Source: Minisyncoccota bacterium (GTDB taxonomy: Bacteria > Patescibacteriota > Minisyncoccia > Phycocordibacterales > UBA9973). Taken from it: a DNA stretch of 49,248 nt. Below are positions 1 through 49,248 of the stretch, piece after piece. The notes beneath the pieces are model-generated. The model worked only from the letters and a program-made list of their open reading frames with translations. It searched no databases and was not told the origin of the DNA. The position numbers and the translations under genes were made by a program. Positions within the stretch are counted from its first letter, which is position 1. Every line of letters begins with the position of its first letter. The stretch is taken from the NCBI GenBank assembly GCA_041674285.1, contig JBAYVZ010000006.1:1-49248 (forward strand). The letters are read 5' to 3'.

Positions 1-125
1 AAAAATATTTGTGACAAGCGATACCCAGAGAATAATGTTTCGCCCTGCCGAGTCCATTTTTTAGAATTCTTCATTTGGATTTTTGGCGAAAAAAGTTCGG
101 ATTTCTGAGTATAGACGGAGCATAT

Positions 126-153
126 AAAAAAGCACCTGTGACGGTGCTTTTTG
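126..153 (+). terminator. intrinsic terminator-like hairpin
   Basis: agcacc/ggtgct stem, then a T-run; an A-run lies on the 5' side. Confidence 0.5.
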
Positions 154-215
154 TTTTATTGACAAAAATACATTTTCATTATAATGTGAAGAAAAATACA
201 TTATAATAAATTAAC

Positions 216-767
216 ATGAAAGATTTTTTATTAAAAGGAAGCTTTGACAAGCCAATACCTAGTGTTCGTCGCATATTCAAGCTGTTGCATGAAATTGAAA
301 AATATAATTTTTCTTTACAGGAGATATATATTTATTCTTATTCAAGGAAAGCAACTTTTGTTGCTCTGAATTGTGCTTACAAAAGAAGAATTGTAACTAT
401 ACCTATTAATCTAGGTTTATCAGGAGTAGTAGATAAAGAAAATTCTTTTTCGGGAGACAACAAGACTCCACTCACAGGTAAAAAGGATTTTTTTATGACT
501 GGTAAAAGTCGCGTTCGAGGAATACGATACAAAATCGCAGGTAGCGAAGAAGAGGCAGTGTATTCAAGAGATGGACAAATAAATCTCGGATCAGCTTTTG
601 TAGGTATCGATGCGGTAAACAGTAAAGGGGTAAATCGGGGTATTGGATTTCATGGTCACAAAGACAATCTATTAGAACCAACAAACGGATGCATCCGGAT
701 GTACAATGACGACCTGTTATTGTTAGCTCCAATAATGGTTCCAGGTGTAAAGGTTTTTATTATTTAA
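216..767 (+). CDS. L,D-transpeptidase catalytic-domain (YkuD) protein
   Basis: C-terminal GIGFHGHKDNLLEPTNGCIRMYNDDLLLL matches the YkuD His...(S/T)xGCIRM active-site signature. No obvious signal peptide or TM segment. Confidence 0.75.
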   Translation: MKDFLLKGSFDKPIPSVRRIFKLLHEIEKYNFSLQEIYIYSYSRKATFVALNCAYKRRIVTIPINLGLSGVVDKENSFSGDNKTPLTGKKDFFMTGKSRVRGIRYKIAGSEEEAVYSRDGQINLGSAFVGIDAVNSKGVNRGIGFHGHKDNLLEPTNGCIRMYNDDLLLLAPIMVPGVKVFII

Positions 768-804
768 AAAAGGTTGTTCGCATTTGCGAACAACCTTTTT
801 TTTT
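768..804 (+). terminator. intrinsic terminator
   Basis: aggttgttcgc/gcgaacaacct 11-bp stem followed by T8. Confidence 0.85.
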
Positions 805-866
805 GACAAAAATAATAATTTGTTATATTGTAAAGAAAAATAATAATTCAAAAAGTAAAATATTTT

Positions 867-1232
867 ATGGAAAGAAAATCTATTAAAGAACACGAACGAG
901 TAGATATTTATACTTGGGCGCTGAATACTCCGCTTGAAATATTCTTGGAGTACATGAAAATACAAAAACCTTGGAGGAGAATCCTAAGAGATCCTGAAAA
1001 TAAGGAATTTATGAAGTGCGAAAGGGTTATGGATCTTTTGGAACTAGAGTCTATTGTCTTTCTAAAGAGTATGGGTGTAGGTGATGTATCCTATAGACAG
1101 CTAATGAAGGCACTCTATGATTTTGGAATTAAGGGTTGCTTTTGGTATCCAATAGGCAGTATTGATTCTGTCCGTTTATTGAAGCATAAAGATTTAATTC
1201 TTAAATACAGAATGGAAATTTCAAAACAGTAA
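867..1232 (+). CDS. hypothetical protein
   Basis: 121-aa ORF followed by a strong terminator; no motif recognised. Confidence 0.5.
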   Translation: MERKSIKEHERVDIYTWALNTPLEIFLEYMKIQKPWRRILRDPENKEFMKCERVMDLLELESIVFLKSMGVGDVSYRQLMKALYDFGIKGCFWYPIGSIDSVRLLKHKDLILKYRMEISKQ

Positions 1233-1580
1233 ATAAAAGGTCCGAACACTTGAAGTGTTCGGACCTTTTTTAGTGATATAATGAATATATGCAAAAATAG
1301 CCACACGAATTTTTATAATCTCATCTATAGCTTTTGGTATTATCGGCCTATGTATCGTTTTGACAGCTTCTGGGCCTGATACACCAGATACAAAATTAAC
1401 TGAAATTTTAATAAGATTACTTTTTACCACTGTATTTATAATCTTGCCATCATTTGCCATTAGTCTCGCTGGGAAGTATCTAAATATTAAATAGTATTTT
1501 GGTATATTGCCTTTATCTGATAGTATATAGTCTATATCAGCACTAGGGCATCTTATTAAAATAACTTCTAGCGTTGTCAT
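1221..1580 (-). CDS. hypothetical protein (doubtful)
   Basis: Only long ORF in the 326-nt gap before terC. The first ATG is at 1580; the track start at 1589 is TTG. The 3' end reads through the terminator of the convergent gene. No family recognised. Confidence 0.3.
   Translation of the reverse strand: MTTLEVILIRCPSADIDYILSDKGNIPKYYLIFRYFPARLMANDGKIINTVVKSNLIKISVNFVSGVSGPEAVKTIHRPIIPKAIDEIIKIRVAIFAYIHYITKKGPNTSSVRTFYLLF
1239..1271 (+). terminator. intrinsic terminator
   Basis: ggtccgaacac/gtgttcggacc stem followed by T6. Confidence 0.85.
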
Positions 1581-1596
1581 ATATCTCAAATATCAT

Positions 1597-2517
1597 ATGG
1601 AATCACAAACTGCTTTAATCGTGCTTTTTTCTGTCGTTGTCGTGGGATTTCTCATTGCCGACCTCGGATTTTTTAATAAAAAGAGTCACAAGATAGAATT
1701 TAAACCTGCACTCTACCAATCACTATTTTGGATATTGATATCTTTGGCTTTTGGATGGTTGATCTACATATTTATGGGTAGGGAACTAGCTGTTCAATAT
1801 CTCAGTGCTTATATTACCGAAAAGATGCTATCTGTAGATAATCTCTTTGTCATACTGCTCATATTCAGTTACTTTAATCTCGAAGAAAAATACCATCACA
1901 AGGCTCTTTTCTGGGGTATCATCGGGGCTATCATATTCAGAGCATTGTTCATCGGGGTAGGCGCATACGTGATCAGTCAATTCTACTGGATACTATATGT
2001 ATTCGGAGCATTGTTAGTCTACACAGGTATCAAATTGTTGAATAATAAAAAAGAAGAACATATTGATTTCAAGAATAATAAGGTTATAAAATTTGCCCAC
2101 AAGATACTGCCATTTACGGATAGTCACCATGGTGGAAAATTCTTCATCAGAGAAAAGGGTAAGTTTTACTTTACATCACTATTCATGATCGTGCTCCTAG
2201 TGGAGGCTACAGATATTATATTTGCTGTGGATTCTATACCAGCTGTATTTAGTATCTCTCAAAATATGTTTGTAGTATTTACTTCAAATATATTTGCTAT
2301 CATGGGACTCCGAGCATTGTTCTTCCTCATTGAAAATATCTTGCACAAATTCCACCACCTACAAAAGGGTCTAGCATTCATACTGTTATTCATAGGTGCC
2401 AAGATGCTCGCAGGAATATTTGGTGTTCATCTGTCATCTATGCTATCACTAGGAGTCATAATGTTTGCATTAGCGTCATCTATCATACTGTCTATTCTGT
2501 ATCCAAAGAAGATATAA
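1597..2517 (+). CDS. terC: TerC/Alx-family integral membrane protein
   Basis: Multi-TM protein carrying the paired TerC motifs SVDNLFVILLIF and EATDIIFAVDSIPAVF. Confidence 0.9.
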   Translation: MESQTALIVLFSVVVVGFLIADLGFFNKKSHKIEFKPALYQSLFWILISLAFGWLIYIFMGRELAVQYLSAYITEKMLSVDNLFVILLIFSYFNLEEKYHHKALFWGIIGAIIFRALFIGVGAYVISQFYWILYVFGALLVYTGIKLLNNKKEEHIDFKNNKVIKFAHKILPFTDSHHGGKFFIREKGKFYFTSLFMIVLLVEATDIIFAVDSIPAVFSISQNMFVVFTSNIFAIMGLRALFFLIENILHKFHHLQKGLAFILLFIGAKMLAGIFGVHLSSMLSLGVIMFALASSIILSILYPKKI

Positions 2518-2536
2518 ATATTCTCAAACATAAAAA

Positions 2537-2566
2537 AGCTGGACACGAAAGTGTCCAGCTTTTTTA
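2537..2566 (+). terminator. intrinsic terminator
   Basis: agctggacac-gaaa-gtgtccagct perfect stem followed by T5. Confidence 0.9.
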
Positions 2567-2575
2567 TGGTATAGT
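2567..2575 (+). promoter_or_regulatory. extended -10 box (TGgTATAGT) 6 nt upstream of ATG 2582
   Basis: The TGn+TATAGT hexamer ends at 2575 and the ATG is at 2582, which implies a leaderless transcript. Confidence 0.5.
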
Positions 2576-2581
2576 AGATAC

Positions 2582-3115
2582 ATGAAAAAGATACTTATAT
2601 TTTTGTCCGCAATAGTTTTACTAGTGATAGTCGCTGGTATTTATAAATTTAATTTTACCGAGGATGATATCATAATCCCGGTAGTAGAAGATAAAATAGA
2701 GAATACTCAGTCAGTAGAAAAAGAAAAATTACCACCCTTGGTAGTTAAAGATTTTGAAGGGGAGGCTGATCCAGATAGGATGACACTAGGGATGACAAAG
2801 TGGAACTGGATCAAGACTGTATATAGTGATGATAAAATAGTTACACCACTAAAAGAAAAAAAATTCACATTAACATTTAAAAATGACAATACATTTTCTG
2901 CGACGACAGACTGTAATGGTGTAGGTGGGGAATATAAAACAAAAGAAAAAAATATCACCTTTGACAAGATGATGTCTACTCTCATGTATTGCGAGGGTTC
3001 ACAAGAATCTGAATTTGCAAAGATGCTGACCGAGACACAGAGCTATATGTTCACATCAAAAGGCGAGCTGATACTGATGCTCAAATATGATAGTGGGTCT
3101 GTAATCTTCAGATAA
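2582..3115 (+). CDS. META-domain (HslJ-like) exported protein
   Basis: N-terminal TM/signal segment. DCNGVGGEYKTKEKNITFDKMMSTLMYCEG fits the META pattern CNxxxGxY...T.M.C. Confidence 0.8.
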   Translation: MKKILIFLSAIVLLVIVAGIYKFNFTEDDIIIPVVEDKIENTQSVEKEKLPPLVVKDFEGEADPDRMTLGMTKWNWIKTVYSDDKIVTPLKEKKFTLTFKNDNTFSATTDCNGVGGEYKTKEKNITFDKMMSTLMYCEGSQESEFAKMLTETQSYMFTSKGELILMLKYDSGSVIFR

Positions 3116-3127
3116 ACATATAAAAAA

Positions 3128-3149
3128 CCGCACATTTGTGCGGTTTTTT
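3128..3149 (+). terminator. intrinsic terminator
   Basis: ccgcaca/tgtgcgg stem followed by T6. Confidence 0.8.
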
Positions 3150-3155
3150 CATTGA

Positions 3156-3185
3156 TTGACAATTGGACATAAAATATGTTATAAT
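3156..3185 (+). promoter_or_regulatory. sigma70-type promoter
   Basis: TTGACA (3156-3161), 18-nt spacer, TATAAT (3180-3185). Confidence 0.6.
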
Positions 3186-3277
3186 ATAAGTAATAGGGTG
3201 TGACTTTAGCATGTCGCTAATACACGATCCGAAAACCAATGACCGAAGGTTGAAGAGGTCAAAAAATAAATTGTACT

Positions 3278-4405
3278 TTGAAAAAAATTTTCTTTTTACT
3301 TGTTATCGGGATGATAGCAAGTACTGCTCGTCCACAAGGTGGACTGACTGCTATTCTTCAATCTTCCCATCAAGTCTGGACAACTCCAGACGGGATTGAT
3401 TTTATTTACGACACCGCTTATTCAGGTGGTACGCTCTACAGTTTTGCCCAAAAGCATTTTGGGAATGGTGAACGTTGGCCTGAATTGCTTTATCTGAATC
3501 CAAGCCTAAATGATCTTGGCCGGACCCAGGTAAACAATCGTGGAAAAAAATTCACGATGTTGTTTGTGGGTGAAGTAATCAAGATTCCTTATGCTAGGTC
3601 TTATCCTGTTGACGACGGCGCTGTTAATCCTAGTCCAGATGTTAAGCCTGACTCAGAATTGTGGGTGTGGTTAAAAAGTAATTGGGGATGGGTCTTATGT
3701 GGATTCTTTATCGTTGCTGGAATTATTGGAGCTTTGGTTCAATTATTATTCAAAAGAAAAGATCCTATTACATCAGGCTCACCTCAGGTTCCCGGTGGTG
3801 TGAATGATTCGCAAGCTCAAGCTCGTGTACAACGGCTTGCAGTTGAGCGTTTTGGTAGTAATAACATCCTAGTAAAAAACATTCGCAGGGGTCGCCTAAA
3901 CGGTGACGCGAAGGTTTATTATGCAAACAAACCAAACGGTAAACTTTTCAGATTAAAAGATCAAATCGGCTACGCTGGTGAGATTATTGTTGATGGTAAA
4001 GAAAAAACTGTGTATTTTTTACAAGGATGTGGTAATGATGTAAGGCGTGGTGATTATATGGTAAACCTTAAATTCACTGCTGATGCAGAAATACCTCTAA
4101 TTCCTGAACCTATCGTTGATCAAGCACCAATTGTAGAAAAGGCTCCTGCTGCAGAAGCGAATGCAGAAGCAACTGCAGAAGTAAAAGATTTAAAATTTGT
4201 AAATGAGACAAGTCACGAAAGTAAAACAGAAAGTGTTACTGGTAGTGAATCTCATCTTCAAACTATGAAGCTTTTGGACATTGCAAAAGACTTGATTGGA
4301 AATAACCAAGAAAAGTGGAAGGTTGAAGTATCTATTAAAGACGGTGAAGCAAGACTTATCACTGAATTTAAAAAAGAAGCGGGTAAAAAAGAAAGCGGAA
4401 ATTAA
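3278..4405 (+). CDS. LysM-like domain membrane protein
   Basis: TTG start followed by signal peptide MKKIFFLLVIGMIASTA. LysM-like segment GGTLYSFAQKHFGNGERWPELLYLNPSL...GEVIKIPY, then one TM segment (WGWVLCGFFIVAGIIGALVQLLF) and an unknown C-terminal domain. Confidence 0.6.
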   Translation: MKKIFFLLVIGMIASTARPQGGLTAILQSSHQVWTTPDGIDFIYDTAYSGGTLYSFAQKHFGNGERWPELLYLNPSLNDLGRTQVNNRGKKFTMLFVGEVIKIPYARSYPVDDGAVNPSPDVKPDSELWVWLKSNWGWVLCGFFIVAGIIGALVQLLFKRKDPITSGSPQVPGGVNDSQAQARVQRLAVERFGSNNILVKNIRRGRLNGDAKVYYANKPNGKLFRLKDQIGYAGEIIVDGKEKTVYFLQGCGNDVRRGDYMVNLKFTADAEIPLIPEPIVDQAPIVEKAPAAEANAEATAEVKDLKFVNETSHESKTESVTGSESHLQTMKLLDIAKDLIGNNQEKWKVEVSIKDGEARLITEFKKEAGKKESGN

Positions 4406-4412
4406 AGAAAAA

Positions 4413-4442
4413 AGAGCCTTTTCTACGGAAAAGGCTCTTTTT
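4413..4442. terminator. bidirectional intrinsic terminator
   Basis: agagcctttt/aaaaggctct stem flanked by an A-run and a T-run, between convergent genes. Confidence 0.85.
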
Positions 4443-4449
4443 AATTGTC

Positions 4450-5760
4450 TTACTTTTTCAATATATTCTGTTCGATTTTTTTGAAGTCGTATTTGTCTGC
4501 AGGGAAATTTTCTGTGAACATATTCATCACAAGATCGCCATCATAATTCCCAGTCTCTTTTGCGTAGTGCATAGCTAGTATCATCTCCTCGGGGACGCCT
4601 ACACAGTCTAGTGGCTTGAATCCTTCGATTCCCATTATCCTCTTGAATACAGATAGTAATCTCTTCTTTTTATACAGATCATCCCCAAAAATACTGACCA
4701 CCTCTTCTTTGGGTAGAAATGCAGAAAAACAAGTGAATAGAAATGCACATTTTGGACATCTGTTGCACCAGTATCCATGAGTGCGCAATCTCTGCTCAAT
4801 ACGAGGAAGCCAAAAATATGTATTACAGCTAGTCACGTAGTGTAGATATTTTGGATATTGTACAAATTTCTCTACTATTTGTAGTTCGTTATACTTACGT
4901 AGCATGGACACAGTAGAGATACTAGGTGTTATAAAATCATGAACATAATCATTTATCATTTTTTCAGCCACAGAAGATTTGCACCATTGGTGATTCACTT
5001 CGAGCCCTAGATAATTCATATTTCCAAAGTCTGCACTACTCTCATTTGAAAATACTATCGCATTGTATCCTAGTAGCTCTGATAACAGCGTAGCTATAAA
5101 TGTAAATGTGGACACAGAAGGATAGGAATTTGATATCGAATATAATTCCTTTATTAGATCTAACCTAAAATCCATCTTGCGAGTCACCTCTATAGTATTC
5201 GCACCTACTAATTTTCCTATACGCATGTGAGCAGGAGTAGGGGCAAAAGCAAAAAAATCAAAGGGTGTATTTGAAGATTTTAATATTTCAGCAGATAATA
5301 TTGAATCCTTACCTGCACCATTTAATAATAGTGATCTTTCTGGTAGCTCCATGTCTGATGGGAGTGGGGCTTTTTTATTTTCATCATAAGGGAATGCTAT
5401 CAGATCATGAAAATCCATCTTCATAAAGTAAAAGAATTCACCTAATCCATTCAGATAAAGTGAATCCCAAAATTGAGCTTGTTCGCGAGTCAGGGTAAAA
5501 TCTTTTATCTTGATATTATTTGTGGGGAATACACACCAATAATTTATCCCCATCATTAGAGTCAGGGATTCTAGGGTATGCCCGAGTATATCCGCAGGTA
5601 TCTTGTCCCAGAGTCCGGGTGTGATATCTTTTAGGATAATTTTATCGTGATATGTTTGCCTGATCCCACTTTTGAATTCAACATGATAGTCAAATGTGAT
5701 AGTTCCGCTTGATTTGTTTATCTTGTATGATCCAAATGTGAAGGATTTTACTTTTATCAT
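4450..5760 (-). CDS. PP-loop (adenine nucleotide alpha-hydrolase-like) protein with C-terminal CxxCxKC motif; possibly MurL-like
   Basis: LLLNGAGKDSILSAE resembles the SGGxDS PP-loop, and YWCNRCPKCAFLF is a Cys cluster. Family assignment is tentative. Confidence 0.55.
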   Translation of the reverse strand: MIKVKSFTFGSYKINKSSGTITFDYHVEFKSGIRQTYHDKIILKDITPGLWDKIPADILGHTLESLTLMMGINYWCVFPTNNIKIKDFTLTREQAQFWDSLYLNGLGEFFYFMKMDFHDLIAFPYDENKKAPLPSDMELPERSLLLNGAGKDSILSAEILKSSNTPFDFFAFAPTPAHMRIGKLVGANTIEVTRKMDFRLDLIKELYSISNSYPSVSTFTFIATLLSELLGYNAIVFSNESSADFGNMNYLGLEVNHQWCKSSVAEKMINDYVHDFITPSISTVSMLRKYNELQIVEKFVQYPKYLHYVTSCNTYFWLPRIEQRLRTHGYWCNRCPKCAFLFTCFSAFLPKEEVVSIFGDDLYKKKRLLSVFKRIMGIEGFKPLDCVGVPEEMILAMHYAKETGNYDGDLVMNMFTENFPADKYDFKKIEQNILKK

Positions 5761-5766
5761 TGTTTT

Positions 5767-5775
5767 ATCATATCA
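5767..5775 (-). promoter_or_regulatory. extended -10 box (TGaTATGAT) 6 nt upstream of ATG 5760
   Basis: The minus strand reads TGATATGAT-aaaaca-ATG. Confidence 0.45.
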
Positions 5776-5844
5776 TCTGGGTTATATAGTGTCTATTTTT
5801 TAAAAATTGATCGCGTCATATATCTCTTTTGATAAATTAAATAA

Positions 5845-5883
5845 ATAAAAAATCCCCGCAAGTTTACTTGCGGGGATTTTTTA
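5845..5883 (-). terminator. intrinsic terminator
   Basis: atccccgcaag/cttgcggggat stem flanked by A/T runs, immediately after the stop of 5884..7902. Confidence 0.85.
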
Positions 5884-7902
5884 TTATTTTAATGGTGCAA
5901 TATTTTTTACATATCTGCTGTGTACCCATCCAGATACGCCCTGATCAAAGTTCACCTTGTGCCATAGGACTTTGTTTAGATACATATTTTCTATTACGGT
6001 GCCTGTGGCTCCGTATCCTATGCGTGCATATAGTTTACCTGCTGGAGTCTTGCGGATGTTTAGTAGTGGAGCTGTTGTAGAGATTCTGTTTGTTAGTATG
6101 TATCCAGAATACATACTTGTTTGAAGATTAGTGTTTGTCTGGGTATTTGTATTTTGATAATACGATGTTGGGTTTGTATATGCAGGGCTAGTATATGATG
6201 GAGTAGGTATCTGATTGTAATTCTGTATATAAGTAGGATTATTTTGTGGAGCTGTATATGTAGGATTGATAGGGGGCAAATTATAATTTGGATTTACATA
6301 TGTTGGATTGTTGTTTGAATTAGAATTAGATCCTGATGAATTTGTCTCTACGAAGAATGAAGGGGAAGACGTCACATTCACGAGAGTATTGTTTATTGGA
6401 GTCTCCTTTCTTGTACTACTATAATCCCACTCGCTACGATTGCCGACAAAATTAAAAGGAAAAGTATAATTTGAAGACACACTCTCACTCAGATCAGTAG
6501 TTGTTTTAGCCCAGAGTACATAAGTGAATTTACCGTCTTCTCCTTCAAATGCTACCCCCCGCATAGTACTAGGTAGATTTAATTGATTTGTCTTTGCCTG
6601 ATTGTATTTCTTGCCGTAGAGTAATTCGCTGATAGTTTTCTGTGCTTTGTATTGCTCTGTCTTTGGGGCATTGGATACTGTCGTGTTAGAAGAGCTGATA
6701 TCTCCATACAGGCCCATCTTGTTGAAACTGTCTGTGCTCGTACTATTTTGACCTAGGCCGTATTTGTATGTCTGCATTATTCCATTTGCCTGACCTAATA
6801 CGTGCATCTTTATAAAATAATTATTTGATTCTGTTGATCCACCCCAGTCTGTCCCCACAGTAGCTTGGGGGATGTCTGTCTCTGTGACTAGCCACTGCTT
6901 CCTCGGATAAGTAGATCCTTCATATCCGTATTTTTCCAGTATTGTATTATGTTCTGTCTGATACTTTAGATGTGCATCCACTGCTGCATCCGAGTGTCTA
7001 CTGTAAACAAAGCCACCCTTCGCATTATCCCATTTGTGTAGGTCATACATCGGATAGGTGTGGAAAGATAGTACATCAAAATAAGCACCAGCTTTTAGTG
7101 GATACTCTGCGGTGACACTACCGTCATTCGGATTGTCTGTATTTCGCATTAGTGCATCTAGGAATGATGGGTATCCTATACCTCCTGTGGCTACATAGTC
7201 TCCAGGTTCGAGCGTCTTGATCACGTCATATGCTACTCGTAGCTCACGTATGTAGTATTGGATAGGGGCCTTTAGATTTGTCAGATCTTCTGGTTCAGGA
7301 TTAACATTCCACCAACTCTTTGAATCAGCACTCTTGTCTTGCCATCCATGTGAGCTGTATGTAAAGTCAGGCTCATTTACTATCTCCCAAAATTTTACAT
7401 ATTGTCCATAATTTTTTACTGTCTTGTATACGTATGATGCATAAGTGTTTGCAGGGTTGATCTGTGTCTTGCCCGCATCTAGCCATACTGGCTCGTACAG
7501 ACCTTTAAAAGTTTTTGCACGTTCGGATGCACCGGGGAATATTTTAGTTTCGCGGTTGTCAGTGCCAGATGTATTTGGTTCACCTAGGAATGCAGTCAGG
7601 TCTGTGAGCCCTAGATTTTTGTAATATTCAAAAGCTGTTTTTCTTGCATCTATTCCGTATCCTGTGATGAGCCAGTCTGGTAATGATGCTCGGATAGTAC
7701 GTGCTCCTGCATTGTATGCGAGCTCTGCGACATTTTGATCTGTGAGATGGGACCCATAATATCCCATATTTGTACCGTAGGCGTATTTGCCGTTATATAG
7801 ATTAAAAGAACCCATATCGTTTGCAGTCAGAGCAGATGCATACCCGGGGGTAGACATTACAATAAGTGTGAGTAATAAGATATTTTTTTTAACTGTATTC
7901 AT
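5884..7902 (-). CDS. secreted clan-A (GH5-like) glycoside hydrolase with Asn/Pro/Thr/Tyr-rich linker and C-terminal SH3b domain
   Basis: Signal peptide present. WEIVNEPD is a NEP acid/base motif and WLVTETD is a candidate nucleophile Glu. The C-terminus (...LLNIRKTPAGKLYARIGYGATGTVIE...WHKV...GWVHSRYV) looks like bacterial SH3. Confidence 0.7.
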   Translation of the reverse strand: MNTVKKNILLLTLIVMSTPGYASALTANDMGSFNLYNGKYAYGTNMGYYGSHLTDQNVAELAYNAGARTIRASLPDWLITGYGIDARKTAFEYYKNLGLTDLTAFLGEPNTSGTDNRETKIFPGASERAKTFKGLYEPVWLDAGKTQINPANTYASYVYKTVKNYGQYVKFWEIVNEPDFTYSSHGWQDKSADSKSWWNVNPEPEDLTNLKAPIQYYIRELRVAYDVIKTLEPGDYVATGGIGYPSFLDALMRNTDNPNDGSVTAEYPLKAGAYFDVLSFHTYPMYDLHKWDNAKGGFVYSRHSDAAVDAHLKYQTEHNTILEKYGYEGSTYPRKQWLVTETDIPQATVGTDWGGSTESNNYFIKMHVLGQANGIMQTYKYGLGQNSTSTDSFNKMGLYGDISSSNTTVSNAPKTEQYKAQKTISELLYGKKYNQAKTNQLNLPSTMRGVAFEGEDGKFTYVLWAKTTTDLSESVSSNYTFPFNFVGNRSEWDYSSTRKETPINNTLVNVTSSPSFFVETNSSGSNSNSNNNPTYVNPNYNLPPINPTYTAPQNNPTYIQNYNQIPTPSYTSPAYTNPTSYYQNTNTQTNTNLQTSMYSGYILTNRISTTAPLLNIRKTPAGKLYARIGYGATGTVIENMYLNKVLWHKVNFDQGVSGWVHSRYVKNIAPLK
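6105..6345 (-). repeat. low-complexity coding repeat (NPTY-like units)
   Basis: Translated SNSNSNNNPTYVNPNYNLPPINPTYTAPQNNPTYIQNYNQIPTPSYTSPAYTNPTSYYQNTNTQTNTN; coordinates estimated from residue positions. Confidence 0.6.
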
Positions 7903-7909
7903 ATTTTAC

Positions 7910-7918
7910 AATATACCA
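7910..7918 (-). promoter_or_regulatory. extended -10 box (TGgTATATT) 7 nt upstream of ATG 7902
   Basis: The minus strand reads TGGTATATT-gtaaaat-ATG. Confidence 0.45.
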
Positions 7919-8030
7919 CACAATTTATTATTTTTCTGAAAAATAATGTGATATATTAATAAAAAATAGTTTATACAAATTCGTACAAAATACGATTTTT
8001 TATATTATTTGTCATTTGTAATCAATAAAT

Positions 8031-8050
8031 AAAAACCAAAAAACCAAAAA
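8031..8050 (+). promoter_or_regulatory. A/C-rich leader motif AAAAACCAAAAAACCAAAAA abutting the ATG
   Basis: Near-identical motif upstream of 21518(-); related motifs upstream of 29268 and 41960. Confidence 0.35.
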
Positions 8051-8980
8051 ATGAAGAAAGTTTTATCTCTTTTGTTTTTCTCTGTTATGGGTATCGCTCC
8101 CAAGTTCTCATCTGCTACTGATGCAGAAATTTTCATAGATAGTATTGCTGTAGGCAAGAATTCTATATCTATCTATGGGCAGTGTTCGTCTGCCAATGTA
8201 CATACACATCTAGGATTACTAGCTGGTGGTACTTTTTTAGACGGAGACACTATGGATGTCTACGGGCTAGCACCTTTTCATTTATTCGCTAGAGATTTAT
8301 CTCCTGGCACTTCTTATCTGATCGTGATGACTGTTAGGGATTATACTGGTACAGATACGATAACAATTGGAAGTATCACGACTTTGTCTGGGAACGGATG
8401 GGGAAGTGGTGGAAACAATGGATCTTTGAAAATCAAGAACCAATCACTGGTTCGTTTTTCTGGATCAAAAAAAGTTGACCTGCGTGGAATCATCGAGCTA
8501 TCTCCAAAGAGTACTGCCATTGCGTATGCATGCATATTCTCTGATAGTTTATGTAAAAATGCTATCGCTCCCGTTAGTACTAGGCTCAACTACAGTAATA
8601 CAAATAGTTTTAACTCTATTTCAAATCTATATTATGATTTTAATATCGATACAAATATGTATGCTATTGTATGGGGTAAATTTTGGGGTAGTGATAATCT
8701 GGGCAACTCAGCAGATGATCCTATGTCTGTCAGTGTCAAAGTCATATCTTCAAAGGTGTCTTCATTGCCAGAGATTAATGAAAAGAAAAAGATTTTTTTA
8801 AGTCCTGTCCCCGCGAGTGATGTTTTGACTCTAGAGTCTTATTGTTATTATTCTGTGATTGATATTCGTGGAGTAGAGATTAAGAGAGGTGAAGGTTCTA
8901 GTATTGATGTGAGTGATATACCCCCTGGGTATTATTGGGTGGACACAAATATCGGCTTGGGTCGTTTTTGGAAAAATTAA
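8051..8980 (+). CDS. secreted protein with T9SS-type (Por_Secre_tail-like) C-terminal domain
   Basis: Signal peptide present. The last ~60 aa (SPVPASDVLTLES..YSVIDIRGVEIKRGEGSSIDVSDIPPGYYWVDTNIGLGRFWKN) resemble the type A sorting domain consensus. Confidence 0.55.
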   Translation: MKKVLSLLFFSVMGIAPKFSSATDAEIFIDSIAVGKNSISIYGQCSSANVHTHLGLLAGGTFLDGDTMDVYGLAPFHLFARDLSPGTSYLIVMTVRDYTGTDTITIGSITTLSGNGWGSGGNNGSLKIKNQSLVRFSGSKKVDLRGIIELSPKSTAIAYACIFSDSLCKNAIAPVSTRLNYSNTNSFNSISNLYYDFNIDTNMYAIVWGKFWGSDNLGNSADDPMSVSVKVISSKVSSLPEINEKKKIFLSPVPASDVLTLESYCYYSVIDIRGVEIKRGEGSSIDVSDIPPGYYWVDTNIGLGRFWKN

Positions 8981-8983
8981 AAA

Positions 8984-9012
8984 AGGTGCTTCGGAAACGA
9001 AGCGCCTTTTTG
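8984..9012 (+). terminator. intrinsic terminator
   Basis: aggtgcttcg/cgaagcgcct stem followed by a T-run. Confidence 0.8.
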
Positions 9013-9017
9013 CTATG

Positions 9018-9046
9018 TTGAGTAAAAACTCAAAATGATGTATAGT
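9018..9046 (+). promoter_or_regulatory. sigma70-type promoter
   Basis: TTGAGT (9018-9023), 17-nt spacer, TATAGT (9041-9046). Confidence 0.55.
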
Positions 9047-9082
9047 GTTTATATATCTTATTAAATAACCAAAATTAACGAA

Positions 9083-9214
9083 ATGGCAAAAAGAAGTACA
9101 AATCTTGGAGTTCACCCAAAATCAATACATTCTCACAAGACAGCAAAGAGACTAGCTATCAAGAGAGAGATGCTTGCAAAGAAAGCTCTAAAGAATAAAA
9201 AAGGCAAAAAATAA
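9083..9214 (+). CDS. small highly basic protein (43 aa)
   Basis: My own translation: MAKRSTNLGVHPKSIHSHKTAKRLAIKREMLAKKALKNKKGKK. Below the ORF-track length cutoff. It is bracketed by its own promoter and terminator. No ribosomal-protein family matched from memory. Confidence 0.45.
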   Translation: MAKRSTNLGVHPKSIHSHKTAKRLAIKREMLAKKALKNKKGKK

Positions 9215-9216
9215 AA

Positions 9217-9237
9217 AACTCCACTCGGAGTTTTTTA
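9217..9237 (+). terminator. intrinsic terminator
   Basis: aactcc/ggagtt stem followed by T6. Confidence 0.6.
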
Positions 9238-9306
9238 TTTTTTGCTATCTTGCAAAAACAATTTATGGTAAAATATTTGTATATATAAATAACTATATTT
9301 AATCAC

Positions 9307-9891
9307 ATGAGACATCATATTAAAAAAACAATTCATATAACTTTTGGTGGAGTCGCTGTAATAGTCGGGCTTATTATTATATCTGGAATAATTGAATATC
9401 TTTTGATAAGGGGTAGTACTATAAAGCCCGGAGTCAATGCTCCAGATGTCGCAAATATGGCATACGATATAAATGGTGCAGTTTTTAATCTGCAAGATGG
9501 GGTAAATATAAATCAATACACATCTAGCTCTGCTATGAATAATAAGCTATCTATATTTGGTGACCCCGTGTATTCGGATTTTGATAAAGATAGAGATATA
9601 GATGCAGCCGCTATATTAATCGATGAGACTGGAGCTATAGGCAATTACTATTATGGAGTACTGGTTGTAAATGATAGTGGTGTATTTCGACCTACAAATG
9701 TGATATATCTAGGGAACAATATCAGTGCCCCCGTCGCAAAAGTCATAGATGGGCATATTGTGTATAGCTATACTACTACTGACGGAGTAGAATCATCTAC
9801 TACTGGTTCTGAATTTAAGAAATCTCTCTGGATAAAGTATGACAAAACTATAAATCAAATAAGTGAATTTATAGACTCAAATTCAAGATAA
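9307..9891 (+). CDS. membrane-anchored hypothetical protein
   Basis: N-terminal TM segment (FGGVAVIVGLIIISGII) and a Thr/Ser-rich exported domain. TATATT lies 7 nt upstream of the ATG. Confidence 0.5.
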   Translation: MRHHIKKTIHITFGGVAVIVGLIIISGIIEYLLIRGSTIKPGVNAPDVANMAYDINGAVFNLQDGVNINQYTSSSAMNNKLSIFGDPVYSDFDKDRDIDAAAILIDETGAIGNYYYGVLVVNDSGVFRPTNVIYLGNNISAPVAKVIDGHIVYSYTTTDGVESSTTGSEFKKSLWIKYDKTINQISEFIDSNSR

Positions 9892-9932
9892 GCTTTCTAT
9901 TTAATGAAAAATAGTGTATTCTGTATGTCTAT

Positions 9933-11408
9933 ATGGCACACGGCGAAGTAGTAGTAAGATTTGAAAAAGTCACATTTGAATATGGGCACAACAAGACGAT
10001 ACTCGATGCGGTGGATTTTTCTATTCGTCGAGGTATGAAGGTTACTATCATGGGACAAAATGGTGCCGGAAAAAGTACTCTTTTTTCTCTTATCACTGGG
10101 GTAAATGAACCAGAAGATGGTCAAATACATCTAGCCCAGCGTACTACTATCGCATTATCTCGCCAAGTAATCCCTCGCGATGAACTTGATCTGACCGTAC
10201 GGGAGTTTTTCTTAAAATGTTTTAAAGAAAAGGTCTACGATATCGATCCACGTATCGATGAAGTATTAGAAGTGGTAAATCTAAAAGGGCATGAAAAAGT
10301 TCACGATAGAATCGTGCGCTCTTTTTCTGGTGGTCAGCAGGCGCGTATACTACTGGCATCTGCTCTGATTCAAGATCCGGATATATTGCTCCTCGACGAG
10401 CCTACAAACAATCTAGACAAAGCTGGTATAGCACACCTAACAGACTTTTTGGTGAAATACAAAAAGACTGTGATTGTCATTTCCCACGATGCACATTTTC
10501 TAAATGCATTTACTGATGCAGTTTTGTATCTTGATGTATACACTAAGAAGATAGAACAATATGTCGGTAACTATACAGATGTTCGAGATCAGATCGCTGT
10601 ACGTATGGAGCGCGAGAATAGAAAGAATGCTCTCCTCTCAAAAGAAATCCAAGCAAAAAAAGATCAGGCCAATGCTTTTGCGATGAAGGGGGGAAATCTC
10701 CGTGCTGTAGCAAAGCGCATGCGTGAGCTGGCAGCTGATCTAGAAGAAGAAAAGGTTGATGTACGAAAAGAAGATAAAACTATCCGACCATTCAAGATCC
10801 CATTCCAGGGTGATCTGATCGGTGATATCATCACTTTTGAATCTGTATCTATACTCAAGAAACACAAGCCAACACAAGTAAAAGTAAATATAAAACTCCG
10901 CAAGAACAAGCACCTATTGCTATCTGGTCCTAATGGTATCGGCAAGAGTACGCTACTGGAAGCTCTCGCAAACAATCGTGCAGAAGGTGTGACTATTGCA
11001 CCAGATGTAAATATCGGATACTATCGTCAAGATTTCTCGACGCTTAATTTCGAGCATACAGTATTCGAGGCACTCGCTGATGTGTCTCGTAAATACGCAG
11101 GTCGCGTAGATGAAGAGCGTATCCGTGCTACAGCCGCATCATTCCTCATCACAGGGGATATGGTACATACTCGTATAGGTAGCCTATCAGAGGGGCAGAA
11201 GGGGCTGGTCGCATTTGCGAGCCTGGTCATAGAGCGCCCAGGATTGCTCATACTCGATGAGCCTACAAACCATATAAACTTCCGCCATCTACCAGTCATC
11301 GCCAAGGCCCTCGATGAATATGAAGGTGCCATGATCCTCGTATCCCACGTACCAGAATTCGTAGAACAGATTCGCATAGACGAGATTCTTGATTTAGATA
11401 AGCATTAA
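9933..11408 (+). CDS. ABC-F family ATPase (two fused ABC domains, no TM domain)
   Basis: Two Walker A motifs (GQNGAGKST, GPNGIGKST), two signature motifs (FSGGQQARI, LSEGQKGLV) and two Walker B motifs (LLLDEPTNNLD, LILDEPTNHIN). Confidence 0.9.
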   Translation: MAHGEVVVRFEKVTFEYGHNKTILDAVDFSIRRGMKVTIMGQNGAGKSTLFSLITGVNEPEDGQIHLAQRTTIALSRQVIPRDELDLTVREFFLKCFKEKVYDIDPRIDEVLEVVNLKGHEKVHDRIVRSFSGGQQARILLASALIQDPDILLLDEPTNNLDKAGIAHLTDFLVKYKKTVIVISHDAHFLNAFTDAVLYLDVYTKKIEQYVGNYTDVRDQIAVRMERENRKNALLSKEIQAKKDQANAFAMKGGNLRAVAKRMRELAADLEEEKVDVRKEDKTIRPFKIPFQGDLIGDIITFESVSILKKHKPTQVKVNIKLRKNKHLLLSGPNGIGKSTLLEALANNRAEGVTIAPDVNIGYYRQDFSTLNFEHTVFEALADVSRKYAGRVDEERIRATAASFLITGDMVHTRIGSLSEGQKGLVAFASLVIERPGLLILDEPTNHINFRHLPVIAKALDEYEGAMILVSHVPEFVEQIRIDEILDLDKH

Positions 11409-11419
11409 GATGTTCTTAA

Positions 11420-11450
11420 ATAGCCCAAAGGTAAACTTTGGGCTATTTTG
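11420..11450 (+). terminator. intrinsic terminator
   Basis: atagcccaaag/ctttgggctat stem followed by a T-run. Confidence 0.85.
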
Positions 11451-11458
11451 TATTTGCC

Positions 11459-11486
11459 TTGACAATACCCCCAGGGGGTATATAAT
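11459..11486 (+). promoter_or_regulatory. csoR promoter with a CsoR-type operator in the spacer
   Basis: TTGACA (11459-11464) and TATAAT (11481-11486). The 16-nt spacer is filled by the 17-bp palindrome ATACCCCCAGGGGGTAT (11465-11481), whose last base overlaps the -10 box. The ATG at 11493 lies 6 nt past the -10 box. Confidence 0.8.
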
Positions 11487-11492
11487 AAGAAT

Positions 11493-11756
11493 ATGAACAC
11501 AAATAAACAAAAATTAATAAGACGTCTAAAAATAATTGAAGGGCAAGTGAGAGGTCTTCAAAAGATGGTAGAAAGTGATAAATATTGTATAGATGTGATC
11601 ACTCAAACATCAGCAATTAAAAAAGGACTATCAAGTGTAGAGGATGTATTGATGGAGGGACATCTTGGACACTGTCTGATAAATCAGATAAAGAGTGGTG
11701 AGACGACAAAGGCAACAAAAGAAATTTTGAAAGTTTATCAACTCAAGAGAAAGTAA
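11493..11756 (+). CDS. csoR: CsoR/RcnR-family metal-sensing repressor
   Basis: 87 aa. RLKIIEGQVRGLQKMVESDKYCIDVITQ...GHLGHC carries the family fold signature and Cys/His/Cys ligand positions. Confidence 0.9.
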   Translation: MNTNKQKLIRRLKIIEGQVRGLQKMVESDKYCIDVITQTSAIKKGLSSVEDVLMEGHLGHCLINQIKSGETTKATKEILKVYQLKRK

Positions 11757-11780
11757 AATTATTAATTTTTTTAAAAATAT

Positions 11781-12344
11781 ATGAATAAAATATCAACAAG
11801 TTTAGCAGTGTCACTCATGATCGTCACCGGTGTAGCAGGTCTTGCAATAGGATACACTACAAACCCTCAATATAAGATCAGTATGTATGACAAGACATCT
11901 ATGGATTTTGGTCGTGCAGATAGGACTCTGGATCTAAGATATATCAATGCGATGATCTCACACCACAGAGGGGCCATGCTACTTGCAGAGCAAGTTCAAA
12001 ATACTACACAGAGACAAGGTATGAAAGATTTATCTGCAAAGATACTCGCAGATGAGCCGGGAGCAATAGCAGAATTGTATCAATGGAAAAAGGATTGGTA
12101 TAGTGATACACGTCGTGTAGCAGATCCAGTAGTACCAAATTTGGGTGCTTATGATGAAAAATTTGACCTGAGGTTTTTAAATGCACTCATTGCTCACCAT
12201 GAAGATGGTCTGATTATGACAAAAGATATAAAAACAAAATCAAGTAGAACTGAAATATTAAACAATGCCGATGCCGTAGACACATTTTTAACTACAACTT
12301 TGAAATTGTTTAAAGATTGGAGGATGGAATGGTACAAGATTTAA
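11781..12344 (+). CDS. DUF305-domain protein (exported)
   Basis: Two DUF305 repeats: DLRYINAMISHHRGAMLLAE and DLRFLNALIAHHEDGLIMT. N-terminal TM/signal segment. Confidence 0.85.
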   Translation: MNKISTSLAVSLMIVTGVAGLAIGYTTNPQYKISMYDKTSMDFGRADRTLDLRYINAMISHHRGAMLLAEQVQNTTQRQGMKDLSAKILADEPGAIAELYQWKKDWYSDTRRVADPVVPNLGAYDEKFDLRFLNALIAHHEDGLIMTKDIKTKSSRTEILNNADAVDTFLTTTLKLFKDWRMEWYKI

Positions 12345-12356
12345 TCTATAAAATAT

Positions 12357-14621
12357 ATGTCTAATCAAACACTAAAAGTAAAAGGAATGCATTGTGCTAG
12401 TTGCTCGGCTATTATCACTAAAAAAATTTCCAAAATAGATGGAGTGGATAGTATAAATGTAAATTTTGCGACAGAAAAAGCTCAAATCAAATTTGATGAT
12501 GCAAAAATTTCTGTTTCAAATATGAATAAAGAAATAGAACCTCTAGGGTATTCTTTTGTAGAAGAGGTGAAGAAGGGTATGGATCATAGTGATCATGTTG
12601 GTATGAATGATACAAAAGAACAAAAGGAAAATGAAATTTCAGAAATGAAATCCAAGATGCAATTTGTATTACCTATCTCATTATTTATATTTATTCTAAT
12701 GATGTGGGATATTGCGGCAAAATTCTGGAGTATAGTGCCTATATTACCGATACCAATGGATATATTCAATATTATCTCTATGGTACTTGCAACTGTTGTA
12801 TTGTTCTGGATAGGTCAGCCATTTTTACAAGGAGTAGTAAAATTTATTCGTTATCGTGTAGCAAATATGGACACTCTGATAGGTATAGGCACACTCTCTG
12901 CGTATGTCTATAGTGTGATTATTGTAGTGCTTCCAGAATTGCGAACATATCTAAAGTTACCAGAATATACTTATTTTGATGTGACTATTGTAGTGATCGG
13001 TTTTATTGTTTTAGGAAAATATCTTGAAGCAAGATCAAAACTCCGCACAGGTGAAGCTATAGAAAAGTTGATTGGTATGCAAGCAAAAACTGCACTAATT
13101 TTTGTCAACGGGAAAGAAAAAGAAATAGCAATCAGTGAAGTAAAAATAGGAGACATAGTCATTGTAAAACCAGGATCAAAAATACCAGTAGACGGTGTGA
13201 TAGTCGAAGGGTACTCATCCGTAGATGAATCTATGATTACAGGAGAGCCTATCCCCGTAGATAAAAAAGTAGGGGACGGTGTAGTAGGAGCAACGATAAA
13301 TAAACAAGGTAGTTTTAAATTTCAAACTACAAAAATCGGCAACGATACATTCCTATCTCAAATAATTAAAATGGTTTCTGATGCCCAAGGTAGTCGTGCG
13401 CCAATACAGGCGATAGCAGATAGAGTATCTAGTATTTTTGTGCCAATAGTTTTGATTATTGCTTTTCTGTCTTTGATCGTATGGATTGTCGTAGGTATAT
13501 ATACTATTGGTTTTGCAAGCGCCCTCTCTTATGGACTCATGTCATTTGTGGGAGTTCTCGTCATCGCTTGTCCTTGTGCACTAGGCCTGGCTACACCGAC
13601 AGCTATAATAGTGGGTGTGGGTAAGGGGGCACAGAATGGAATATTGATTAAAAACGCCGAGGCTCTGGAGATGCTAAGTAAAGTAAATACTGTAGTAGTC
13701 GATAAGACTGGCACAATCACAAAAGGAAAACCAGAAGTAACAGATATTGTAATTTTAGATAATAGTTTTGATGAAAATAAAATTGTAAAAATTGCCGCTA
13801 GTGTCGAGAATAAATCCGAGCACCCACTAGCTGAAGCTGTAGTTGTATATTCAAAAGATAAAAAAATTGTTTTAGAAGAAGTCTCAGATTTTCAATCGCT
13901 CGAGGGTGTGGGGGTAAAAGCTAAAATGGGAGGTAGTCTCGTATATATCCACAAGCCAAGTGGGGAAGAGAAAAATGATATAAAAATAAAAGAACTACAA
14001 TCACAGGGCAAGACAGTGATCGTAGTGGAAATTGATTCTAAAAAAGTAGGGCTAATAGCACTGGCAGATATTCTAAAAGAAGAGACTAAAGATGCAATTT
14101 CCGATCTACATAAAAAAGGGATAAAAGTAATAATGCTAACGGGGGACAATCATTTAGCGGCTTCATACATAGCAAAACAAGCTGGCATAGATGACCTAAT
14201 GTCTGAAGTCATGCCAGAGGAAAAATCTGGGAAAATAAAAGAGTTGCAAGATTCTGGATTGATAGTGGCTATGGTTGGCGATGGGGTAAATGATGCCCCA
14301 GCACTAGCCCAGGCGGATGTAGGTATTGCCATGGGTACAGGCACTGATGTAGCTATAGAATCAGCCGGAATTACACTCCTCCATGGTGATATGTCTAAAC
14401 TTGTAAAAGCAGTGAAGCTATCAAAGATGACGATGCGAGGTATAAGACAAAATCTTTTCTGGGCATTTGTGTACAATATAGTAGGCATACAACTCGCAGC
14501 TGGAGTATTCTATCCGATATTTGGATGGATACTAAACCCTGCATTTGCAGGACTGGCTATGGCTATGTCATCTGTATCAGTCGTCGGAAATTCATTACGA
14601 ATTAAAAGTAAAAAATTATAA
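12357..14621 (+). CDS. copA: copper-translocating P1B-type ATPase
   Basis: HMA domain [11 protein letters not shown] motif ([11 protein letters not shown]), DKTGTIT phosphorylation site and GDGVNDAP hinge. Confidence 0.95.
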
Positions 14622-14640
14622 ATTGTTGTATAATAAATTT

Positions 14641-15267
14641 ATGAAAAAAGAAATTACATTTGGAATAGGAGGAATAATAATCGGTGTCGTCATTGTCTTA
14701 CTTATTGGTTCTGTAACTCAAACTAGATCAATGATGTGGGGAGGATATAATTCAAATAATCAAAGATCAATAAATAGCTCTGGGCTTGTTGCATCTAATA
14801 TCGATAAGCATTTCATTGAGCAGATGATTCCGCATCATGATGGAGCGATTGCAATGGCAAATATAGCTCTTTTGAAGGCGACACATCCAGAAATTAAAAC
14901 TTTAAGTAAAGCAATTATTGAAGCTCAAAATAAGGAAATAGTAGATATGAAAAGTTGGTATAAAGGCTGGTTTGGTAAAAATATTTCTTCCTCGAATACT
15001 TCTATGATGGGGGGAAGTATGATGTCAGGAGGTGGAATGCATATGGGAGGACAGGAAGATGTGCAGATATTAGAAAATGCAATTGATTTTGACAAAGCTT
15101 TTATTGAAGGAATGATTCCTCACCATCAATTGGCTATCATGATGGCACAAATGCTCAAAGCTGGCACCAATAGACCAGAAATGCTAACACTTGCGAATAA
15201 TATTATAGAATCACAGTCGAAAGAAATTGAACAGATGCAAGATTGGTATAAAATCTGGTATAAGTAA
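14641..15267 (+). CDS. DUF305-domain protein with Met/Gly-rich insert
   Basis: DKHFIEQMIPHHDGAIAMA and DKAFIEGMIPHHQLAIMMA, plus SMMGGSMMSGGGMHMGG. Start moved to ATG 14641 because the track ORF overlaps copA. Confidence 0.85.
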   Translation: MKKEITFGIGGIIIGVVIVLLIGSVTQTRSMMWGGYNSNNQRSINSSGLVASNIDKHFIEQMIPHHDGAIAMANIALLKATHPEIKTLSKAIIEAQNKEIVDMKSWYKGWFGKNISSSNTSMMGGSMMSGGGMHMGGQEDVQILENAIDFDKAFIEGMIPHHQLAIMMAQMLKAGTNRPEMLTLANNIIESQSKEIEQMQDWYKIWYK

Positions 15268-15308
15268 TACAAAAGATTTAAATTATTAAATTAATTAAAA
15301 ATAAATTT

Positions 15309-15530
15309 ATGAAAATATCAAAAATAATGCATGTTGGGAGTGTGATTGTGGGAGTTGTCGGAGTAGTCGTATTTATTAAGACACTAGGTGTTGCTTCAGA
15401 TGGAGTGATTTTTGGAATCACAAAATTTGATGCATTGCTCTGTGTGGTAATTCTTTTTCTCATCGCTATATGGGGTCAGATTGGAACAATTCACCACATA
15501 ATGCTTGAGAAGAATGGAGAAGTGATTTAG
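15309..15530 (+). CDS. small two-TM membrane protein
   Basis: 73-aa hydrophobic ORF packed into the operon; no family recognised. Confidence 0.45.
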   Translation: MKISKIMHVGSVIVGVVGVVVFIKTLGVASDGVIFGITKFDALLCVVILFLIAIWGQIGTIHHIMLEKNGEVI

Positions 15531-15567
15531 TTTATTGTCGAAGCCTAAAAAATTATATAATAAAAAA

Positions 15568-15999
15568 ATGAGAATAATAACCAAACATATTCCAATACTT
15601 ATTGCTACTTTTGCCCTTATGGGGTACTTATTTGTGAGTATGTTTGGTTTATTGCAGTTTGATCGTACTGCGGGGGTAATGATGGATAATTGCCCTTATA
15701 CTCAAAACAATTACTCTATTTGTGAGAATGTTTTTGATCATATCAATAATTGGCAACAATTTTCCAATGTAATAATTCCAGCATCATTTTTATCTGTACT
15801 TTTGGCTTTTGTAATAATTTTCTTTTTTATTAATAGGAAAGATTTTTTACAGCAAGTACTGCGTCTTTTTTATAGATGGAAATATTATCTATACAATAAA
15901 AAATTCAATACCCGTTTATATAAAGTAATTAAATGGCTCTCACTTTTTGAGAATAGCCCATCGCTTGCTACTGTACGGCATACGAGAGCTTTTTCTTAG
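15568..15999 (+). CDS. membrane protein with CPYTQNNYSIC motif
   Basis: Two TM segments flank a Cys pair. ATG 15568 preferred over the TTG at 15535. Confidence 0.45.
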   Translation: MRIITKHIPILIATFALMGYLFVSMFGLLQFDRTAGVMMDNCPYTQNNYSICENVFDHINNWQQFSNVIIPASFLSVLLAFVIIFFFINRKDFLQQVLRLFYRWKYYLYNKKFNTRLYKVIKWLSLFENSPSLATVRHTRAFS

Positions 16000-16075
16000 T
16001 CGGTAAAAGTTTTTCGTATAGCTGTAAAATCTCTATTAATTTTAGTAGGGATTTTTATTATTTTATATTTCATAT

Positions 16076-16618
16076 ATGAATAAAAAAACAATATACTCAT
16101 TAATTGTAATAATTATGGTTATAGGAATTCTTTTTTTAGTTTCTAAGCCAAAGAAAGAATTACAAGTAGGCGGATATCATAAAACAGATGGTACTTATTT
16201 TGAAAATACAGAAAATCAAACAAAAGAAACAAATGGCAAACTTGTAGCTCTGGAATCATTTTATGATTTTGGCACAATCTCAATGAAAGACGGCAAGGTA
16301 ACTAAGGTCTTTAAAGTTATAAATGGAACAGATAAAGATATTTTTTTCCCAAGACTCACTACTTCTTGTATGTGCACAGCAGCATTTTTTGTCGGATTAG
16401 ATGGTAATAAATCGGGTCCATTTGGTATGCCGGGAATGGGTATGGTTCCTAAATTGGATCAAACAATAAAAGCGGGCCAATCTGCTGAAGTTGAAGCCGT
16501 GTACGACCCAAATGCTCACGGACCAGCAGGTGTCGGCAAGATTGATCGATTTATTTATCTTGAAGATTCAAATGGCGATAAATTACAATTTGAAATTAAA
16601 GCAGTTGTAACTCCATAA
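16076..16618 (+). CDS. DUF1573-domain protein
   Basis: Signal anchor present. FYDFGTISMKDGKVTKVFKVINGTDKDIFF...TTSCMCT fits the DUF1573 pattern. Confidence 0.7.
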   Translation: MNKKTIYSLIVIIMVIGILFLVSKPKKELQVGGYHKTDGTYFENTENQTKETNGKLVALESFYDFGTISMKDGKVTKVFKVINGTDKDIFFPRLTTSCMCTAAFFVGLDGNKSGPFGMPGMGMVPKLDQTIKAGQSAEVEAVYDPNAHGPAGVGKIDRFIYLEDSNGDKLQFEIKAVVTP

Positions 16619-16622
16619 ATTT

Positions 16623-17402
16623 ATGAAAAAAATCATTATTACAATTAGCATAATACTTATCTTTATAGTTGGTATAGTTATTCTGAAAAATAGTTCATCA
16701 ACTTCATCAATTATTTGGGAATTAAGTAGGGGAGGTTCATGGCTTTTACCATTAGTTCTTATCGCTGCACTTCTAGACAGTGTTCATCCGTGTTCGTTCT
16801 CGATTCTACTCATCACAATTGCATTTCTTTTTGGAATGCAAATGACTAGAAAGAAAATCTTGCAATTGGGTGGAACATATATCGCTGGAATTTTTACTGC
16901 ATATTTCTTGATAGGGCTTGGAATATTAAAAATATTACATATCTTCAATACTCCTCATTTTATGGGGAAGTTAGGGGCGACATTATTGATTACTTTTGGA
17001 ATTCTAAATCTTATCAATCGTTTCTTCCCAGCATTTCCAGTCAAGCTTAAAATCCCGTCTATTGCTCATGGAATAATGGGCAAACTAATGGACAAAGCTT
17101 CATATGCGGCAGTATTTGGACTCGGTTTACTTGTGGGTATTTGTCAATTCCCGTGCATGGGCGGGCCATACCTGATGGTTATTGGGCTCTTAAAAGATCA
17201 AGTTACATATATGAGTGGCTTTAATTATCTTTTACTCTATAACTTTATACTTATTATCCCACTAGTTGCGGTACTGTTCATATCAGCTGATAAATTACTG
17301 GTTGATAAAATGGAAAGTTGGAAGCGTAACAATATCGGTGGAGTAAAACTTTGGTCTGGAATCGCTATGATTATTATTGGCATCTTAATATTATTCATTT
17401 AA
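16623..17402 (+). CDS. CcdA/DsbD-family thiol:disulfide transfer membrane protein
   Basis: Multi-TM protein with the two conserved membrane Cys in LDSVHPCSF and QFPCMGGPYL. Confidence 0.8.
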   Translation: MKKIIITISIILIFIVGIVILKNSSSTSSIIWELSRGGSWLLPLVLIAALLDSVHPCSFSILLITIAFLFGMQMTRKKILQLGGTYIAGIFTAYFLIGLGILKILHIFNTPHFMGKLGATLLITFGILNLINRFFPAFPVKLKIPSIAHGIMGKLMDKASYAAVFGLGLLVGICQFPCMGGPYLMVIGLLKDQVTYMSGFNYLLLYNFILIIPLVAVLFISADKLLVDKMESWKRNNIGGVKLWSGIAMIIIGILILFI

Positions 17403-17412
17403 TTAAAATCAT

Positions 17413-17715
17413 ATGATAATTGCAATTGTTTCAATTACAGCGTTCACTGTTTTAATTTATTTGCTCAATAAAAAATTGCCAATACAAATTTGTCCAATTT
17501 GTGCTGGAGTCACACTTACATGGGCTTGGCTCCTCATTGGTATGTGGTTCGGATTGCTATCAGTCGCTTCATATGAACTTATTACAGCGATTTTGATGGG
17601 CGCGTCTATTGGTGGTATTGTAAATGAATTGAAAAAACTATTCTTAAGATTGAGGAATAAAAAGAAAAATGGAAAAGTCGAAATAGTAGAAGATAAATTA
17701 AAAGATTGCTGTTAA
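17413..17715 (+). CDS. small membrane protein with CPICAG motif and C-terminal CC
   Basis: 100 aa with three hydrophobic segments. Family unknown. Confidence 0.45.
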   Translation: MIIAIVSITAFTVLIYLLNKKLPIQICPICAGVTLTWAWLLIGMWFGLLSVASYELITAILMGASIGGIVNELKKLFLRLRNKKKNGKVEIVEDKLKDCC

Positions 17716-17726
17716 AATTAAAAAAT

Positions 17727-18590
17727 ATGAACGATATACAAGACGAAATACAAAAAGAGATAAAAGAAGAATTAAAAAATAATGGTAAAGAAAAATCTCC
17801 ACTCGGATCAAGTATTGCTATTGTTTTAATTTTTACAATTTTGATGTGGAATTTTGTTGGTATAGATATACCGAAATCAAAAATGCATTGGGGTGATATG
17901 GGAATAAAAATGGTAGAAGCAGGGGTGATAGATAAAGAAAGCTTTGAAAAACTTTATGCCGAGAACGGTGGATTGTCATCCGAAGAGCAAAAATTATTGT
18001 TTGGACAAAATAATGGCAACCTTGTTGTTACTCCGCAAAATTCTAAAATGGTTCTTAATATGCTTTGGGCATTTGGGTTGGGAAACAAAAATCCTGTTTT
18101 GGAAAACGGACCCATGATGGATCCTGCCTATGGCGGAGCTGGCCGCTTTGCTTCAACAGGTGGCTGGACACTCGCCGTTGGTGATCCAATGAATCACTAT
18201 AGTAAGCATAATTTTGTAACACTTACACCAGAACAACAAATTCTTTTAGAAAAAGTTGCCAAGAATATATATCGAGCATGTTGTGATAACTCCACTTATT
18301 TCCCTGATTGCAATCACGGTATGGCGATGCTTGGCTTGCTGGAGCTGATGGCTTCACAAGGCGCATCCGAGGCGGATATGTACAAAAAAGCCTTAGAGGT
18401 AAATACTCTTTGGTTCCCGGAGCAATATAAAACTATTAAAACTTTTCTTGCATCTCAAAATATAGATTGGAATACCACTGACCCAAAAGAAATTCTCTCT
18501 ATGAATTATTCAAGTTCAACAGGATTTCAAAAAGTTCTTTCTCAAATGAAACCTCAAGAACAAAAAAGTGGGACAAATTGTGCTGTGTAA
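17727..18590 (+). CDS. membrane-anchored Cys-rich protein (RACCDNSTYFPDCNHGMAM motif)
   Basis: One N-terminal TM segment, a Cys cluster and a C-terminal NCAV. ATG 17727 preferred. Family unknown to me. Confidence 0.5.
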   Translation: MNDIQDEIQKEIKEELKNNGKEKSPLGSSIAIVLIFTILMWNFVGIDIPKSKMHWGDMGIKMVEAGVIDKESFEKLYAENGGLSSEEQKLLFGQNNGNLVVTPQNSKMVLNMLWAFGLGNKNPVLENGPMMDPAYGGAGRFASTGGWTLAVGDPMNHYSKHNFVTLTPEQQILLEKVAKNIYRACCDNSTYFPDCNHGMAMLGLLELMASQGASEADMYKKALEVNTLWFPEQYKTIKTFLASQNIDWNTTDPKEILSMNYSSSTGFQKVLSQMKPQEQKSGTNCAV

Positions 18591-18613
18591 TTATTAGATT
18601 AAAAATAAAATAT

Positions 18614-19144
18614 ATGAAAACAGATTATAAAATTACTATAATTATTATATTAGCAACCCTGATTGTTTTAATTGGAGGAATATGGTTGCTCGATAAAAGT
18701 GATAAAAAAAATCGTCAGAAGTTAAGCATTTCAATGATGGGAGAAAAAATGACAGATGAAGGATCAAAACATGTGAGTCCCGGAGAAGAACATCCACCAT
18801 ATAAAACAAACCCACCGACTTCTGGATATCATTGGGCTGGAGTTGCTGGGCCTGGAATTAAAACCAAACCGGTTGCTGATGAGCTTGTACTTCACAGTAT
18901 GGAGCATGGAGCAGTCGTTGTTTGGTATAAAGAAGGATTAGATGAGAGTGAGATTGATAAGATTAAAGATGCATTTCAGAGTGCTTCGGGAAAAAAGATA
19001 ATGTTATCACGCAAAGATTTAGATGTTCCAGTTGCATTAACATCATGGGGTTATCTTCTAAAATTGGAAACCATTGATCAAGAAAAAATTAAAGAATTTA
19101 TTGAAATAAATAATGATAGAGCTCCAGAAAAAGCAGCAATTTAA
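18614..19144 (+). CDS. DUF3105-domain protein
   Basis: Signal anchor present. YKTNPPTSGYHW...LVLHSMEHGAVVVWY matches the DUF3105 motifs PPxSGxH and HxxEHG. Confidence 0.75.
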   Translation: MKTDYKITIIIILATLIVLIGGIWLLDKSDKKNRQKLSISMMGEKMTDEGSKHVSPGEEHPPYKTNPPTSGYHWAGVAGPGIKTKPVADELVLHSMEHGAVVVWYKEGLDESEIDKIKDAFQSASGKKIMLSRKDLDVPVALTSWGYLLKLETIDQEKIKEFIEINNDRAPEKAAI

Positions 19145-19169
19145 ATTAAAATAATAATCAAAAAAATAT

Positions 19170-19412
19170 ATGCATAATCATAATAATAAAGAAAATAATT
19201 GGATGATGTGGGCGATGATGATCTGTTGTATGGCGCCGATACTTTTTATCGTTTTCTTGGGTACTGGAGCAAAATCTTTAGGTTTCTCATTTTGGATTGC
19301 AATTGGTGGATTAGCAGTTTTCATTATCGTTCACTTTATAATGATGAAAAAATCTACTAATTCAAAAGAGGATTCTTCTGATTCTAATTCAGAGAATAAA
19401 AGTTGCCACTAA
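19170..19412 (+). CDS. small His/Met/Cys-rich membrane protein
   Basis: MHNHNN..WMMWAMMICCMAPILF.., two TM segments, ends in SCH. Confidence 0.45.
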   Translation: MHNHNNKENNWMMWAMMICCMAPILFIVFLGTGAKSLGFSFWIAIGGLAVFIIVHFIMMKKSTNSKEDSSDSNSENKSCH

Positions 19413-19480
19413 ATTATTAAAAACAAATCACTCTAATTTTAATTTGAGAAAAGGGATTTTTGTGATAAACTAAAAATATA

Positions 19481-20485
19481 ATGTCACAAAAAAATATATA
19501 CCATGTATCAGGTACACATTGCGCATCTTGTAAAATACTCCTCGAAGATATTATCGGCGAGCAGGATTTTATAGAGAGTGTAATTGTAAATCTTAAAAAA
19601 GAAACAGTTGAGATTGAAAGTGAAAAGACATCAGAAGAAATTTTGAATATTTTAAATTCAAAAATAAAAGAAAATGGATATGTCTTAACTACTGAAAAAC
19701 AAGAAAAAGAAAAACAAAATCACAAAGATTTATGGACAGCATTACCAATCGGAATTGCATTTTTAATTTTATTCTTTTTGCTTCAAAAATCTGGAATATT
19801 AAATTTTGGTATTGGCGGGGAGGTCACCCCCACTACTCGTTTTCTCATTGGACTGATCGCTTCGGTGTCTAGTTGCCTGGCAATTATCGGTGGATTAGTT
19901 TTGTCATTGTCAGCAAAAATTTCACAAGATAATGTCAGTGATAAAAAAACATTCTTGCTTTTCCATATAGGTAGGCTTGTTTCTTTTGCTGTACTCGGCG
20001 GATTACTAGGATTGCTCGGTAATGCTATTGGTATTAATTTTACACTCACTGCTATCTTGGGGATTATTGCATCTATCATAATGTTGCTATTGGGGTTTAA
20101 TTTGGTTGGAGTATTTAAAAAAAATAAGATTACTTTAAACTCTGGAAATTTTAATTTTTTTAGAAAAATTGAACACAAAACTCTCACTCCATTAATTATA
20201 GGATTTGCAACGTTCTTTTTGCCATGTGGATTTACTCAATCAATGCAATTCGTCGCGCTTTCAAGTGGATCATTCACGTCTGGGCTCCTCATTATGTTTG
20301 CATTTGCTCTGGGTACACTGCCAGTACTTCTTTTGCTATCATTTGGTTCAGCCTCATTCGCACACAGCAAATATGCACCAATATTCTTTAAATCTGCAGG
20401 TGTGGTCGTGCTAGGTCTCGGATTGTTTGCGCTATTATCCGGTCTCGCTAGTCTTGGTATTATTAACCCAATAATTAATATATAA
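19481..20485 (+). CDS. HMA domain fused to a TauE/SafE (DsbD_2-like) membrane transporter domain
   Basis: N-terminal GTHCASCKILLED metal-binding fold, then a polytopic domain with FFLPCGFTQSMQ. Confidence 0.8.
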   Translation: MSQKNIYHVSGTHCASCKILLEDIIGEQDFIESVIVNLKKETVEIESEKTSEEILNILNSKIKENGYVLTTEKQEKEKQNHKDLWTALPIGIAFLILFFLLQKSGILNFGIGGEVTPTTRFLIGLIASVSSCLAIIGGLVLSLSAKISQDNVSDKKTFLLFHIGRLVSFAVLGGLLGLLGNAIGINFTLTAILGIIASIIMLLLGFNLVGVFKKNKITLNSGNFNFFRKIEHKTLTPLIIGFATFFLPCGFTQSMQFVALSSGSFTSGLLIMFAFALGTLPVLLLLSFGSASFAHSKYAPIFFKSAGVVVLGLGLFALLSGLASLGIINPIINI

Positions 20486-20524
20486 ATGACGCATTTCTTT
20501 GTTACTTCGTTCATTTGTTCCCGC

Positions 20525-20542
20525 AATGTACATTAGTACATT
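20525..20542. promoter_or_regulatory. 7-4-7 inverted repeat AATGTAC-ATTA-GTACATT (operator-like)
   Basis: Perfect 7-bp arms in an unusually long 131-nt intra-operon spacer. A third TACATT copy lies about 35 nt downstream. Confidence 0.3.
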
Positions 20543-20616
20543 TTGGTCACAAGCCTCACTTGCGCCTCGAAATACATTCATTTATAAAATTAATTAAATT
20601 AATATATAATATAACT

Positions 20617-21021
20617 ATGAAAAAAACAGCTCCAATAATACTAGGTATTGCATTACTGATAATTATTGCCATTTTGTTAGTAGGTAATACTTCCAATAAA
20701 AAAGTTGTAGAAAAAACAGATACAGATAATATAAACAACGTAGAGATACGAGATGGTATACAGTATGTGACTATCAATGCCCGTGGGGGATATAGTCCAC
20801 GATTATCAGAAGCAAAATCTGGTATCCCGACAAAATTGATTGTAAAAACAAATGGGACATATGATTGTTCTACTACCCTCGTGATTCGTTCAATTGGTTT
20901 TCAAAAGATTTTACCAAACACTGGTAGTACAGAAATAGATTTAGGTACACCAAAAGAAAACACATCCATTGCGGGTATGTGTAGTATGGGAATGTATAAT
21001 TTCAATATTGATTTTAAATAA
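20617..21021 (+). CDS. cupredoxin-like domain protein
   Basis: Signal anchor present. YDCSTTLVIRSIGFQKILPNTGSTEIDLG...GMCSMGMYNFNIDF fits the cupredoxin_1-type pattern. ATG 20617 preferred. Confidence 0.7.
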   Translation: MKKTAPIILGIALLIIIAILLVGNTSNKKVVEKTDTDNINNVEIRDGIQYVTINARGGYSPRLSEAKSGIPTKLIVKTNGTYDCSTTLVIRSIGFQKILPNTGSTEIDLGTPKENTSIAGMCSMGMYNFNIDFK

Positions 21022-21056
21022 AAAAGCCGGTCCTATGAAGGGCCGGCTTTTTCTTT
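21022..21056. terminator. bidirectional intrinsic terminator
   Basis: agccggtcc/gggccggct stem flanked by A5 and T-runs, between convergent genes. Confidence 0.85.
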
Positions 21057-21518
21057 TTAGTTGCAAGCTAGGCTTGCAAAGGATTTTTGGGATACTTTTT
21101 CTGTTATTTTTTGTGGTACAGCTTTATCAAAAAGACACCCTACCTCTGATTCTTCAATTTCAAATGTTATCATCTTGGAGCCCTCGATTTTATCGGTATG
21201 CTGATACATTTTATGAGTAAAAGAGCCATCTTTTAATTCCTTGGGGATTTCTGGCTTGCAGGGGTTGTTCCTTTTTTCGAGGAATGATAGAAGTGCACGT
21301 TTAATACCTTCTTTAATGTTTTTAAGCATTAAAGTCGGAATGTGATTGTTGATATTTAGCCTCTCTGTGTTTAATAGAATAGGCTCAACAATCTCCGTCC
21401 TGTTTTTTTTCGCGGAATAAGGAATAGTTAATCCCTTTTTGAACGTGATTTCACCTTTTATGAGGTGTGCTGCTTCGAAATCTGTAACTGTTACGTAAAG
21501 ATCAATTTTTGTTGTCAT
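21057..21518 (-). CDS. hypothetical protein
   Basis: 153-aa ORF with its own TGcTATAAT promoter and an A/C-rich leader; no motif recognised. Confidence 0.5.
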   Translation of the reverse strand: MTTKIDLYVTVTDFEAAHLIKGEITFKKGLTIPYSAKKNRTEIVEPILLNTERLNINNHIPTLMLKNIKEGIKRALLSFLEKRNNPCKPEIPKELKDGSFTHKMYQHTDKIEGSKMITFEIEESEVGCLFDKAVPQKITEKVSQKSFASLACN

Positions 21519-21544
21519 TTTTTGCGTTGGTTTTTTGGTTTTGA
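21519..21544 (-). promoter_or_regulatory. A/C-rich leader motif AAAACCAAAAAACCAACGCAAAAA abutting the ATG
   Basis: Minus-strand reading; shares AAAACCAAAAAACCAA with the leader of 8051. Confidence 0.35.
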
Positions 21545-21598
21545 AGAATTATAGCACATTTGTTTAATAATGTAAACAAAATAAGGGTCTTATAGTTG

Positions 21599-21607
21599 TG
21601 ATATAAT
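21599..21607 (+). promoter_or_regulatory. extended -10 box (TGaTATAAT) 6 nt upstream of ATG 21614
   Basis: TGATATAAT-ataaac-ATG. Confidence 0.5.
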
Positions 21608-21613
21608 ATAAAC

Positions 21614-23281
21614 ATGATAAAGAAAGAAAATAATGCCTCAGATGTTTTTGTAAAATGCCTTGAGAACGAAGGCGTAGAATACATATTTGGGGTACCAGGT
21701 GAAGAGAATCTGATGTTCATGGAATCATTGCGTACTTCAAATATTAAATTCATAACTACTCGCAACGAACAGGCCGCAGTATTCATGGCAGCTACACTCG
21801 GGCGCCTAACTGGTGCTGTAGGGGTGGCTCTGTCTACTCTAGGACCCGGAGCTACCAATCTAGTGACTGGAGTCGCATATGCACAGTTAGCTGGTATACC
21901 GCTACTGGTGATCACAGGTCAAAAACCGATAAAGAAAAGCAAGCAAGGAAAATTCCAGATTATAAATGTAGTAGAGATGATGCGTCCGATAACAAAATTC
22001 TCTCAGACTATCATATCTAGTGACCGAATTCCAAGTGCTGTCCGAGAAGCAGTAAAGCTAGCTGAGTGTGAGAGGCCCGGAGCTGTACACCTAGAATTCC
22101 CAGAAGATATAGCAGAAGAAAAATGTGATATGAATCCAATCCCTCGATACAGGGTGCGTCGTCCAAATGCAGATGAAAAATCAATAGCCGAAGCACTTAA
22201 AGAAATTGAAAATGCAAAGAGCCCTTTGATAGTGGTCGCTTCAGGTGGCAATAGAAAATTGGTACGAAAACAATTACATAATTTCCTAGAAAAAACAGGT
22301 ATCCCTTTTGTATCTACTCAGATGGGCAAGGGGGTAGAAGATGAGACTTCTACTCTACATATCGGTACGACATCTCTTTCTGATGGGGATTATGTACATA
22401 GGGCTCTCCGAAAAGCAGATTTGATAATCATGATCGGCCATGATGTGAGTGAAAAGCCACCGATTATACTTACAGAAGAACACTGCAAAACTATCCACGT
22501 ACATTTCTATCCTGCTGTCGTAGATGATGTATATGTACCTACTATGGAAGTGGTAGGAGATATATCTCATACATTGTGGTCTTTTGCTGAGAATATAAAA
22601 ATAAATACAAATTGGGATTTTAAATATTTCTTTGAAGTCCGAGATGAATTGCAAGCTGATATTCAAAAATTCGCAGAGGCAGATGATTTCCCACTCAGAC
22701 CAGAACGTATAGTGTCAGATATATCAAAGGTGCTACCTAGTGATGGGATGCTGGCATTGGACAATGGTATGTACAAGATATGGGTATCTAGGAATTTTGC
22801 CAGTCGTGAGCAGAATAGTGTTCTCCTAGACAATGCACTAGCTACTATGGGGGCGGGATTGTCCTCGGGTATAGCAGCCAAGATCCTATATCCTGAAAAG
22901 AAAGTATTAGTTGTATCTGGTGATGGCGGAATAATGATGAATATAGGGGATCTGGAGACTGCTGTCCGGTTAGGCATCAATCTTGTTGTTCTCATACTCG
23001 ATGATTCAGGTTTTGGAATGATTCGCTGGAAGCAGAAGAATATGAACTTACATCCTTTTTCTCTTGATTTTAAAAATCCAGATTTTGTAAAACTAGCAGA
23101 GAGCTTTGGAGCTGTGGGTCACAGAGTAGAGAATGCAGATGAATTAACTTCTATATTAGAAAAAGCCCTGGCAAGTACTGGTGTGCATATTATATCTTGT
23201 CCGATAGACTATTCCTTTGCAAATGAAGATTTAGGTTTTATTAAAAAAGAAGAATTTATTAATATATCAGAATCAGAATAA
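21614..23281 (+). CDS. thiamine-diphosphate enzyme of the acetolactate synthase large-subunit family
   Basis: GVPGEENL, GPGATNLVTG and the ThDP-binding GDGGIMMNIGDLETAVRL...N motif. At 555 aa it is about the size of catabolic ALS. Confidence 0.85.
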   Translation: MIKKENNASDVFVKCLENEGVEYIFGVPGEENLMFMESLRTSNIKFITTRNEQAAVFMAATLGRLTGAVGVALSTLGPGATNLVTGVAYAQLAGIPLLVITGQKPIKKSKQGKFQIINVVEMMRPITKFSQTIISSDRIPSAVREAVKLAECERPGAVHLEFPEDIAEEKCDMNPIPRYRVRRPNADEKSIAEALKEIENAKSPLIVVASGGNRKLVRKQLHNFLEKTGIPFVSTQMGKGVEDETSTLHIGTTSLSDGDYVHRALRKADLIIMIGHDVSEKPPIILTEEHCKTIHVHFYPAVVDDVYVPTMEVVGDISHTLWSFAENIKINTNWDFKYFFEVRDELQADIQKFAEADDFPLRPERIVSDISKVLPSDGMLALDNGMYKIWVSRNFASREQNSVLLDNALATMGAGLSSGIAAKILYPEKKVLVVSGDGGIMMNIGDLETAVRLGINLVVLILDDSGFGMIRWKQKNMNLHPFSLDFKNPDFVKLAESFGAVGHRVENADELTSILEKALASTGVHIISCPIDYSFANEDLGFIKKEEFINISESE

Positions 23282-23285
23282 TACA

Positions 23286-24653
23286 ATGGCCATACAATCA
23301 AAAAATCCAAGTACAGAAGAAGTGCTAAAAGATTTCAGTGAGATATCTGAGTCAGAACTTGTAGACAAGATAAATTTTGCCCAAGATACTTTTATAGAGT
23401 GGAAGGAGACTTCTTTTTCTCATCGTGCAGAATTATTGAAAAAGCATGCATCTTATATCAGGGAAAACATAGACAGTATGGCCATGCTCGCATCTATAGA
23501 GATGGGCAAGACCAAAAAAGCTGCAATCGTGGAGCTTGAAAAATGTGCGGGTGTCTGTGAATACTATGCAGAAAATGCTGAGAGTATCCTAAAAAATGAG
23601 ATACTGCATTCAAATGCTACTGAAAATTATGTATCATTTGAGCCTATGGGTGTAGTGCTCGCTGTGATGCCTTGGAATTTCCCTTATTGGCAAGTATACC
23701 GATTCATTGCCCCTGCCCTTATGGCTGGGAATGTGGGCTTACTAAAACATGCATCAAATGTACCTCAGTGTGCACAATCCATAGAGGATGCTTTTACAAA
23801 TTCTGGTTTTCCAAAAGGTATTTTCCAGAATCTATTTATAAGTTCAGGTAGAGTAGAGAGTGTGATTCGTCATCATCATGTAAAGGCAGTCACCCTCACT
23901 GGTAGTGAAGGTGCTGGACGGTCTGTGGCGTCTATATCTGGGGACGAGATAAAGAAGACCGTCCTCGAGCTAGGCGGTAGTGATCCATTTATCGTGTTAG
24001 AAGATGCAGATATAGAGGCAGCTGCGATAGACGCTGCTATCGGACGAATGCAAAACAACGTGGGTCAGAGCTGTATTGCAGCTAAAAGATTTATCGTACA
24101 GGATACAGTAGTAGGAAAATTCACTGAATTATTTGTAAATCATATGAGCAATCTGATCGTGGGTGATCCATTGCTCGAAGAGACAAATGTAGGTCCACTT
24201 GCTACACTACAAGGACTAGAGGATGTAGAGAGGCAAGTAGAAGACTCTATCACCCTTGGTGCAAAAGTTCTCTGTGGAGGTGTTCGTGGAGAAGGCAAGG
24301 GGTACTACTATCTACCTACAGTATTGGATCATGTAAAAAGGGGGATGCCAGTATATGACGAAGAGGTCTTTGGGCCTGTGGCTCCTATAATAAAATTCTC
24401 AAATATTGATGAAGCGATAAAGATAGCAAACGATACTCCTTTCGGTCTCGGTGCTACTATCTTCACAAAGGATATTGAAAAAGCAAAAAATATAGCTACA
24501 AAAATCGAAGCAGGTAATGTATTTATAAATGGGTTTGTCAGGTCAGATTCAAGGATACCTTTTGGAGGAACAAAAAGATCAGGCTATGGGCGAGAGCTCG
24601 GTAGCTATGGAATCAAAGAGTTTGTGAATATAAAAAATATCTGGATAAAATAA
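23286..24653 (+). CDS. NAD(P)-dependent succinate-semialdehyde dehydrogenase-like aldehyde dehydrogenase (Sad/YneI type)
   Basis: MPWNFPYWQV, LLKHASNV, ELGGSDPFIVL and catalytic Cys in GQSCIAAKRF. The C-terminus FGGTKRSGYGRELGSYGIKEF closely parallels E. coli YneI as I recall it. Confidence 0.8.
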   Translation: MAIQSKNPSTEEVLKDFSEISESELVDKINFAQDTFIEWKETSFSHRAELLKKHASYIRENIDSMAMLASIEMGKTKKAAIVELEKCAGVCEYYAENAESILKNEILHSNATENYVSFEPMGVVLAVMPWNFPYWQVYRFIAPALMAGNVGLLKHASNVPQCAQSIEDAFTNSGFPKGIFQNLFISSGRVESVIRHHHVKAVTLTGSEGAGRSVASISGDEIKKTVLELGGSDPFIVLEDADIEAAAIDAAIGRMQNNVGQSCIAAKRFIVQDTVVGKFTELFVNHMSNLIVGDPLLEETNVGPLATLQGLEDVERQVEDSITLGAKVLCGGVRGEGKGYYYLPTVLDHVKRGMPVYDEEVFGPVAPIIKFSNIDEAIKIANDTPFGLGATIFTKDIEKAKNIATKIEAGNVFINGFVRSDSRIPFGGTKRSGYGRELGSYGIKEFVNIKNIWIK

Positions 24654-24686
24654 TAAAATCCCTCACGGAAACCGTGAGGGATTTTA
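24654..24686. terminator. bidirectional intrinsic terminator
   Basis: atccctcacgg/ccgtgagggat stem flanked by A/T runs, between convergent genes. Confidence 0.85.
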
Positions 24687-25487
24687 TTATAGGCTTTTTC
24701 TGTTTGGGCGGGTGATGTATTTTTCGGATTCTTTTATGATTCTCTCCATTATGGTCACTGCCTCTAGGGGGTACTTGCCACTGGCAGATTCTTCGGATAG
24801 CATCACTGCGTCGGCACCTTCGATGATAGCAAATGCTACGTCGGTCACTTCGGCACGAGTAGGCTCGGGATTCTCCTTCATAGATAGCATCATCTGCGTA
24901 GCTACTATGACTGGTTTTCCTGCCTCATTGCATCTTCTTATTATGTCCTGCTGAGCAAAGGGGATAGTCTCGATAGGCAGTTCACTGCCTAGGTCTCCAC
25001 GGGCGACCATGATAGCATCAGCTTCTGATATGATTTCATCTATATTCTCTATGGCAATCTTTCTCTCTACTTTGGCTATTATAGGGATTATCTTGCCAAT
25101 CTCTTGCATATGAGCGCGTAATTTCTTGATATCAGATCCTGATCCTACAAAAGATAATGCTACGTAGTCTACATTCTGTTCGATTCCAAATTTTAAATCA
25201 GAAAGATCTTTCTCTGTGATGACTTCTACTTCTTGATTATATGTGTGGCCGGCACCTTCTTGAATTCTAGGTCCGGATAGGTCTTGAATAATAGGAATTT
25301 TTCTGCCTATTTTTTCTGCGAGCATCCTGATATCCTTTATATATTGTGCATGCTCTTCATGTGAACCCCAAGAGAAATTCAGACGGGCTACATCCATCTT
25401 GTGGTCTAGCATCTTTTCTAGGATTGCAATATCTTTTGATGCGGGTCCAATGGTTGCTACTATTTGTGCTTTTGAATTTGTTTCCAT
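24687..25487 (-). CDS. pyk: pyruvate kinase, A-domain only (lacks B lid and C-terminal domain)
   Basis: [40 protein letters not shown] and [10 protein letters not shown] are present, but the protein is only 266 aa. Confidence 0.75.
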
Positions 25488-25488
25488 T

Positions 25489-26733
25489 TTATTTTTTTGA
25501 TATCTGAATCAATCTTTTATATTTAATAATGCGTTCGTATTTCGTCGGAGCTCCGGCTTTTAATCCATAACATCCAAATGCATATGCGAGGTCAGCTATA
25601 AAGTCATCATCCGTCTCGCCACTCCTGTGACTGACTATGATGTCAATATTGTTCTCACGGGCTAGCTTCATGGTATCTAGCGTCTCGGTTAGTGTGCCTA
25701 TCTGGTTTGGCTTTATTATTATTGTATTGATACTATCTTTTTGAATTGCTTTTTCCAAGAGCTTTACATTGGTAACAGTCAGATCATCGCCGACTACCTT
25801 TATATTCATATCATTTTTTAATTTTTGAAAATCTGCAAAGGCTTCTTCGTGGAATGGATCTTCGATGGATAAAATGTTGAATTCTTTTATGAGGTCTTTG
25901 TATATATTCATCAATTCATCTCTTGAGATTTTCTTGCCATCTATGTCGTACTTACTCTCATCTTTTCCGAATATTGTAAATTCTGGAGTACAGAATGATG
26001 ACGCTGCTACGTCCATAGCAAGGCGCACCTCACACCCTAGGGCATTTTCATCTATCGCACGACGGAGGTATTCTAGCGGTTTTTTTATATCTGTTATTTT
26101 TGGAGCAAAACCTCCTTCATCTCCCATGGGTACTTCATTTATATCAAGGTCACGACATAGCATATCCTCGATAGATTCTTGAACTTTGATACCTATCTTT
26201 ACTGCTTGTTTTACATCATTTGTAAAAGGAACTATGTGGTACTCCTGGAAAGCTAGATTATTGTTGGCATGCTTGCCTCCATTTATCAGGTTCATATATA
26301 GCAGTGGAACCATACGAGATGGCTTGATATCTGCGAGTGTGCGGAGATATTTATATAAATCCATATTTTTTGCTTCAGCTGTGGCTTTGGCTACTGCTAT
26401 AGATACACCTATGAGTGCATTGCCACCAAGATTTTTCTTTTGTTTTGTGTCATCAAGTTCCCGCATTATATTGTCGATGAGTTTTTGGTTTGATGCCTCT
26501 TTACCTAGTAGGGCGGGAGCTATTTTCTTGTTTATATTTTCAATTACCTTTTTTACACCTTTACCGTCTTTGTCACGGAGCTCGTATGCCTCGTGGGATC
26601 CGGTACTGGCACCAGAGGGTACAGAAAATGAACCAGTAGATTTTCCGATCTCTACTGTTACACAGATGGTGGGATTGCCTCGTGAATCCTTTATCTCTGT
26701 AGCAAAAATTTTAGTAATTTTACTTTGGCTCAT
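25489..26733 (-). CDS. eno: enolase
   Basis: [18 protein letters not shown] and the typical length of 414 aa. Its stop lies 1 nt before the pyk ATG. Confidence 0.95.
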
Positions 26734-26850
26734 CTCGTTAGAGATAGATAATGTTTACATTATCGTATCTTATTAATTTTAATATCAAAAAATTATTTTT
26801 ATAAATATAATAAGCTATAACACATTTTTAACATACACATCTCTAACGGG
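26734..26850 (-). mobile_element. ORF-less inverted-repeat element (MITE-like), copy 3
   Basis: The minus strand reads CCCGTTAGAG...[AT-rich]...CTCTAACGAG and abuts the eno ATG. Its termini and internal segment AATTTTTTGATATTAAAAT are shared with the copy at 44196..44311. Confidence 0.55.
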
Positions 26851-28123
26851 ACTGATTTGTATTTTTAAATAATATCATGATATCTGACACATTTGCATTT
26901 GTGGGTCCAGTCATAATCATATCTCCAATCTTTTCAAATGCACTGTATGCATCAAAATTCTCTATGTAATTTTTTATATCAATCTCTTTGTTTAAAACTT
27001 TTTCTTTTGTATGTACATCTATTATAGCACCTGCGCCAGCACTATTATCCATACCATCAGATGCGAGAGGGATGAATACTGAGTGCTCGCCAATTTTTTC
27101 TATCGCTTTTAGTCCCATGTACATATTTCTGCCACCAGAGCCACCTTTTTTTGTGACTACTAGTTTAGGCTCACCGGCTGCTATGATCACTGTGCCGTCT
27201 TTTTCATTTTCCATTATTTTCTCTAGTGCAGAGTCTACTTCATCGTATAATTCATTTGATACAACTATGGATGGATATCCTAATTCTTTAGCTTTTTGCT
27301 CCATTGCTTCTGTGGCGGTCTTGTTTGATACTAGGACAAAATTATTTACTTTTTCAAAATATTTATCTTCCTTGGGTGTCTCATTTAGATTAAATTCACC
27401 AAGATTGTAGTGGGCTATAATCTTTTCGGCATCATTTATAGTAGTCGTATCTTTGTATGTGGGGCCAGATGCAACATCTTCAAATTTATCTCCTGGTACA
27501 TCAGAAAATACCAATCCGATGACTGTAGCAGGGTAGGCGATCTTGGCCAGGCCTCCACCCTTGAGCATTGATATGTGTTTGCGTACTGTATTTATCTCGC
27601 TGATAGTATTGCCTGTTTTTAGGAATGTATTGTATAGAGTTTCCCCTTGGACACACTCGCTCTCTGGGTAGCATAATAATGCTGATCCACCACCAGATAC
27701 TATAGCTATGACCAGCTCATCTTCTTTTGCTCCGTCTGCTATTTCGTATATCTCTTTGCCGGGTCCCACATTGGCATGTGATGGTCGTGGGTGCGTGCCA
27801 GCGAAAGTACGTATAACAGGACAAATCTTTTGAGATAGTCCTATTACTGCACCTTCGGAAATCTTGTCCTTTAGTATTTCCTCTAATGCGTATGCGGCCT
27901 CACAAGAACATTTTCCAAAACCTACAACTTTTATTTTTGAAAATTTTGATAGATCAAAAGTTTGCCCCTGGATCGACAATATCTCTCCATCAAGCTGGAT
28001 AGATCTCTTTATCACCATTTCTGTGTTGATAGCATCGAGACCTGCCTCGGCAATAGCCAGAGCAACTTTGCGATTTTCTGTGGTTGCTATATCTTCATAA
28101 TTTTTAATCCAGTGTTTGCGCAT
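26843..28123 (-). CDS. glycerate 2-kinase (DUF4147/MOFRL type)
   Basis: VVGFGKCSCEAAYALEE, VSGGGSALL and C-terminal ASDGMDNSAGAGAI. The last two codons and the TAG stop lie inside the repeat element. Confidence 0.85.
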   Translation of the reverse strand: MRKHWIKNYEDIATTENRKVALAIAEAGLDAINTEMVIKRSIQLDGEILSIQGQTFDLSKFSKIKVVGFGKCSCEAAYALEEILKDKISEGAVIGLSQKICPVIRTFAGTHPRPSHANVGPGKEIYEIADGAKEDELVIAIVSGGGSALLCYPESECVQGETLYNTFLKTGNTISEINTVRKHISMLKGGGLAKIAYPATVIGLVFSDVPGDKFEDVASGPTYKDTTTINDAEKIIAHYNLGEFNLNETPKEDKYFEKVNNFVLVSNKTATEAMEQKAKELGYPSIVVSNELYDEVDSALEKIMENEKDGTVIIAAGEPKLVVTKKGGSGGRNMYMGLKAIEKIGEHSVFIPLASDGMDNSAGAGAIIDVHTKEKVLNKEIDIKNYIENFDAYSAFEKIGDMIMTGPTNANVSDIMILFKNTNQSR

Positions 28124-28127
28124 AGTT

Positions 28128-29135
28128 TTATATTTTAATTGTATTTTTTATTTGACCCTGCTGGAAAGAATTTATATTTTCTATCGTCGTATTTATTATC
28201 TCATTCTCAGCTTCTTCTGTGTAAAATGCCACGTGAGGAGTGATTATGACTTCAGGGATATTTATCAAAACATGATTTTCGAGTAGGGTTTTATAATTTA
28301 TATTATTTTGTGCATCACTGTATTTTAGGTGGAATTCTTCTTTCAATTCTCTTTCACCTTCGAGTACATCCAATCCTGCTCCAGCTATGATGCCATTTTG
28401 TATGCCCAGCAAAATAGCTTCGGTGTCTACGAGCTCACCTCGTGCAGTATTCACTATATATGCACCTTTTTTCATCTTCATTATATTGTCCTTGTTTATC
28501 ATGTGGTTGTTGTCCTTTGTGTATGGTGCGTGCAGTGTCACAATGTCTGATCCGGAGAGCAACTCATCGAGTGTCACATACTTAACACTCTCACTTTTTG
28601 CATAATCTGTATTAGGGAATAGGTCGTAGGCCAGGATATTCATATTGAAACCCTTTGCCATGCGGATGACATTTTTACCTATGCGCCCCGTACCAACTAC
28701 GCCCAATGTCTTTCCACACAGGTCAAATCCTTTTAATTCTGATAGATTAAAATTGCCACCTTCTTTGACCTGATGAGATGCCTGGAATATTTTACGAGAG
28801 AGATTCAGTATTAAACCAAAAGTGAATTCTGCTACTGTGTCTGAACCATAAGATGGGACATTGGACACTCCGATATTTTTTTCTTTTGCATGTGCACCGT
28901 CTATATGATCGTATCCAGTAGATCTAGTAACTATGTATTTTAGATTTGGTAGCGCATCTATGATATCTTTTTTGACTTCAGAATTTATAAATACACATAG
29001 TATATCTGCATCAACAGCCTTCTCTGTATTTTCTGTGGAGAGTTTTTCTTCGTAAAATTCAACATCTTGACCTGATAGTAAATTCTGATACTTTATCTTG
29101 TCCTCGGCTGATATTTCAAAAAATATTGTTTTCAT
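28128..29135 (-). CDS. D-isomer-specific 2-hydroxyacid dehydrogenase (glycerate/hydroxypyruvate or D-lactate type)
   Basis: GVVGTGRIGKNV Rossmann motif, catalytic-region pattern ...NTARGELVD..., and HVAFYT. Confidence 0.85.
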   Translation of the reverse strand: MKTIFFEISAEDKIKYQNLLSGQDVEFYEEKLSTENTEKAVDADILCVFINSEVKKDIIDALPNLKYIVTRSTGYDHIDGAHAKEKNIGVSNVPSYGSDTVAEFTFGLILNLSRKIFQASHQVKEGGNFNLSELKGFDLCGKTLGVVGTGRIGKNVIRMAKGFNMNILAYDLFPNTDYAKSESVKYVTLDELLSGSDIVTLHAPYTKDNNHMINKDNIMKMKKGAYIVNTARGELVDTEAILLGIQNGIIAGAGLDVLEGERELKEEFHLKYSDAQNNINYKTLLENHVLINIPEVIITPHVAFYTEEAENEIINTTIENINSFQQGQIKNTIKI

Positions 29136-29193
29136 CTTTATATTATATCAGAAAATATATATAGCAGGGTAGCAGTATTCGTGATAAATATCT

Positions 29194-29221
29194 TTGACTT
29201 TAATGGTTTTTGTGCTATATT
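29194..29221 (+). promoter_or_regulatory. sigma70-type promoter with extended -10
   Basis: TTGACT (29194-29199), 16-nt spacer, TGcTATATT (29213-29221). Confidence 0.55.
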
Positions 29222-29238
29222 AAAAAAAAATTCCATTT

Positions 29239-29261
29239 TAAAAACCAAAACCCAAAAACCC
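29239..29261 (+). promoter_or_regulatory. A/C-rich leader motif TAAAAACCAAAACCCAAAAACCC
   Basis: Lies 6 nt upstream of ATG 29268; same motif class as 8031, 21519(-) and 41937. Confidence 0.35.
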
Positions 29262-29267
29262 ATTAAG

Positions 29268-29699
29268 ATGAAGAGAACTGTATTAGAAAAATTGACAGCT
29301 AATTCTATTGTTTATGTTGAATATGCTGAACGCGGAAGAGCTCCTGGTGCTGTATTTGTTAATCAGACTAAATCTGATGATTCAGAGGAGAGCACCTTTT
29401 TATTTTTAGGTAGGTCTGTTGACTACTTGATTAACCATTGTAATGTTGTCGACATAGAAGAAACAAAAGATTGTAATTCCTATTTTTTTGCTGAGAAGAA
29501 TTTTTCTCTTGATTCTATCAAAATCAAAACATTTCGCCCTCTTACCCCTCCTGAAATTAAAAAAATCTGCGAGCGTGTAAAAGACTTCAAGAATGGTTCA
29601 AAAAATGCCCAAAAGATACACAAATTTTTTTCGTCGGCATTCTTTAGTGCTAGCATTGGAAAGACGGTTCAATACCATCAACCCAGCGCTTCTTCGTAA
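29268..29699 (+). CDS. hypothetical protein
   Basis: 143 aa counted from the first ATG downstream of the promoter and leader; no motif recognised. Confidence 0.45.
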   Translation: MKRTVLEKLTANSIVYVEYAERGRAPGAVFVNQTKSDDSEESTFLFLGRSVDYLINHCNVVDIEETKDCNSYFFAEKNFSLDSIKIKTFRPLTPPEIKKICERVKDFKNGSKNAQKIHKFFSSAFFSASIGKTVQYHQPSASS

Positions 29700-29719
29700 T
29701 TTTGGTTTACCAAACATGT

Positions 29720-29746
29720 AGAGCTATCTTCGGATGGCTCTTTTTG
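29720..29746 (+). terminator. intrinsic terminator
   Basis: agagctatc-ttcg-gatggctct stem followed by T5. Confidence 0.7.
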
Positions 29747-29764
29747 TATATATACTCGAATCTT

Positions 29765-29773
29765 TGGTATAAT
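29765..29773 (+). promoter_or_regulatory. extended -10 box (TGgTATAAT) 6 nt upstream of ATG 29780
   Basis: TGGTATAAT-aaaaac-ATG. Confidence 0.5.
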
Positions 29774-29779
29774 AAAAAC

Positions 29780-30823
29780 ATGAAATTATTTACATCATCA
29801 AAAAACAAGAAAGTTCGTGTCGCTATTAATGGTTTTGGTCGTATCGGTCGTGCATTCTTAAAGATTGCTTGGGATAGGGAGGATATAGAGATAGTCGCTG
29901 TGAATGATCTAGGTTCTCTTGAATCTCTAGCATATCTACTCCGTCACGATACTGTATATAGAAACTGGAATCACGATGTGAAGATTGTAGGCACAGATAT
30001 GGTTATCGATGGAAAGACTGTAAAGTTTGTTTCTGAGAAGGATACTACAAAATTACCATGGAAAGATTTAAATATTGATGTAGTTGTAGAATCTACAGGA
30101 CTATTCACTGCATTCGACAAAGCAAAATTCCACATCGACTGTGGAGCTCGCAAGGTCGTGATCTCTGCTCCCTCAAAGGGGTCTGATGGAACTGTGCCAG
30201 GCGAGACAATACTCTTGGGTGTGAATGAAGATAAATTCGGTACATGCGAAATCACATCAAATGCATCTTGTACTACAAATGCATCAAGTCCACTTATCGC
30301 CATCCTTCATAAGGAGCTAGGCATTGAAAAAGCAATCCTAAATACTGTGCATGGGTACACAGCATCTCAGTCACTAGTAGATGGTCCAAGTAAAAAGGAT
30401 CTCCGTGAGGGTCGTGCTGCTGCTCAGAATATCGTACCTTCATCTACAGGTGCTGCGATCGCAGTCACAGAAGCATTCCCAGATCTAAAGGGGTTATTCG
30501 ATGGTATATCTATCCGCGTGCCAGTACCAGCAGGATCAATAGTAGATGTGACATTCATATCAAAGAAGGAGACTACTGCTGAAGAAGTGAATGCGATACT
30601 GACAAAGGCTGCAAACGATCCACACTGGAGTAAAATCTTTGCAGTCACAGATGAACCATTAGTATCATCTGATATCCTAGGTAATTCACATGCATCTATA
30701 GCGGACCTAGCTATGACTCGTGTAGTAGGTGGCAATCTAGTAAAAGTAATGGGCTGGTATGACAATGAGTATGGATACACATCTACACTAGTAGATCACG
30801 TAGTAAAAACTGGAAGTAAGTAA
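29780..30823 (+). CDS. gap: glyceraldehyde-3-phosphate dehydrogenase, type I
   Basis: INGFGRIGR, SNASCTTN (catalytic Cys) and WYDNEYGY. Start moved to ATG 29780. Confidence 0.95.
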   Translation: MKLFTSSKNKKVRVAINGFGRIGRAFLKIAWDREDIEIVAVNDLGSLESLAYLLRHDTVYRNWNHDVKIVGTDMVIDGKTVKFVSEKDTTKLPWKDLNIDVVVESTGLFTAFDKAKFHIDCGARKVVISAPSKGSDGTVPGETILLGVNEDKFGTCEITSNASCTTNASSPLIAILHKELGIEKAILNTVHGYTASQSLVDGPSKKDLREGRAAAQNIVPSSTGAAIAVTEAFPDLKGLFDGISIRVPVPAGSIVDVTFISKKETTAEEVNAILTKAANDPHWSKIFAVTDEPLVSSDILGNSHASIADLAMTRVVGGNLVKVMGWYDNEYGYTSTLVDHVVKTGSK

Positions 30824-30835
30824 TATGTTTAAAAT

Positions 30836-30866
30836 AAAAGCCCTATATATAGGGCTTTTATTTTTG
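30836..30866 (+). terminator. intrinsic terminator
   Basis: agccctata/tatagggct stem followed by T-runs. Confidence 0.75.
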
Positions 30867-30873
30867 CTAAAAA

Positions 30874-30882
30874 TGCTATAAT
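30874..30882 (+). promoter_or_regulatory. extended -10 box (TGcTATAAT) 6 nt upstream of ATG 30889
   Basis: TGCTATAAT-gggggt-ATGAAT. This ATGAAT is the left duplicate of the rpiB start, so the box is the presumed original rpiB promoter. Confidence 0.45.
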
Positions 30883-30894
30883 GGGGGTATGAAT

Positions 30895-31168
30895 CCCGTT
30901 AGAGATTATTTATGTTTTATACTTACGTAATTAAAAGTAAAAAAGATGGTAAACTTTACACAGGAAGTACAAATGACCTACGGAAGCGCCTTATTCAGCA
31001 CAACACTGGCAAATCTACCCATACGAAAGGACGCGGCCCATTTGTCATTATTTATTACGAAGCATGTTTAGATGAGCACAAAGCTCGGTCGAGAGAATTA
31101 TTTTTAAAAACGGGAATGGGCAAGCGTTATCTCAAGAACAGACTTGGCGCTTCCTATCTCTAAACGGG
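30895..31168 (+). mobile_element. inverted-repeat-bounded element carrying a GIY-YIG gene, copy 1
   Basis: CCCGTTAGAG (30895-30904) and CTCTAAACGGG (31158-31168) are imperfect inverted repeats. They are flanked by the direct repeat ATGAA at 30889-30893 and 31169-31173. Confidence 0.6.
30912..31163 (+). CDS. GIY-YIG nuclease superfamily protein (YhbQ/UPF0213-like, 83 aa)
   Basis: FYTYVIKSKKDGKLYTGSTNDLRKRLIQHN...YYE carries the GIY, YIG, Arg and Glu positions. The stop TAA lies inside the right inverted repeat. Confidence 0.85.
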   Translation: MFYTYVIKSKKDGKLYTGSTNDLRKRLIQHNTGKSTHTKGRGPFVIIYYEACLDEHKARSRELFLKTGMGKRYLKNRLGASYL

Positions 31169-31627
31169 ATGAAAATCTATATAGGTACAGACCATGCGGG
31201 ATTGGAATTAAAAGAAAAAATAAAAATATATTTAGAAGAAAAAGGCCATGAAGTGTATGATAAAGGGGCTTTTGGTTATAACGGGGAAGATGATTATCCT
31301 GATTTTATAATTCCCGTTGCAGAAGAGGTAGCGAAGGATCCGGATTGTATGGGTATAATCCTAGGTGGTTCCGGACAAGGAGAAGCTATGTGTTCAAATC
31401 GTATCCATGGGGTACGAGCTTGCGCATATTACGGTAGCTCATTTGAGATTCCAAAGCTCGCTCGAGCACACAATAATGCAAACATCTTGTCGATAGGAGC
31501 ACGATTTGTGAGTGAATTTGAAGCTAAAGACGTCCTCGATATATTCCTTGGTACACCTTTTTCTGGAGATGAGCGACATGTACGTCGAATTAGTAAAATA
31601 GATAACCTACTAGAAGCTAGAAACTAG
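31169..31627 (+). CDS. rpiB: ribose-5-phosphate isomerase B
   Basis: MKIYIGTDHAGLELKEKI..., GGSGQGEAMCSNR, 152 aa. Confidence 0.9.
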   Translation: MKIYIGTDHAGLELKEKIKIYLEEKGHEVYDKGAFGYNGEDDYPDFIIPVAEEVAKDPDCMGIILGGSGQGEAMCSNRIHGVRACAYYGSSFEIPKLARAHNNANILSIGARFVSEFEAKDVLDIFLGTPFSGDERHVRRISKIDNLLEARN

Positions 31628-31645
31628 CCACTAGAACCTAATCAT

Positions 31646-32347
31646 ATGGAAATAGTACCCGCAATATTAGTCAGAAGTTTTCGAGAGCTTCAAGATAGAC
31701 TCGCATTTGTGTCTAGACTTTCAAACACAGTTCATGTGGATTTTTGTGATGGTCGCTTTGTGACAGCGCAGACTTGGCCATATACTTACGGAGGATTCGA
31801 GGAAGACGTACATGCGCTGCATATACTAGATGAAGAGGAGGGTATGCCGTACTGGGATACTATGGATTTCGAATTTGATCTGATGGTAAAAAATCCACAC
31901 CTGGTGATGGATACTTTTATAAAATTAGGTGCAAAGAAATTGATTTTTCATATTGAATCTGTCTCAGATACTTCTGAATTCTTGGAATTCCTAGAAGGTA
32001 TAGATATGTACACTCGTGAGAATACAGAGCTGGGTATAGCTATAAATACTACGACAGATGTAGAAGTGTTGAAGCCATTCTTAATTCATGTAGATTTTAT
32101 TCAATGTATGGGCATAGCTCATATTGGCCGACAAGGCGAGGCTTTTGACGAAAGAGTATTTGAGCAAATTAAAAAAATAAGAGCTATGGATCCGCAAATG
32201 ATGATCGCAGTAGATGGTAGTGTGAATATGGCCACTGCTCCGATGCTAGTAGACCTAGGTGTCCGCAAGCTCGTAGTAGGATCTGCGATACTCGAAGATT
32301 CAGATCCTGTGAGTGTGATAGAAGATATGCGTGGCTTAGTAGAATAA
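31646..32347 (+). CDS. rpe: ribulose-phosphate 3-epimerase-like protein (divergent)
   Basis: IVPAIL..., HVDFCDGRFV, FHIE, AVDGSVN and VVGSAI follow the Rpe barrel order but are divergent. Pentose-phosphate neighbours support the call. Confidence 0.6.
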   Translation: MEIVPAILVRSFRELQDRLAFVSRLSNTVHVDFCDGRFVTAQTWPYTYGGFEEDVHALHILDEEEGMPYWDTMDFEFDLMVKNPHLVMDTFIKLGAKKLIFHIESVSDTSEFLEFLEGIDMYTRENTELGIAINTTTDVEVLKPFLIHVDFIQCMGIAHIGRQGEAFDERVFEQIKKIRAMDPQMMIAVDGSVNMATAPMLVDLGVRKLVVGSAILEDSDPVSVIEDMRGLVE

Positions 32348-32366
32348 ATATGTTAAAATATATTTA

Positions 32367-33233
32367 ATGAATCTTACTGACGAAAAAATAAAAGATCTTT
32401 CTCTTCGCGCGGAGAGAATCCGCGAGAGTATCATCGAGATGCTAGTTGAAGCGGGATCTGGACACACTGCAGGACCTCTGGGTATGGCAGATGTTTTTAC
32501 TACGCTTTATTTTCATTCATTACGCCATGATCCAAAGAATCCAGAATGGAAAGAGCGCGACAGAGTAGTCCTATCCAATGGTCATATCTGTCCGATACTA
32601 TATGCCACTATGGCGCATTCAGGTTATTTCCCTATAGAAGAATTAAAGACTTTGAGAAAATTTGGATCTCGACTACAGGGTCATCCACATCGTGAGTATT
32701 TGCCATTTTTAGATACTAGTTCTGGTCCATTAGGAGAGGGACTAGGTCAAGCTGTAGGTATGGCATTAGCTGATCGTATAGATTTTGGAGACAAGAGTGA
32801 TAGATTCATATACTGCTTTTTAGGAGATGGGGAATTAAACGAGGGCTCAAATTGGGAGGCTATCATGCTAGCCGGTAAAGAGCGTCTCCGTAATCTGATA
32901 GTGATAGTAGATAGGAATAATATCCAGATAGATGGATACACAGAGGACATCATGCCATTGGATAATCTGATAAATAAATGGCAATCATTCAACTGGCATG
33001 TAGAAGAGATAGATGGGCACAATTTTGAAAATATCAGCAATGCTATAGACATAGCAAAAGCAGTATACGAGAGGCCATCTGTCATTATCGCCCGCACCAT
33101 CCCAGGACGTGGGGTAAAAGAATTCGAGCGTGATTATCGCTGGCACGGCAAGCCACCTACAAAAGAAGAGGGAAGAATCGCATTACAAGAACTCCGCACC
33201 CTGGGTGGTAAAATAAAAGGCGAGCATCAATAA
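32367..33233 (+). CDS. tkt: transketolase, N-terminal (ThDP-binding) subunit
   Basis: GSGHTAGPLGMADV, GDGELNEGSNWEA. Confidence 0.9.
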   Translation: MNLTDEKIKDLSLRAERIRESIIEMLVEAGSGHTAGPLGMADVFTTLYFHSLRHDPKNPEWKERDRVVLSNGHICPILYATMAHSGYFPIEELKTLRKFGSRLQGHPHREYLPFLDTSSGPLGEGLGQAVGMALADRIDFGDKSDRFIYCFLGDGELNEGSNWEAIMLAGKERLRNLIVIVDRNNIQIDGYTEDIMPLDNLINKWQSFNWHVEEIDGHNFENISNAIDIAKAVYERPSVIIARTIPGRGVKEFERDYRWHGKPPTKEEGRIALQELRTLGGKIKGEHQ

Positions 33234-33239
33234 TTTTTT

Positions 33240-34250
33240 ATGCTAAATCCACAATTACATTTAAATACAAATTTGTTTGATCCAAATGTAGAACAATTAC
33301 CAACTCGTAAGGGTTTTGGCGAGGGGCTACGTGAGGCCGGTATACGCAATGACAATGTTGTGGCTCTTTGTGCTGATCTGACTGAATCTACTCAGATGAA
33401 TCTATTCAAAGAAAAATTTGAAAATCGTTTTTTTGAGATGGGTATAGCAGAACAGAATATGGCAGTGGTAGCATCAGGTATGGCTGCAATGGGAAAAATC
33501 CCATATATGTCTTCTTATGCTATGTTCTCCCCGGGGCGCAACTGGGAGCAGATCCGTACTACTATCGCATACAATAATCAAAAGGTTGTCATCGTAGGAT
33601 CTCATGCTGGTGTGTCTGTAGGGCCGGACGGTGGTACTCATCAGGCGATAGAGGATATCGCTCTGATGCGCGTGATACCAAATATGACTGTGGTTTATCC
33701 AGCGGATTCTGTAGAAGCAAAGAAGGCGACTCTGGCTGCAATGTACAACAAGACTCCGATATATATCCGTCTTGCTCGTGAAAAGAGTCCGATAATCACT
33801 ACACCCGAGACTCCCTTTGAAATAGGAAAAGCTCAATTAATGTTTATACCCGAGGTGGGCCTCGCCCAGGTAGGTATCCTCGCCACAGGGCCACTACTAG
33901 CACGTGCATTATTTGCAGCAAAGGAATTAGAGAAGAGGGGTGTGAGAGTAAAAGTATTGAGTCTGACTACTATAAAGCCACTAGATACAAATGCAATACT
34001 TGCTCTTGCTCAAGAAGCCAAGGCAATAGTCACAGTAGAGGAGCATCAGATAGCAGGGGGTATGGGTTCGGCTGTAGCAGAATACCTAGCCAAGGTTTAT
34101 CCAGTGCATATGGAATTCGTCGGAGTAGATGATGCCTTTGGTCAATCGGGAACTCAGGACGAGCTCATCGCTCACTACAATATGGATACTCCAAATATAA
34201 TCAAAGCATGCGAAAAGGTGATAGATAGAAAGAGTAAGATATATCAATAG
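33240..34250 (+). CDS. tkt: transketolase, C-terminal (pyrimidine-binding) subunit
   Basis: FEMGIAEQNM, GPDGGTHQAIEDIALMR. Confidence 0.9.
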   Translation: MLNPQLHLNTNLFDPNVEQLPTRKGFGEGLREAGIRNDNVVALCADLTESTQMNLFKEKFENRFFEMGIAEQNMAVVASGMAAMGKIPYMSSYAMFSPGRNWEQIRTTIAYNNQKVVIVGSHAGVSVGPDGGTHQAIEDIALMRVIPNMTVVYPADSVEAKKATLAAMYNKTPIYIRLAREKSPIITTPETPFEIGKAQLMFIPEVGLAQVGILATGPLLARALFAAKELEKRGVRVKVLSLTTIKPLDTNAILALAQEAKAIVTVEEHQIAGGMGSAVAEYLAKVYPVHMEFVGVDDAFGQSGTQDELIAHYNMDTPNIIKACEKVIDRKSKIYQ

Positions 34251-34254
34251 AAAA

Positions 34255-34293
34255 TAAAAAATAACCCTTGTCGTAGACTCGGGTTATTTTTTG
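34255..34293. terminator. bidirectional intrinsic terminator
   Basis: ataaccc/gggttat stem flanked by A6 and T6, between convergent genes. Confidence 0.7.
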
Positions 34294-34311
34294 TTTAGTT
34301 TTTTTGTGATT

Positions 34312-34557
34312 TTAAAAGCAAAAACCTCTTAGATTTAATCTACCTTTGTTCACAATCGAAGTGACGATGTTTTTGTACATTTCTCTACCCCCAATTTTTC
34401 CATCATCGGCAGCAACATCTGTGTCTTCGTTCGTGTCAGTTAGGTTTGCTAAATTTTGATTTGCTTCGTTTAAGTCAACCATCATTTGACTAGAACTGTT
34501 TTTTTCACAAGACAATCTTTTCTGGATTTTCTTGTAATTTTCTTCGATACGATCCAT
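34312..34557 (-). CDS. hypothetical small acidic protein
   Basis: Start set at ATG 34557 because a TTGACA-17-TATAGT promoter lies inside the longer track ORF. Confidence 0.4.
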   Translation of the reverse strand: MDRIEENYKKIQKRLSCEKNSSSQMMVDLNEANQNLANLTDTNEDTDVAADDGKIGGREMYKNIVTSIVNKGRLNLRGFCF

Positions 34558-34591
34558 TGTGCTTGTTATTTTATTTGTGTGATTTTTCGTT

Positions 34592-34620
34592 ACTATAATA
34601 AATTTAATACTTTTTGTCAA
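34592..34620 (-). promoter_or_regulatory. sigma70-type promoter
   Basis: On the minus strand: TTGACA (34620-34615), 17-nt spacer, TATAGT (34597-34592). Confidence 0.55.
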
Positions 34621-34642
34621 GTTCATGACTCAAATTATAAAT

Positions 34643-35641
34643 TTACTTTATTTTCTTAATTTTATAATCTTCTGGGGCATTTTGCAAATATTCCATTATC
34701 TTTTCTTCAGAGATTAATCCCTTTTGCGCGCCCACTTGAAGGGTGACGGACATGGCATTTATCGGTGCATATGTCAGTGCCTCGGCTAATGTATTGCCCT
34801 TACATAGGAATGTAGCTACTGTAGATGCAAATGCATCTCCGGCACCAGTTCTCTCGTATGGAGCATGTGGATATACGGGCATAAAGTAACATGATCCATC
34901 TATGTCGCGAGCGTATGCTCCCTTGATACCATCAGTCACTACTACAATCTTTGGTCCCAGCTTGTTTAACCCTTCCATTAATACGCATGCATCATGCTCG
35001 TCTGCTGTATTTAGGATCCTCTGAGCTTCTTCTTTGTTGCAGAAGAATACCTCTGTATGTTTGTAAATAGAGCCTAGTAATTCAGTTCCCAATTTCATCT
35101 GGAATGTTCCAGGTTGAAAAGCGAGTTTTACTTCTGGATTTGTATTTAGATATTCTGCGATTTGCGCATGATACTCTGTAGAGTTTGAAGCAAGAGATGA
35201 TAGGTACATCCACTTTGGTGCAGGTAAGTTCATGGGGAATGCATATGGGAATTCTGTGTGCTTTACGAGGATTGTTCGCTCTACATCGTACCATAATACA
35301 TAGTGATAGTTTGAAGACATCCCTGGTACAGTCTGCATCAGGTCTATCTTTACACCATTGTGAGTCAATTCTTCTAGATTACCTTTCCCTATATCATCAT
35401 TGCCTATGTATGCCATCAGGTATGAATTCACTCCTAGGCGTGCGGCTGATACTGCTGCATTTGCACTGTTGCCCACAGCACGACAGATCTCTGCACTCTC
35501 ATATGGTACTTTATCTCCAAAACGAAGACATAATTTGCAGTGTTCTTGCTGTAGATCGCAATTCGCTTCTGCATCTTGTATTCTGATAAATGGTTCTGTG
35601 ACTACGTCACCAATCGCTAAAAAGTCTATTTGTTTTTCCAT
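34643..35641 (-). CDS. PfkB-family carbohydrate kinase
   Basis: GAGDAFAS nucleotide/anion-hole motif and N-terminal LAIGD. Start set at the third Met, which lies 7 nt after the TATAAT box. Confidence 0.8.
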   Translation of the reverse strand: MEKQIDFLAIGDVVTEPFIRIQDAEANCDLQQEHCKLCLRFGDKVPYESAEICRAVGNSANAAVSAARLGVNSYLMAYIGNDDIGKGNLEELTHNGVKIDLMQTVPGMSSNYHYVLWYDVERTILVKHTEFPYAFPMNLPAPKWMYLSSLASNSTEYHAQIAEYLNTNPEVKLAFQPGTFQMKLGTELLGSIYKHTEVFFCNKEEAQRILNTADEHDACVLMEGLNKLGPKIVVVTDGIKGAYARDIDGSCYFMPVYPHAPYERTGAGDAFASTVATFLCKGNTLAEALTYAPINAMSVTLQVGAQKGLISEEKIMEYLQNAPEDYKIKKIK

Positions 35642-35648
35642 GTTCATC

Positions 35649-35657
35649 ATTATATCA
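35649..35657 (-). promoter_or_regulatory. extended -10 box (TGaTATAAT) 7 nt upstream of ATG 35641
   Basis: The minus strand reads TGATATAAT-gatgaac-ATG. Confidence 0.45.
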
Positions 35658-35662
35658 CACTG

Positions 35663-35671
35663 TGTTATAAT
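35663..35671 (+). promoter_or_regulatory. extended -10 box (TGtTATAAT) 8 nt upstream of ATG 35680
   Basis: TGTTATAAT-ttaaatat-ATG; diverges from the PfkB-kinase promoter. Confidence 0.45.
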
Positions 35672-35679
35672 TTAAATAT

Positions 35680-36552
35680 ATGAAAACATTGCGTGAATAC
35701 ATAAAAGAGGCAGATGAAAAAGGTATAGCTATTGGTCATTTTAATATTTCAAATTTAGAAGCTTTGCATGGCATATACAATGCCGCAAAAAAACTGGGCG
35801 TACCAGTCATCATCGGTATGACAGAAGGGGAAGAGGCATTTGTGGGTATGGACGAGGGTGTAGCCCTGATACGAGAGCTTAGAGAAAAGGATAATTACCC
35901 AATCTTTTTAAATGGTGATCATCACTATAGTTTCGAGACTGTAAAGGCTGCCATAGATGCAGGGTATGATTCTGTGATTATCGATGCGGTTAAATTGCCA
36001 TTGGATGAAAATATCGCTCTTACAAAAAAATGCGTAGAGTACGCTCATGAGGTGGGTCAGAGAGAGAATCGCGATATTCTCGTCGAGGCAGAGCTAGGCT
36101 TTATAGGTCAATCTTCAAAGATGCTCGATGCTATCCCCGAGGGAGTTTCTGATGCTACTATGACTACACCCGAAGATGCAAAAGCCTTTGTGGATGCTAC
36201 GGGGGTAGATATGCTCGCCCCGTCTGTGGGCAATGTACACGGTATGGTCCGTGGTGGTAACCCTAGACTACACCCAGAGAGAGTCAAAGCTATTCGCGAA
36301 GCTACAGGCGTACCACTAGTGCTACACGGAGGATCAGGTACTATGGCAGAAGATTTCATTGAGTGCATAAAGAATGGTATAGATATCGTACATATAAATA
36401 CTGAGATACGCGTCGCATACAAAGAGGCGCTGGAGAAGTCTCTAAAAGATCACCCAGAAGAGGTGGCACCTTATAAATATTTACCAGAAGCAGTCGAGGC
36501 CGTAGAAAGAGTCGTCTACGACCGTCTTAAACTTTTTAGTGGAATAAAATAA
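35680..36552 (+). CDS. fba: class II fructose-bisphosphate aldolase
   Basis: GHFNISNLE, LNGDHH, LVLHGGSG. Confidence 0.9.
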   Translation: MKTLREYIKEADEKGIAIGHFNISNLEALHGIYNAAKKLGVPVIIGMTEGEEAFVGMDEGVALIRELREKDNYPIFLNGDHHYSFETVKAAIDAGYDSVIIDAVKLPLDENIALTKKCVEYAHEVGQRENRDILVEAELGFIGQSSKMLDAIPEGVSDATMTTPEDAKAFVDATGVDMLAPSVGNVHGMVRGGNPRLHPERVKAIREATGVPLVLHGGSGTMAEDFIECIKNGIDIVHINTEIRVAYKEALEKSLKDHPEEVAPYKYLPEAVEAVERVVYDRLKLFSGIK

Positions 36553-36556
36553 AAAT

Positions 36557-38296
36557 ATGTTCTTATTCAAATCAGATTTAAAGAGGGTGTTCAAGGGGGA
36601 TATCGAGGACAGTGAAGATGTGCTGAAGGCCTATTCACGTGATGCCTCACTGCTGGAAGTAAAACCTCAAGTGGTGGTATACCCAAAAGATTCTGAGGAT
36701 ATAAAAAAATTAGTACTCTGGGTAAATGAAAAGAACATAAAGATAAATGATCATACTCACAGGCTGACCATCACTGCTCGGTCTGCTGGTACCTGTATGG
36801 CAGGTGGAGCAATCGGTGAATCTATCGTGGTGGATTTTACTCGCTATATGAATGCAGTTGAAAAGGTAAATAGCGTAGCTGCTTTTTTGATGACACCAAA
36901 ATTCCCAAATGCAAACCCAGTAGAGATTTCTGGGGATGCGACTGTAATGCCTGGATGTTACTATCGCGATTTTGAACCAAAGACTCTCGAGCAGGGGTTA
37001 CTATTACCTTGCTACACAGCATCCAAGAGTCTCAATGCCGTAGGTGGTATGGTTGGCAATAATTCTGCTGGGGAAAAGACTCTAGGCTACGGCAAGACAG
37101 AAGACTACATAAAAGAATTAAATGTAGTATTTGCGGATGGTCGTGAATATACGGTGCGACCTTTGAATAAAAAAGAACTCTATGCAAAAATCGCACAAGG
37201 GGATTTTGAGGGAGACATATACAAGAATATTTTTGCGATAATAAATGACAACAAGAATGATATAAAAAATGCAAAGCCCGCAGTCTCAAAAAATTCTGCA
37301 GGGTATTATCTATGGAATGTATGGGATGCAGAGAAAGAAATATTTGATCTTGCAAAATTGATAGTCGGATCACAGGGGACACTAGGCCTGGTCACAAAGA
37401 TAACTTTTCACCTAGTAAAGGTAAAGCCTGCATCAAAACTCGTAGCAGTATTTATGAAAGATCTGACTGACCTGGGAAAGATTGTCGACCGCATACTCAC
37501 ACACAAGCCAGAGAGCCTAGAATCATACGATGATGCAACTATGAAATTGGCAATCAAATTCTTTCCAGATTTTCTAAAAAAGAAAGGTGTATTTGGGATG
37601 ATAAAATTCATGTGGAGCTTCCTACCAGAGGCGGGCCTCATGCTATGGAAAGGTTTCCCTAAATTAGTCTTGCTCGTTGAATTTGCGGGAGAGAGTGAAA
37701 AAGAGATAGACGCAAAAGCTCGTAGCCTCGTCGCAGATATATCTTCATTTGGATTTGGTACACGTATCACATCATCTCAGGCAGAGAGTGAAAAGTATTG
37801 GGATATACGTCGGGAGAGTTTTGCACTACTACGCAAGCATGTAAAAGATTTGCATACTGCACCATTCATCGATGACATCATAGTAAAACCAGAACTCCTT
37901 CCAGAATTCCTGCCAAAACTCAGAAAAATTCTAGATCAATATCCGATCACTTATACCATCGCTGGTCATGCAGGTAATGGTAATTTCCACATCATTCCTT
38001 TGATGGATTTTAGTGATGAAAAGACCGTGGATATTATTCTGGAATTGTCTGACAAAGTTTACAATCTGGTTCTTGAATACAAGGGTTCGACCAATGCCGA
38101 GCACAATGACGGCATTATCCGATCACCATTCCTAGAGCAGATGTATGGAAAGAAAGTCTATGGATTATTTGAACAAACCAAGGCTGTATTTGATAAAGAC
38201 AACATATTGAATCCTGGTAAAAAAGTCGGTAGCTCAAAAGAATACATCCGCACTCATATAATCCGAGAATCACACGACCACTCGCATAAAGTTTAA
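36557..38296 (+). CDS. FAD-linked oxidoreductase (GlcD/D-lactate dehydrogenase-like)
   Basis: N-terminal FAD_binding_4-like region (ITARSAGTCMAGGA...) and a C-terminal FAD-oxidase-like region (AGHAGNGNFHIIP, EHNDG). Confidence 0.75.
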   Translation: MFLFKSDLKRVFKGDIEDSEDVLKAYSRDASLLEVKPQVVVYPKDSEDIKKLVLWVNEKNIKINDHTHRLTITARSAGTCMAGGAIGESIVVDFTRYMNAVEKVNSVAAFLMTPKFPNANPVEISGDATVMPGCYYRDFEPKTLEQGLLLPCYTASKSLNAVGGMVGNNSAGEKTLGYGKTEDYIKELNVVFADGREYTVRPLNKKELYAKIAQGDFEGDIYKNIFAIINDNKNDIKNAKPAVSKNSAGYYLWNVWDAEKEIFDLAKLIVGSQGTLGLVTKITFHLVKVKPASKLVAVFMKDLTDLGKIVDRILTHKPESLESYDDATMKLAIKFFPDFLKKKGVFGMIKFMWSFLPEAGLMLWKGFPKLVLLVEFAGESEKEIDAKARSLVADISSFGFGTRITSSQAESEKYWDIRRESFALLRKHVKDLHTAPFIDDIIVKPELLPEFLPKLRKILDQYPITYTIAGHAGNGNFHIIPLMDFSDEKTVDIILELSDKVYNLVLEYKGSTNAEHNDGIIRSPFLEQMYGKKVYGLFEQTKAVFDKDNILNPGKKVGSSKEYIRTHIIRESHDHSHKV

Positions 38297-38305
38297 TATA
38301 TCTAT

Positions 38306-38962
38306 ATGAAAGAAAATATCCCAAAATTAATACCAAAAACAGAAGCAACAGAAAAGAAATACTTATATCATAAAGTTCCCGCTGATATGAAGCCCAATGA
38401 GGAAGGGAAGAAGATTTTGTATCCTCTCAGTGATCTAAAAGAAAAATTCCCAGAAGTTTATGCTGAAGAAATTAGTAAATATGATTCTAATGAATACAGA
38501 AAAAAGATTCCAGAACTTAATATCCCTACACTAGGAGATGCAAAATGGAAAGATGTCGTTCAGATGAGTGCCATACATCCTCAGGATTTAATAAATTCTT
38601 TAAATGCCTCAGGGTTTTACTATGAACCAATGAAGTTTTATAAAATTGACCCAGAGAAATTAAACCAAAGCAAGACAACAATTTATCTAAATAAAGATGG
38701 TGTTGGTGATGAAGATTTGTCCAATTTTGCTGAATTCAAGCACGATGATTTAGGATATCATTCTATAGTTCCTGAAGTTACAAAAGAGTATTATAAGAAA
38801 ATCAAAAAAATAAATGAAGATTTAGAACCTGAAAAGAAAAAAGGCCCATTACTTTTCGGTGGAGTTCCTCATATTTTTCATCGTGGACCTATTGATGTTT
38901 CTGGTTTTGAAGAGGATACAGCAATTAGTGAAGATAAAGATAGAAAAGATAAAGAATCATAA
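38306..38962 (+). CDS. hypothetical protein
   Basis: 218-aa Lys/Glu-rich ORF, last gene of the fba operon; no motif recognised. Confidence 0.5.
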   Translation: MKENIPKLIPKTEATEKKYLYHKVPADMKPNEEGKKILYPLSDLKEKFPEVYAEEISKYDSNEYRKKIPELNIPTLGDAKWKDVVQMSAIHPQDLINSLNASGFYYEPMKFYKIDPEKLNQSKTTIYLNKDGVGDEDLSNFAEFKHDDLGYHSIVPEVTKEYYKKIKKINEDLEPEKKKGPLLFGGVPHIFHRGPIDVSGFEEDTAISEDKDRKDKES

Positions 38963-38975
38963 TTTTTCCTCAAAA

Positions 38976-39008
38976 AACCACCCGAAAGCGTAGCTTTCGG
39001 GTGGTTTG
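38976..39008 (+). terminator. intrinsic terminator (short T-run)
   Basis: aaccacccgaaagc/gctttcgggtggtt 14-bp stem followed by TTT. Confidence 0.65.
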
Positions 39009-39034
39009 ACATAATACCTAAACATTGGTAATCT
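39006..39034 (+). promoter_or_regulatory. sigma70-type promoter with extended -10
   Basis: TTGACA (39006-39011), 17-nt spacer, TGgTAATCT (39026-39034). Confidence 0.45.
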
Positions 39035-39079
39035 TTGGTTAAAATATTCGAAAATTCAATAAAACCAAACATCATTTTT

Positions 39080-40558
39080 ATGACAATTAAAAATTCTTTT
39101 CAAGAATATCTCACGTATGACGATGTTCTTTTAATTCCGCAGTATTCCGAGGTTTTACCTAGGGAGACAGATCTTTCTACTTCTTTGAGTCGAAATATAA
39201 AACTCAAAATTCCGTTTATCGCAGCTGCGATGGACACTGTATCTGAGCACAAGCTTGCTATCGCTCTTGCCCGTCAGGGTGGAATTGCGATAATTCACAA
39301 AAATATGCCTATCGGCCGTCAGGTTGAGGAAGTGCGTAGAGTGAAGAGAGCTGAAAGTGGTATGATTATTGATCCATTAACACTAAGTCCTGACGATAGT
39401 CTTGCGAGCGTTAATAGTATCATGAAAGAAAACAAGATTGGAGGTATTCCAATAATTGGTGAACAGGGTAAACTTTTGGGTATAATCACAAATCGCGATA
39501 TGCGCTTTGAGGTAGATTTTACAAAAAAAGTTTCTGATGTTATGACAAAAGATAACCTGATTACATTTCCTTATTCGGAGAAAATCAATTTAGTTAATGC
39601 AGAAATCATTTTGCAAAGAGAAAAAATTGAAAAATTACCTGTTGTTGATGCTGATGGGGTGCTGAGAGGCTTGATCACTTATCGTGATATAACACTTGCT
39701 TCAAACAATCCAAATGCTTGTAAGGATCAACATGGAAGACTCCGTGTAGGTGCTGCTGTTGGTGTTACTGCCGATGTAAAAGAAAGGGTAAAAAAGCTTA
39801 AAGAAGTTGGTGTAGATGTTATCGTAATTGACTCTGCTCATGGAGATTCAAAAGGTATTATTGAAACACTAAAATCTATTAAAAGTAGTTTCCCTAAATT
39901 AGATGTTATCGCTGGTAATATTGCCACAGTGGAGGCAGCAAAGAGGCTGCGTGAAGCAGGGGCTGATGCTGTAAAAGTTGGTATTGGTCCGGGTACTATT
40001 TGTACTACTCGTATCGTAACTGGAGTCGGAGTTCCTCAATTTTCTGCTGTATATAATATAGCGAAATCTTTGAAAGAATTTGGGATACCAGTTATTGCTG
40101 ATGGTGGAATTCGTTATAGTGGAGATGTCGCAAAAGCACTTGGTGCTGGAGCTTCTTCTGTTATGATGGGTTCTATATTTGCTGGGTGTGACGAAGCACC
40201 AGGCGAGACAGTGTTGAGTGAGGGGCGAAAGTTCAAGACTTACCGCGGAATGGGTTCTATAGAAGCTATGAAGGAGGGTAGTGCCGATAGATATTTTCAG
40301 GATGTAGAAGATGGTATAAATACCAAACTTGTTCCTGAGGGTGTCGTGTCTATGGTTCCTTATTCTGGATCTATTAAAGAGCAAATCCATCAATTTATTG
40401 GTGGTTTACGTGCATCTTTGGGGTATTGTGGTTCACAAAACATCCATGAATTTTGGAGGAAAGCTAAGTTTGCAAAAATAACCAGTGCTGGGATGAAAGA
40501 AAGTCATGTTCACGATGTATCTATGGTTAAAGATGCTCCAAATTATTCAAAATCTTAA
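39080..40558 (+). CDS. guaB: IMP dehydrogenase
   Basis: [10 protein letters not shown], a CBS pair, catalytic [11 protein letters not shown] and [11 protein letters not shown] 39080 preferred over the TTG at 39035. Confidence 0.95.
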
Positions 40559-40568
40559 TTTCACTATT

Positions 40569-41837
40569 ATGAAAAAGAATAATTTACCAACACCAGAAAG
40601 AGGCAAAGTTGATGTCTTGATGGGTTTGCAATGGGGAGATGAAGGCAAGGGAAAGATCGTGGATATTGTTACTCCACACTATGATGTTGTAGCTCGTTTT
40701 GGAGGAGGTCCAAATGCTGGGCATTCTTTGGAAGTAAATGGCCAGACCGTAGTGCTTAATCAGATACCTTCAGGCGCCCTGAATCAAAATGCAAAACTTT
40801 TGATCGGTAATGGTTGTGCTGTTGATCCTATTTGCGTAAAAAGAGATTTAGAAAAGCTTTCAAAGGCTGGGATTGATGTATCAAATCGTCTATTTTTCTC
40901 TGAGAGAGCTAAGCTCATCACACCTATTCATCCATTGGATGATGCCTGGAGTGAATTTAAAAAAGGCGAAGGCAAGATTGGTTCTACTTTGCGTGGCATC
41001 ACTCCATTATATGTGTCACATTATTCCCGCAAGGGATTGTTTGTGTCCGATTTTGGCAAGAGTCCTAATCTCGTCGAGGAACTAACAAAAGAGCTTTACA
41101 ACAAGATTGAATCTATTAAAAAGGAAAGAAAAGATGGGGAGCAATTCATTCACGAGCATTTTAAAGGACAGAATATTAGTGAGGTTATGTCGGTATGGGC
41201 TGGTTCTTTTCTTTTCTCAGTACCAAAAGCAAGTATTGTTGGAATGGATTACGTAAGTACTCAGGCTAAAGTAGGCGAAAGAATACTGGCAGAAGGTGCC
41301 CAGGCTCATTATCTTGATATCGAGCAAGGAGATTATCCATATGTTACTAGTAGTCACACTACATCAGCCGGAGCCTGTGTTGGCCTGAATGTACGCCCTC
41401 AGTTGATCAAGAATGTCTACGGTGTGATAAAGGCTTATGCAACTCGTGTGGGTAATGGCCCATTTGATGATGAGTTTACAGACGAGAAATTGGCTGAGTA
41501 TTTTCGTAAGAAGGGTCATGAATACGGTGCTACTACTGGACGCTCAAGGCGTATAGGGTGGACCAATTTCGATCTTGTTCGTAGGGCGATTATGGCTAAT
41601 GGTGTAACCCATATCTTTATCAACAAGGTTGATGTGCTTTTCAATGAAAAATTCAAAATCATAGACAGTCATGGAGATCATGACTTTGAAGGTTTAGATT
41701 TTAAAGACAACAAACCAAACATTGAATTGGAGAGTTTTATTGAATTGATCGAGGACTGCCTTGTATACAGTGGTTCAGGAACTAAACTGATCGGCATAGG
41801 TACAGGTCCTAGTCGCGACGATGTTTATTATTTGTAA
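40569..41837 (+). CDS. purA: adenylosuccinate synthetase
   Basis: GLQWGDEGKGKIVD, GTTGRSRR. ATG 40569 preferred. Confidence 0.95.
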   Translation: MKKNNLPTPERGKVDVLMGLQWGDEGKGKIVDIVTPHYDVVARFGGGPNAGHSLEVNGQTVVLNQIPSGALNQNAKLLIGNGCAVDPICVKRDLEKLSKAGIDVSNRLFFSERAKLITPIHPLDDAWSEFKKGEGKIGSTLRGITPLYVSHYSRKGLFVSDFGKSPNLVEELTKELYNKIESIKKERKDGEQFIHEHFKGQNISEVMSVWAGSFLFSVPKASIVGMDYVSTQAKVGERILAEGAQAHYLDIEQGDYPYVTSSHTTSAGACVGLNVRPQLIKNVYGVIKAYATRVGNGPFDDEFTDEKLAEYFRKKGHEYGATTGRSRRIGWTNFDLVRRAIMANGVTHIFINKVDVLFNEKFKIIDSHGDHDFEGLDFKDNKPNIELESFIELIEDCLVYSGSGTKLIGIGTGPSRDDVYYL

Positions 41838-41856
41838 ATTGTTTTCCTAAATTTGT

Positions 41857-41891
41857 AAAAGCCGTGTTCACTTTGTGAATACGGCTTTTAA
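41857..41891 (+). terminator. intrinsic terminator
   Basis: gccgtgttcac/gtgaatacggc stem followed by a T-run. Confidence 0.75.
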
Positions 41892-41936
41892 TCTGTCTTT
41901 TTGACTTATTCTTGCTATGGGAGTATCCTGTAGGTA

Positions 41937-41959
41937 AATAAAACCCAAACCACCACCCT
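41937..41959 (+). promoter_or_regulatory. A/C-rich leader motif AAATAAAACCCAAACCACCACCCT abutting the ATG
   Basis: Same motif class as 8031, 21519(-) and 29239. Confidence 0.3.
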
Positions 41960-42289
41960 ATGTTAGATAATTTAGTTCATAGAATTAGATTGTTTTTTGT
42001 TTTTATGCATAAAAACCTAAAACAATTATTTGCAAGAAAAATTTTAATTAATCCATTGCTTGTTGATAGAAGCGAGGATCATTCTTTCCCTAGAAGGGCA
42101 TTTATGTCCGTTGACTTTAAGGATAGGAAAAATGTGAATCTCGGTATTCGACTAGAAAACTTATGGAGTCCCAAATCAGATTGTCAAAAGCTGACAAAGA
42201 AGCTACTCCGTTCAGGTATGAATATGGAACAATCTCGTCATTACTTAGATGTTGCAGTTGTAGTGTTTAGTAAAGATAAGCTGGTTTAA
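41960..42289 (+). CDS. hypothetical protein
   Basis: 109-aa ORF followed by a terminator; no motif recognised. Confidence 0.35.
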   Translation: MLDNLVHRIRLFFVFMHKNLKQLFARKILINPLLVDRSEDHSFPRRAFMSVDFKDRKNVNLGIRLENLWSPKSDCQKLTKKLLRSGMNMEQSRHYLDVAVVVFSKDKLV

Positions 42290-42316
42290 ATTAGTTTTTT
42301 TGTTTCTTAAAATCAA

Positions 42317-42351
42317 GGTCGAATCCATTTATTTGGATTCGGCTTTTTTCT
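42317..42351 (+). terminator. intrinsic terminator
   Basis: gtcgaatcca/tggattcggc stem followed by T6. Confidence 0.75.
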
Positions 42352-42394
42352 TTTGCCTGCAAGGGTATTTTCTGAAAAGTTATCCACAGAAGAA

Positions 42395-42462
42395 GTGGGA
42401 TTTTGTTATTGCATAGTGGGATAGGGTGGAGTATAATGTAAACAAGTGGGATGATGTGGGAT
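42395..42462 (+). promoter_or_regulatory. mraZ promoter with an array of GTGGGAT (MraZ-box-like) direct repeats
   Basis: GTGGGAT at 42395, 42416, 42446 and 42456, plus the variant GTGGAGT at 42426. TTGCAT (42409-42414), 17-nt spacer, TATAAT (42432-42437). Confidence 0.7.
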
Positions 42463-42507
42463 GATTAAATTTTAATCATTTTTAATTACAAAATTCCGCC
42501 TGCTGCC

Positions 42508-42942
42508 ATGCTAATTGGAGAATACAAACACACACTAGATGAGAAGAATAGAATGTCTCTCCCTGTAAAATTCCGCAAGGAAATGGGGAAGTGTGTTGTT
42601 GTGGCTCCGGGACTAGATGGATGTCTCTCACTCTTCACGGTAAAAGAGTGGGAGAAGATCTCATCAAAGCTCTCGGAGTCATCTATGCTCCAGGCTGACA
42701 ACAGAAGTTTCTCGCGATTTATGTTTGGTCAAGCAGTTATTGCTGATGTGGATGCATCTGGCCGAATATTGATTCCGGAAAATTTAAAGATTCGTTCAAA
42801 GCTTACTCGTGAGGTGATCGTCATCGGTGTACAGAACCGTGCAGAAATCTGGAATGAAAAGGCTTGGAATGATTACAAGAAAGTGGTTGAAAAAGAGGCC
42901 GATGCTTTGGCTGACAAATTAGGACAGGTGGGTGTTCTTTAA
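42508..42942 (+). CDS. mraZ: transcriptional regulator MraZ
   Basis: Two SpoVT/AbrB-like halves: DEKNRMSLPVKFR and DASGRILIPENLK. Confidence 0.9.
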   Translation: MLIGEYKHTLDEKNRMSLPVKFRKEMGKCVVVAPGLDGCLSLFTVKEWEKISSKLSESSMLQADNRSFSRFMFGQAVIADVDASGRILIPENLKIRSKLTREVIVIGVQNRAEIWNEKAWNDYKKVVEKEADALADKLGQVGVL

Positions 42943-42948
42943 AATATT

Positions 42949-43842
42949 ATGAAGCATATTTCTGTACTCCTACATGAGACGATAGATGGGTTGGCTATAA
43001 AATCAGGTGATATCATCGTCGATGGTACACTCGGTGGCGGTGGTCATACTCGCGAAATTGTGCACAGGTTCGGATCCGGCGTAAAAGTCATAGGTCTGGA
43101 TCTAGATAGCGATGCGATGCACAGAGCAAAGGAGAGTCTCTCTGGTATGGATAGCGACACAGTCTTTAAAATAGCAGGATTCCAAGATATAGATAAAGTC
43201 CTCTCAGAGCTAGGCATTCCAAAGGTGGACAAGATTCTCCTGGATCTAGGTATCAGCTCATTTGAGCTGGATATCGGAGGGAGAGGATTTTCATTCCTAC
43301 GGGACGAGCCACTGCTGATGACTATGAAGAAGGAGCCTACGGATGAAGATCTAACTGCAAAGGATATAGTCAACACTTGGGATGAAGAAAATATCGCTGA
43401 CATAATTTATGGTTTTGGAGAAGAAAAGTATTCCAGGATTATCGCTCGCGCTATAGTCGCTGCCCGTAAAGAAAAATCAATAGAGACTACTTTTGATTTA
43501 GTAAAGATATTGGATGATTGTATCGGACGAAGATATAAAGGGCAGAGGATACATCCGGCGACTCGTACATTCCAAGCATTGCGTATAGCTACAAACAGTG
43601 AATTGACCAATTTAGAAAAAGTGATTGAAAAAGGTTTTGATTCACTCTCTGTAGGTGGAAGGATAGCTATCATCAGCTTTCATAGCCTAGAAGACAGGAT
43701 AGTAAAGAGAGCTTTTGTAAAACTCAAAGAAGACGGCAGAGCTACGATAGTGACAAAAAAACCAATAGTGCCCACAGACGAAGAGATCAGGGAGAACAGT
43801 CGTTCTCGAAGTGCAAAACTAAGAGTCATCGAAAAATTATAA
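42949..43842 (+). CDS. rsmH: 16S rRNA (cytosine1402-N4)-methyltransferase
   Basis: HISVLLHE, DGTLGGGGHT, SFHSLEDRIVK, NSRSRSAKLR. Confidence 0.95.
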   Translation: MKHISVLLHETIDGLAIKSGDIIVDGTLGGGGHTREIVHRFGSGVKVIGLDLDSDAMHRAKESLSGMDSDTVFKIAGFQDIDKVLSELGIPKVDKILLDLGISSFELDIGGRGFSFLRDEPLLMTMKKEPTDEDLTAKDIVNTWDEENIADIIYGFGEEKYSRIIARAIVAARKEKSIETTFDLVKILDDCIGRRYKGQRIHPATRTFQALRIATNSELTNLEKVIEKGFDSLSVGGRIAIISFHSLEDRIVKRAFVKLKEDGRATIVTKKPIVPTDEEIRENSRSRSAKLRVIEKL

Positions 43843-43863
43843 TTAATCAATATCAAGATCAAA

Positions 43864-44190
43864 ATGAATAAAGCAAAAACAATAACAAATACACTATCAC
43901 ATGATATGAATGTACAGCGTACAGTATTCAAAACTCTAGTAACGTCTATTGTTATGCTTTCTATTTGCTATATTTATTTTATCGGATCAATCACATTCAA
44001 TGTGCTAGCTCGCAAGTCTCTGGAGTCAAATATGCGTGAGGTCGGCAGTCGTGTCAGCAATCTAGAGCTTTCATATCTCTCCATCTCAAACTCTATAGAT
44101 AAGAATTTTGCTTCATCACTTGGCTTTGTCGATGCCGCTTCTCCAATATTTGCTACACGCATTGTCGCATCTCGTGTCGCTGTAAGATAA
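43864..44190 (+). CDS. FtsL-like single-pass membrane protein (positional call)
   Basis: 108 aa with one TM segment and a coiled-coil-like tail, sitting in the ftsL slot between rsmH and ftsI. Confidence 0.5.
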   Translation: MNKAKTITNTLSHDMNVQRTVFKTLVTSIVMLSICYIYFIGSITFNVLARKSLESNMREVGSRVSNLELSYLSISNSIDKNFASSLGFVDAASPIFATRIVASRVAVR

Positions 44191-44195
44191 TGAAT

Positions 44196-44311
44196 CCCGT
44201 TAGAAGCCACGGTCACAATGAAATTTTTTGTGATATTAAAATGATAAATCAAAATTATAAAATAATATTTAGTAAGGGCGGTGTTTTGACCGTGACCTGC
44301 TTCTAAACGGG
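44196..44311 (+). mobile_element. ORF-less inverted-repeat element (MITE-like), copy 2
   Basis: CCCGTTAGAAG (44196-44206) and CTTCTAAACGGG (44300-44311) are inverted repeats, extended by gccacggtcac/gaccgtg. They are flanked by the direct repeat ATGAAT at 44190-44195 and 44312-44317. Confidence 0.6.
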
Positions 44312-46021
44312 ATGAATACTGCGTCTTTTAAAACACGCATTAAAATAGTGTCTGGTTTTATTTTTCTGTTTGCCTGCATACTTGTCGGCAAGCTTTTTTT
44401 AGTTCAGATTGTTCATCAAAATGAGTACTCCGAAAAAGCTGATAGGCAGTATTCTACTCCATCTGGCAATGTTTTTAATCGTGGGACTATATTTTTTACT
44501 AAAAAAGACGGCAATCTAGTGGCTGCGGGAGCTATGATGTCTGGATTCAAGATTGCTATCAAGCCCAAGGACATAAAAGATCCTGAAGATTTATATAAAA
44601 AATTGGATCCGTACATCACCATGGATCACGATACCTTCATCGCAAAAGCGACAAAAAAGAATGACCCATATGAAGAGGTAGCTACTAGGCTTCCAAAAGA
44701 GACCGTCGATGAGATAGAAAAATTGAGCATACCTGAAGTTTCTGTTTTTAAAGAAAAATGGCGTTTTTATCCTGGTGGAGAGCTGGCTTCTCAAACTCTC
44801 GGATTTATCGCATACAAAGGTGATGAATTGACTGGGCAGTACGGCCTAGAGAGGTACTACAACAAGACACTATCGAAACCAAAAGATCAATCATATGTAA
44901 ATTTCTTTGCAGAAGTTTTTTCTGATATAAAAGATACTTTTACAGGCGAGGAGACTGGCGATGTGATCACTACTATAGAGCCTGGGGTAGAACAGACGCT
45001 AGAATCCGAGATGAGAAAAACTCTAGAAACTTGGAGCGGAGATCAAGTAGGTGGCATAATCATGAATCCAAATAATGGAGAGATATACGCCATAATGGGA
45101 GCTCCAGATTTTAATCTCAATGAATTTGGTAAAGTTGCGAGTCCCTCTGTGTATAGAAATCCACTGGTTGAAAACGTATACGAATTTGGATCTGTGATCA
45201 AGCCATTGGTCATGGCTGCTGCTATAGACAAGGGAGTAGTCACTCCGGAGACTACATATACAGATACTGGTAGTCTGATTATAGAGAAAAGACAAATATT
45301 TAACTTCGATAAAAAAGCTCGTGGCAAGAATACAACGATGCAAAGAGTACTAGATGAATCTCTCAACACGGGTATGATTTTTGTGGAAAGACAGATGGGC
45401 CATGATAGCTTTCGATCATATATGAAAAGTTATGGTATAGGAGAAAAGACTGGTATCGATCTGCCGAATGAGACAAGTGGCCTGATTAAGAACCTAGAGA
45501 GTCCACGTGATATCGAGTATGCGACTGCCTCTTTTGGGCAGGGTATCGCCGTGACCCCCATAGAAGCAGTGCGTTCATTTGCTGTATTGGCGAATGGTGG
45601 TAATCTCGTCGTGCCGCATCTAGTAAAGCAGATACGATACGAAAATGGACTATCTAAGAATATAGAATACGAGCCGACACGTACGGGGATACTAAAAAAA
45701 GAATCTACGGATACTATCACTCGTATGCTCGTCCATGTATTTGAGTCATATGGTAGTGGTTCTTATAAAATACCTAGATATAGTATCGCCACAAAGACTG
45801 GAACTGCGCAAGTAGCCAAAGATTCAGGAGGGGGGTATTATGAGGACCAGCATATGCACTCATTCTTTGGATATTTCCCAGCATATGAGCCTAAATTTGT
45901 TGTTTTCTTGTTTATACGCAATCCAAAGGGGGTAAATTTTGCTTCACAGACATTGATACCACCTTTTGTTAATATCACAAAATTCTTGCTCAATTATTAT
46001 GATGTAGCTCCTGATAGATAG
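44312..46021 (+). CDS. ftsI: penicillin-binding protein (class B transpeptidase, FtsI/PBP2-like)
   Basis: N-terminal TM segment, SVIKP (SxxK), SLN (SxN) and KTGTA (KTG). Confidence 0.9.
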   Translation: MNTASFKTRIKIVSGFIFLFACILVGKLFLVQIVHQNEYSEKADRQYSTPSGNVFNRGTIFFTKKDGNLVAAGAMMSGFKIAIKPKDIKDPEDLYKKLDPYITMDHDTFIAKATKKNDPYEEVATRLPKETVDEIEKLSIPEVSVFKEKWRFYPGGELASQTLGFIAYKGDELTGQYGLERYYNKTLSKPKDQSYVNFFAEVFSDIKDTFTGEETGDVITTIEPGVEQTLESEMRKTLETWSGDQVGGIIMNPNNGEIYAIMGAPDFNLNEFGKVASPSVYRNPLVENVYEFGSVIKPLVMAAAIDKGVVTPETTYTDTGSLIIEKRQIFNFDKKARGKNTTMQRVLDESLNTGMIFVERQMGHDSFRSYMKSYGIGEKTGIDLPNETSGLIKNLESPRDIEYATASFGQGIAVTPIEAVRSFAVLANGGNLVVPHLVKQIRYENGLSKNIEYEPTRTGILKKESTDTITRMLVHVFESYGSGSYKIPRYSIATKTGTAQVAKDSGGGYYEDQHMHSFFGYFPAYEPKFVVFLFIRNPKGVNFASQTLIPPFVNITKFLLNYYDVAPDR

Positions 46022-46025
46022 ATAT

Positions 46026-47330
46026 ATGAAAAAAATAAAACCTGAATTAAAAAATATAATAGTAAAGATATTGTTTTGGCAATCAAAGCGTATTTTAAAA
46101 AAATACAAACCCAAGATCGTAGCTATCACCGGATCCGTGGGCAAGACTTCTACAAAAGACGCAATCTTTACTGTAATCTCTGCATTCAAATCAGTACGCA
46201 AGAGTGAAAAGAGCTTTAATAGCGAGATAGGATTACCACTGACTATCATCGGTGTACCGAATGCCTGGAGTAGTATACTAGGCTGGATGGAGAATTTGGC
46301 AAAAGGTTTTGCTCTTATAATTTTTAAATATGATTATCCAGAGTGGCTAGTGTTGGAGGTGGGTGCGGGCAAGCCGGGGGATATCACGAGTGTGGCCCCG
46401 TGGCTCTCTCCGGATATAGTAGTCATTACACATTTCCCTGATAGACCAGTACACGTAGAATTCTTTGATGGCGTAGATAAGATAATTGAAGAAAAGAGTG
46501 CCCTTGCTCATGCTGTAAAAAAAGATGGACTACTGATACTAAATCACGATGACGAGAAAGTCTATGCTCTACATAAAAAAGTTAAATCAAGAGTAGTATC
46601 ATTTGGCACAAACGATCTGGCTACCTACAATGCATCAAATATAGGCGTATCTATAGAGGGGGCTCATCGTGGTATCCCAAAGGGGATCGCATTTAAATTG
46701 CGATACAATGGCAATGTATTCCCAGTGAATATGCCACATATCATAGGTGAGCACTACATATCTTCAGCTCTGGCTGCTATTGCTGTGGCGGAAGAAGTTG
46801 GTTGTGATATCCTAAAATCAATATCAGAATTGGCGAATTATGATACACCACCAGGAAGAATGTCTCTTATCAGTGGAGTAAATGATTCATATATAGTAGA
46901 TGACACATACAATTCATCACCACTTGCAGTATCAGCAGCTCTGAAATTTATGCATGATGTAAAAGGTGGCAGAAAGATCGTAGTACTAGGAGATATGCTA
47001 GAGCTCGGCAAGATAGCCGAGGAATCTCATCGCGAGATTGGAGTGATGGCGAGCCGGGTAGCAGATATGATTATCACTGTCGGGCCTCGATCAAAATTCA
47101 TCGCCGAGGGCGCACTAGAAGCTGGCTTCCCCCAAAAGGAGATATATAGCTTTGATTCATCTGTGACTTGTGGTAAATTCCTATCTGGCGTCGTAGAAAA
47201 AGGTGATGTCATACTACTAAAAGGATCTCAAGGTGTCCGATTGGAAAAGGCTGTAAAGATGATCATGAGTAATCCAGCTGATGCTCCAAAGCTCCTATGC
47301 CGCCAAGAAAAACAATGGGAGAATAGATAA
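46026..47330 (+). CDS. murF: UDP-MurNAc-tripeptide--D-Ala-D-Ala ligase
   Basis: ITGSVGKTSTKD P-loop, DTYNSSP and the MurF-typical VLGDMLELG. Confidence 0.85.
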   Translation: MKKIKPELKNIIVKILFWQSKRILKKYKPKIVAITGSVGKTSTKDAIFTVISAFKSVRKSEKSFNSEIGLPLTIIGVPNAWSSILGWMENLAKGFALIIFKYDYPEWLVLEVGAGKPGDITSVAPWLSPDIVVITHFPDRPVHVEFFDGVDKIIEEKSALAHAVKKDGLLILNHDDEKVYALHKKVKSRVVSFGTNDLATYNASNIGVSIEGAHRGIPKGIAFKLRYNGNVFPVNMPHIIGEHYISSALAAIAVAEEVGCDILKSISELANYDTPPGRMSLISGVNDSYIVDDTYNSSPLAVSAALKFMHDVKGGRKIVVLGDMLELGKIAEESHREIGVMASRVADMIITVGPRSKFIAEGALEAGFPQKEIYSFDSSVTCGKFLSGVVEKGDVILLKGSQGVRLEKAVKMIMSNPADAPKLLCRQEKQWENR

Positions 47331-47348
47331 AATTAAATGAATAATAAA

Positions 47349-47386
47349 AGTCAAAAGCACCCCGATAGGGGTGCTTTTGACTTTGC
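47349..47386 (+). terminator. intrinsic terminator
   Basis: gtcaaaagcacccc-gata-ggggtgcttttgac 14-bp stem followed by TTT. Confidence 0.8.
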
Positions 47387-47435
47387 CGTTATTTTATTGT
47401 AGACTTACAAAAAAATACCTTATAACAAAATAATT

Positions 47436-48854
47436 ATGGCCAAAAGCAAAAGGGATGACAGTGGGTCTTTAGAAGACGGAAATGTCAATTTAACAAAAAA
47501 AAGATCACATGGATCTAATCGCACAGCTAAATCAGTAAAAAAGATTTTTGTGTTAGATACAAATGTAATTCTTCATGATTCTGCTTGTGTCTACAAGTTT
47601 GAGGAACACGATATCTGTATCCCTATTCAGGTACTAGAAGAATTAGACAATCACAAGAAGGGATTGGAGTCAATCAACTTTCATGCACGAGAATTTAATC
47701 GTATTTTTGATGAAATTTTAACTGATGATTGCTTAGACGAATGGGTGCCTCTTGGGGAGGGATTGGGTAAAATTAAAGCTTTACTTAAATTTGATGTTCA
47801 TGAAAAAGTCAGTAAAAGCTTAGATATGTCTAAAGTGGACAATCAAATTATTAATGATGCCTATGTCTTACAAGAAAGCCTTAAAAATGAAAAGCCAAAA
47901 GTCCAAGTTGTTATAGTTTCAAAGGACTTAAATGTTAGAACAAAATCTAAAATTCTTGGTATCGTTTGTCAGGATTATCTTAACGAAAAGGTTTCTAATG
48001 TTGACTTTTTGTTTAATGGAATTCGTACATTAGAATCGGACACTGATTTTTCTTTAAAATTATTTTCTGATAGAGAAATGGATTTTCAGATAGATGGTGC
48101 TAGTGAAAATGAAAATTTTATTTTAAAACTTGGCGGAAAGGATATTGTTGTTAGATATAGGGATGGTAAAATCAAACCTATTACAAAAAGTTATATTCAG
48201 AAGCCTTGCGAGCTAAATTCTTTGAATGTTGAACAAACCTGCGCAATTGACGCATTGCTTGACCCTAGTATTAAATTAGTAGTTTTGGAAGGTGGTCCTG
48301 GTACTGGCAAAACACTAATTTCTCTTGCTTGTGGTTTTGAACAATTAGGTAAAAAAATCTACAACAAAGTTCTATTTGCTGTGCCTGCTGTGCCTATGGG
48401 GAATCGTGATATTGGGTTTTTGCCCGGTGATGTTAATGATAAAATTTCTCCATATGCAAAAGGGGTGAATGATAATGTTCATTTTCTTGCTGTATCTAAT
48501 GCAAAAAATAAAAAAAAGATTGATTCTTTTATTAAGTCTGGTCAATTTATTATTGAAGCACTCGCACATCTTCGTGGCAGGAGTTTGCCTAAGGTTTTTT
48601 TTATTGTTGATGAGGCGCAAAATCTAACACCACTCGAGGTTAAAACTATTATTACTCGGGCTGGAGAAGGTACTAAAATTATATTTATGGCAGATACAGG
48701 TCAGATAGATAATCCTTTTGTGGATCAAAAATCTAATGGTGCTACTTATTTGATAAATAAATTTAGCAAAGAGAATGATCCAATATTTAGCTATGTTCAT
48801 TTAACTAAAAGTGAAAGATCTGAATTGGCAAGGTTGGCTATTAAAATTTTGTAA
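47436..48854 (+). CDS. PIN-domain/PhoH-like ATPase fusion (PhoH2/YlaK type)
   Basis: N-terminal PIN (FVLDTNVILHD...NDA) and C-terminal PhoH ATPase (GGPGTGKT, FFIVDEAQN). Confidence 0.85.
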   Translation: MAKSKRDDSGSLEDGNVNLTKKRSHGSNRTAKSVKKIFVLDTNVILHDSACVYKFEEHDICIPIQVLEELDNHKKGLESINFHAREFNRIFDEILTDDCLDEWVPLGEGLGKIKALLKFDVHEKVSKSLDMSKVDNQIINDAYVLQESLKNEKPKVQVVIVSKDLNVRTKSKILGIVCQDYLNEKVSNVDFLFNGIRTLESDTDFSLKLFSDREMDFQIDGASENENFILKLGGKDIVVRYRDGKIKPITKSYIQKPCELNSLNVEQTCAIDALLDPSIKLVVLEGGPGTGKTLISLACGFEQLGKKIYNKVLFAVPAVPMGNRDIGFLPGDVNDKISPYAKGVNDNVHFLAVSNAKNKKKIDSFIKSGQFIIEALAHLRGRSLPKVFFIVDEAQNLTPLEVKTIITRAGEGTKIIFMADTGQIDNPFVDQKSNGATYLINKFSKENDPIFSYVHLTKSERSELARLAIKIL

Positions 48855-48877
48855 TTTTATTTTGTTTCTAATTGTAA

Positions 48878-48911
48878 AATAGCTCTGATTAAAATCAGAG
48901 CTATTTTTTTG
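48878..48911 (+). terminator. intrinsic terminator
   Basis: atagctctgatt/aatcagagctat 12-bp stem followed by T7. Confidence 0.9.
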
Positions 48912-48930
48912 TGAGCCACAATAATTTATT

Positions 48931-49130
48931 CGCCGTCGCTCATAAATTTGAAAGCCCTACAGGGAACGTGAGTACGCATATCGGCGACTACATCGCCAGG
49001 TACTTTTCGCTCTGGTAGACCAGAGAACGAAAAGTCTTTCGATTCTCTGACGCAAGCAAAGCAGTTTGCTTGCTTAGGGTCACACAAGAAAAAAGGCCAC
49101 CCTTAAGGTGGACTCTTTTTTCTTGTGTGA
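48931..49130. ncRNA. candidate structured RNA of unknown class
   Basis: Visibly more G+C-rich than its flanks, with no long ORF and four consecutive hairpins: 48931-48986 nested; 49003-49034 (CTTTTCGCTCTGG-TAGA-CCAGAGaaCGAAAAG); 49052-49073 (GCAAGCAAA-GCAG-TTTGCTTGC); and 49080-49130, a 16+5 bp hairpin with A/T runs. Confidence 0.25.
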
Positions 49131-49248
49131 TGTATTGCTATCCTTTGCACGAACTTATTTCGAACAAAATGAAAGCTAATCTTACGCTCGACTTTTGTTA
49201 TTAATTCTAATCTATCTACTACGCTCTACCAATGTATTAATTCTAAAT

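Follow-up and report, generated by a model that had tools for sequence, protein, structure and literature searches.

In the 49,248-nt stretch of a Minisyncoccota bacterium contig analyzed in this work (the whole of which is hereinafter called the window), the start codon of rpiB, a gene of sugar metabolism, directly follows a small GIY-YIG nuclease gene enclosed by inverted repeats. This raises the question of whether the segment is a mobile element that landed at the beginning of rpiB or a fixed leader of this gene and, in the former case, which enzyme moves it. A preliminary description, made from the sequence alone, proposed a 274-bp insertion with a duplicated ATGAA at rpiB and two ORF-less relatives at other genes of the window. 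This reading turned out to be largely correct, as further copies, empty sites, the identity of the ORF and a real target duplication were all supported, whereas the extent of the element, its duplication and its target had to be refined.

The element at rpiB and its empty sites

The inverted repeats proposed at rpiB were recovered, but they are one base pair longer outward (T30894 ... A31169), which gives an element of 276 bp and a target duplication of TGAA (Table 1). The core repeats, CCCGTTAGAG (30895-30904) and CTCTAAACGGG (31158-31168), are complementary except for one extra A, and the right terminal inverted repeat (TIR) is one A longer than in most family members. It also contains the stop codon of the nuclease gene (TAA, 31161-31163), which, as noted before, ends 5 nt upstream of the rpiB ATG at 31169. 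The flanks read ATGAAT (30889-30894) and ATGAAA (31169-31174), again as described, and the present ATG of rpiB is composed of the terminal A of the element and the TG of the duplicated target. An alternative reading, in which the boundaries coincide with CCCG..CGGG and the duplication is 5-6 bp long (ATGAA(T)), was rejected: variants with C at the left terminus pair with G at the right one and adjoin GTG starts.

Table 1. Coordinates of the features distinguished within the window (TSD, target site duplication; A4, the family alignment; L082, an element-free relative).
Feature	Position	Strand	Sequence or basis
rpiB host promoter: extended -10 box (30874-30882) and 6-nt spacer GGGGGT	30874..30888	+	-10 box TGCTATAAT
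Left copy of the duplicated target: original rpiB ATG (30889-30891) and left TGAA TSD (30890-30893)	30889..30893	+	
Mobile element, 276 bp	30894..31169	+	terminal T30894 to terminal A31169; missing in L082
Left TIR	30894..30906	+	TCCCGTTAGAGAT; sequence and A4
Sole ORF, 83-aa GIY-YIG nuclease (UPF0213/YhbQ/Slx1 lineage)	30912..31163	+	Pfam, PDB, fold
5' arm of the conserved internal helix	30982..30990	+	GGAAGCGCC; pairs with the sequence directly inside the right TIR
3' arm of the same helix, adjoining the right TIR	31146..31154	+	GGCGCTTCC
Right TIR	31156..31169	+	ATCTCTAAACGGGA; sequence and A4
rpiB host gene, intact	31169..31627	+	Pfam PF02502, E=2.4e-40, all 138 profile positions (1-138)
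Right copy of the TGAA TSD, within the regenerated rpiB start ATGAAA	31170..31173	+	comparison with L082
ORF-less derivative (MITE, type A) at the ftsI start, 118 bp including terminal T..A	44195..44312	+	arms CCCGTTAGAAGCCACGGTCAC / GACCGTGACCTGCTTCTAAACGGG
ORF-less derivative at the eno start, 119 bp	26733..26851	-	repeats TCTCGTTAGAGAT / ATCTCTAACGGGA, 13 nt, 92%

The promoter on the left of the element is of the leaderless type, with the original start codon directly 3' of the spacer. Among the 47 ORFs of the window with 120 codons or more, 19 show TANNNT at a distance of 5-8 nt upstream of the first ATG, compared with 8% of internal ATGs. The same arrangement, i.e., TGCTATAAT-N6-ATG, is found at the corresponding place of the relative L082, whose flanks are 95% and RpiB 97% identical to those of the window. 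There, the element is missing and the site runs uninterrupted as TGCTATAAT-N6-ATGAAAATC (in full, TGCTATAAT-AAGAGT-ATGAAAATCTAT). Both blastn pieces (window positions 29810-30893 and 31169-33700) end on positions 2501-2505 of L082 (ATGAA) and overlap there. The uninterrupted site implies that the insertion at rpiB duplicated (A)TGAA; the insertion postulated earlier is thus confirmed, with the A now ascribed to the element. The occupied state was also recorded in L001 and L002 (flanks 99.9% and 98.5% identical, respectively). The spacer differs in three of six bases between the occupied (GGGGGT) and the empty (AAGAGT) site, and it resembles the left flank of L040. The difference between the window copy and that of L002 forms a clustered 8-nt conversion patch.

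In the case of the ftsI copy, three relatives (L163, L164, and L165) lack the insertion; their site reads ..GTAAGATA|ATGAATACTGCG, and the blastn pieces overlap on ATGAAT. For the eno copy no empty site was found in a search that returned the window's own strain only, and an exact-sequence look-up of the 108-aa gene upstream of ftsI gave no match. Moreover, 77 of 80 rpiB loci from other metagenomes are element-free. It is clear that the element is an insertion absent from close relatives. The opposite view, i.e., that a vertically inherited rpiB leader or regulatory module, or a chance inverted repeat, is being observed, has a point in its favor within the window, where the TIR 10-mer has four matches against 1.2 expected, a count reached by 2 of 100 shuffles and so only weakly above chance. 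The decisive support for the TIRs comes from outside the window, from the 89 copies described below and the empty sites. The empty sites in 95-97% identical relatives, the predominance of element-free rpiB loci, and the occurrence of the same ends before dozens of unrelated genes refute a non-mobile origin, to which we assign a next to negligible probability.

Copies, target motif, and ORF-less derivatives

A scan for the same termini revealed 89 distinct TIR-bounded copies with common ends in about 80 Patescibacteria genomes (L002-L081 and the window); the GIY-YIG ORF is present in 69 of them, the other 20 being MITE-like. Three copies (at rpiB, ftsI, and eno) are located in the window itself, and several copies at unrelated loci of one genome were observed in JAGOUR01, LBZL01, DAONFW01, and others. 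Full-length elements of 273-280 bp have TIRs of 12-13 bp, (T/C)CCCGTTAGAGAT, and a single gene for a protein of 83-87 aa. Copies from different sites of one genome share 89.9% identity, compared with 83.8% for copies at the same gene across genomes. They adjoin the starts of dozens of unrelated genes, among which the rpiB start codon has been occupied independently in five lineages (the window, L027, L136, L159, and L072), PrgI-family genes six times, and peptidase M50 genes five times in different lineages.

At the protein level, 1188 homologs were found at E<1e-5, the best 120 of which are 77-95% identical to the window protein, and each of these 120 that has a source name comes from Patescibacteria. 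Furthermore, 383 loci were counted in GTDB species genomes and 7100 clusters (at 50% identity) among 1.84 billion representatives. TIR-less GIY-YIG paralogs are present alongside the elements in some of the same genomes (L006, L007, L012, and L072). No relative of the protein was found in viral contigs, which gives no sign of a phage vector. In one paper (PMC12455944), the genes listed as having passed from Patescibacteria into other bacteria include that of a GIY-YIG domain protein. The literature searched contained no description of such an element, and this large family, spread through the ultra-small Patescibacteria (CPR), is apparently undescribed so far.

A start codon abuts 74 of the 89 copies, the right flank being ATG in 70 and GTG in four of them. 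Outside CCCG..CGGG, 77 copies end in T..A and nine in C..G; hence, the A or G with which the rebuilt start codon begins comes from the element, and the host ORF is intact downstream. In 34 of 39 cases, the two bases following the ATG agree between the left and right flanks, whereas 5000 permutations gave a mean of 11.8 and a maximum of 21, so the duplication is real. It is 2-5 bp long, most often 4 bp (TGAA, TGGA), and an exact 4-bp duplication occurs in 37 of the 89 copies, compared with 9.1 under permutation. In 28 of the 89 copies no exact duplication is present, and together with the varying length this makes the duplication looser than with most transposases. The fifth base of the target is A in 49 of 56 cases versus 39% of 179 unoccupied leaderless-type starts (p=7e-11), and the fourth is never T (p=0.001). 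Taken together, the aligned sites show insertion at 5'-A|TGVA-3' (the empty target, written with its junction, is A|TGAAAATC), the target being a sequence motif rather than simply the start codon. In this respect the earlier suggestion that the first codons of genes are targeted is refined.

The start codon is found at the right end of 57 full-length copies and at the left end of at most one (L080), so that the nuclease gene is nearly always co-oriented with the host gene. The nuclease ORF either ends 4-5 nt upstream of the host ATG or shares an ATGA overlap with it. Termination-reinitiation coupling and leaderless transcription are plausible.

The ORF-less copies are hairpins of 48-120 bp that occupy the same kind of site as full elements. 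The two relatives noticed earlier do share the termini of the rpiB element and abut the ATGs of ftsI (plus strand) and eno (minus strand). The former is flanked as ATGAA|T ... A|TGAAT, and its single-strand fold has -19.9 kcal/mol (z = -4.4). The eno copy, also with z = -4.4, has an imperfect duplication (ATCAG on the left versus ATGAG on the right), and its left TIR now holds the stop codon of the upstream DUF4147/MOFRL gene. The ORF-less copies are internally deleted derivatives; MITEs of type B have 14 nt of the left end and 17 nt of the right end in common with the full element. On contigs with a GIY-YIG copy there are 20 MITEs per 457 kb versus two per 308 kb on those without (p=0.0014), an enrichment that may merely reflect lineage. 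In the ftsI copy and in L012, a short ORF begins at the left ATG and extends to the TAA of the right TIR, but most MITEs have no such ORF. Translational coupling via MITEs was rejected as a general rule, since in most MITEs a gap of 20-85 nt usually separates the end of the upstream short ORF from the host ATG. Consensus-like promoter sites occur in the eno and ftsI MITEs, but no more than in shuffled AT-rich sequence.

The encoded nuclease and the folded element

The only ORF of the element was previously assigned to YhbQ/UPF0213-type GIY-YIG proteins, and the searches confirmed this. It matches Pfam PF01541 with 62.4 bits (cut-off 22.6; E=5e-17) over profile positions 1-70 of 78, while phmmer against PDB proteins pointed to two UPF0213 members, 1zg2 (E=2e-7) and 1ywl (E=0.0017). 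For the AF2 model (pLDDT 93.6), Foldseek ranked 1zg2 (UPF0213 BH0048) first, followed by Slx1 (7cq2/7cq3/4xlg) and At-HIGLE (7wme), all ahead of I-TevI. The protein therefore belongs to the GIY-YIG superfamily and to its UPF0213/YhbQ/Slx1 lineage, and the catalytic domain makes up all of its 83 aa. Alignment of 36 homologs revealed 43 invariant columns, including Y3, Y5, Y16-T17-G18, R24, R26, H30, N31, E50, E62, and N76. By analogy with characterized enzymes, these would comprise the GIY/YIG tyrosines, the putative catalytic Arg, and the putative metal-binding Glu. The ORF is intact in nearly all of the 69 full-length copies and, with dN/dS of about 0.10 at dS of about 0.8, the nuclease is under strong purifying selection. 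The NCBIfam model of group I intron endonucleases (TIGR01453) gave 27 bits against a cut-off of 56, and the PADLOC and PHROGs libraries yielded weak homing-endonuclease-type matches only and no defence-system assignment. The protein has no DNA-binding domains of the homing-endonuclease kind, and it is carried by an element with TIRs and a target duplication that is not confined to homologous alleles; in these respects it departs from homing endonuclease genes of the I-TevI/Seg type.

Two helices are conserved in the elements. The TIR helix (columns 1-12 with 269-280 of alignment A4) is paired in 98.7% of cells over 69 copies, three of its pairs showing compensatory double changes. The internal helix (columns 94-102 with 259-267), which in the rpiB copy has 9 nt and 100% complementarity in an inverted-repeat search, is paired in 99% of cells, with G:C replaced by A:U in 18 sequences and C:G by U:A in 18. 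Both were independently predicted by RNAalifold, and the 3' arm is kept despite the different reading frames of the 83/84-aa and 87-aa subfamilies. The covariation indicates that the single strand folds into a conserved three-way structure, with the left TIR and the internal segment as pairing partners of the last 22 nt, although the compensatory variation partly splits two subfamilies and may reflect few events. Scans of the whole window gave no Rfam match at the gathering threshold and no tRNA, which sets the element apart from known RNAs, introns, and tRNA-linked elements.

Mobility of the element and comparison with known systems

The explanation that we consider probable is that the rpiB copy belongs to a phylum-wide family of tiny transposable elements of Patescibacteria whose mobility nuclease is the GIY-YIG protein. 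The family shows the features of TIR elements (conserved TIRs, target duplications that vary between sites, empty sites, and several copies per genome), while the sole ORF is the GIY-YIG gene and no transposase of a recognized class (DDE, DEDD, HUH, serine, tyrosine, or Cas1) is encoded. We infer that the nuclease itself drives mobility. It would recognize or cut the folded or cruciform ends of the element and make a staggered cut at the target, the insertion being completed by host polymerase and ligase. The element would have no promoter of its own and be transcribed from the host promoter (often leaderless), and the host gene would be translated by termination-reinitiation after the nuclease ORF; in gene-dense genomes, only insertions at start codons would survive selection. 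The far-reaching version of this explanation, in which an 83-87-aa Slx1/UPF0213-type nuclease is the sole mobility enzyme encoded by a new class of prokaryotic transposons, with start-codon targeting, a three-way or cruciform substrate, and 48-bp hairpins riding along, has in our opinion an even chance of being correct. An element of about 276 bp would be the smallest protein-coding mobile element known to us. Several points count against this explanation: GIY-YIG enzymes are hydrolytic, none being known to us to perform strand transfer; the 83-aa protein has no separate DNA-binding domain with which to read a 12-bp repeat; the duplication is loose; and neither active transposition nor an excision product or a circle junction was observed.

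The same lack of known DNA joining would be accounted for if a conventional transposase encoded elsewhere in the genome (e.g., a DDE enzyme) acted in trans on the element as a non-autonomous MITE, with the GIY-YIG gene as cargo kept for some other benefit to the element or the host, such as repair, addiction, or defence. TIRs with short target duplications are a hallmark of DDE transposition, and the TIR-less paralogs show that the protein family has non-mobile members too. Nevertheless, a search of about 840 kb of loci for TIR pairs with a spacing of 450-4000 bp revealed no protein gene other than GIY-YIG between such ends, the few long pairs being chance half-sites around a radical-SAM-like ORF (L076) and rpiB/rpe (L072). 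TIRs and protein are conserved together across the phylum, the ORF has stayed intact in nearly all full-length copies, and the type B MITEs derive from the GIY-YIG element by deletion, which is the usual relation of MITEs to an autonomous parent. We therefore regard the cargo role as unlikely.

Less likely still is homing, in which the nuclease would cut empty start-codon sites and break repair would copy the element in from an occupied site via very short homologies (the -10 box and ATGVA), with no cut-and-paste step. The classic homing-endonuclease fold with its weak profile matches, the reoccupation of the same genes across lineages, the 8-nt conversion patch, and the altered spacer resembling the left flank of L040 are in line with it. 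However, neither TIRs nor target duplications arise in classical homing, which requires long homologous flanks, whereas the insertion sites lie in non-homologous genes; each genome would contain thousands of 5-bp recognition sites, DNA-binding domains like those of I-TevI-type enzymes are missing from the protein, and 48-bp hairpin-only derivatives still spread.

If transposition by the GIY-YIG protein is confirmed, the few types of enzyme that move DNA transposons would include a hydrolytic nuclease of the Slx1 lineage, and the known size limit of a self-encoded mobile element would fall under 300 bp. Such a design would suit a selfish life with almost no intergenic space: the element lands on a start codon, rebuilds it, and uses the promoter and ribosomes of the host. 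Hundreds of "GIY-YIG nuclease family protein" annotations in Patescibacteria would then be transposon genes, and the gene starts that adjoin elements may easily be mis-called. As markers, the elements could reveal strain-level variation and horizontal transfer, and a genetic tool for these organisms, which are very hard to manipulate, could be built from the conserved ends and the tiny protein. They also raise testable questions, i.e., how a leaderless gene tolerates a 276-nt insertion after its 5'-terminal AUG and what the role of UPF0213/YhbQ proteins is.

Among known systems, the closest in sequence and fold are the UPF0213/YhbQ/Slx1 proteins (BH0048, 1zg2; EF2693, 1ywl; yeast Slx1; At-HIGLE). 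Slx1 cuts branched DNA (flaps, stem-loops, and junctions), which fits element ends forming a conserved three-way fold; unlike the 83-aa protein, it has an additional zinc-finger domain and needs Slx4. As far as we know, this lineage consists of cellular genes present in single copy, with no flanking TIRs and no mobility. The free-standing and intron-borne GIY-YIG homing genes (I-TevI and the T4 Seg genes) resemble the element in being selfish, in having the nuclease as the sole product, and in presence/absence polymorphism among close relatives with recurrent occupancy of the same conserved genes. Their enzymes, however, have 200-300 aa, including a linker and DNA-binding domains, and recognize sites tens of bp long, compared with the bare 83-aa domain found here, to which I-TevI is a poorer fold match than Slx1; they also depend on homologous break repair and have neither TIRs nor a target duplication, whereas the element has both. 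Penelope-like retroelements, with short duplications of variable length, are the only transposable elements for which we know target cutting by a GIY-YIG domain to be established, but they are eukaryotic and encode a reverse transcriptase, which the element does not.

The IS200/IS605 and REP/RAYT (REPIN) systems are similar in their very small size, folded single-stranded hairpin ends, short insertion motif, and hairpin-only derivatives. They differ in relying on a HUH tyrosine transposase and subterminal inverted repeats and in making no target duplication; no HUH domain was found in the profile search, and the duplication observed here places the element outside both groups. The general organization resembles that of bacterial MITEs and their parent IS (e.g., Correia elements of Neisseria, ERIC, and RUP, compared here by their descriptions), which share short TIRs, a short duplication, many gene-adjacent copies, co-transcription with the neighboring gene, hairpins, and origin by internal deletion of a coding element. 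In contrast to the parents of such MITEs, the parent here has only about 276 bp and, in place of a transposase of the DDE, HUH, serine, or tyrosine type, encodes an 83-aa GIY-YIG protein, and it inserts at A|TGVA on start codons, donating the first base of the start codon.

The rpiB insertion and its empty sites

The coordinates and sequences of the preliminary description, which placed a GIY-YIG gene within an element bounded by terminal inverted repeats (TIRs) and a duplication just after the rpiB start codon, proved exact when re-read in the window (see the table). The only ORF is indeed of the UPF0213-type GIY-YIG family; its stop codon, a TAA within the right repeat, lies 5 nt upstream of the rpiB ATG, and the RpiB encoded downstream is full-length (PF02502, E=2e-40). 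The ORF-less relatives with the same termini (MITEs) reported to adjoin the ATGs of ftsI and eno were both located. A relaxed search of the window gave no copy beyond those at rpiB, ftsI, and eno, and Rfam and tRNA scans of the window gave no matches. Taken by itself, the window shows the repeat at barely more than the chance level, so that the argument depends on what other genomes show.

Features of the rpiB element and its relatives (L handles denote loci from other genomes or metagenomes)
Feature	Location	Remarks
Element at rpiB	window 30894-31169	276 bp
Left repeat CCCGTTAGAG	window 30895-30904	inverted copy of right repeat; preceded by ATGAAT
Right repeat CTCTAAACGGG	window 31158-31168	one extra A compared with left repeat; followed by ATGAAA
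TGCTATAAT		6 nt upstream of left ATG
GIY-YIG ORF, 83 aa	window 30912-31163	PF01541, E=5e-17; sole ORF between repeats
ORF-less segment, same ends	window 44196-44311	directly upstream of ftsI ATG
ORF-less segment, same ends	window 26734-26850 (minus strand)	directly upstream of eno ATG
Starts preceded by TANNNT (examples)	window 14641, 15568, 20617, 21614, 29135 (minus strand), 29780
rpiB occupants, full element	window copy; L027	L027, Nomurabacteria genome; nearest relatives are other Nomurabacteria copies
rpiB occupants, MITE	L136; L159	118 bp; 115 bp
rpiB occupant, bare hairpin	L072	48 bp
Type A MITEs	ftsI copy, L012, L032, L159, L065, L073, L078, others
Type B MITEs	L054, L057, L136; eno copy	eno copy in part
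Non-ATG insertions	L025, L035, L050, L057, L074
87-codon subfamily	L054-L081	e.g., L054 3001-3261, L064, L068, L074
GIY-YIG paralogues without these TIRs	L006 3723-3962 (minus strand); L007 2221-2460, 3672-3908; L012 906-1160 (minus strand)	43-54% identical

A metagenome scan with RpiB as the query yielded 80 loci, 77 of which lack the element. One of them, the close relative L082 (95% nucleotide identity to the window on both sides; RpiB 97% identical), reads ...TTTTTGCTAAAAATGCTATAATAAGAGTATGAAAATCTATATAGG..., with the promoter running into rpiB and nothing between. The blastn pieces (window 29810-30893 with L082 1422-2505, and window 31169-33700 with L082 2501-5032) overlap in L082, therefore a single L082 ATGAA is matched by both copies of the window. 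The element is present in two further loci, L001 (99.9% identical) and L002 (98.5%); most simply, it would have been inserted once, after the L082 lineage had branched off. The ftsI site is likewise uninterrupted in L163, L164, and L165 (flanks of the latter two 97% identical), where GTCGCTGTAAGATA runs directly into ATGAATACTGCG and ATGAAT is shared by both blastn pieces. For the eno copy, the search gave no empty site. We regard it as nearly certain that the rpiB element is a mobile insertion. A fixed leader or a chance repeat is refuted by the empty sites.

The promoter spacer is GGGGGT at the filled rpiB site (30883-30888; window, L001, and L002) and AAGAGT at the empty one (L082 2495-2500), i.e., three changes in 6 nt versus 5% overall divergence; at an unrelated filled site, before a class I tRNA synthetase gene (L040, about 2968-2980), the left flank is GGGGGTACGAAT. 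Co-conversion of a few flank bases, an older right-end remnant (..CGGG followed by ATG), and post-insertion adaptation are possible causes of the spacer difference. Elsewhere, window 29233-29809 has no blastn match in L082 (compare 734-1421), with both flanks matching at 95-99%; this replaced or hypervariable segment takes in most of a 172-aa ORF (29181-29699; no Pfam match) between the 2-hydroxyacid dehydrogenase and GAPDH genes. Upstream of eno, the DUF4147/MOFRL (glycerate-kinase-like) gene now ends ...N-Q-S-R-stop (26843-26851, minus strand), its final codons and the TAG being part of the MITE's left TIR, and the insertion appears to have replaced the original C-terminal end of this gene, probably one that overlapped the eno start.

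Family, target site, and spread

At E<1e-5, 1188 homologues of the GIY-YIG protein were found, the best 120 of which are 77-95% identical and bear the source names Paceibacterota, Nomurabacteria, Woesebacteria, and 'Patescibacteria group'. An exhaustive profile-free search returned 7100 clusters at 50% identity (831 at E<=1e-10), and a relative is encoded in 383 stretches when each GTDB species is represented by a single genome; none was found in the viral contigs searched. The family is large and confined mainly to Patescibacteria. In nearly all of the 80 loci fetched from these 383 stretches, the arrangement around the ORF is ATGNN(T)-CCCGTTAGAGAT...TCCTATCTCTAACGGG-ATGNN. The further copies anticipated in other genomes do exist: 89 distinct TIR-bounded ones were located, 69 with the ORF (273-285 bp) and 20 without it (57-120 bp).

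Full-length copies were also seen in L061 and L068 (identical) and L076, GC-rich contigs that had been assigned to Planctomycetes, Syntrophales, and Desulfobacteraceae bins; the copy in L076, with GAAAC at both flanks, does not adjoin an ATG. Transfer of the element outside Patescibacteria and mis-binning of these contigs are the two possible explanations. The related GIY-YIG genes of loci L051 (about 6100-6250) and L078 (about 2985-3000), preceded by ATGAAT-CCCGTAGTAGATT and ATGAT-CCCGTACTAAATT, respectively, are probably sister subfamilies with other inverted repeats and the same start-codon placement. Members of the protein family occur in other settings, too: there are distant paralogues without these TIRs, one of which adjoins a tRNA gene, while two flank a TIR-bounded copy in L007.

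The right flank starts with ATG in 70 of the 89 copies and with GTG in four. Where both flanks are ATG, the next two bases match between left and right in 34 of 39 copies, against a mean of 11.8 and a maximum of 21 in 5000 trials with permuted flank pairs, which identifies a true site-specific duplication, not element sequence. The bases just outside CCCG (left) and CGGG (right) are complementary (T..A in 77 copies, C..G in nine), and downstream of the C..G variants the gene starts with GTG (ATGAAC-...-GTGAAA); the terminal pair is therefore the element's and supplies the first base of the rebuilt start codon. Consequently, of the proposal that insertion near the rpiB start had duplicated ATGAA, the insertion and the duplication stand, but the boundary shifts, since the terminal T..A pair belongs to the element. 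With this boundary, 37 copies have an exact duplication of 4 bp, 13 of 3 bp, six of 5 bp, and five of 2 bp, with TGAA (17) and TGGA (11) as the most frequent sequences; the other 28 copies have none or an inexact one, in many cases off by a single base (at eno, ATCAG vs. ATGAG).

The reconstructed target (n=56) is A(48/56) / T(54) G(50) V(T never) A(49) W. Compared with 179 unoccupied leaderless-type gene starts of the same loci, A at the fifth base is enriched (88% vs. 39%, p=7e-11) and T at the fourth is absent (0% vs. 14%, p=0.001), hence the element reads a short DNA motif present by chance at many start codons. The few non-ATG insertions are at TAA, TTAA, or CTAA, a few bases upstream of an ATG. 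In loci L060 and L077, tandem copies have one ATGAA in common, which would be expected were each insertion to recreate the target on both sides.

Type B MITEs keep the first 14 and last 17 nt of the full element and, judging by these ends, are internal-deletion derivatives. The arms of type A MITEs are 22-24 nt long, and changes in one arm are matched in the other (CGCGGTC/GACCGCG, CACGGTC/GACCGTG, and CGCGATC/GATCGCG). Single-strand folding of MITEs is far better than that of shuffles (z from -3.8 to -4.9). Their density was 20 per 457 kb in contigs picked for a GIY copy versus 2 per 308 kb in those picked for rpiB (p=0.0014), an enrichment that may be a lineage effect. In L072 (2234-2620), a GIY-YIG gene without recognisable TIRs lies about 70 nt upstream of the bare hairpin at the rpiB start, CCCGTTAGAGGCCGCGGTCG-TTTA-ACCGCGACCTGCCTCTAACGGG, between ATGAAT and ATGAAA, the shortest family member seen. 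Sigma-70-like hexamer pairs facing the downstream gene are present in both window MITEs (26759-26788, minus strand; 44236-44263, plus strand), the one at eno being TTGATA-18-GATAAT and ending about 25 nt before the eno ATG; since such pairs are not enriched over shuffled AT-rich sequence, promoter supply by MITEs is a lead only.

Copies at different sites of one genome resemble each other more (mean identity 89.9%, n=10) than do copies from different genomes at a shared gene (83.8%, n=28) or unrelated pairs (82.1%), which is evidence for movement within genomes. The host genes are diverse housekeeping ones (Asp/Glu racemase, RuvX, RuvC, RecR, peptidase M50, PrgI-family protein, class I aminoacyl-tRNA synthetase, SHMT, and CTP synthase), and the rpiB start (ATGAAAAT...) was filled in five lineages by different family members. 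Between the window and L002 copies, a 16-nt stretch holds a cluster of eight substitutions, as if it had been converted by another copy. Classical homing by the GIY-YIG nuclease fits in part, as it would account for the type of enzyme, the repeated filling of certain sites, this apparent conversion patch, and the spacer difference (GGGGGT filled, AAGAGT empty), but leaves the TIRs, the duplications, the bare-hairpin derivatives, and the 5-bp target unexplained.

The nuclease, the fold, and expression

The closest matches of the encoded protein are the UPF0213 proteins BH0048 (1zg2, E=2e-7) and EF2693 (1ywl) from structural genomics. An AlphaFold model built from 36 homologues (pLDDT 93.6) best matched the folds of BH0048, the structure-specific nuclease Slx1 (7cq2, 7cq3, and 4xlg), and At-HIGLE, with I-TevI behind them, and the score against the NCBIfam group I intron endonuclease model was below the cut-off. 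Among the 43 invariant columns are the Tyr, Arg, His-Asn, and Glu positions characteristic of this fold. The median dN/dS of 0.10 at dS 0.8 (ten 83-codon copies) indicates that the protein is maintained by selection and not merely recently copied.

In the alignment of the 69 full-length copies, pairing reaches 98.7% in the TIR helix (columns 1-12 with 269-280) and 99% in a second helix (columns 94-102, GGAAGCGCC, with 259-267, GGCGCTTCC); RNAalifold recovers both unaided. Two-sided changes occur at six pairs of the two helices, far above shuffles and slid controls, although much of this covariation splits two subfamilies and thus represents few independent events. Because the reading frame through the 3' arm of the second helix differs between the two protein subfamilies, it is the nucleic acid that is conserved there. 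In the resulting three-way structure, the last 22 nt of the element are fully paired, which brings both duplicated TGAA copies together. Slx1-type nucleases cut such branched DNA, and it is mainly for this reason that the encoded nuclease is favoured as the mobility enzyme. A conventional transposase encoded elsewhere may instead act in trans, but no such gene was found between matching ends in 840 kb. We consider the complete explanation, with the nuclease as the mobility enzyme, to be likely.

Wherever a full-length copy adjoins a start codon (57 copies), it is the right end that does so, hence the nuclease ORF has the same direction as the host gene; only locus L080 has a possible GTG-initiated ORF leaving the left end. 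TANNNT-N6-ATG is frequent in left flanks. Among window ORFs of at least 120 codons, 19 of 47 have TANNNT (often TATAAT) 5-8 nt, usually 6, before the first ATG, and the figure for internal ATGs is 8%, which points to widespread leaderless transcription in the window, in agreement with the preliminary description. Many of these starts are ATGAAA, i.e., unoccupied potential targets. ORFs of the 83/84-aa subfamily end within the right TIR, at a TAA that leaves 4-5 nt to the host ATG. Those of 87 codons cross this TIR in another frame and stop within the duplicated target (A-TGA overlap, or TAA/TAG), thus the target sequence completes the element's own gene. The element would be transcribed from the host promoter, with termination-reinitiation at the host ATG, and selection would remove antisense or intragenic insertions; the translational coupling idea fails for most MITEs.

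Relation to known systems

The literature search found no description of such an element, which is therefore taken as a previously undescribed TIR-type transposable element; the only related remark lists a GIY-YIG domain protein among genes predicted to have been transferred from Patescibacteria to other bacteria (PMC12455944). To us, it is about as likely as not that the element founds a new class of transposons, moved by a GIY-YIG nuclease. In behaviour, the element is comparable to an insertion sequence that has MITE derivatives, but it encodes no recognised transposase. With homing endonuclease genes it has the enzyme fold in common, whereas their long target, DNA-binding domains, and absence of TIRs and duplications all set them apart from it. 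Finally, it resembles IS200/IS605 and REP/RAYT systems in size and in reliance on folded ends, but differs from them in having no HUH enzyme and in making duplications.

Follow-up and report, generated by a model that had tools for sequence, protein, structure and literature searches.

Bacterial MITEs, such as Correia of Neisseria, the Rickettsia palindromic elements and RUP/BOX, are short, lack a transposase gene, and have terminal inverted repeats and a target duplication. They are present in many copies, form hairpins, are co-transcribed with host genes, and have a longer partner with common ends that usually encodes a DDE transposase. The REP/REPIN repeats with their RAYT transposases, and IS200/IS605 with its palindromic derivatives, consist of one small nuclease gene flanked by palindromes together with many ORF-less palindromic copies, which probably depend on the nuclease and for which DNA hairpins are the likely substrate. 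Their enzymes are HUH tyrosine nucleases, and most of the repeats are found 3' of genes or in the space between convergent ones, with no target duplication. REPINs are treated in PMC3116915. The seg genes are free-standing GIY-YIG homing endonucleases of T4-like phages, in which the GIY-YIG gene is the sole cargo and the same site is occupied in diverged lineages. Seg enzymes, which carry a DNA-binding domain, cleave a single cognate site at a distance of hundreds of bp; the genes spread through recombination accompanied by co-conversion and have neither inverted repeats nor target duplication. Such cassettes of T4-like phages are promoter-less, rely on the promoters of the host, and are overlapped by or coupled to adjacent ORFs, as in the UAAUGA at nrdA and the HNH gene mobE (PMC2988022). 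The structure-selective nuclease Slx1 belongs to a family that includes YhbQ and YazA (PMC7017083). In the literature found, no link between bacterial UPF0213/YhbQ/YazA members and mobile DNA is reported.

The locus described here lies in a window of 49,248 nt, the whole stretch of DNA that was analysed, from a Minisyncoccota bacterium (contig JBAYVZ010000006.1). The gene order is mraZ-rsmH-(ftsL-position gene)-ftsI-murF, and all of the following features are on the forward strand. The gene in the ftsL position (43864-44190) encodes 108 aa and ends in a TAA stop (44188-44190) that overlaps an ATG at 44190. The earlier note called this gene ftsL-like, which holds for its position and size but finds no support in the protein, which has no Pfam match. 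The ATG opens the left copy of a duplicated ATGAAT (44190-44195) and, judged by the empty sites described below, served ftsI as start codon before the insertion; its overlap with the upstream stop has been kept. The left copy is followed by the 116-bp element (44196-44311), an ORF-less, MITE-like (miniature non-autonomous) member of the AGAAGCC subfamily, and by the right copy of ATGAAT (44312-44317), which contains the present ftsI start codon and whose AT pairs with that of the left copy at the hairpin base. The host gene ftsI (44312-46021) encodes a class B penicillin-binding protein (Pfam Transpeptidase, 8e-68).

The paired ends of the 116 bp and the ATGAAT on both sides, as previously noted, are read directly; the element starts with CCCGTTAGAAG and ends with CTTCTAAACGGG. 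According to the fold and family alignment, the left arm (CCCGTTAGAAGCCACGGTCA; 44196-44215) consists of the conserved 12-nt terminal repeat and a covarying second stem, while the right arm (TGACCGTGACCTGCTTCTAAACGGG; 44287-44311) pairs with it around bulges of 4 nt and 1 nt and contains a TAA at 44304-44306. The proposed secondary pairing CACGGTCA/TGACCGTG is also present in the fold. The only ORFs of the element, of 38 and 21 codons, have no Pfam match, and an identical 116 bp occurs in an independent ENA assembly (L001). The element is very probably a non-autonomous, internally deleted, MITE-like copy of a mobile family of Patescibacteria, the full-length form of which encodes a GIY-YIG nuclease.

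It had been suggested that related genomes should be compared for an empty site at this junction, and these were found as predicted in three relatives, which lack the spacer and have the upstream stop overlapping the ftsI start. The junctions of L002, L005, and L006, whose FtsI proteins are 96%, 82%, and 76% identical to that of the window, read TAATGAATACTG, TAATGAACACTG, and TAATGAATACAG, respectively. The uninterrupted junction is TAATGAAYAC in all three, and the empty target is written here as TAATGAATAC. This shows an insertion into TAATG, the stop/start overlap between the ftsL-position gene and ftsI, with duplication of (A)TGAA(T). Checked against the empty site, the target-site duplication of a MITE is present, with an ambiguous exact extent of TGAA to ATGAAT. 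Apart from the position between two division genes, nothing suggests that the 116 bp are a native, conserved spacer regulating ftsI, a palindrome arisen by chance or an artefact of assembly. This reading has practically no weight left, being refuted by the empty sites and by more than 50 related copies at unrelated genes; it is further opposed by the presence of the element in three independent assemblies and by the strength of its hairpin.

The empty L002 is nearer to the window than L003, a lineage that also carries the element at this site. The two copies are 93.1% identical and their central 45 nt do not differ at all, but their flanks are only 77-80% identical (53% at third codon positions), which points to a recent, site-selective arrival. 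A similar variant at one site in two lineages with diverged flanks, with the closer lineage empty, would also fit homing to the ftsI junction, in which the empty allele is cleaved and repaired from the filled allele by homologous recombination and no transposition takes place. The mosaic, recombined nature of the genome is in keeping with this. Nonetheless, homing is improbable, as no co-conversion tract was found beside the element in the comparison with L003, the 100 nt on each side being 77-79% identical right up to the element, and the flanks of the window resemble those of the empty L002. Homing also does not account for dozens of unrelated family sites with target duplications, nor for a nuclease without the DNA-binding domain of homing enzymes. 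Transposition of a MITE-like element remains the preferred explanation.

The window contains three copies of the family, and the two listed in the earlier note in addition to the ftsI copy both exist. One is ORF-less, 117 bp long and on the reverse strand (26734-26850), directly 5' of the enolase (eno) ATG at 26733; the DUF4147/MOFRL gene upstream now ends at a TAG inside the left terminal repeat of this copy. The interior string AATTTTT(TG)TGATATTAAAAT reported as common to the ftsI and eno copies is indeed present, but at different offsets and barely above chance for AT-rich DNA (shuffle P = 0.05). The other is a full-length member on the forward strand (30895-31168), with ATGAAT (30889-30894) on its left, ATGAAA at the rpiB start (31169) on its right, and TGCTATAAT-N6 just upstream of the left ATG. 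It contains an 83-aa GIY-YIG nuclease ORF (30912-31163, forward strand; Pfam 5e-17) whose TAA stop is located in the right terminal repeat, 5 nt ahead of the start codon of rpiB, and the nuclease ORF ends at the terminal-repeat TAA in full-length copies generally.

The full-length form is ~275 bp and its sole gene codes for a Slx1/UPF0213-type GIY-YIG nuclease of 83-86 aa. No variation is seen at the catalytic positions Y3/Y5, Y16, R24, H30, E62, and N76 among 30 homologues with 76-95% identity. The 83-aa protein is predicted to be a single domain (pLDDT 92), with 1ZG2 (2e-7) and the Slx1 nuclease domain as the best sequence and fold matches. Among structures, UPF0213 BH0048 and this Slx1 domain come nearest (TMq 0.63-0.68), with I-TevI lower at 0.44, and the group I intron endonuclease model TIGR01453 gives 27 bits, below its cut-off of 56. 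Neither Pfam nor the predicted structure contains a separate DNA-binding domain for a long target. Extended 92-aa forms of the nuclease start with MNPVRD or MDPVRD, which is the host ATG plus the translated terminal repeat. That the nuclease is the mobilising enzyme is inferred only from its being the sole ORF between the shared ends, and there are no activity data. Without a DNA-binding domain it probably acts on the hairpin or cruciform of the terminal repeats, and it may well mobilise full-length and ORF-less copies alike, although mobilisation in trans has not been assayed. The 3' end of the nuclease gene is only modestly similar to what lies just inside the right end of ORF-less elements, and the likeness of the 116-bp interior to the nuclease-gene interior or the eno copy is marginal or absent (P = 0.05, 0.56, 0.32). 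Carriage of the family by phages was considered and rejected, as a search of IMG/VR found no close relative of the nuclease and no match to the ORF-less pattern, only two partial matches that are 42% identical.

The claim of a repeat family as opposed to chance palindromes is upheld by 75 full-length copies and about 75 without an ORF, which lie at many unrelated genes. The ~140 distinct copies come from genomes and metagenomes of Patescibacteria, as genome fragments only and without a per-genome census. Approximately 85-90% of them lie directly 5' of a co-oriented host ATG, for which the chance rate is 0.35% per position. An ATG directly follows 60 of the 75 full-length copies and a GTG four, and an ORF of at least 60 codons runs from the codon after the element in 59 (null rate 0.0035 per position). 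A left-arm pattern blind to the flanks retrieved 59 distinct ORF-less copies of the subfamily from metagenomes, 54 of which are forward at an ATG plus ORF and one of which is inverted; further ORF-less copies adjoin nuclease-gene loci. Filled and empty orthologous starts both exist for PrgI-like, TraG-ATPase-like, and other genes, and L132 and L140 have interiors that are 93% identical at unrelated sites. Targets include promoter-proximal, possibly leaderless, starts as well as operon-internal ones. No published description of the family was found in the literature on GIY-YIG, UPF0213/COG2827/YhbQ, MITEs, Patescibacteria, or the terminal sequence.

The inverted repeats expected of a MITE are evident across the family, with Watson-Crick pairing at 1518 of 1536 positions in the terminal 12 nt of 128 elements. 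Of 143 junction pairs, 141 have complementary flanking bases, and 95 show a direct repeat of 3 nt or more, compared to 27 expected. The most frequent duplication is TGNN, preceded by A in 87 of 104 cases and dominated by TGAA, TGGA, and TGAG. Its length varies from 0 to 5 nt when the T...A definition is used, which is unusual for a fixed staggered cut. As T...A or C...G forms the outermost pair, the element ends on the base that begins the rebuilt ATG or GTG, and thereby appears to supply the first base of the start codon. L061 has ATGAAC as its left flank and GTGAAA as its right.

The family could represent a new class of prokaryotic transposable element, a proposal that is put forward tentatively and with less than even confidence. 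Its sole protein would be a minimal Slx1-like GIY-YIG nuclease, and it would target start codons mechanistically, cut between A and TG, donate the first base of the start codon, take over the host initiation signals and return ribosomes through a built-in stop-restart ORF. How a start codon could be recognised at the DNA level is unexplained. It may instead be that insertion occurs anywhere at a short A/T-rich motif such as ATGRA, and that only insertions the gene can be translated through survive in gene-dense genomes. The short duplications and their few dominant sequences fit this, as do a small number of non-ATG duplications (CTAA, TAA, ATAAT) a few nt upstream of the start in L030, L040, and L133, and the lack of any common target context beyond the ATG. 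Yet it predicts that neutral intergenic ATGRA sites and inverted copies should be common, which the flank-blind set contradicts, and the symmetry of the terminal repeats means that either orientation would rebuild an ATG and carry a TAA. Furthermore, tandem insertions into the rebuilt ATGAAT (L065, L082) show that the junction itself is a target. Selection without targeting is consequently rated as somewhat unlikely, but selection may contribute to the start-codon pattern.

Folding of the 116-nt RNA, a check proposed in the earlier note, yields a long hairpin of -36.9 kcal/mol compared to -20.8 ± 3.0 kcal/mol for shuffled sequences (z = -5.3; none of 200 as good), which also pairs the AU of the ftsI AUG. 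Together with the compensatory changes in the second stem seen in the family alignment, and with the 45 central nt that remain identical to L003 despite saturated flanks, this raises the possibility of a hairpin that, whatever its origin, now serves the host and is kept by selection, whether it stabilises the mRNA in the manner of REP, acts as a processing site or throttles ftsI translation. Such a role is quite improbable given that the closest relative lacks the element and has kept the tight TAATG coupling, and that the loops are not conserved across the family. Neither the window nor the element matches Rfam 15 at the gathering score, the only hit below threshold being the generic hairpin MIR4416 (22.5 bits; gathering score 70). 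Selection acting only on the sense RNA is rejected, as stem mismatches are symmetric between the strands (7 G.U vs. 7 A.C).

The 38-codon ORF (44190-44306, forward strand) opens, as previously described, at the duplicated ATG and closes at the right-repeat TAA, 5 nt short of the ftsI ATG; it is still open in the orthologous L003 copy. A shorter ORF (MINQNYKIIFSKGGVLTVTCF; 44241-44306, forward strand) lies within it in the same frame and resembles the short ORFs of other subfamily members. The right terminal repeat holds a TAA 4-5 nt before the host ATG, and short ORFs ending there are found in 24 of 60 subfamily copies (~40%), compared to 3.5 expected and reached in none of 100,000 draws. ORFs spanning the element from the duplicated ATG occur in only eight of 40 copies (2.8 expected, P = 0.004). 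The relay proposed for the full 38-codon ORF is not characteristic of the family, and the idea survives in modified form as a plausible translational hand-off through a short ORF, for which there are no transcript or ribosome data. The 92-aa nuclease forms and the pairing of the AU of the ftsI AUG within the hairpin also speak for it. The hand-off cannot be the sole way in which host genes stay expressed, since a terminal short ORF is missing from about 32 of 60 ORF-less copies and the left ATG from 14 of 54. An outward promoter in copies without the short ORF was rejected, with sigma-70-like sites showing no sense excess (sense 0.25, antisense 0.38, shuffled 0.29), and the 116-bp copy itself has weak sites only (5 found, 2.6 expected). 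Whole-element ORFs are not a speciality of operon-internal sites either (Fisher P = 1).

A mechanism can be inferred in which the element, lacking both a promoter and a ribosome-binding site, probably relies for its expression on the host start signals kept at the left copy of the duplication. Ribosomes finishing the upstream gene would restart at 44190, or start at 44241, and, in translating onwards, would melt the -37 kcal/mol hairpin in which the ftsI ATG is otherwise buried. On reaching the stop at 44304-44306 they would restart at 44312, which would keep the essential ftsI expressed.

If the nuclease drives mobility, GIY-YIG would join the short list of enzyme classes that move prokaryotic inverted-repeat elements, and would reveal a choice of target, namely start codons in one orientation, beyond what sequence preference alone explains. 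The family offers a concrete case of a selfish element inside essential, translationally coupled operons of very small genomes whose hosts remain alive; if it is indeed a new class, even essential genes such as ftsI, eno, and serS tolerate it. Annotation of Patescibacteria genomes is affected as well, in that promoters and start signals are shifted by the hairpins, spurious 5' extensions such as the 92-aa MNPVRD forms arise, and an ATG can become a GTG. Few tractable mobile elements are available for uncultured candidate-phyla bacteria, and the present family is small enough for in vitro work; its stop-restart cassette and start-codon-seeking insertion system could serve as tools.

Among the described systems, the family has all of the features of bacterial MITEs listed at the outset except the partner enzyme. 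The 116-bp element is short without a transposition gene, has relatives at multiple unrelated sites, and has a coding partner with common ends. It differs in that this partner encodes a minimal GIY-YIG nuclease and not a DDE transposase, for which no counter-example was found in the literature, and in that insertion is at start codons in one orientation, with the start codon rebuilt and a stop placed 4-5 nt before it. The seg genes likewise have a GIY-YIG gene as sole cargo and occupy the same site in diverged lineages, their dependence on host promoters matches what is inferred for the family, and the full-length partner possesses the intact GIY-YIG catalytic core of a homing endonuclease. 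In contrast to seg, its nuclease is a catalytic domain only, it has inverted-repeat ends, many targets and a target duplication, and no co-conversion was seen at the ftsI site. The REP/RAYT and IS200/IS605 systems have the same arrangement of a small nuclease gene, flanking palindromes and ORF-less copies, but the HUH (Y1) nuclease that defines them is absent, the only ORF being a GIY-YIG domain, and the position is 5' of start codons. Lastly, Slx1 carries a zinc-finger domain and needs Slx4, whereas the nuclease gene of this family is bracketed by inverted repeats and present in multiple copies.

At the ftsI start, sequence reading and the ORF table agree with every coordinate that the earlier note placed between 43800 and 44700. 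The gene in the ftsL position (43864-44190, 108 aa) has no Pfam match and is named by position and size only; the final A of its TAA doubles as the A of an ATG at 44190. FtsI starts at 44312 and matches the Pfam Transpeptidase (8e-68) and PBP_dimer domains. Between two ATGAAT direct repeats (44190-44195 and 44312-44317) lies a 116-bp element that starts CCCGTTAGAAG and finishes CTTCTAAACGGG, and the proposed 38-codon ORF opens at 44190 and closes with a TAA at 44304-44306, leaving 5 nt to the ftsI start. The identical 116 bp occur in an independent ENA assembly (L001; L numbers denote loci from other genomes or metagenomes). The ends pair as had been claimed, the RNA being predicted to fold into one long sense-strand hairpin of -36.9 kcal/mol, compared with -20.8 ± 3.0 kcal/mol for shuffled sequences (z = -5.3, 0 of 200 equally stable). 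Its terminal stem is 12 bp long and is followed by an 8-bp stem (CACGGTCA/TGACCGTG) and a loop rich in AT, and the AU of the ftsI AUG is predicted to pair with the AU ending the left repeat.

Homologues of FtsI place the organism in the Patescibacteria (Paceibacteria-like), and the ftsL-position/ftsI junctions of relatives were fetched and aligned. Three lack the element, L002 (FtsI 96% identical, ...CGCTAATGAATACTGCG), L005 (82%, AGATAATGAACACTGC) and L006 (76%, AGATAATGAATACAGG), and all have the uninterrupted stop/start overlap predicted for an empty site. This comparison shows the 116 bp at ftsI to be an insertion. In L003 and L004 (84%) the same 116-bp element occupies this position too, and its 38-codon ORF is likewise open. 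The window and L003 are 93.1% identical across the element, with a 50-nt loop stretch free of any difference, versus 77-79% in the 100 nt on each side and 77-80% in the flanking genes (about 53% at third codon positions). The window's own flanks resemble those of the empty L002. Vertical inheritance from a common ancestor would require extreme constraint on the loop, which is not conserved across the family. The simpler reading is that at least one lineage acquired the element recently, at the identical site and with no co-conversion.

Two further copies are present in the window. A full-length copy (30895-31168) containing an 83-aa GIY-YIG ORF lies directly 5' of the rpiB ATG, and an ORF-less copy (26734-26850, minus strand) directly 5' of the enolase (eno) ATG. 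Upstream of eno, the DUF4147/MOFRL (glycerate-kinase-like) gene finishes with ...CAG TCC CGT TAG (26843-26856, minus strand), this TAG being part of the element's left terminal repeat. Without the element the two genes are predicted to have overlapped by 14 nt (ATGAGCCAAAGTAA); the duplication reads ATCAG on the left and ATGAG on the right.

Full-length elements were surveyed using one genome per species. Inspection of 80 of 383 nuclease-encoding stretches gave 75 elements of 273-285 bp with ends CCCGTTAGAGAT...ATCTCTAACGGG. ATG follows directly in 60 of the 75 and GTG in 4, and an ORF of at least 60 codons opens from that start in 59 of 75 (background 0.0035 per position). ORF-less elements were sought in metagenomes with only the left arm of the subfamily to which the ftsI copy belongs (CCCGTTAGAAGCCACGRTC), so that the scan was blind to the flanks; 74 loci yielded 59 distinct elements of 77-123 bp, mostly 107-123. 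Fifty-four of these lie forward at an ATG opening a long ORF; of the other five, one is at an ATG whose ORF is short, one is inverted and three have other placements. Host genes are diverse (ftsI, eno, rpiB, serS, ruvX, M50 protease, tspO, PrgI-like, TraG-type ATPase). Several host starts are occupied in some genomes but empty in others, and L132 and L140 have 93% identical interiors at unrelated sites, so the family is mobile.

A conserved cluster encoding a PrgI-like protein, an unknown 212-aa protein and a TraG/VirB4-like ATPase has received repeated independent insertions at three different start codons, some of full-length and some of ORF-less copies (L010, L022, L024, L034, L037, L044, L048, L051, L102, L111). 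Two loci from one Paceibacterota contig, JAGOUR010000001.1, differ in their similarity to the window. The rpiB region (30002-32347) is 95-99.9% identical to L007 (rpiB 99.3%, next gene 99.9%), and the dcw (cell division and wall) cluster (42949-46021), about 13 kb from rpiB, is only 77-79% identical to L005; the window genome is a recombination mosaic. At rpiB the nuclease element is 96.7% identical to that of L007 and more diverged than its own flanks, which suggests exchange among element copies.

The base before CCCG complements the base after CGGG in 141 of 143 distinct junction pairs (T/A 132, C/G 9). With the element taken as T...A, 95 of 143 copies have flanking direct repeats of at least 3 nt, where shuffled pairing would give 27. 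Most often the repeat is 4 nt long (TGAA 32, TGGA 18, TGAG 8), and A precedes the left repeat in 87 of 104. The element's last base thus doubles as the opening base of the start codon now used by the host. On the right the junction always coincides with the start codon; on the left it is variable (duplication 0-5 nt), the left ATG copy at times being ACG, ATT, CTG, TTG or GTG. In L061 (2483-2757), a C...G-ended variant, the left flank is ATGAAC and the host gene now starts GTGAAA, the host ATG having become GTG. At L033, L036, L123 and L041 the left flank has TTG or GTG but the host gene now starts with ATG, a pattern that would fit conversion of a rare start codon by the element. Tandem or nested elements have a single ATGAAT in common, which lies between the right end of the first and the left end of its neighbour (L065 ~2460-2480; L082 ~2465-2481; L109, reverse complement, 1493-1733; L016 2411-2756; L106/L116). 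Tandem elements such as those in L065 and L082 show the rebuilt junction to be a target in its own right and imply that insertion there has been repeated.

At many targets an extended -10 box, TGnTATAAT, stops 6-8 nt short of the ATG and there is no Shine-Dalgarno sequence (window 30874-30891, TGCTATAATGGGGGTATG; L008, L018, L032, L054, L135, L136). This suggests leaderless mRNAs at these sites. Such mRNAs might be widespread in these bacteria, in which case the duplication would start at the transcription start. Other targets are operon-internal overlaps, including ftsI and eno in the window, and no context beyond the ATG was shared among the targets compared. That selection alone explains the start-codon position is a serious rival, if on balance an unlikely one. 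Selection surely removes insertions inside genes, but it leaves unexplained the near absence of intergenic copies away from starts and the 54:1 orientation bias, as the termini are symmetric and would restore an ATG and supply a TAA in both orientations. Owing to these two patterns, mechanistic targeting of start codons is favoured. Separately, two 64-nt direct repeats in the window (154-217 and 798-861; 72% identical), each with TTGACA...TATAAT-like boxes, may be duplicated promoter regions.

No promoter or ribosome-binding site of their own is evident in the full-length copies. The nuclease ATG lies 17 nt inside the left end, and in most copies the duplicated host ATG opens a 13-17-codon ORF overlapping the nuclease start. 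In 7 this ORF is fused in frame to the nuclease, corresponding to longer homologue forms starting MNPVRD... The nuclease stop is the right-terminal-repeat TAA, 4-5 nt before the host ATG, or, in a second group, a TGA overlapping that ATG. Of 40 copies in the ORF-less subfamily, only 8 have an ORF from the left ATG that spans the entire element (2.8 expected, P = 0.004), with no link to operon-internal sites. ATG-initiated ORFs of 17-39 codons that stop at the terminal-repeat TAA are present in 24 of 60 ORF-less copies against 3.5 expected, a count reached in 0 of 100,000 draws. Their peptides are related among copies (e.g. MKSKNIKINNLTKQTRKLIVICF, MFIKDKKFNNITKQSRGLLTATCF; MINQNYKIIFSKGGVLTVTCF at ftsI, 44241-44306) and may have been left behind by internal deletion of a nuclease gene, a reading limited by the modest similarity to that gene just inside the right end. 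Since the nuclease stops at the same TAA, an upstream ORF leading to a stop just 5' of the host start appears to be a recurrent design. At ftsI, the short ORF would bring ribosomes through a hairpin otherwise hiding the AUG. Such an ORF is missing from about half of the ORF-less copies, and no promoter signal was found in these as a substitute. Copies without it (e.g. L096, L104, L107, L119, L126, L136) have common loop motifs, TGGGRA...TTATTATTTAAATTAA...AGCARG, accounted for by neither an ORF nor a sigma-70-type promoter.

A word-limited protein search found 1188 nuclease homologues, with named sources in Paceibacterota, Nomurabacteria and Woesebacteria; the best 120 show 77-95% identity and have lengths of 83, 84 or 92 aa. 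Y3/Y5, Y16, R24, H30, E62 and N76, which we take to be the GIY-YIG catalytic positions, are invariant in 30 of 30 homologues. The last 16 residues are also invariant, the final codons (SYL-stop) forming the right terminal repeat. The closest solved structures by sequence are the UPF0213 proteins BH0048 (2e-7) and EF2693. In structural comparison, the model predicted for the protein (pLDDT 92.4) is nearer to BH0048 and to the nuclease domain of Slx1 (TMq 0.63-0.68) than to the catalytic domain of I-TevI (TMq 0.44-0.46). Slx1 is a structure-selective nuclease whose family includes YhbQ and YazA (PMC7017083). Because of this Slx1/UPF0213-like fold and the absence of a DNA-binding domain from the nuclease, it is inferred, without activity having been shown, to act on a hairpin or cruciform of the terminal repeats.

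In the literature searched, which was not exhaustive, no description was found, for bacteria, of a GIY-YIG element bounded by inverted repeats or of insertion specific to start codons. The family is rated as a nuclease-encoding inverted-repeat element with MITE derivatives; that it forms a distinct new transposon class is a tentative suggestion. The criteria of a homing-endonuclease gene are not satisfied, given the lack of a DNA-binding domain, the target duplication and the absence of flank co-conversion, nor are those of REP/RAYT and IS200/IS605 elements, given the lack of an HUH nuclease. The element meets every testable criterion of a MITE. Its behaviour resembles that of the T4 free-standing endonuclease cassettes, which are promoter-less and translationally coupled (PMC2988022), and also the REPIN arrangement of a single nuclease with palindromes.
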